24,000 nt of DNA from an uncultured delta proteobacterium (GTDB lineage Bacteria > Desulfobacterota > RBG-13-43-22), in NCBI GenBank assembly GCA_963790475.1, contig CAWBOS010000012.1, positions 864,633 through 888,632 on the forward strand, read 5' to 3'. Shown one piece after another: positions 1 through 24,000 of the stretch (position 1 is its first letter; every line of letters starts with the position of its first letter). The notes beneath the pieces were generated by a model, which saw nothing but the letters and a program-made list of their open reading frames with translations, ran no database searches and was not told the DNA's origin. The position numbers and the translations under genes are program-made.

Positions 1-1
1 G

Positions 2-124
2 CTCCTTCTGAAATACCACGACTCCATTGCTGACGCCGTGGCCGATTTAGGCAAACCGGAAGAAATTGGCGAGGTCTTCTACGGATTTCAAAAATATCTG
101 TATCAGCAACAGGCCGCTGCATGA
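2..124 (+). CDS. 3' end of a hypothetical ORF running in from the left edge (partial)
   Basis: Frame 2 is open from the window edge (LLLKYHDSIADAVADLGKPEEIGEVFYGFQKYLYQQQAAA*) to TGA 122-124. Only 40 codons are visible and no motif is recognised. Confidence 0.25.
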   Translation, partial: LLLKYHDSIADAVADLGKPEEIGEVFYGFQKYLYQQQAAA

Positions 125-134
125 CGAGCATTCA

Positions 135-308
135 ATGGAAATAAATGATAAGAAATTAGAAGCTTTAAAACAGGCCTTGATTGGCGTCAAAAATCAGAGG
201 GAGGAGGCTTTTATATTGCTTACCGCTGTTCCGGAACAACATCTTCCCGATATGGTGGAGACACTCCGGATCCTAAATGGGCTCAAGGAAATTAATAGTC
301 CTCGTTAA
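135..308 (+). CDS. small hypothetical protein (57 aa from ATG 135; the ORF track starts it at TTG 66)
   Basis: ORF-track entry 66..308. The first ATG is at 135 (MEINDKKLEALKQ...), 11 nt after the stop of the edge ORF. Predicted helical, no recognisable family, weak RBS. Confidence 0.35.
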   Translation: MEINDKKLEALKQALIGVKNQREEAFILLTAVPEQHLPDMVETLRILNGLKEINSPR

Positions 309-495
309 AATTAATACTTTCTTCCAGTAACTCGCAGGGTCCAGTTTTGGAAAAAATGCCAGAGGACAAATGATGATACCTTAACAGAGACTTGAATTTG
401 TTTGACTTTTTCTAAATTCTGATTAAAATCTCCTTATTCTTAAATGAGTTTTCTTGCTATCAACACCTAACAAAGGAGTTTTGATGGAAGAATAG

Positions 496-535
496 ACCCC
501 TATTCTCAACAGAGATATGGGGGTTTTTTATTTTT
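496..535 (+). terminator. candidate intrinsic terminator
   Basis: ACCCCTAT (496-503) pairs with ATGGGGGT (517-524), about 8 bp including one G-U, with a 13-nt loop. It is followed by TTTTTATTTTT (525-535). Confidence 0.45.
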
Positions 536-662
536 AAACTGGGCGGGATGTTACACAGTTAGAAATTTATCCAAGCAACGCCCTATTTTAACAAAATTTT
601 ATAATATTTTAATCGAATGTTTAATACAATTCGGGAAAACCAATCAATTTCATTTTGATAAT

Positions 663-1460
663 TTGAATAGGACCGGGGATATGGATGTAACTCTCCTGCA
701 CAAAATCCATTCTGAGGGAGCCAAACTTCTTCTCAACTGCCCGCCTCCTCGAAGATCAGCCAACGACTGGCAGCAATATATTCCAGAACCGTTTGAGACA
801 GCCTTGTCAGTTGAAGAGCATCGTTGGTTCTGGCGGCCAAAGCAAATCAAATTTGTTCTTCTGGCTGAATCCCACGTCTATACTGATGCTGATGATCTAA
901 AGTGCAAAATCGTTTATGACAAGTTGGATCCGTCTTTACAAAAATCGCCTCGACAATTTGTCCGACTTGTCTACTGCCTTGGGTACGGAAACGACCAGAT
1001 ACTCGATAGAGTTCCAGAGCAAAATAATTCAGGTACCAAAGAGTACTGGGAATTGTTAGGAAGATGTGCTGGCACGTGGAACAGATCTGACTATTCCATG
1101 CCATCGAAGATTCGAACCCTTGAGATTTTGAAAGAGAAAGGGATTTGGCTTGCAGATGCATCCATCCATGCATGTATGAACCCGCGACTAAATAAACCAT
1201 GGCGCAATATTGCGACTCGCTTCAAAAACACACTTTATAGAGAGCTGATCAATCTTTCTTGGGACTATGTACGTCCAACGATTGAACAGGCAAAGGAAAT
1301 CTGGTATGTCGGCAACAATTTGAAATCTGTCTTGCACGATAGCATTCTGAATCCCATAAAGTCCATCCCCCAACCATCAGGACGACGCAATCCAAGAACA
1401 CGAAGAGAATATGACGAAAAACTTCCGAAGCTTATAACTGCAATTAACAAGGTTTGCTGA
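663..1460 (+). CDS. hypothetical protein with uracil-DNA-glycosylase-superfamily-like motif order (function unproven)
   Basis: 265-aa ORF (TTG 663; first ATG 681). Motif order resembles the UDG fold: beta-strand + KFVLLAESHVY (compare VILGQDPYH/GINPG position), GIWLADASIHAC (compare GVLLLN), EIWYVGNNL, and C-terminal IPQPSGRRNP (compare HPSPLS/NPSGLS). Assigned by eye only. Confidence 0.55.
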   Translation: MNRTGDMDVTLLHKIHSEGAKLLLNCPPPRRSANDWQQYIPEPFETALSVEEHRWFWRPKQIKFVLLAESHVYTDADDLKCKIVYDKLDPSLQKSPRQFVRLVYCLGYGNDQILDRVPEQNNSGTKEYWELLGRCAGTWNRSDYSMPSKIRTLEILKEKGIWLADASIHACMNPRLNKPWRNIATRFKNTLYRELINLSWDYVRPTIEQAKEIWYVGNNLKSVLHDSILNPIKSIPQPSGRRNPRTRREYDEKLPKLITAINKVC

Positions 1461-1549
1461 TAAATACATGAAAAAAGACATGTGATGGTTACTTCTGTAT
1501 ATCAAGCAAAATGAGGAGATATGAAGTTCTTTAGAATAACTTGTTAGCT

Positions 1550-3102
1550 GTCACAAAGGGTAGTAGACCTAAACGTTGCAAAAGAAATCGCCAAATTTTG
1601 AATTATGCTGCCATTTTAAAAGTATCTAAGAATTTGAACAAACCATGTTTAACGACTTCATTACCACTCATAGTAAGAGTCAGGTTACCCTGGGGTGCTG
1701 TGAGTCTTCCTGCTCTTTGAATATAACGATGGCGGATCCATTTTAATTCATGAAAATTCCAAAGCGGGGTTCTTTTCTCGGAGGTTCCTCGATCTCTATC
1801 CCGGGTAGCCATTTGTAATTCCCGGTTCAGGTTATGGGCAAAAATAGCCGCTATCATGTAACATTGGTTTCCTGAAAGTTTCTTAACCGCAATATAATCC
1901 AGTTGGCTTTGGGATTTCAATTCCCCAAAGACACTCTCCTGACTTCCTCGACCATTGTGAAAGACCAGGATCTTTTTAGCAGAAATCCTCTTGTTGGTGA
2001 CGATGACCTTATACTCGTACCCATATTCTAAAGGGATAAAGAGATCCAATTGAATCGGGGCTTTTTGGATTTGCTTGCATCGTTGTCGTATAAAAACAAA
2101 ACGGAACTTTACCGGCCATTTTTTCGGTTTCCAGGGGGTTTCAAAATACGACCAGCGATTATTTAAATGACGCCAACGCACTCGATTTTCAATCATCGAT
2201 TTTAATTCGGCAAAGCGTTCAAAAGGAACGCTGAGGGTAAATTCGATGGATTCCTGGTCTAATAAGGCAACTATTTCCTGGCTGAAAAAAGCGCTATCCA
2301 TCCGGACCTCAAGCGTAATACCCGGCAGTTCTTGTTTGAGCCAGCTAAGGCATTGATGGATAAACTCACTGGCCCCATTCGAATCATGGACATTGCCGGG
2401 GCGATGATAGAAATCAAATACTTGTCCGGTTTGGGCAATGGTACAAAAAAGGGGATAGTAACTTCGGGCTCCCTTCTTTTTCTTGTTAAATCCAACCGCC
2501 GTGCCTTCGGCTTTTCGGGATGTAGATAAAACTGATCCATCAAAGTCAACGGTTAATCGACTCAGACCAGTTTTTTGGAGACGTTCGATAACCATCTGGC
2601 GGTTCAGTTCTCGGATTTTTTGGATGGCTTTTGGATCGGTACTTTTTAAGGCGCGACAAACCGTAGAGACATCCGGGAGGCGTTTCATTCCTAATAGTCT
2701 TTGAACCAAAGGATCATCTTTATAATAGTCCATATCCCGGAGTCTTCGAAAGCCCAAAAGAATATGGATAATCAGCAGCATCATAATTACATGATGTCCT
2801 ATAATTTCCGAGACGTGCAGGTGACGAAAACACTGGCGCAGTCGTTCTTTCAAACCCAGTTTCTGAAACAAAGGATGAAAAATTATCAAACCTGAAAAGG
2901 ATGTAAGTTTCTGATCTTCAAATCGGATCTGAGGAGTTTTATATGCTCGACTAAAAAAATGCCTTTTGCTATACTTCACCTTAGGTGGCCTCCAGTGACG
3001 GAAAATTGTGTGATGTGCTAATCTCACTTTAACCAATACTGGAGCCACCTTTCAAGCTCTTTATTACTTTTATTACACTTTTTTTATGCCACTATAGAGT
3101 AG
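1550..3102 (-). mobile_element. IS1380-family insertion sequence (ends not resolved)
   Basis: A single DDE transposase ORF fills the gap between two + strand orphan ORFs. The size (about 1.55 kb) fits IS1380-type elements. I could not identify convincing terminal inverted repeats or a target duplication, so the boundaries are approximate. Confidence 0.55.
1603..3048 (-). CDS. IS1380-family (IS4-superfamily) DDE transposase
   Basis: 481 aa with a GTG start. DDE candidates are TVDFDGSVL, VRMDSAFF and HNGRGSQESVFGELK (the Y/H-x2-R-x3-E-x6-K type signature typical of IS4/IS1380 transposases). Confidence 0.85.
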   Translation of the reverse strand: MAPVLVKVRLAHHTIFRHWRPPKVKYSKRHFFSRAYKTPQIRFEDQKLTSFSGLIIFHPLFQKLGLKERLRQCFRHLHVSEIIGHHVIMMLLIIHILLGFRRLRDMDYYKDDPLVQRLLGMKRLPDVSTVCRALKSTDPKAIQKIRELNRQMVIERLQKTGLSRLTVDFDGSVLSTSRKAEGTAVGFNKKKKGARSYYPLFCTIAQTGQVFDFYHRPGNVHDSNGASEFIHQCLSWLKQELPGITLEVRMDSAFFSQEIVALLDQESIEFTLSVPFERFAELKSMIENRVRWRHLNNRWSYFETPWKPKKWPVKFRFVFIRQRCKQIQKAPIQLDLFIPLEYGYEYKVIVTNKRISAKKILVFHNGRGSQESVFGELKSQSQLDYIAVKKLSGNQCYMIAAIFAHNLNRELQMATRDRDRGTSEKRTPLWNFHELKWIRHRYIQRAGRLTAPQGNLTLTMSGNEVVKHGLFKFLDTFKMAA

Positions 3103-3795
3103 ATGCAAGATAAATTCAAATTCCCATCGAGAGGTTTCTATTTTGTCGAAAGCAAAGTGAAGGAGGCCGACTATTTCCTAGATATGCTGGAGGGCAAAAA
3201 GGGTTCTCCAGATGAATTTTCATTTATCTTGAATGCATTTGCTTCTGCGGCACGTAGCATCACGTTTTCGCTTCAATCAGTCATGTCTCATTATCCAAGT
3301 TTCGAGGAATGGTATCAGCCAAGGCAACAACAACTGAAGGAAAACAAGCTAGCGAAATTCTTTGTTGATCTGCGAAATTTCACTCAGAAAGTTGGATGTG
3401 CTCCTATTATGCATACGGGAACGCTGAAAAATGCAAAAGCATTTCGCTACGCCTTATTTTTTCCATCAGAGCATTTAGAAAGTATTCCACCCGGTGATAT
3501 TGTCAGGCTTGCACAGGAATATTTTATAAGCATCCTAACAATTATCAAACAATGCTATGAGGACTACTCAGAGTATGTGGATCCAAGGATCGTATTCACT
3601 ATTGAGGGCCTATCAAAGTTAGGTTGGTCTATAGAGGATTTAGAAGAGTCATGCGGCCTCCCAAGAGGATGGACTGACATTAATGAAAATATTCCAAACA
3701 AATCACAAGAACGGCTGAGAGTATTAAAGAGTGAGTATCAAAAAGAAGAAGAGATGGAATACTATTTCAAGAAATACAACCTAAACAACTGCTAA
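3103..3795 (+). CDS. hypothetical protein (orphan, predicted mostly helical)
   Basis: 230-aa ORF with ATG 3103, lying directly after the IS. No motif recognised. Its stop overlaps the start of an attC-like palindrome. Confidence 0.7.
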   Translation: MQDKFKFPSRGFYFVESKVKEADYFLDMLEGKKGSPDEFSFILNAFASAARSITFSLQSVMSHYPSFEEWYQPRQQQLKENKLAKFFVDLRNFTQKVGCAPIMHTGTLKNAKAFRYALFFPSEHLESIPPGDIVRLAQEYFISILTIIKQCYEDYSEYVDPRIVFTIEGLSKLGWSIEDLEESCGLPRGWTDINENIPNKSQERLRVLKSEYQKEEEMEYYFKKYNLNNC

Positions 3796-3846
3796 CAAAG
3801 GCAATACAACCGATCGCTAACGCTTCGGCTGATCTTTTCGTTGGGC
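3790..3846 (+). repeat. attC-like recombination site (attC1)
   Basis: Layout is TGCTAAC-7nt-ATaCAACCGA-loop(11)-TCGGCTGAT-CTTTTC-GTTGGGC. The final core fits GTTRRRY. There is a single bulged base on the 5' arm only. It has the same architecture as 4558-4612 and shares CCGATCGCTA and CGGCTGAT. Confidence 0.55.
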
Positions 3847-3864
3847 ATAAAGGAGAGGATATCC

Positions 3865-4548
3865 ATGTCACGTCTTCTTTCATTCACGACAGGGCCAAAA
3901 GACTGGAAGGCATTGCTTGCCGATCCAGAGAAACATTGGAAATCAGGATATTCTGCCCGCACTTTAGCGTATTGTTGGGAAGCAGCAGACGGCTTCCCTT
4001 CTGAGGTCAGCCTACCTTTTACTCAGAGCACGGAGCCTCTATTAGAAAACCTCATTCCAATTCTCGCAGTGCCAGAGTTCAAAGTGCCATTGCCAGGCGG
4101 AGTACGCTCCTCACAGAACGACATCTTCGTATTAGCTCGATCCTCATCAGGGCCTGTTTGTATTATGGTTGAAGGCAAGGTCGATGAATCCTTCGGCCCC
4201 ACCCTTGGTGAATGGCGAAAGGAAGCATCACCAGGCAAAAAAAAGCGCCTTAGTTTTCTCCTTCGCTCGCTTGGTCTAGCCACTGTTCCGTCAGATTCAA
4301 TTCGTTATCAACTTCTTCATCGAGCTGCATCAGCCATAATTGCTGGAGAGCAATATCGTGCCGCAGCTGCTGTCCTTATCGTTCATTCATTCAGTCAGCT
4401 GCATACGGGTTGGTCAGATTATCAAGCATTTACACACATCTTTGGTGTTGAGGCAATGGTTGGAACTATCCAGCGACTTAGTATCTCTTCAACTGTGCCG
4501 CTCCTTGGGGTATGGGTCGTTGGTAATCCATTGTTCTTACAAAGCTGA
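3865..4548 (+). CDS. hypothetical PD-(D/E)XK-type nuclease-fold protein
   Basis: ATG 3865 is preceded by AAGGAGAGG; the track's TTG 3841 lies inside the attC core. The motif PEFKVPLPGG...QNDIFVLAR...VCIMVEGKVDESFG matches the D...E-x-K restriction-endonuclease-like core. The N-terminus (GPKDWKALLADPEKHWKSGYSARTLAYCWEAADGFP) looks like a recurrent uncharacterised bacterial family. Confidence 0.75.
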   Translation: MSRLLSFTTGPKDWKALLADPEKHWKSGYSARTLAYCWEAADGFPSEVSLPFTQSTEPLLENLIPILAVPEFKVPLPGGVRSSQNDIFVLARSSSGPVCIMVEGKVDESFGPTLGEWRKEASPGKKKRLSFLLRSLGLATVPSDSIRYQLLHRAASAIIAGEQYRAAAAVLIVHSFSQLHTGWSDYQAFTHIFGVEAMVGTIQRLSISSTVPLLGVWVVGNPLFLQS

Positions 4549-4557
4549 GGCATAATA

Positions 4558-4612
4558 GCCCAACCAGTCGATCCAGCCGATCGCTATACTCCGGCTGATT
4601 TTTTCGTTATGA
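4558..4612 (+). repeat. attC-like recombination site (attC2)
   Basis: Layout is GCCCAAC (fits RYYYAAC)-CAGTCG-ATCcAGCCG-loop(12)-CGGCTGAT-TTTTTC-GTTATGA. GCCCAAC is the exact reverse complement of GTTGGGC at 3840-3846. It starts 9 nt after the stop of the preceding ORF. Confidence 0.6.
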
Positions 4613-4675
4613 TCACTTTCAGCCAGTAATCATCCGTTTTTTGTTCATTCCCTGTTCAACATTAGTAGGTGTACT

Positions 4676-5116
4676 CTATTTGTTGATCAGTTTTCTCAAT
4701 GCGATGGTCCGGTTGATCCATCCCCGCAGATTAATAATTTTATATGGTTTTTCTTTAACCCGGTCGGAATAATAGGCGATCCGGTCAAAGAGATAATCCT
4801 GCCAGGTCCCGGGCCCGGATCTCAATTCATTGGCCAGCTTAAAACCAGGATTAATAGCAATATCAAAAATGATCATGTCCTTTGGATAGGGCAGCAGATC
4901 ACACCCGGCCAGCAGCCAGTAATTTTTGAAGTAGAGATCCGATGCATATTTCATGGCCTCTTCTTTGGACATCTTCGCCATTTTGGCCACTTCCACCGGA
5001 TGATAAACAATAGACATTCCCCAAATCGTAAGCTTGCCGGGATCCCTGGGATCGTCGGTTTTATAGCCTTCCTTTTCCAGTACAAATCCGAGGGCCTTGG
5101 GAAAATTATCATTCAT
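4676..5116 (-). CDS. GH108-family N-acetylmuramidase (lysozyme) with PG_binding_3-like C-terminal part
   Basis: The N-terminus FPKALGFVLEKEGYKTDDPRDPGKLTIWGMS matches the GH108 signature (F..vl..EGGY..dp.D.GG.T.yGI) including the catalytic Glu. The C-terminal FDIAINPG...GWINR resembles the peptidoglycan-binding module. Confidence 0.8.
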   Translation of the reverse strand: MNDNFPKALGFVLEKEGYKTDDPRDPGKLTIWGMSIVYHPVEVAKMAKMSKEEAMKYASDLYFKNYWLLAGCDLLPYPKDMIIFDIAINPGFKLANELRSGPGTWQDYLFDRIAYYSDRVKEKPYKIINLRGWINRTIALRKLINK

Positions 5117-5373
5117 TTTTTAACCTTTTCAACTGTCTTAGAGATAATTTGTTCGATCTGCGTAGTGGAAAGATCGTGGTTGTTAACATGAAAATATACC
5201 TGAGTTAAGAAGAAAGAAACCATGCCGATAAGGACTGAGATAAGAGTCCAGACGGCCATTCGGCTGCTTTTTAGGGCATTTTCCTTGATCTCTAAAAGGC
5301 ATGTTTCCGCCTGCTCAATCCGTTCTTTAAATCCTTGGTGTAAAGGACAAGTCACATCAGCTTCGCTCGGCAT
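5113..5373 (-). CDS. XhlA/holin-like small membrane protein
   Basis: 86 aa from ATG 5373 (RBS AAGGAA 6 nt upstream). N-terminal CPLHQGFKERIEQAE...LEIKEN helix, then one TM segment (MAVWTLISVLIGMVSFFLTQVYF). Its stop overlaps the lysozyme start (ATGA at 5113-5116). The track's longer 5508 start reads through a perfect hairpin. Confidence 0.6.
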   Translation of the reverse strand: MPSEADVTCPLHQGFKERIEQAETCLLEIKENALKSSRMAVWTLISVLIGMVSFFLTQVYFHVNNHDLSTTQIEQIISKTVEKVKK

Positions 5374-5400
5374 GGGCGTTTCCTTTCTTATCAGATTATC

Positions 5401-5447
5401 CTGGGGAGAACGAAAAGGCAAAAAACCACCCCCACCGTTCTCCCCAG
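5401..5447. repeat. perfect 12-bp inverted repeat with 23-nt spacer
   Basis: CTGGGGAGAACG (5401-5412) and CGTTCTCCCCAG (5436-5447) flank the spacer AAAAGGCAAAAAACCACCCCCAC. It sits 28 nt upstream of the holin-like start, near the junction with the truncated SBP gene. Confidence 0.8.
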
Positions 5448-5459
5448 GATTTAAAGTAT

Positions 5460-6119
5460 TTGTCCAAGACTGTTTCTCATTTTCCGGACACCACTCCCGC
5501 CGCATCATCCGCCAAAGGCAGCATGGATTTGATAAGGTTATTGAACATCGTGCCGGTGATGGCCAAAAAACTGCTGGCTGAGGCCGGTTACCCCAATGGG
5601 TTCACCTTCAAGGCTCAAATCCCAAATGCCAGTCAGGAACGTATGGATCTGGCCCAAATGGTAGTGGCTTATCTTGCTAAGATCGGGGTGACCCTGGTGT
5701 TGGACCCTTTGGATTATCCTTCCTGGCTCAGCCGGATGACCAAGAAGAACCACTCGGAAGGGATCTTCTTTGACAACGATCACGGGACTCCTTACGCCGG
5801 AATTCGCAAGAATTTCTCGACCGGCAACACCTGGAATCCCCACATGATGAGCGATCCCTATGTGGACAAGACCCACAGCGAGGCCGTTGAAAACCCGAAA
5901 CTGAGCGAAAAGCAAAGTCTGGCGGTGATGAAAAAACTAGCGGTTTATTGCCTGGATCAAGCCCCGGCCATCATACTTCCTACCCCCCATGTTTATACCG
6001 CCTGGTGGCCCTGGGTCAAAAATTATTACGGGGAGCAGCGTGTTGGTGCACAAAGAGCTAATCCCATCATGGCCCGTATATGGATAGATCAAGAATTGAA
6101 AAAGAAGATGGGATATTGA
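5460..6119 (+). pseudogene. 5'-truncated ABC transporter substrate-binding protein, family 5 (peptide/nickel type), C-terminal third only
   Basis: From about 5559 the translation (AKKLLAEAGYPNGFTF...IGVTLVLDPLDY...DPYVDK...LDQAPAIILPTPHVYTAWWPWVKNY) is the typical C-terminal part of SBP_bac_5 proteins. The about 300 N-terminal residues and signal peptide are absent. The first 33 codons of the ORF look like non-homologous run-in. Confidence 0.75.
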
Positions 6120-6288
6120 TAAGAAGCAAATATCTGATAAAGGCCTTCAGGGGGTGTTTCCTTGAGCGCACCCCGTATTTGAAGGGAAAGCGGGACTTCT
6201 TAAAAAAGCAAATAACTTGATGAGGTAGTGGGAGAAGGCGACGGGGTGGTGAACAAATTGAATCAGGATCTGATCCCCACTTTTTCAG

Positions 6289-7506
6289 TCACTCGATGAT
6301 TCCGGACTTCCTTAAATCGGCGATATCCTGCTCGGAGTATCCAAGTTCTCTCATAATCTGATCCGTGTGCTCCCCGAGATCGGGAGCCCTGCTCGTTACT
6401 CTCGAGGGAGTCTTGGAGAGCTTGATCGGGTTATTAATCATTCGGACCGGACCATGCCGGGGATGGTCCCAATCAACAAAGATATCGTTGGCCCGGGCCT
6501 GTTCTTCCCGGGTCACCTCCAAGGGAGTCATCACCGGTGCCCAGATAAGTTTGGTCCGGGAGAGAATCTCAATCCATTCAGCATAGGTCTTGCCGCAGAA
6601 GATCTTCTCAATCAGTTCCACCAGCTCTTCCGCGTTTTTCGTCCTGGCCTCGGAGGTGGCGAAACGCGGATCCTTTTCCAGTTCCGGGAAGCCGGTGGCC
6701 AGGCAGAAGGCTGGCCAATAGGGCTGGGAATTCGTCATGCCGAGCATGATCCAGCGGTTGTCCCGGGTCGGGTAATTATTGCGGATAGGGTTAACGACGG
6801 CACGGCGGCGGGGCAGTTCCAGATCCTCACCCGTGGCCAAACAGCCGGAGATATCGAAGCCCAGGGACCAGACGCCGGAGTTGAAAAGGGAAACGGAAAC
6901 CTCCTGCCCTTGCCCGGTCCTTTCGCGGATGTAAAGGGCGGCCATGATTCCGGCCAACAGGTGAATGGATGTGGTGCTGTCGCCATAGGCAGGCCGGGAG
7001 ACGGGAGGCGGATCATCATCCTCGTGGAGCAGATGCATCACCCCCGTACGCGCCCAGAAGGCGACGGAATCATAACCGCCGGTGTTCCTCATGGGACCCC
7101 TCTGCCCATATCCGGTCAGGTTGGCACAGATGATCCCCGGATTGATCCCGGACAGGATCTCATAGGTCAGGTTGAATTTTTCCATCTCGTAGGGCCGCAG
7201 ATTGTTAAGGAAGACATCCGCGGAAGCGATAAGCTTATGCAGGATGGCCTGACCCGCAGGGGTCCCCATGTCAATGACCATACTCTTCTTGTTTCGATCG
7301 GCGTGCTCCCAGAGAAAATTCATCTGAGAGAGATTACCTGTCTGGCTGATCCGCATCCCTACAAAATGACGCTGTATGTCCCCACGGCCGGGTGGTTCCA
7401 CATGGATAATCTCCGCACCCCAGGAGCTCATGAGCATCCCGGCCAAGGGCATGGCCGCGACTCCTCCTACCTCGACACCTTTAATCCCTTCCAATCCATT
7501 TCGCAT
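6289..7506 (-). CDS. family III CoA-transferase (CaiB/BaiF/Frc type)
   Basis: 405 aa. ATG 7506 is preceded by AGGTGG. N-terminal GIKGVEVGGVAAMPLAGMLMSSWGAEIIHVEPPGRGD and GGYDSVAFWARTG (active-site Asp region) are typical of the family. Confidence 0.9.
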   Translation of the reverse strand: MRNGLEGIKGVEVGGVAAMPLAGMLMSSWGAEIIHVEPPGRGDIQRHFVGMRISQTGNLSQMNFLWEHADRNKKSMVIDMGTPAGQAILHKLIASADVFLNNLRPYEMEKFNLTYEILSGINPGIICANLTGYGQRGPMRNTGGYDSVAFWARTGVMHLLHEDDDPPPVSRPAYGDSTTSIHLLAGIMAALYIRERTGQGQEVSVSLFNSGVWSLGFDISGCLATGEDLELPRRRAVVNPIRNNYPTRDNRWIMLGMTNSQPYWPAFCLATGFPELEKDPRFATSEARTKNAEELVELIEKIFCGKTYAEWIEILSRTKLIWAPVMTPLEVTREEQARANDIFVDWDHPRHGPVRMINNPIKLSKTPSRVTSRAPDLGEHTDQIMRELGYSEQDIADLRKSGIIE

Positions 7507-7664
7507 AAACCACCTGCTGATTCGCCCTTCCCCCTTTGAAAAAAAGGCTGATTTATTATTGAGATCTTAAATTGGCCATTGTCTAAAAACAAATTTCACC
7601 GCCCACTCCCCCTGATAAAAACAGGACTCATTCGAGACGCCGGGTACGCCGAGTTAGTGATTTC

Positions 7665-7737
7665 ACCTTTGCCTGTGAGAGGCAGGCAAAGGTAAAGGGC
7701 TCTTATTGCTTTCCGCCCTCTCAGCGGAAAGCAATAA
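7665..7737. repeat. two adjacent perfect hairpins (structured intergenic element)
   Basis: CCTTTGCCTG (7666-7675) pairs with CAGGCAAAGG (7683-7692), with a 7-nt loop. TTATTGCTTTCCGC (7703-7716) pairs with GCGGAAAGCAATAA (7724-7737), with a 7-nt loop. The element lies between the CitE-like stop and the CoA-transferase start. Confidence 0.8.
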
Positions 7738-7795
7738 TATTCTTCTCTGCGCTCCCTGCGACTCTGCGGTGAATCTAATCTGCTATCTGCTCTTC

Positions 7796-8773
7796 TTATT
7801 GGGTGACCCCCTGAGCCCCACCCCCGGCAGCGGCTACGGCGGTTACCTTTTCCGCCTCTCGGCGGGTTACACATTCTGCCCGTTCCAGCACATCGTTCAC
7901 ATGCTCCAAGTGAGCCACATCGATCATGCGGCCGTCCAGGGCCACTGATCCGTCTCCCCGGGCGAAGGCCTCCTCCAGGGCGGTTTTCACACGTTTGGCC
8001 GCATCCAGCTCGGCCGGGGTGGATTTGAAACCTTCGTTAACCGGATCACACCACAAGGGATGGATTTCAGGAGTCCCCCGGTATCCCATCATAAAGGATC
8101 GATGACAGACCTCTAATATGGCCTTGGGGTCCCCACTGGTATTCATTAGGCCTGCGCCGCCCCGGGGCATCAGACCGGAGGCCTGTACCCCTGCGGCCCT
8201 GGCCGTAAAGAGCAGTTTGCCGGCTGGCCAGGAAAACTGGTCATAACTCAGATCCCGGGAAGGTGTAAAACCCAGGTCGCGGGCGAGGTCCACTCCCCCG
8301 ATACTGCTCTGGACGATTCGGGGACTGGCATTGAGGATAGTCTCCATATTGACGACTCCGACAGCCGTCTCGATGAGCAGATCGAACTGAATGGACCCCA
8401 CGGGAATTCCTCTCTCCTTCTCCAAGCCGGTCACCATGCTGTCGATTCTTTGGATCTCTTCCGCAGATTCGCACTTGGGGATCATGATACTGACCAGGCC
8501 GGGGACGACGATTGAATCCAGGTCCTCCTCCTCCAGTCCCCGGTTGATCCGCACCTGGACCTCGGCCCCTCCTCGGCTTACGATGGGCATGGCGTCTTTG
8601 ACCATTTTTCGGGCGGTTGTTTTTTCGGATGGAGGAACGGCATCTTCAAGATCAAGAATGATGCAGTCAGCCCCGCGCATCCAGGCCTTGATAATGAATT
8701 TTTCACGATTCACCGGAACAAAGAGCTTCGACCTGCGTACGAGCCGGAGAATCTTATCCCGCTTGGAAAGCAT
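7796..8773 (-). CDS. HpcH/HpaI aldolase / citrate-lyase beta (CitE)-like acyl-CoA lyase (malyl/citramalyl-CoA lyase type)
   Basis: RSKLFVPVN...ADCIILDLEDAV...QVRIN...LLIETA is the CitE-family pattern. ATG 8773 is preceded by AGGAGG at a 7-nt spacing, and the track's TTG 8791 lies upstream of that RBS. Confidence 0.85.
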   Translation of the reverse strand: MLSKRDKILRLVRRSKLFVPVNREKFIIKAWMRGADCIILDLEDAVPPSEKTTARKMVKDAMPIVSRGGAEVQVRINRGLEEEDLDSIVVPGLVSIMIPKCESAEEIQRIDSMVTGLEKERGIPVGSIQFDLLIETAVGVVNMETILNASPRIVQSSIGGVDLARDLGFTPSRDLSYDQFSWPAGKLLFTARAAGVQASGLMPRGGAGLMNTSGDPKAILEVCHRSFMMGYRGTPEIHPLWCDPVNEGFKSTPAELDAAKRVKTALEEAFARGDGSVALDGRMIDVAHLEHVNDVLERAECVTRREAEKVTAVAAAGGGAQGVTQ

Positions 8774-9185
8774 GGGATTCCCTCCTTTCAAGGTGGAGAA
8801 AATACAGGCGATGTTTTACTGGTGTTTCAATGGAAACGTAGCAGTCTTCCCTAAAAATGGATAGTTTCCTTGGAGAAATCAACCTTAAATAATTATATAA
8901 TAGAATTTCCTTTACTATGGAAGAAGTATAAGAGAAGGAAAAGACACGGTCAAGACAAAACCAAGTCTTGAAAGCAAAGGGAAGGAAATGGGTGATCCGA
9001 ATAATCTATCTTAAGTTCAAGGACATTAGGGTTAAGGGCTCTGGTCTTTTTGCCACGGGATTAAATCTCCTGTCGACATGAAAACGATTACCGGACTCTG
9101 AAGTTTTTCCGAAAATTACTTCGCCTGATTGATTTAAACGATGTCACCTACAACTCTTGCTTGGGAGCTGGACTAAAAATTGAGA

Positions 9186-9200
9186 ATTACCGTTCGAAAT
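9186..9200. repeat. recurring motif ATTACCGTTCGAAAT, copy in the CitE-like upstream region
   Basis: Exact 15-mer identity with 11997-12011 and an 11-mer identity with 15997-16007. A partial copy AACGATTACCG lies at 9083-9093. Confidence 0.6.
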
Positions 9201-9292
9201 AGATAAGCAGCCCCAAAGTCCCTGGACGGCCACATCGAATGAATTGAGTATAAAAGAAGCCCAAAAATGAGGGAAAGAGAAAAAGGAAAGAA

Positions 9293-9709
9293 TCAGCTGA
9301 AGCCTAATTCTTTGACGTTCTTAGGTAACACTTGATTTCCAGCCAGAATAGCGTCGATGGATTGAATCAATACGGCCCGGGGAGAATCCTTTGAAAGACA
9401 CCAGCTTGCACCGGCCTTTAAGGCGGCAATCAGGTATTCAGGCGTTTTATGTACTGAGAAAACCAGGACCTTAGTCCCCGGCCATTGTTTCTTGATTTCC
9501 CTGGTAGCGGCTATGCCGTCCATCCTGGGCATGGATAGATCCATCAAAACCAGGTCAGGATGGAATCTTTCGACAGAATTAAGGGCTTCCACCCCATCGG
9601 CCGCTTCACCGACAATATCGAAAGCCAGGAAGTGTGAAAGAATAGACCTTAATCCCTCCCGGAAAGCGGGACTGTCATCAACGATCAGAATACGGTGTAC
9701 TTTATACAT
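9293..9709 (-). CDS. response regulator, receiver domain only (NarL/FixJ-type receiver without HTH output)
   Basis: ILIVDDSP, DLVLMDLSMPRMDG, KVLVFSVH and the ALKAGA motifs are present. The ORF ends at 138 aa, right where the linker to a LuxR-type HTH would begin. No HTH remnant is seen in any frame downstream. Confidence 0.85.
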   Translation of the reverse strand: MYKVHRILIVDDSPAFREGLRSILSHFLAFDIVGEAADGVEALNSVERFHPDLVLMDLSMPRMDGIAATREIKKQWPGTKVLVFSVHKTPEYLIAALKAGASWCLSKDSPRAVLIQSIDAILAGNQVLPKNVKELGFS

Positions 9710-9793
9710 CAGTTAGGATAAAAAGGCCCCTTTTGATACTTTTAATAGGTTTAGATTAAGGGTATCAGAGATTTTAGGAAAAAAGAATGGTGG

Positions 9794-9829
9794 GAAAGCT
9801 GTATTTTCGGGGAGAAAGAGCTGTATTTT
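9794..9829. promoter_or_regulatory. direct repeat GAAAG(AG)CTGTATTTT x2, about 90-120 nt upstream of the response-regulator start
   Basis: GCTGTATTTT occurs at 9798-9807 and 9820-9829 (22-nt register), both preceded by GAAAG, in the 181-nt kinase/regulator spacer. Confidence 0.35.
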
Positions 9830-9890
9830 AAATCGGAGGGTTCCGAAAACCGATCTGGCGATCTTATTGAAGGGAGAGATTTCGAAAAAT

Positions 9891-11774
9891 TCAGATGGGC
9901 CAAACGGCCCGGACAACCGTTCCTTTTCCCTTAACGGAGTGGATGGAAAAAGAACCTCCTGAGAATTCAATCCGTTCTCTCATACTGGAGATCCCCAGGC
10001 CTTTTTTTGAAATCGTCCGGGAGGACAGACTTTCCAGATCGAATCCTTCTCCTTTATCACTGATACTCAGTTCTATGGTGCTGTCGACTTTTCGCAGTTC
10101 GAGATATACCAGGTCGGTCTTGGCATATTTGGCGATATTATTCATGGCTTCCTGTGTGATCCTAAAGAGAGCGATTTTTAGATGATCCGGCACATCCTCT
10201 TCCCGGATAGTAATTGCTTGTTCAACCTTGATACCAGAGTAAATCGTTTCAAATCTCCTGCAGAACCAGGAAAAGGTGGCTATGATACCCAGGTCGTCTA
10301 AAAGTGGAGGCCGTAAATCAGCCTGAATTCTTCGGGCCTCTTCAATCGTATCCTGGATGATGGGGATTAGGGTTTCCAGAGAATTGGAAATATTCGAGGT
10401 TCCGTCCTTCGGAAAATGTTGTAAAGCCTCTTCCGCCTTAAATTTAATGGCAGTTAAGTTCGACCCCAGGATATCGTGAACTTCCAGGGCGATCCGTTTC
10501 CTTTCAATCTCCTGGGTGGAGAGGATCTGGGAGGCCAGAATTCGCAGTTGGTTTTTTGATTCCTGCAAGGTCTGCTCCATCTTCAGTCGTTCCGCGATTT
10601 CGATGGTCAGCTCTTTATTGCTTTGAGCCAATTCAGCAGTTCGCTCAAGAACCCGGACTTCCAGTTCGTCATGCGATTTACGTAGCTCTTCTTCCATCTG
10701 TTTGCGTTCGGTGATGTCTATAATGAACCCCCGTAAGCGGACGGACTCGCCGTCACGAATAACAGGCGTCGAAAAAACCAAGGAAGGAAAAACGCTCCCA
10801 TCCTTTCTCAGCATTAGGTACTCGTTTGAACGTATATAGCCGTCCTTCAAAATTCTTTGAATGTTTTCCCATGCCCGACCCCGATCATCGGGAGTAACCG
10901 CGTCCAACACATTCAAACCTACTGCAAAATCCGCTTGGGTGTATCCAAAGCTCTTAAAGGCATTCTGGTTCCAAAAGGTGAGAAGGCCCTGTTGATCTAT
11001 TTCAAAAACGATTTCAGGCAACAAATCAGCAAAATTCCTGAAACGCGCCTCGCTCTCCCGTAGCGCCTTCTCCTCCTGCTTGCGCTTAAGCGCCACGCCA
11101 ATACTTGCACTGATCCCCTCGAAAAAATGGATCATATTGAGAGTGAAACGATCTTTTTCCCGGTCATTTAGTTGTAGCAGGCCGATGATCTCCTGATTTT
11201 CGCGGATAGGAATCAGCGCCACAGAGATGAAGCCTTCATGCACACAGCGGTTTCGTGGATGAAGTCTCGGATCCTGGTCAGGTGATAGATCTAATAATGT
11301 CAAGGAGTTGTTTGTCCAGGCGCTTCCACCTGGCGTAAAAAGGGGGTTTGTCGGATCGGTCTGTCCGGATATTACCAAGCCACAGGTGCATTCAAGAATA
11401 TAGTTGCGATCTTTATCCTTGCAAGGCCAGCCATCTTTGGTGCGAACAACCAGCGTGTTCTCTGTAAGAAGAAAATCATTCGAAAAACCTTCCTGGACAA
11501 AATACGGGAAGTCGTCACTGCTTCGGAGGCGAATCCCAACGGCTTCGAATCCCGTTTCCCGCTTTATTGCTGAGAGAATGAGGCTAATCGCATCAGTTAA
11601 AACAGATGGGTTGTTTAGAATGCCCAGGATTTCAGCCGTAAGTTGTTGGTAACGCTCTGCCTGCATATGTGCTTTGGTTGATTGTTCCAGTTCCTCAATT
11701 TTCTGCTTTAAGACAGAGATCTCTTCCACCTGTTCTTCATATGTCCTGGATAAATCTTTCACCCGACTCTCCAA
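9891..11774 (-). CDS. cytoplasmic sensor histidine kinase (coiled coil-GAF-PAS-HisKA_3-HATPase_c)
   Basis: H-box EVHDILGSNLTAIK (HisKA_3 type), N box EAMNNIAKYA, and G boxes DKGEGF / GLGISSMRERI. The PAS region includes FEIDQQGLLTFWNQ...; the Cys-rich GAF-like N-terminal half includes CKDKD...ECTCG. No TM segment. The start is uncertain (TTG 11774 or GTG 11762 after GGAGAG). Confidence 0.85.
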   Translation of the reverse strand: MESRVKDLSRTYEEQVEEISVLKQKIEELEQSTKAHMQAERYQQLTAEILGILNNPSVLTDAISLILSAIKRETGFEAVGIRLRSSDDFPYFVQEGFSNDFLLTENTLVVRTKDGWPCKDKDRNYILECTCGLVISGQTDPTNPLFTPGGSAWTNNSLTLLDLSPDQDPRLHPRNRCVHEGFISVALIPIRENQEIIGLLQLNDREKDRFTLNMIHFFEGISASIGVALKRKQEEKALRESEARFRNFADLLPEIVFEIDQQGLLTFWNQNAFKSFGYTQADFAVGLNVLDAVTPDDRGRAWENIQRILKDGYIRSNEYLMLRKDGSVFPSLVFSTPVIRDGESVRLRGFIIDITERKQMEEELRKSHDELEVRVLERTAELAQSNKELTIEIAERLKMEQTLQESKNQLRILASQILSTQEIERKRIALEVHDILGSNLTAIKFKAEEALQHFPKDGTSNISNSLETLIPIIQDTIEEARRIQADLRPPLLDDLGIIATFSWFCRRFETIYSGIKVEQAITIREEDVPDHLKIALFRITQEAMNNIAKYAKTDLVYLELRKVDSTIELSISDKGEGFDLESLSSRTISKKGLGISSMRERIEFSGGSFSIHSVKGKGTVVRAVWPI

Positions 11775-11992
11775 TGGTGATAGTTATAATGCCGAGATAT
11801 ATCAAAATATTAAAAACAATACAGGAAGGTATCCTGAGATGTCAAGGAGATATACATATAACGGACGGTTGTCTAAAGCTTGATTATATGAATGGACAAC
11901 TACCGTTCCACAGAGTAACGTGGCCAACCTTACGGTTCTTTGATAATTTAGCAATAGAATAGTGTTTTGGGGGGGGAATTCAACAGAGAAAC

Positions 11993-12011
11993 AACGATTA
12001 CCGTTCGAAAT
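11993..12011. repeat. recurring motif AACGATTACCGTTCGAAAT, copy upstream of the kinase gene
   Basis: It contains the 15-mer shared with 9186-9200 and the 11-mer AACGATTACCG shared with 9083-9093. Confidence 0.6.
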
Positions 12012-12080
12012 CTTGTCTTTTTTCAAAAATGCAATTTTAACGAGTTCAGGAAGCTAATTGTCAACCGTCTTTTCCGAGCA

Positions 12081-13100
12081 TCAATCCAGCGTTATTCCCC
12101 TCAGTTTTTGGAATAGATGTTCTTCCCGATCGGCGATATCCATAAGGACATCGGCTGCAGTGCGGTAGGAATCGTCCACCCCGGCCCGGTTCTTGAAAAT
12201 ACGTACGGCAATGACAGCGAATTCACGCCACCGGTCACCGACTTCCGTCATTTCTCTGGACCTGTCGTTCAACCAGGGCTGGTTTAGTTCTTTGGCGGCC
12301 TCCTGCAGAAAGGCGGCATAGATAAAACGAAATCCGGCCCCACCCGTACCGATCTCTTCCAGCATGCGAACAATCTGTCCCAGGTAAAGAGAGGCCTTCT
12401 TCGGTCCCAATTTTTCAGGCCATTTCCGCATCCTGCGCGCCAAAAAACGGATCCCTTTGGCCCCGATCAAGGGGACGGGGGTTCGGAGCATAACATCGCC
12501 GGTCTTCCGGATGGCGAGGACAATGGCTTTTTTCAGATCAAAGGACGAAGGAATTTCCGTCATGAAATACATCTGTCCTTTGGGCGCGAAAACCCCTTTG
12601 GCAAAGCGGACCCGCATCAGATCCTCATAACTTAGTCTCTGGATATCCTCCAGGATCGGGTCACTGATCAGGTATTCTCCATTTTCCTTTCCGATGACTA
12701 CGATATTGTGGGCATTGAAATGAAATCGGAAGGCTTTGGGGAAATAGGTCAGATGGAATACCCCAACCTTGCAACCGGTAGGGATGCCTTGCTCCAGGTT
12801 CTTATCCAAGGCTTCCATGGACTGCCTGGGATCTTTAAATTCCCTCCGTTGAAAGCGGACCCCCAGGCGGCGATTGGCCTTACTGAAAATCGTTCCCATC
12901 CAAGGTCGAAAGGTGATCAGTGGAATACCATTAACCTTTATAAAGGGTAGAAAGCCGAAATATAGCCCTGATCCGATCCCGAAGACCATCGCTTCGCTTA
13001 GATTAACATTGTAGAACCTGAGAAGGTTTGAGGTAACGCCGGTCTCGCAATGGGCCGCCGGGCGATGATCAAAATTAATTTGAATATCCTTGGAGTTCAT
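12081..13100 (-). CDS. BtrH-N-like Cys peptidase/acyl(aminoacyl)transferase-fold protein with a DUF4872-like C-terminal half
   Basis: The N-terminal HRPAAHCETGVTSNLLRFYNVNLSEAMVFGIGSGLYFGF matches the BtrH N-terminal domain pattern with its conserved Cys. The start overlaps the upstream stop (ATGA 13097-13100). Confidence 0.7.
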   Translation of the reverse strand: MNSKDIQINFDHRPAAHCETGVTSNLLRFYNVNLSEAMVFGIGSGLYFGFLPFIKVNGIPLITFRPWMGTIFSKANRRLGVRFQRREFKDPRQSMEALDKNLEQGIPTGCKVGVFHLTYFPKAFRFHFNAHNIVVIGKENGEYLISDPILEDIQRLSYEDLMRVRFAKGVFAPKGQMYFMTEIPSSFDLKKAIVLAIRKTGDVMLRTPVPLIGAKGIRFLARRMRKWPEKLGPKKASLYLGQIVRMLEEIGTGGAGFRFIYAAFLQEAAKELNQPWLNDRSREMTEVGDRWREFAVIAVRIFKNRAGVDDSYRTAADVLMDIADREEHLFQKLRGITLD

Positions 13101-13513
13101 TTCTCTTCAGCAGTTCTCATGAAATCCGTTAAGGCCTCGAAGGGGATACCGAAGATGTCGGCATATCGTCGCAAGACCTCTTCATCCATTTTCGCAAACC
13201 CGTCGGGCTTGAGGTGTCTTCGGACCTTCCTTTTGGGCAGGCCGATATAAGTGGCCAGAAGCTTCTCGTCCATCATATTTTTTTCCATGTAGTAGGCAAT
13301 CGGGCTGAGCTTGCCCTGCAAGATCTGCTGCCTGGTTTCTTTCATCTTTTCATGGATTACATCCCAGGCCTGCAATAAGGCCGCATTTTTAGGAGCCCAA
13401 CCGCAGCTCGGGACCGTTACATAGTTCCCATTTTCATCCACGGCATAACTCAGGTCCATCTGTCTGCCTTCCATTAAACCATCATCATCCTGGGGTACTT
13501 CATGCTTTTTCAT
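13097..13513 (-). CDS. small protein with C-terminal HTH-like segment (XRE-like), function unknown
   Basis: 138 aa. The segment EKLLATYIGLPKRKVRRHLKPDGFAKMDEEVLRRYADIFGIPFEAL looks like helix-turn-helix. It appears translationally coupled to the BtrH-like gene. Confidence 0.6.
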   Translation of the reverse strand: MKKHEVPQDDDGLMEGRQMDLSYAVDENGNYVTVPSCGWAPKNAALLQAWDVIHEKMKETRQQILQGKLSPIAYYMEKNMMDEKLLATYIGLPKRKVRRHLKPDGFAKMDEEVLRRYADIFGIPFEALTDFMRTAEEK

Positions 13514-13586
13514 AGGGTGTTTTTTAAGAAACTACTCCCTCCTGTTTAATGTCGGGGCAAAAGGGGAGCAAAACTGCGCTAATAAA

Positions 13587-14726
13587 TCATACGACCGTCA
13601 GTAGGGTGTAGACATAGGAAAACCGGGCACTCTCGGGAACCAAGGTCAGGATTTGCTGGCCTTTTTTCAATTGATCCGAATGGTAAAGCTCTTCCAGCAT
13701 GCAATATACCGAGGCCGATCCTATATTACCCAAACGGGTAAGGTTAGTGAACCATTTTTCCTGCGGGATGTATACCCCTTGATCTCGGCTGTCGGCATCT
13801 AAACGGGACCGGAAATATTCGGAGGACAAGTGCGGTAAAAAGAATGAAATCTTATCGAGATTTAAATCGCGCTTTTTAGTAATACTCTTCAGAAACAGAT
13901 TGTTCTGGCGGACGGCGTAGCTGTCCAGCATTTTTATGTCCTGCCTTACCGAGAGGAGCGAACGCTCCAGCAGTTCATTGGCTTCGAATTCCCGCCAGCC
14001 CTTGATCTCTCCGTTTTCAAGTTTTTCACCACCGGCATACATGCAGGTTTCGAACTGGTTGGCAAAAGAAGCTATTTCAATCCAATCGATCCTGAGGGAA
14101 AGGCCCTTTGGGTTGGGTTTATTCTGTAACAGAGCGGCACCGGCTCCATCGGAAAGCATCCAGCGCAAGAAGTCCTTTTCAAAGGCCACGATCGGTTGCT
14201 GTTCTAGCAAGGCGAGCTTCTCCGTCTCTTTTTCAAAATTGCGAGCCCGCATATAGGTGGACATCAATTCCGACCCGGTGCAAACGGCATTGTTCTTCTC
14301 TCCGGATAGGACGGCCAGGAAAGCATATTTCATGGCCTGCATTCCACAGACACAAGCACCGCTGGGTGAATTAATCTCAATGGGTTTCCCGCCCAACTCC
14401 CCGTGAACCATAGAGGCATGGGACGGCATCAACTGGTCTTGGGAACTGGTACCGCAAGAGAGAAGCTCGATGTCTTCAACCGTGAAGTGGTCATTGAGCA
14501 AACCCCGGACGGCCTCAGCGGTCATTTGGGCATTGGAATGGGTTAAACGGCCGTTCTCGTCCAGGGCATAATAGCGGGTTTTGATCTTATTATTACGGAG
14601 AACAATCGCTTTGGCCTTCGAAGGTCGGCCATCAACCCGGCCCAGGTATTTTTCCATAGCGTCGTTGGTCACCGGCCGGTTGGGCAAAAATTTTGCTAAA
14701 CGGGTTATATAAACTTCGTTTGGCAT
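13587..14726 (-). CDS. darB: KAS III (FabH)-type ketosynthase, DarB-like (dialkylresorcinol/cyclohexanedione-forming type)
   Basis: 379 aa. Cys-His-Asn triad candidates are SGACVCGMQA, FFLPHLSSEYF and LGNIGSASVY. The N-terminus VYITRLAKFLPNRPVTNDAMEKYLG resembles DarB-type enzymes rather than housekeeping FabH. It sits next to a DarA-like gene. Confidence 0.7.
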   Translation of the reverse strand: MPNEVYITRLAKFLPNRPVTNDAMEKYLGRVDGRPSKAKAIVLRNNKIKTRYYALDENGRLTHSNAQMTAEAVRGLLNDHFTVEDIELLSCGTSSQDQLMPSHASMVHGELGGKPIEINSPSGACVCGMQAMKYAFLAVLSGEKNNAVCTGSELMSTYMRARNFEKETEKLALLEQQPIVAFEKDFLRWMLSDGAGAALLQNKPNPKGLSLRIDWIEIASFANQFETCMYAGGEKLENGEIKGWREFEANELLERSLLSVRQDIKMLDSYAVRQNNLFLKSITKKRDLNLDKISFFLPHLSSEYFRSRLDADSRDQGVYIPQEKWFTNLTRLGNIGSASVYCMLEELYHSDQLKKGQQILTLVPESARFSYVYTLLTVV

Positions 14727-14772
14727 ATTGAAATTATCCGTTCCTTTCTATCAAGTATGGTTTGACTTAATA

Positions 14773-15690
14773 TTATTCCACCTGTGAATAATAGTCCTGG
14801 AGCCTCTTTGTCTTTTTATAAAAGATCTTCTGGGTTAACCAGGAAACTAAGGAGATAAAGGGAGGAAGGAGAAATGCTCCGGAAAACAGATAATATTTGA
14901 AGAGTTTCAATCGAAATTCCCGCGCAGGATCCCAAGGGCCCCCCTTTTTCAGCACGTATTTCGACCAGAACTCGAACATCATCCGTCCCCTCTTCTCAAT
15001 ACTCATCAGAATGGGGTTGACCTTAACGGCCCCCTTTTCCAGAAGGTGATCCTGGAGTTTTTTTGTTTGTCCAAGACGAAATGCTTCCCGGATTACTTCG
15101 CCAAATTTCGCAGACTCCCGAATACTTTGTTCAGGTACACCGGCTGGAGGGAAAAGACCGCTGATCAATCCTTTTCCTTTCGACACGCCTTTTGACATCC
15201 AGAGTACAATCGTCACTATACTTACCAGATTCGGATGGGGATCGACCAGCACAATATTACCGACCAATGTACCCCCCAGACCCCGGATTTGTTTTTTCAC
15301 GCTTTCCTGGGCCATGATCCACATATTCCGGACCCCCAGAATGGTGATGACCGGTTTGCCTTTCAGGACTTTCCCGGCCGCGGGTGACTGAAGAAAGGCG
15401 GCAAATGGGATGGAGGGAGACAGATACCAGACCTGATAAGCCAGAATGACCAAGTCGAAATCCTGATCCGGATTGAATAATAAAGGTTCTAAAGCACAGG
15501 GAATCTCCTGAACGGATTCCGGAAAAGCTTGGAAGAATTGCATCCCCCGCCAGGGAAACGGATAGGGAGGAAGGGGTCTAAGCTCTTCAAAAATCAGCTC
15601 AAAATCCTCCTGCAGCGGACTTGTGACAGAATCCAATATCCTTTTCATCTGACCGGTCTGGGAATAGTATATTATGAGTGCTTTTTTCAT
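14773..15690 (-). CDS. darA: DarA-like protein (flavodoxin-like N-terminus; dialkylresorcinol 'condensing enzyme'/aromatase family)
   Basis: 305 aa. It contains MKKALIIYYSQTGQ..., ...PFPWRGMQFFQAFPESV...YQVWYLSPSIP...ILGVRNMW...VSIVTIVLWM, and a C-terminal hydrophobic segment. The pattern is as I recall for DarA. Recognition is from memory, not from a search. Confidence 0.65.
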   Translation of the reverse strand: MKKALIIYYSQTGQMKRILDSVTSPLQEDFELIFEELRPLPPYPFPWRGMQFFQAFPESVQEIPCALEPLLFNPDQDFDLVILAYQVWYLSPSIPFAAFLQSPAAGKVLKGKPVITILGVRNMWIMAQESVKKQIRGLGGTLVGNIVLVDPHPNLVSIVTIVLWMSKGVSKGKGLISGLFPPAGVPEQSIRESAKFGEVIREAFRLGQTKKLQDHLLEKGAVKVNPILMSIEKRGRMMFEFWSKYVLKKGGPWDPAREFRLKLFKYYLFSGAFLLPPFISLVSWLTQKIFYKKTKRLQDYYSQVE

Positions 15691-15990
15691 TTGACGGGTA
15701 ATGGTTATTTAGAATGATTCACCTAAAGTTGTCAATCTAAAATTATAAAACAGCCATTTTCCCCCGAAATCATCGGGCTTATTATAATCTTTTAAAAAAG
15801 TATTAATGTTTATGCTTAGTTCGATATTTACAAATATGGGAAGGGGAATTCCAGAAATACAAAGCAGTGAGCCGGGGAAATCCCGAGATCTTGATTTAAG
15901 GTTTCCTCATAGAAAAGAATCTGGGAATCCGGGTAGTCTATTTGAAGGGGAAAATTTTTATTTTGGGTAGGAGGCTCCGATGAGTTCGCT

Positions 15991-16007
15991 CCGTTCATTA
16001 CCGTTCG
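15991..16007. repeat. recurring motif, copy upstream of the DarA-like gene (CCGTTCATTACCGTTCG)
   Basis: ATTACCGTTCG (15997-16007) is identical to the cores at 9186 and 11997. A second CCGTTC lies 10 nt upstream, one helical turn away. Confidence 0.55.
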
Positions 16008-16254
16008 CACTATTCCATTTTTATGAATTGGAGACTCGGAAGATTTCAGGAAGGTATTCACCCATTGCTTATCGAACGAGTCATGGACGTTTGACAACCC
16101 CTGCGTGCCTTCCTCTTAGGGGGCGAACTTGGCAAGTCGCTCCCCCCCTCAGATGAAGCGGGTCAAAAAATACAAAAATATATGGTAAGGGAAGCAGGAC
16201 CTCTTTTCGCATAGACGTTGTATCTAACACCCCGATATTGACAAGAAAATCATG

Positions 16255-17850
16255 TCAGGATTTCCTGAATTCCTTCTCCATCGCTTCCTTGGCGGGTTTT
16301 ACGTACATCTCTCTCAATTTCGGCTTTTCAATCTTGCCGGCCGGGTTTCGAGGTATATTGGTATAGATAATCTTTTCAGGCCATTTGAACTTGGCAAGTC
16401 CCTTCTCTTTGCAGAAATCGAGAACTTCCTCATCAGTGAGTGTCTGACCCGGCCTGGTTTGGATCACTGCTAAAACGATCTCCACGAGTCTGGGATGGGG
16501 ATAGCCCATCACGGCGATGTCCTGTACCTTTGGGTGTTTAAGTAAGAAGCCCTCTATTTCCACAGGAAAGATGTTTTCGCCGCCCCGGATAATGAGATCC
16601 TTGGCCCTGTCCACGAAGCAGAAAAACCCCTCTTCATCCCGGTACGCCAGGTCACCGGTGTGGAGCCACCCCTTTTCGATGGTCCTGGCCGTCATCTCGG
16701 GATTGTAGGCATACTGCTTCATGAGCCGGGGCCCCTTCAGCAGAAGTTCGCCGACCACCTTGGGAGGACATTCCTTCCCTTTGTCATCCACCACCTTCGC
16801 CTCCATGAAAACGGTGGGTTTACCGATGGAGCCCGGTTTTCGCATTATGTCTTCGTCGTAGAGGTTGATGGTCCCGCCGCCTCCTCCTTCCGTGATCCCG
16901 TAAATGTTGGCGATGGGCAGCTTTGGAAAGACCTTCTTTGAATTTTCGAGCAACACATAGGGAACGGGCTGGGCGCCGATCTCGATATGGGTCAAGGCAC
17001 TCAGATCGTAGTCTTCCATCTTCACCTCTCCCGACAGTATGGCATCGATTACGTCCGACCAAACCGGGACCGTGTTCCACCCGCCCGTACATTTTTCGTC
17101 GGCGAGGGAGCGCAAATAGTATTTCGGCTGGAGCTCCATGGGCATAAGGATTTTGCCCGCGGCGATGTATGAGGGAAATGAAAGAAAGAGCGTGCCACTG
17201 TGATAGAAAGGATGGGGGGAGAGATAGACGCTTTTGTAACCTTCATTGTAAGTCAAGGCGTTGCCGATTCCGATATAAAAGAGGTTGCTGTGGGTATGGC
17301 AGACCGGTTTGGGGGCGCCTGTCGTCCCCGAGGTAAACATGAGCTCGGCCATATCGTCGTCTGCCGTGTCAACGAGCACAGGGGCCGGATCCCCCTTTTC
17401 CATGATCTGTTGGTAAGAGACCATCCCCGGCGGGTTTTGTTCTCCGACGCATAGGTATTTTTTTACGTAATTCATCTCCTTCATAATGGGCTCCACCCTG
17501 GGTAGAAAACCTTCGCCGAGAATGAATACTTTACACTGGGTCACATCGGCCGCATATTTAATGTCCGAGCCTGCAAAACGGAAGTTGAGCGGGGTCACGG
17601 TTGCCCCCGTTTTCAGGACAGCCATGTAGCACACGTACCACTCAATGCTATTCATCATCAGATGAACGACAATGTCTCCTTTCCTGATCCCGCACTCCTT
17701 CACCATGTAATTGGCCAGCTTATTCGTCTGATCGTCGATCTCTGCCCAGGTGATCGCTTTGCGTATCCCTTTCGAGGGATAGCTTTCGATGATAAACTCT
17801 CTCCCGGGAAACTTGCTCGCATTGAGCCAACAAAACCGTGCAAAGTTCAT
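16255..17850 (-). CDS. AMP-dependent acyl-CoA synthetase/ligase (class I adenylate-forming enzyme)
   Basis: 531 aa. It has MFTSGTTGAPKPV (A3), YGITEGGG, GWLHTGDLAY (A7), RGGENIFP (A8) and the PRNPAGKIEK catalytic Lys (A10). An AAGGAA RBS precedes ATG 17850. Confidence 0.9.
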   Translation of the reverse strand: MNFARFCWLNASKFPGREFIIESYPSKGIRKAITWAEIDDQTNKLANYMVKECGIRKGDIVVHLMMNSIEWYVCYMAVLKTGATVTPLNFRFAGSDIKYAADVTQCKVFILGEGFLPRVEPIMKEMNYVKKYLCVGEQNPPGMVSYQQIMEKGDPAPVLVDTADDDMAELMFTSGTTGAPKPVCHTHSNLFYIGIGNALTYNEGYKSVYLSPHPFYHSGTLFLSFPSYIAAGKILMPMELQPKYYLRSLADEKCTGGWNTVPVWSDVIDAILSGEVKMEDYDLSALTHIEIGAQPVPYVLLENSKKVFPKLPIANIYGITEGGGGGTINLYDEDIMRKPGSIGKPTVFMEAKVVDDKGKECPPKVVGELLLKGPRLMKQYAYNPEMTARTIEKGWLHTGDLAYRDEEGFFCFVDRAKDLIIRGGENIFPVEIEGFLLKHPKVQDIAVMGYPHPRLVEIVLAVIQTRPGQTLTDEEVLDFCKEKGLAKFKWPEKIIYTNIPRNPAGKIEKPKLREMYVKPAKEAMEKEFRKS

Positions 17851-18349
17851 GGCGTTCCTTTCTTCTGATGGCTTAGTTAAGGTAATTTATTAAAAATAAT
17901 GATAGATAAAAAGTAACCTTTGGTCAAACATAAAATAACATGGCCGGTAATGCCTCAGTCCCACGCGGAGTTGTGGAGAGGTAATACTTCAAAATTAGGG
18001 ACTCCTTCATCCGGAAATCCACAACAAGACAACCATTCCCCTTTCACATAAGTGGTTATTAACTTTGATTTTTAAAATTCATTGGGTTATTGTGCGCTTG
18101 GACAAAGGTCGAATAGATACTGAAAACCAAAAAATTAAAGAGTACTGACAGTCTTTTCCAAAATAGCCCAGACTCGGATTCCAGCTAAGATTTCTCATCT
18201 TCAAAAGAAGGCAAACTTTAACCGAAAATTATTCAAAAAAAGTCTTCCGGGGAAAAAGCACCACAAACTATGGAAAACAAAACTTCTCTATTCTTTCATC
18301 ACTTCTTTCTTTTTTTGGGCTTCCTGAAGATGCCAGGGAAACTCATCCT

Positions 18350-19618
18350 TTGGGGTATGCAAACATAGGCAGCCAGGGGACAGTGCCCACCTACCCTTTC
18401 GGCTATCCCCTTATTATGGCCGCTTTCATTAAGATTTTCGGTCTTCGGGGGGCCTATTGGGTAACTCCCCTTTTGGCTGGGGGAACTATTCTTCTCACTT
18501 ACTGGCTTGGGAGGGCATTCCTTGGCGTGTTGGGAGGGATCATTGCCGCAGGCCTTGTTTTGTTTTTGCCCAACTTTCTTCATAGTTCATTTTTCCCAAT
18601 GAGCGATGTTCCGGCTACCTTTTTTCCCGCCCTCGCTCTCGTATCCTTACTGGTTATGCGTCCCTCTCGCCTCGCCGACCTACTCCTGGGGGCTTCCCTT
18701 GGTTTTGGGATATGGGTCCGTCCGAATATGATCTTGTTGGTGCTACCGATAGCGGTCTGGTTTGTTGTTCGTAAAGAATGGCCGAGGCTGATCCGTTTTA
18801 GCTTAATAATTTTTCCTTTTATCTTGGTTAATGGTCTCCTGAATGGATACTTATTGGGGTCTGTCTGGACTACGGGCTATGCGAATATTCCCATAGGGGA
18901 CACTTGGCCGAATTCTCTGGCCCGGGGTGCCTGTCACTTAGTGCGATTGCATGATCAACAAGCAGGCCTTGGGATTTCCCTGTTCCTTTTAGGGTTCTTA
19001 TTCGGAAGGCTATCTTTGGCCTTGCGTTTACTTCTGGCCGGTGTGTTTGTCGTTTTTTTGGTTTTCTTCTCCGCCTACCGCTGGGATGATGCCTGGTGGT
19101 ACTTCCGATTTCTGCTCCCGACTATGCCCGCAGTGGCGGTTTTGGAAGCATCTTTCCTAAGGCAATTCATGTCAACCGGGAAATGGAGAAAGCGGAACAG
19201 CGCCTTAACATTGTTGTTTTTTTCTGTTTTGGCCTGGGCTTCTATTAATTTCAGCAACGAACATTTTGTATTTAATGACCGGATTTCTGAAAAGTCAGAC
19301 CATCAATCGCGTTTCTTCCAGATTATCTTTGATGGTTTTCAGAAACTGCCCGGCCAGCGCGCCATCGATGATACGGTGATCGAATGTCAGGCTGAGGGCC
19401 AGCCGTGGTTCGGCCACCACCAATCCTTCGCGGACCCAGGGTTTTTCAATGATGCGCCCCACACCGAGAATCGCGCTTTCCGGCGGGTTGATGATGGGGG
19501 TGAAATGATCGATATCACTGCTTCCCATATTAGTAATGGTAAAGGTACCGGCTTGGAGATCATCGGGAAGCAGCCTCTTGCCGGCCGCTTTCTCTGCCAG
19601 TTCGTCCAGTTCTCCTGA
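18350..19618 (+). pseudogene. GT-C fold (ArnT/PMT, GT39/GT83-like) membrane glycosyltransferase remnant, apparently truncated at both ends
   Basis: It has multiple TM segments with the ArnT/PMT-like pattern (YPFGYPLIMAAF..., LLTYWLGRAFLG, PNFLHSSFFPMSDVPATFF...). The first TM and catalytic acidic loop are missing (the frame is closed by TGA at 18326-18328). The last about 108 codons (19295-19618) are only antisense read-through of the E2 gene. Confidence 0.4.
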
Positions 19619-20530
19619 AATGTCCCGGATAGATTTTGTGTCGGCGTTCCGGATTTTGGGTACGAGCAGGCCGTCACCGAAATCCATGGCCACGCCGATA
19701 TGAATCTGCTCCCAGATTTTAATATCCTGACCGGCTACCGAAGCATTGAGCAGGGGATAGCGACGCAGCGCCAGAGCGGCGGCCTTGACAATGATCGCGT
19801 TATAAGAAACCGGGGACGCTTCTTCCTCCCGCGGATCATTAAGAGCCAATCTCAGGTCACGCAATTGAAGGGCGGAAGCTTCAGTATGCAGAGTTAACTG
19901 GGCCTGGGTCGTCAGGCTCAGCATCATGTTTTCGCTGATTATCTTTCTGATTCCGCGTATGGGAATTTCTTGAGCGGTAGTGAGCAGCGGGGATGGCCGG
20001 AGATCATCATCCCTTTCAGCAGGCTTTTTGCTGAGGGCCTCCACGGCCCGTTCCACATCCTCCAACATGATCCGCCCTCCGGCTCCGCTGCCGGGAATGG
20101 TATGCAGATCAATACCCTGTTCAATCGCCAGTTTTCTGGCGACAGGCGTGGCGATGATGCGACCACCGCCGGCCGGAGGCCGGTCGCCGATCGCCAGGGA
20201 GCCCTTTTGCCCACCTTGCTCCCGGTTTGCGGGAGCCTCCGGCGACTTTGTCTGACTGGCGGCCTGGCGATCTCCTAAAGCCTTCAGTTCAATTTCATCG
20301 ACGGCAATATACCCGATCACTTCTCCGACCGCGAAACGTTGTCCGGGCGAGGCAATCGGATAAACCAATCCCGAAGCCGGCGCCGGTACCTCAAAAGTAA
20401 CCTTGTCGGTTTCGATTACACAAACAATCTGTTTTTCGGCAACAGGATTTCCGGCCTGGATCAACCATTGGGCGACCGTGGCTTCCTTCATAGTCAGACC
20501 AAGCTTGGGGATTTTAATCTCTACAGCCAT
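19295..20530 (-). CDS. dihydrolipoamide acyltransferase (E2) of a 2-oxoacid/acetoin dehydrogenase complex
   Basis: It has a lipoyl domain (VIETDKVTFEVPAP), a peripheral subunit-binding domain (ATPVARKLAIEQGIDLHTIPGSG) and the catalytic motif LSLTFDHRIIDGA. A GAGG RBS is present. Confidence 0.9.
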   Translation of the reverse strand: MAVEIKIPKLGLTMKEATVAQWLIQAGNPVAEKQIVCVIETDKVTFEVPAPASGLVYPIASPGQRFAVGEVIGYIAVDEIELKALGDRQAASQTKSPEAPANREQGGQKGSLAIGDRPPAGGGRIIATPVARKLAIEQGIDLHTIPGSGAGGRIMLEDVERAVEALSKKPAERDDDLRPSPLLTTAQEIPIRGIRKIISENMMLSLTTQAQLTLHTEASALQLRDLRLALNDPREEEASPVSYNAIIVKAAALALRRYPLLNASVAGQDIKIWEQIHIGVAMDFGDGLLVPKIRNADTKSIRDISGELDELAEKAAGKRLLPDDLQAGTFTITNMGSSDIDHFTPIINPPESAILGVGRIIEKPWVREGLVVAEPRLALSLTFDHRIIDGALAGQFLKTIKDNLEETRLMV

Positions 20531-20604
20531 ACAAATACCTCAGGTTGCCGCCAGGGCGGCTTTCAGGGGTCAGTCCTCAGCGGCAAAAACCAGTTTAAAG
20601 TTTG

Positions 20605-20677
20605 GTAACACTTTAGCCTTATAAAAAAAACTGTTAAATCCTGTCTGATAAAAGTACTGGAATTTCAAAAAGCTAAA
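20605..20677. repeat. dispersed intergenic repeat, short ('empty') copy
   Basis: 20631-20677 matches the reverse complement of 23675-23718 (TTTAGCTTTT(T)GAAATTC...AGACAGGATTTA(A)CAG). 20605-20622 (GTAACACTTTAGCCTTAT) matches the reverse complement of 23897-23912. Confidence 0.7.
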
Positions 20678-20705
20678 CGATACAAAGTCTGGTATCGTAA
20701 GGCCA

Positions 20706-21680
20706 TCACTTCATAATCGAGCGGATGGCATTGCTGATGGCGGGCTCACCGGGCAGATAGGCCGCCTCCAAAATAGGTGAAAAGGGCACCGGACAAAAAG
20801 GCGCCCCGAGGCGCATAATGGGGGCATCCAAATAATCAAAGGCTTTTTCGGCTACCAGGGCGGCGATCTCGGCACCGCATCCGGCGAACTTGACCGCCTC
20901 ATGAACTATGATCAGGCGATGGGTTTTTTTGACCGATTCCAGGATAGCGGTTTCATCCAGAGGCTGCAGGCTGCGCGGGTCCAGGACCTCGACACTGAGG
21001 CCATCGGGTTCGGCCTTTTCAGCCGCGCTCAGGGCGTGTTGAACCATATGCCCGGTGGCCACCACGGTGACATCCGTTCCCGGCCGTTTGATATCGGCAC
21101 TGCCGATGGCAATCGTGTAGGATCCTTCGGGTACTTCGCCTTTGATGCCATACAGCAACTTGTGCTCCAGGCAAATGACCGGATTGTCGTCCCGGATGGC
21201 GGTGATCAACAAACCCTTGGCATCGTAAGGCGTGCTGGGCATGACTACCTTGATACCCGGGATGTGCATGAAAAAGGCCTCCAGCGACTGGGAATGTTGC
21301 GCCCCGGCCCCTACGCCGGCTCCAAAGTTGGCGCGCACCACCATGGGGATTTTGGCCTTGCCGCCGAACATAAAGCGCATCTTGGCCGCCTGGTTGAGAA
21401 TCTGGTCCAGGCAAACGCCGATGAAATCGACGAACATCAGAGAGACCACCGGCCGCAAGCCCAGGGCCGCCGCCCCGGCGGCGGCGCCCACGAAGCCGCT
21501 TTCGGTGATGGGGGTGTCTATCACCCTTTTCTCACCGAATTTGGCGTACAGCCCTCCGGTTGTACCAAATGCCCCCCCGGCCTGACCGATATCCTCGCCG
21601 ATCAGGAAGACCTCGGGGTCCCTTTCCATTTCCAATTCCATCGCGTTTCTGATGGCTAAAGACATATTCATCTGGGTCAT
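20706..21680 (-). CDS. 2-oxoacid/acetoin dehydrogenase E1 component, beta subunit
   Basis: 324 aa with the transketolase-like Pyr and C-terminal domains (VFLIGEDIGQAGGAFG..., RVIDTPITESGFVGAAAGAA..., RPGTDVTVVATG). Confidence 0.9.
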   Translation of the reverse strand: MTQMNMSLAIRNAMELEMERDPEVFLIGEDIGQAGGAFGTTGGLYAKFGEKRVIDTPITESGFVGAAAGAAALGLRPVVSLMFVDFIGVCLDQILNQAAKMRFMFGGKAKIPMVVRANFGAGVGAGAQHSQSLEAFFMHIPGIKVVMPSTPYDAKGLLITAIRDDNPVICLEHKLLYGIKGEVPEGSYTIAIGSADIKRPGTDVTVVATGHMVQHALSAAEKAEPDGLSVEVLDPRSLQPLDETAILESVKKTHRLIIVHEAVKFAGCGAEIAALVAEKAFDYLDAPIMRLGAPFCPVPFSPILEAAYLPGEPAISNAIRSIMK

Positions 21681-21692
21681 GATATCCTCCTG

Positions 21693-22658
21693 TCAGGCAT
21701 AAACGTCATTTAAAAGATCGGAAACATCCGGCACCGGGCTCTTTTCGGCAAAGGAAACCGCCTCTTCGATCTCCTGCCGGATGGCGGCATCCAGGGCCTC
21801 CAGTCGACCGGGGTCGACCAGTCCCTGTTCGATCAGCTGTTTTTTAAAACGCAGGATAGGATCTTTGGATTCGGATTGCCATTGGGCGACTTCCTCTTTG
21901 GTTCGGTAGACCTCGGGATCCCCCACATAATGGCCGCGGTGGCGATAGGTGCGAAACTCCAGCATGGACGGACCATGTCCCTTTCGTGCCCTTTGGATGG
22001 CCTCGCCGGAGGCTTCATGGACGGCCATGACATCATTCCCGTCCACTGAAATCTGGGGCATGCCGTACCCCGCTGCCCGATCGCAAATGCATTCGATACG
22101 CTGGTGATCGGCCTGACGGGTGAATTCGCCGAAGCCGTTATTTTCGACGGCGAAAATAACCGGCAGGTTTTTTACCGAGGCCAGGTTCATGGCCTCGTGG
22201 ACGGTGCCCTGGTTGGAGGCGCCGTCGCCGAAAAAGGAGACGCAGACGTCGTCGGTCCCCCGGTACCAGGCTGCCAGACCGGCACCCGCCGCCAGGGGCG
22301 GGCCGCCGCCGACGATGCCGTTAGCGCCCAGGATGCCGAGGTCCAGATCGGCGATGTGCATGGAGCCGCCTTTCCCCTTGCAGTAACCGGTGGATTTGCC
22401 GAACAACTCGGCCATCATTTTTTTGATATCACCGCCCTTGGCAATCAAATGGCCGTGACCGCGATGGGTGCTGGTAATGAAGTCACTGGTGCGCAGGTTG
22501 GCGCAAACGCCGGCGGCCACGGCCTCCTGGCCGATATAAAGATGGACGAAGCCGGAAATTTTGGCGGCCATCACCAGCGCCTCCAGCTTTTCCTCAAAGC
22601 GACGGATTTTCAGCATGGTGCCGAACAGGTTGATCATGGTTTCTTTAGAAACAGTCAT
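21693..22658 (-). CDS. 2-oxoacid/acetoin dehydrogenase E1 component, alpha subunit (TPP-dependent, AcoA/PdhA type)
   Basis: 321 aa with YIGQEAVAAG, THRGHGH, GKGGSMH and the TPP motif GDGASNQG...ENNG. It lies 12 nt upstream of the beta subunit, with AGGAGGA between them. Confidence 0.9.
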   Translation of the reverse strand: MTVSKETMINLFGTMLKIRRFEEKLEALVMAAKISGFVHLYIGQEAVAAGVCANLRTSDFITSTHRGHGHLIAKGGDIKKMMAELFGKSTGYCKGKGGSMHIADLDLGILGANGIVGGGPPLAAGAGLAAWYRGTDDVCVSFFGDGASNQGTVHEAMNLASVKNLPVIFAVENNGFGEFTRQADHQRIECICDRAAGYGMPQISVDGNDVMAVHEASGEAIQRARKGHGPSMLEFRTYRHRGHYVGDPEVYRTKEEVAQWQSESKDPILRFKKQLIEQGLVDPGRLEALDAAIRQEIEEAVSFAEKSPVPDVSDLLNDVYA

Positions 22659-22750
22659 AAGTGTTCTCCCTTCATCCGCTTATAGGGGATCGTGTTATTA
22701 GATTTCTTGTTCCTTATTAACGGGACGCGAAAATCTCTTTTTTTACAGGT

Positions 22751-22866
22751 TGCTCAAAAAGGTCCAAATACAAGGCGCCCGAAACCCCGAGGAATGAGGC
22801 GTACATCGAAGTACGCCGCAATGACGAGGGGTGAGGGCAACGCAGTAGATGGGCCTTTTTCAGCAA
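22751..22866. repeat. about 116-nt imperfect palindromic element between the SDR remnant and E1alpha
   Basis: The outer arms are TGCTCAAAAAGGTCCA (22751-22766) and TGGGCCTTTTTCAGCA (22851-22866), with 2 mismatches. The central hairpin is GGCGTAC-ATCGAA-GTACGCC (22798-22817), with flanking CCCC/GGGG pairing. Confidence 0.7.
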
Positions 22867-22878
22867 TCTGTTAATCCA

Positions 22879-23489
22879 TCAATGCATTTCCATGCCGCCG
22901 TCCACATTTATGGCCTGCCCGGTAACGTGCCTTGCTTTTACCAGATAAAGCACCAGGTCAGCCACATCTTCCGGGGTCTGAGCCTGGCCTTGGGGAATCG
23001 TACTCACATGACGTTGCCAGGATTCCTCGATGCTCTCCTCAGGTCTTTTGAAGGTTCGGGCCAGATATTCCCACATGGCGGTGTAAACGATGCCGGGACA
23101 TACGGCGTTTACCGTAATATTTGTTTTGGCCAGCTCTTTGGCCAGGGCGTTGGTGAATCCGACGACTGCAAACTTGGAGGCGCAATAAGCCGACATGGTA
23201 GGAACCCCATTCTTACCGGCAACAGAGGCGATGTTGACTATGGAACCCCAGGGTTGTCGGCGTAAATAGGGTATAACGAACTTGCAGCACAAAAAGACCC
23301 CTTTGACATTGATGTCCATGATGCGCTGCCAGTCTTCGACAGACATGTTTTCTACCAAAGCAGACTGCACAACGCCGGCGTTGTTGACAGGATGTCGGCA
23401 CCGGCCGCTGCCAGGGCCAGGGCCACCGCCTTGCCGATACCCCGGCCGGCCCCGGTCACCAGGGCAATTTTTCCTTCCAATTCGCTCAT
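22879..23489 (-). pseudogene. short-chain dehydrogenase/reductase (acetoin reductase/butanediol dehydrogenase-like) with internal deletion and frameshift
   Basis: ATG 23489 opens MSELEGKIALVTGAGRGIGKAVALALAAAGADI (Rossmann TGxxxGIG). That frame stops after 45 codons. The long ORF (track 22879..23520) is in another frame and only becomes SDR-like from VNNAGV onward (NIASVAG, YCASK, PGIV..., TGQAINVDGG). The junction at about 23383-23395 reads GACATCCTGTCAACAAC, one G short of DILVNNAG. About 55 residues normally lying between the two blocks are missing. Confidence 0.7.
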
Positions 23490-23674
23490 CCGCTTTTGAA
23501 CCCCTCTCTAATGAATTCACCCCAATAACTTCTATATTCCTGGTGAGATGTCAAGATTTTTTCTGCGAATGTTGGACTGCTTAACCCGGTATTCTGAAGG
23601 AAATAACTAATCCGGGCTTACCCCCATACCCAGGGATCAGAAAGAATAATATCAGGTAATAGCATTAATATCTA

Positions 23675-23912
23675 TTTAGCTTTTGAAATTCAAAAACTTT
23701 CTTAGACAGGATTTACAGGATTACTTTGCATTTTGTGCCTTTCCACCTGCTGGCAGGCAGGGAAAGGCACAAACAATATAGTCCTGTGGATAGAAGCCTT
23801 AATTTCCGCTGGAAGCGGATCGAGGTTGCTCAGGGCCTGACAGGACCTGAGCAAAATATCTGTAAATCCTGTTGATCCTGTCAGATATTTTTCTTCATAA
23901 GCCTAAAGTTAC
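23675..23912. repeat. dispersed intergenic repeat, long copy carrying a hairpin-rich insert
   Basis: The flanks are homologous to 20605-20677 in the opposite orientation. Between them, a 13-bp inverted repeat ACAGGATTTACAG (23706-23718) / CTGTAAATCCTGT (23860-23872) encloses three hairpins: TTTGTGCCTTTCC/GGAAAGGCACAAA (23732-23773), TCCGCT/AGCGGA (23805-23819) and GCTCAGG/CCTGAGC (23828-23852). Confidence 0.7.
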
Positions 23913-24000
23913 AAGCATTATTCCTTATTCCTGACCAACTTTTGACCGGCCTTAATGACGAACCAGCATTCAAGAATGGGGGCATTCATCGCCTAGGCCT

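What the first reader, a model, noticed from the sequence alone, without database searches (positions are those of the whole stretch)
3790..4612. Integron-type gene-cassette array: two attC-like sites whose cores match across a cassette
Seen: the two co-oriented orphan ORFs (3103-3795, 3865-4548) are each followed at or within 9 nt of their stop by a 55-57 nt imperfect palindrome with one shared layout. The layout starts with a 7-nt core ending in AAC (TGCTAAC 3790-3796; GCCCAAC 4558-4564) and a 6-7 nt spacer. Then comes a stem with one bulged base on the 5' arm only (ATaCAACCGA/TCGGCTGAT; ATCcAGCCG/CGGCTGAT) and an 11-12 nt loop. It ends with a 6-nt T-rich spacer (CTTTTC/TTTTTC) and then GTTGGGC (3840-3846) or GTTATGA (4606-4612). 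GCCCAAC fits RYYYAAC and GTTGGGC fits GTTRRRY. They are perfect reverse complements although they sit at opposite ends of the 3841-4606 unit. Established knowledge: integron attC sites are R''(RYYYAAC)-L''...L'-R'(GTTRRRY). Crossover occurs between G and TT of R', so a cassette's own R'' pairs with the first six bases of that same cassette. Asymmetric extrahelical bases define the recombinogenic strand. The ORF nearly fills the unit (24-nt leader with an AAGGAG RBS, 9-nt tail), as in promoterless cassettes. Inference: this is part of a sedentary chromosomal integron array, or a CALIN if no integrase exists. An intI would be expected to the left of the window on the opposite strand. The sites are at the short end of the known attC length range.
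Basis: partly seen in the sequence, partly recalled or inferred. Interest (0 to 1): 0.8.

Follow-up and report, generated by a model that had tools for sequence, protein, structure and literature searches.

The report
Integron gene cassettes with attC sites
The two short palindromes are real integron recombination sites (attC) that bound two mobile gene cassettes in a Thermodesulfobacteriota chromosome; this is an ordinary, well-understood kind of element, although this attC family has not been described before.

Summary

- **The sites.** Window 3790-3846 and 4558-4612 belong to one highly conserved ~56-nt element family. Its layout is RYYY-AAC, a 5/6-nt spacer, AAT-(A/C bulge)-CAGCCG, a variable loop or stem, CGGCTG-ATT, TTTTC, then GTT-RRRY.
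- **Distribution.** An exact-pattern scan found the family in at least 118 genome stretches, mostly Syntrophales/Smithella MAGs. The copies form co-oriented arrays with a median spacing of 723 bp.
- **Integrase.** Six related loci carry a full-length integron integrase (TIGR02249, 426-466 bits for the four scored). Five of them sit upstream of the array on the opposite strand.
- **Decisive test.** The 4 nt after GTT of one site are perfectly complementary to the 4 nt before AAC of the next site in 31 of 59 pairs. Within a single site the figure is 5 of 152. The signal stops at exactly 4 nt. This is the footprint of cassette recombination at G|TT.
- **Mobility.** Homologues of both window ORFs occur in other arrays with other neighbours, and the homology breaks at the attC.
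- **Window context.** The window holds no intI, so this is a CALIN-type cluster. An IS1380-family element (1567-3099) sits in the 23-nt leader of cassette 1.
- **Verdict.** New member of a known kind. Cargo function is unknown.

The parts
3790..3846 (+). attC site 1 (57 nt). R'' TGCTAAC 3790-3796; spacer 3797-3802; L'' AAT 3803-3805, bulged A 3806, CAACCG 3807-3812; loop 3813-3825; L' CGGCTG 3826-3831 plus ATC 3832-3834; spacer TTTTC 3835-3839; R' GTTGGGC 3840-3846. Two L-box mismatches relative to the family consensus.
   Evidence: Sequence; covariance model R1 68.9 bits, E 4.5e-16; nhmmer E 1.4e-15; family alignment and pair counts.
4558..4612 (+). attC site 2 (55 nt). R'' GCCCAAC 4558-4564; spacer CAGTC 4565-4569; L'' GAT 4570-4572, bulged C 4573, CAGCCG 4574-4579; loop 4580-4591; L' CGGCTG 4592-4597 plus ATT 4598-4600; spacer TTTTC 4601-4605; R' GTTATGA 4606-4612.
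   Evidence: Sequence; covariance model R1 66.4 bits, E 2.1e-15; DNA fold gives the 6-bp CAGCCG/CGGCTG stem.
3841..4606 (+). Cassette 2, a complete 766-bp unit. It runs from TT of R' GTTGGGC to G of R' GTTATGA. Its first bases TTGGGC are the complement of its own R'' GCCCAA.
   Evidence: 4/4 cross-cassette complementarity. Nucleotide homology to DUF6946 cassettes in L134-L140 starts at window 3839 and ends at 4548-4576, with different neighbours there.
3865..4548 (+). Cassette 2 cargo: a 227-aa DUF6946 protein with RBS AAGGAG at 3850-3855. Function unknown.
   Evidence: Pfam PF22187 E 1.3e-83; 1754 homologues; AF2 pLDDT 80.5 with no PDB fold match at E<0.1; no PADLOC or PHROG hit.
1544..3840 (+). 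Cassette 1, interrupted by an IS; 761 bp without the insertion. It has a 23-nt leader TTAGCTGTCACAAAGGGTAGTAG (1544-1566), then ORF1, then attC1 up to G3840.
   Evidence: The leader matches the 23-nt leader of the ORF1-homologue cassette in L131 (TTAGCATTCACAAAAGATAGTTG). That cassette begins G|TTAGCA and ends with R'' TGCTAAC. The IS ends were mapped with an independent copy.
1543..1549 (+). R'-type core GTTAGCT, the inferred 5' crossover point of cassette 1. It is complementary to cassette 1's own R'' TGCTAAC at 3 of 4 variable positions.
   Evidence: Sequence. This is an inference from the leader homology with L131.
1442..1549 (+). Possible third attC of a divergent or degenerate type (AAC 1446-1448 ... 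GTT 1543-1545), lying behind ORF 663-1460. Uncertain.
   Evidence: A 14-nt inverted repeat 1445-1458/1533-1546 at 79%. However, the fold is weak (z -0.7 and -1.5) and the family model gives no hit.
1567..3099 (-). IS1380-family insertion sequence (1533 bp; transposase 1603-3048). It is inserted in the leader of cassette 1 immediately before the ATG and is flanked by TAG/TAG (1564-1566 and 3100-3102).
   Evidence: NCBIfam NF033539, 227 bits against a cutoff of 180; Pfam DDE_Tnp_1_4. An independent copy, L141, is 91.5% identical over window 1567-3100 and has different flanks.
3103..3795 (+). Cassette 1 cargo: a 230-aa Ea47-like protein (PF26900 in the precomputed annotation). Function unknown.
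   Evidence: 54 homologues; AF2 pLDDT 88.9 with no significant PDB fold match. The homologue in L131-L133 (87% identity) sits in another array with other neighbours.
4613..4642 (+). Sequence just after attC2, containing the motif CTTTCAGCCAGTAATC (4617-4633). No fourth family attC follows, so the family array ends here.
   Evidence: The same motif follows an attC R' in L081, L006 and L051 and also occurs at window 318-334. Homology with L081 ends at 4642.

Best explanation
The two palindromes are attC recombination sites of integron gene cassettes. They belong to a very homogeneous ~56-nt attC family that circulates mainly in Syntrophales/Smithella-type Thermodesulfobacteriota.

**Mechanism (inferred from the known integron pathway).** When single-stranded, the bottom strand of each site folds into a hairpin with four parts:
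- an R box (AAC/GTT plus four variable pairs);
- a largely unpaired central spacer;
- a 9-bp L box carrying one extrahelical base (T or G on the bottom strand);
- a variable terminal stem-loop.

An integron integrase (IntI) binds this hairpin and cuts between G and TT of R'. A unit such as window 3841-4606 can therefore be excised as a 766-nt circle and reinserted at an attI or attC site.

**What the window holds.**
- Cassette 2 is complete and carries a DUF6946 gene.
- Cassette 1 carries an Ea47-like gene. Its 23-nt leader has been split by an IS1380-family insertion at 1567-3099.
- There is no intI in the window, so locally this is a CALIN-type cluster. It would depend on an integrase encoded elsewhere in the genome or supplied in trans.

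**Shown:** family membership, secondary structure, array organisation, the crossover footprint, integrase linkage in relatives, and independent occurrence of both cassettes elsewhere.

**Inferred:** bottom-strand recombination, present-day activity, and the existence of an intI in this genome.
For: Flanks show conserved AAC (140/144) and GTT (127/144) at fixed distances, with variable bases outside them.
2. **Arrays.** 39 loci carry more than one site and only one has mixed strands. Spacing has a median of 723 bp and a 5-95% range of 330-3330 bp.
3. **Crossover footprint.** The variable part of R' at site i pairs with the variable part of R'' at site i+1 perfectly in 31/59 pairs (mean 2.93 of 4). 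Within one site the figure is 5/152 (mean 1.68), and random pairing gives 2.7%. The permutation p is <5e-5. Complementarity is 0.82, 0.71, 0.73 and 0.75 at positions +1 to +4, then falls to background (0.22-0.35). The window pair scores 4/4.
4. **Structure.** 82.7% of cells are paired, against 19-43% when partners are slid. Five of the 9 L-box pairs and both terminal-stem pairs show compensatory changes. In variants the terminal stem lengthens. The consensus bottom strand folds at -11.8 kcal/mol, z -3.7.
5. **Integrase.** Full-length IntI homologues were found in L004, L033, L037, L088, L090 and L069. The four that were scored reach TIGR02249 at 426-466 bits against a cutoff of 265. Five of the six lie upstream on the opposite strand.
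6. **Cassette features.** In 59/69 units the longest ORF is co-oriented with the attC. Median ORF coverage is 0.825 and the median leader is 28 nt.
7. **Mobility.** Homologues of ORF1 and ORF2 sit in other arrays with other neighbours, and homology to the window breaks at 3839 and at 3798/4576. A GTTAGGG predicted from complementarity was found at the expected cassette start in L004.
8. **Clustered, not dispersed.** Megabase contigs show one or two loci each. For example, one 1.3-Mb contig has a complete integron at 800 kb (L004) and a 2-attC cluster at 1,024 kb (L039).
Against: - No intI in the 24-kb window: tblastn with two family IntIs gives nothing below E=3. The source genome outside the window could not be read.
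- The window sites, folded alone, are not more stable than shuffles.
- Site 1 has two L-box mismatches.
- IntegronFinder's generic attC model could not be run.
- No experiment shows recombination.
- The near-invariant T-rich 3' spacer is unusual for an attC central spacer and is unexplained.
- The pattern scan forced identity in the core, so the seed sequences are biased. The covariation evidence rests on the roughly 80 nhmmer-only hits.
Confidence: 0.93

Rival explanations
1. The elements are a REP-like or intrinsic-terminator palindrome family placed behind genes, with no role in recombination.
For: - A GC-rich 6-bp stem is followed by ATTTTTTCG.
- The T-run is almost invariant in the family: T in 123-141 of 144 sequences at each of the five positions.
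- The sites lie at or just after stop codons.
Against:
- The RNA hairpins are weak (-7 to -10 kcal/mol, z +0.8 to -1.2).
- A terminator does not explain conserved AAC/GTT at fixed distance, complementarity between one site's R' and the next site's R'', linkage to integron integrases, or clustering into one or two loci per megabase contig.
Confidence: 0.03
2. The sites are true attCs, but the window shows the distal part of a complete sedentary chromosomal integron. On this view the intI/attI lie beyond the left edge of the window, rather than the cluster being a free-standing CALIN.
For: - Cassettes are oriented so that intI would lie to the left.
- An R'-type core (1543-1549) and a cassette-like unit homologous to a cassette start in L057 (347-533) suggest the array continues leftwards.
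- Related genomes have complete integrons.
Against: - No family attC and no intI lie in window 1-3789.
- The left region holds no convincing attC.
- Related genomes also have 2-attC satellite clusters far from the integrase (L039, 224 kb from L004).
- CALINs outnumber complete integrons in bacteria (PMC9668308).
Confidence: 0.25
3. The cassette cluster belongs to a decayed prophage. On this view, attC-bearing cassettes of this family travel inside temperate phage genomes, and the window shows such a remnant.
For: - An endolysin-like gene (phrog_315, E 3e-16) and an overlapping upstream gene for a membrane-spanning, holin-like protein lie about 60 nt to the right of attC2, on the opposite strand.
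- Eight IMG/VR contigs carry family sites. In three of them, terminase or portal genes lie within a few kb: L122, L128 and L129.
- The region 1-6000 has lower G+C (0.39-0.52) than the rest of the window.
Against: - Only two lysis-type genes and no other phage gene lie in the window.
- There is no match in 50,697 deposited phage genomes.
- IMG/VR contigs can include host flanks.
- Most family loci are chromosomal arrays with an integron integrase.
Confidence: 0.12

Closest known systems
attC sites of sedentary chromosomal integrons (for example Vibrio cholerae repeats, VCRs, in the superintegron)
   Same: - Highly homogeneous attC sequences within a host lineage.
- Co-oriented arrays of mostly unknown-function cassettes.
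- ORFs fill the units.
- A 7-bp R box with crossover at G|TT, so that a cassette's first six bases pair with its own R''.
   Different: - The sites are 55-57 nt, against roughly 120-130 nt for VCRs.
- The host is an anaerobic Thermodesulfobacteriota rather than a gammaproteobacterium.
- Arrays in related loci mix this family with other attC types.
- The window copy has no integrase nearby.
Short attC of class 1 mobile integron cassettes (attC of aadA7/aadA1, 60 nt; sequence recalled from memory, not tested here)
   Same: - Nearly the same length and layout: 7-nt R'', 5-nt spacer, L'' with a bulged base, short terminal loop, L', 5-6-nt spacer, R'.
- A similar L-box core (xAGCCG...CGGCTx).
- The extrahelical base lies on the R''-L'' arm.
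   Different: - Only one clearly conserved extrahelical position (A/C on the top strand, so T/G on the bottom strand) instead of two.
- The 3' spacer is a conserved T-run.
- There is no resistance-gene cargo.
- It is not found in 72,556 plasmids.
CALIN (cluster of attC sites lacking an integron integrase; IntegronFinder category)
   Same: - At least two co-oriented attC sites 767 bp apart.
- No intI within the 3.8 kb to the left or the 19 kb to the right.
- The same situation as L039 in a related genome.
   Different: Whether the genome has an intI elsewhere is unknown. An IS1380-family element interrupts the cluster.
Integrons of Desulfobacterota and other environmental phyla reported from genome and MAG surveys (PMC9668308, PMC8618304)
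   Same: - Same phylum-level host range.
- Same architecture.
- Strong attC homology within a taxonomic source.
   Different: No paper in the searched library combines integron, attC and Smithella. As far as the search shows, this particular attC family and its consensus are not described.

Membership tests
integron attC site | Terminal inverted core sites R'' (RYYYAAC) and R' (GTTRRRY) with invariant AAC/GTT | tested here: met
   Both window sites have AAC and GTT at the family distances. In the family, AAC is present in 140/144 and GTT in 127/144 sequences. The R/Y positions are only loosely kept: TGCTAAC and GTTATGA deviate.
integron attC site | Internal imperfect inverted repeat L''/L' with extrahelical base(s) on the R''-L'' arm and an unpaired central spacer | tested here: met
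   The 9-bp L box is 89.9% paired, with 5 pairs showing compensatory changes. A bulged A/C lies at a fixed column. The 5' spacer varies in sequence and length (5 or 6 nt). Both window sites have the bulge (A3806, C4573).
integron attC site | Variable terminal structure between the L arms | tested here: met
   The consensus has a 2-bp GC/GC stem with a 3-nt loop. Variants carry 5-7-bp stems at the same place. Both terminal-stem pairs show compensatory changes.
integron attC site | Stable single-strand hairpin | tested here: inconclusive
   The consensus bottom strand folds at -11.8 kcal/mol, z -3.7. The two window sites alone give -5 to -6.6 kcal/mol, z -0.06 to -1.4.
integron attC site | Crossover at G|TT of R', so that the bases after GTT pair with the R'' of the next site and not of the same site | tested here: met
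   31/59 perfect matches across cassettes against 5/152 within sites, p<5e-5. The signal is confined to 4 nt. The window pair scores 4/4. Homology to other arrays starts at window 3839.
integron attC site | Co-oriented tandem arrays at cassette spacing, with ORFs in the same direction | tested here: met
   38 of 39 multi-site loci are single-stranded. Median spacing is 723 bp. In 59/69 units the longest ORF is co-oriented. In the window, two sites lie 767 bp apart and both ORFs are co-oriented.
integron attC site | Score above threshold with the IntegronFinder/HattCI generic attC model | not testable with these tools
   That model is not in Rfam, and the window has no Rfam hit. Only a family-specific model could be built.
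integron attC site | Recombined by an integron integrase, with the bottom strand preferred | not testable with these tools
   This needs a suicide-conjugation or excision assay.
complete integron (intI + attI + cassettes) | Integron integrase gene adjacent to the array | tested here: not met
   No IntI-like sequence in the window at E<=10. The feature is met in related loci L004, L033, L037, L088 and L090 (opposite strand, upstream) and in L069 (same strand). The four that were scored reach TIGR02249 at 426-466 bits (L033 and L037 were not scored).
CALIN | At least 2 attC sites within 4 kb of each other and no integron integrase nearby | tested here: met
   The two sites are 767 bp apart. There is no intI in window 1-24000. 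'Nearby' beyond the left edge of the window (more than 3.8 kb away) is untested.
intrinsic terminator | G+C-rich stem with a 3-8-nt loop directly followed by a U-tract, with a stable RNA hairpin | tested here: not met
   Not called by the scan. The loop is 12 nt. The RNA fold z is +0.8 to -1.2.
REP/BIME-type dispersed palindromes | Many copies dispersed through intergenic regions of one genome, in both orientations | tested here: not met
   Contigs of 1-4 Mb show one or two 8-kb stretches with sites, and the sites are co-oriented.

The most novel reading that the evidence does not exclude
This single, almost invariant 56-nt attC family may mark one cassette pool that is exchanged well beyond Syntrophales. 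It turns up in genomes labelled Nitrospirota, Lentisphaerota, Spirochaetota and even Methanobacterium, and inside phage genomes (sites next to terminase and portal genes in IMG/VR contigs, and an endolysin gene next to the window's array). On this reading, temperate phages would act as vehicles for integron cassettes. The conserved T-run after the GC stem would additionally let each attC act as a transcriptional insulator.
Probability: 0.12. Interest if true: 0.6.

Novelty: new member of a known kind. Interest (0 to 1): 0.3.

Why it matters
This confirms that a reader working from raw sequence alone can recognise integron cassettes. It also supplies a clean, testable attC consensus for an uncultured, environmentally important group: syntrophic Smithella and Syntrophus relatives from digesters, sediments and peat.

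The consensus could be used to:
- design cassette-PCR primers or covariance models that recover the cassette metagenome of these anaerobes;
- assign orphan cassettes to a host lineage;
- test how far one attC type is shared between phyla and phages.

Biologically the locus itself is ordinary: two cassettes of unknown function, one of them hit by an IS.

Tried and rejected
- **Rfam.** The gathering-threshold search of the window found nothing. Three loci carrying the post-attC motif also gave nothing, which drops the idea that the motif is the end of a group II (attC-targeting) intron.
- **Folding the window sites alone.** Not significant, so the case rests on comparative data.
- **Cargo function.** There were no PADLOC, NCBIfam or PHROG hits for ORF1 or ORF2. 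PDB sequence search gave nothing. Foldseek against PDB with good AF2 models gave no match at E<0.1; the weak restriction-endonuclease-like and HEPN-like rows are not significant.
- **Deposited plasmids and phages.** No match to the attC consensus or to the IS region.
- **IS boundaries.** The inverted repeat 1617-1638/3051-3072 was first taken as the IS ends. It was rejected after an independent IS copy (L141) aligned to 1567-3100.
- **Further family sites in the window.** None were found with filters off.
- **A third attC at 1442-1549.** Its structure is unconvincing, so it is kept only as 'possible'.
- **Finding the rest of the cassettes by exact 7-mers.** GTTAGCA and TCATAAC searches were uninformative.
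- **The source contig (1,597,875 bp).** The look-up tools would not return it, so the genome-wide intI question stays open.
- **Family model on other arrays.** The family HMM finds no sites in the arrays that carry the ORF1 and ORF2 homologues. Those arrays use other attC types, seen by eye.
Full report
**1. Observation**

- ORF1 (3103-3795) ends inside TGCTAAC (3790-3796).
- ORF2 (3865-4548) is preceded by AAGGAG (3850-3855) and followed after 9 nt by GCCCAAC (4558-4564).
- Both ORFs are followed by a 55-57-nt imperfect palindrome that ends in GTTGGGC (3840-3846) or GTTATGA (4606-4612).
- The two elements share CCGATCGCTA, CGGCTGAT and TTTTCGTT.

The combined pattern occurs twice in the window against 0.00 expected. 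Folding each site alone as DNA is unimpressive (-5 to -6.6 kcal/mol, z -0.06 to -1.4). Rfam has nothing here. The question therefore had to be settled by comparison with other genomes.

**2. A large family**

The labels are overwhelmingly Smithella, Syntrophus, Syntrophaceae, Smithellaceae, Syntrophales or 'Deltaproteobacteria' MAGs. A minority are labelled Nitrospirota, Dissulfurispiraceae, Lentisphaerota, Spirochaetes, Bacteroidota, Patescibacteria or Methanobacterium, and many of these are on short contigs. A looser scan of IMG/VR gave 11 stretches, 8 of them true family members.

Printing the flanks shows one layout throughout:

(RYYY)AAC - 5 or 6 variable nt - AAT - A/C - CAGCCG - ATCGCTA(A)CGCTC - CGGCTG - ATT - TTTTC - GTT(RRRY)

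AAC is present in 140/144 sequences and GTT in 127/144. The four bases outside them are variable.

**3. Structure**

I aligned 75 distinct copies, weighted towards the roughly 80 nhmmer hits that do not match the search pattern. On this alignment the proposed pairing performs as follows.
- 82.7% of cells are paired, against 19-43% when partners are slid by 1-3 columns.
- The 9-bp L box is 89.9% paired.
- Five L-box pairs show double (compensatory) changes, for example CAG/CTG to CAC/GTG, CCG/CGG to CGG/CCG, and AAT...ATT to GCT...AGC.
- One base between AAT and CAG is always unpaired.
- The 'loop' contains a 2-bp GC/GC stem that grows to 5-7 bp in variants.

In attC terms, that is an R box, a central spacer, an L box with an extrahelical base on the R''-L'' arm, and a variable terminal structure. 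The consensus bottom strand folds at -11.8 kcal/mol (z -3.7). A covariance model built from this alignment scores the two window sites at 68.9 and 66.4 bits, and nothing else in the window scores above 9.5 bits.

**4. Arrays and cassettes**

A profile search found 230 hits in the fetched loci.
- 39 loci have more than one site, and only one of them has mixed strands.
- Spacing has a median of 723 bp and a 5-95% range of 330-3330 bp.
- In 59 of 69 inter-site units the longest ORF is co-oriented with the sites.
- That ORF covers a median 82.5% of the unit, with a median 28-nt leader, and ends about 21 nt before the L box.

**5. The decisive test**

If these are integron cassettes, recombination between G and TT of R' means the bases after GTT belong to the next cassette. 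They should then pair with that cassette's own R'', one unit downstream, and not with the R'' of the same site.

| Pairing | Perfect 4/4 | Mean of 4 |
|---|---|---|
| Across cassettes | 31/59 | 2.93 |
| Within one site | 5/152 | 1.68 |
| Random | 2.7% | 1.54 |

No permutation out of 20,000 reached the observed value. By position, complementarity is 0.82, 0.71, 0.73 and 0.75 for the four bases after GTT, then drops to 0.22-0.35. The R box is therefore exactly 7 bp. The window pair (GTTGGGC at 3840, GCCCAAC at 4558) scores 4/4, while each window site scores 1/4 internally. The rule also predicted a GTTAGGG in L004, and it was found at the start of the expected cassette, behind an attC of another type.

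**6. Integrase**

A tblastn search with IntI1 (sequence recalled from memory and used only as a probe) found six full-length homologues at 46-49% identity. Four were checked against NCBIfam and score 426-466 bits on TIGR02249 'integron integrase', whose cutoff is 265. In L004, L033, L037, L088 and L090 the gene lies upstream of the array on the opposite strand, which is the canonical layout. In L069 it is on the same strand. L004 is a complete integron, with intI followed by at least eight co-oriented small ORFs and six family attCs.

**7. Mobility of the two window cassettes**

- **ORF2.** It is a DUF6946 protein with 1754 homologues. An 81%-identical copy sits in arrays L135-L140, between a DUF2971 gene and a 399-aa ORF. 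An 88%-identical copy sits in L134 with yet other neighbours. Nucleotide homology to the window starts at 3839, one base before the G of R', and ends at 4548-4576 in the R''/spacer region.
- **ORF1.** It is Ea47-like with 54 homologues. An 87%-identical copy sits in L131-L133 among other co-oriented small ORFs. There the cassette starts G|TTAGCA and ends with R'' TGCTAAC, a perfect match, and is flanked by attCs of other types.

The two window genes are therefore independent cassettes, not an operon.

**8. Window context**

- **Host.** Cluster-mates at 90% identity or more are named Thermodesulfobacteriota bacterium. The right two-thirds of the window encodes ordinary metabolism: CoA-transferase, aldolase, a sensor kinase, acyl-CoA synthetase and a 2-oxoacid dehydrogenase complex.
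- **No intI** is present.
- **The insertion sequence.** The ORF at 1603-3048 (-) is an IS1380-family transposase (NF033539, 227 bits). An independent copy of the IS (L141, 91.5% identity) aligns to window 1567-3100 with unrelated flanks. The element is therefore 1567-3099, flanked by TAG/TAG.
- **Cassette 1 restored.** Removing the IS joins GTTAGCTGTCACAAAGGGTAGTAG to ATG 3103. This is a 23-nt leader of the same length as, and 18/24 identical (counting the leading G of R') to, the leader in L131. Cassette 1 therefore begins at the R'-type core GTTAGCT (1543-1549). That core matches its own R'' TGCTAAC at 3 of 4 variable positions. The IS landed immediately upstream of the start codon.
- **Upstream of 1543.** The region 1442-1549 has AAC...GTT and a 14-nt terminal inverted repeat but folds poorly. 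It may be a degenerate attC of another type.

A two-site cluster without an integrase is also seen in a related genome. L039 lies 224 kb from the complete integron L004 on the same 1.3-Mb contig. That is the CALIN situation described as common in bacteria (PMC9668308).

**9. Rivals**

- **Terminator or REP reading.** The element has a GC stem followed by a conserved T-run. However, the scan does not call it and the RNA hairpins are weak. Neither reading accounts for sections 5 and 6 or for the clustering.
- **Complete integron or satellite CALIN.** This cannot be decided because the source contig outside the window was not retrievable.
- **Prophage link.** It is possible but thin. An endolysin-like gene (phrog_315, E 3e-16) and a membrane-protein gene lie just right of attC2. 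Three IMG/VR contigs carry family sites within a few kb of terminase or portal genes. Deposited phages and plasmids have no match.

**10. Comparison with what is known, and novelty**

The element works like, and passes every computationally testable criterion for, integron attC sites and gene cassettes. The untested criteria are the IntegronFinder generic model and actual recombination. It resembles sedentary chromosomal integrons in attC homogeneity (PMC8618304), and short class 1 attCs such as that of aadA7 in length and layout.

Integrons are already known in Desulfobacterota (PMC9668308). No paper in the library links integron, attC and Smithella. I therefore rate this a new member of a known kind. 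It is of modest interest, with a useful, well-defined attC consensus as the main product. Cargo functions remain unknown.

Noticed in passing
window 1567-3099 (-); independent copy L141 1-1601: An IS1380-family element is inserted in the 23-nt leader of cassette 1, directly upstream of the ORF1 start codon, and is flanked by TAG/TAG. The 90%-identity cluster of its transposase has many members on 1.6-1.9-kb contigs, so it looks like a multi-copy, active IS. It could either silence ORF1 or drive it from an outward promoter.
   Followed up: partly
window 4617-4633 and 318-334; L081, L006 and L051 just after an attC R': A motif CTTTC(A/T)NCCAGTAA(T/C)C lies 5-15 nt after a GTT core in four places where the family array seems to end. 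It occurs a second time in the window, after GTTAAAA (303). There is no Rfam hit and no shared downstream gene. Its meaning is unknown; it could be an array-end remnant or the terminus of another element.
   Followed up: partly
window 347-533; L057 (reverse strand) directly after its attC R' GTTAGAA: This stretch is 69% identical to the first ~190 nt of a cassette in L057. It has a promoter-like TTGACT-17-TAAAAT, a conserved AAGGAG followed by ATGGAAGAATA(G/A) (a 3-codon mini-ORF), and then a hairpin with a T-run. It looks like a cassette-borne promoter with a leader or attenuator, or a small RNA. No Rfam family matches.
   Followed up: partly
window 4676-5116 (-) and 5113-5508 (-): Two overlapping genes on the opposite strand, about 60 nt from attC2. 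One is a GH108/endolysin-like protein (Pfam PF05838; phrog_315, E 3e-16). The other is a 131-aa protein with one hydrophobic helix, which is holin-like. Together they form a phage lysis module with no other phage genes around it.
   Followed up: partly
L122, L124, L127, L128, L129 (IMG/VR contigs): Family attC sites, up to 4 in a row, occur in contigs classed as viral. They lie within a few kb of a terminase large subunit (L122, L128), a portal protein (L129, E 2.5e-52), a DnaB helicase and a methyltransferase (L124). In L122 a phage-type tyrosine integrase that is not TIGR02249 sits where intI would be. Integron cassettes inside phage genomes would be unusual.
   Followed up: partly
L008 (Methanobacterium MAG, 2.5-kb contig), L019 (Patescibacteria), L020 (Parachlamydia), L037 (Oscillospiraceae, with intI): Near-identical family attCs, and in L037 a family integrase, occur on short contigs binned into unrelated phyla and one archaeon. 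This could be mis-binning or real cross-phylum or cross-domain cassette sharing. The two cannot be distinguished here.
   Followed up: no
L069 987-2003 (+) relative to attC at 3628 (+): One family integron has its integrase on the same strand as the cassettes (the 'inverted integrase' layout), unlike the five others.
   Followed up: no
L135-L140, for example L137 5500-5560: In these arrays the DUF6946 cassette keeps R'' GCCCAAC, but the rest of its attC is missing. A 399-aa ORF starts inside the former site (ATGGCCCAAC...). This looks like a fused cassette created by attC loss.
   Followed up: no
window 5460-6119 (+): A 219-aa ORF matches only the middle part of a family-5 solute-binding protein (SBP_bac_5, profile positions 266-339 of 368). 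It is probably a gene fragment at the boundary between the low-G+C mobile region and the chromosomal genes.
   Followed up: no
L001 (Logan ERR12035932, 1600 nt) = window 3072-4671: A metagenome contig is 100% identical to the two-cassette block and stops about 27 nt inside the IS on the left and about 59 nt past attC2 on the right. In that sample, the same block is therefore bordered by repeated or variable sequence on both sides.
   Followed up: partly
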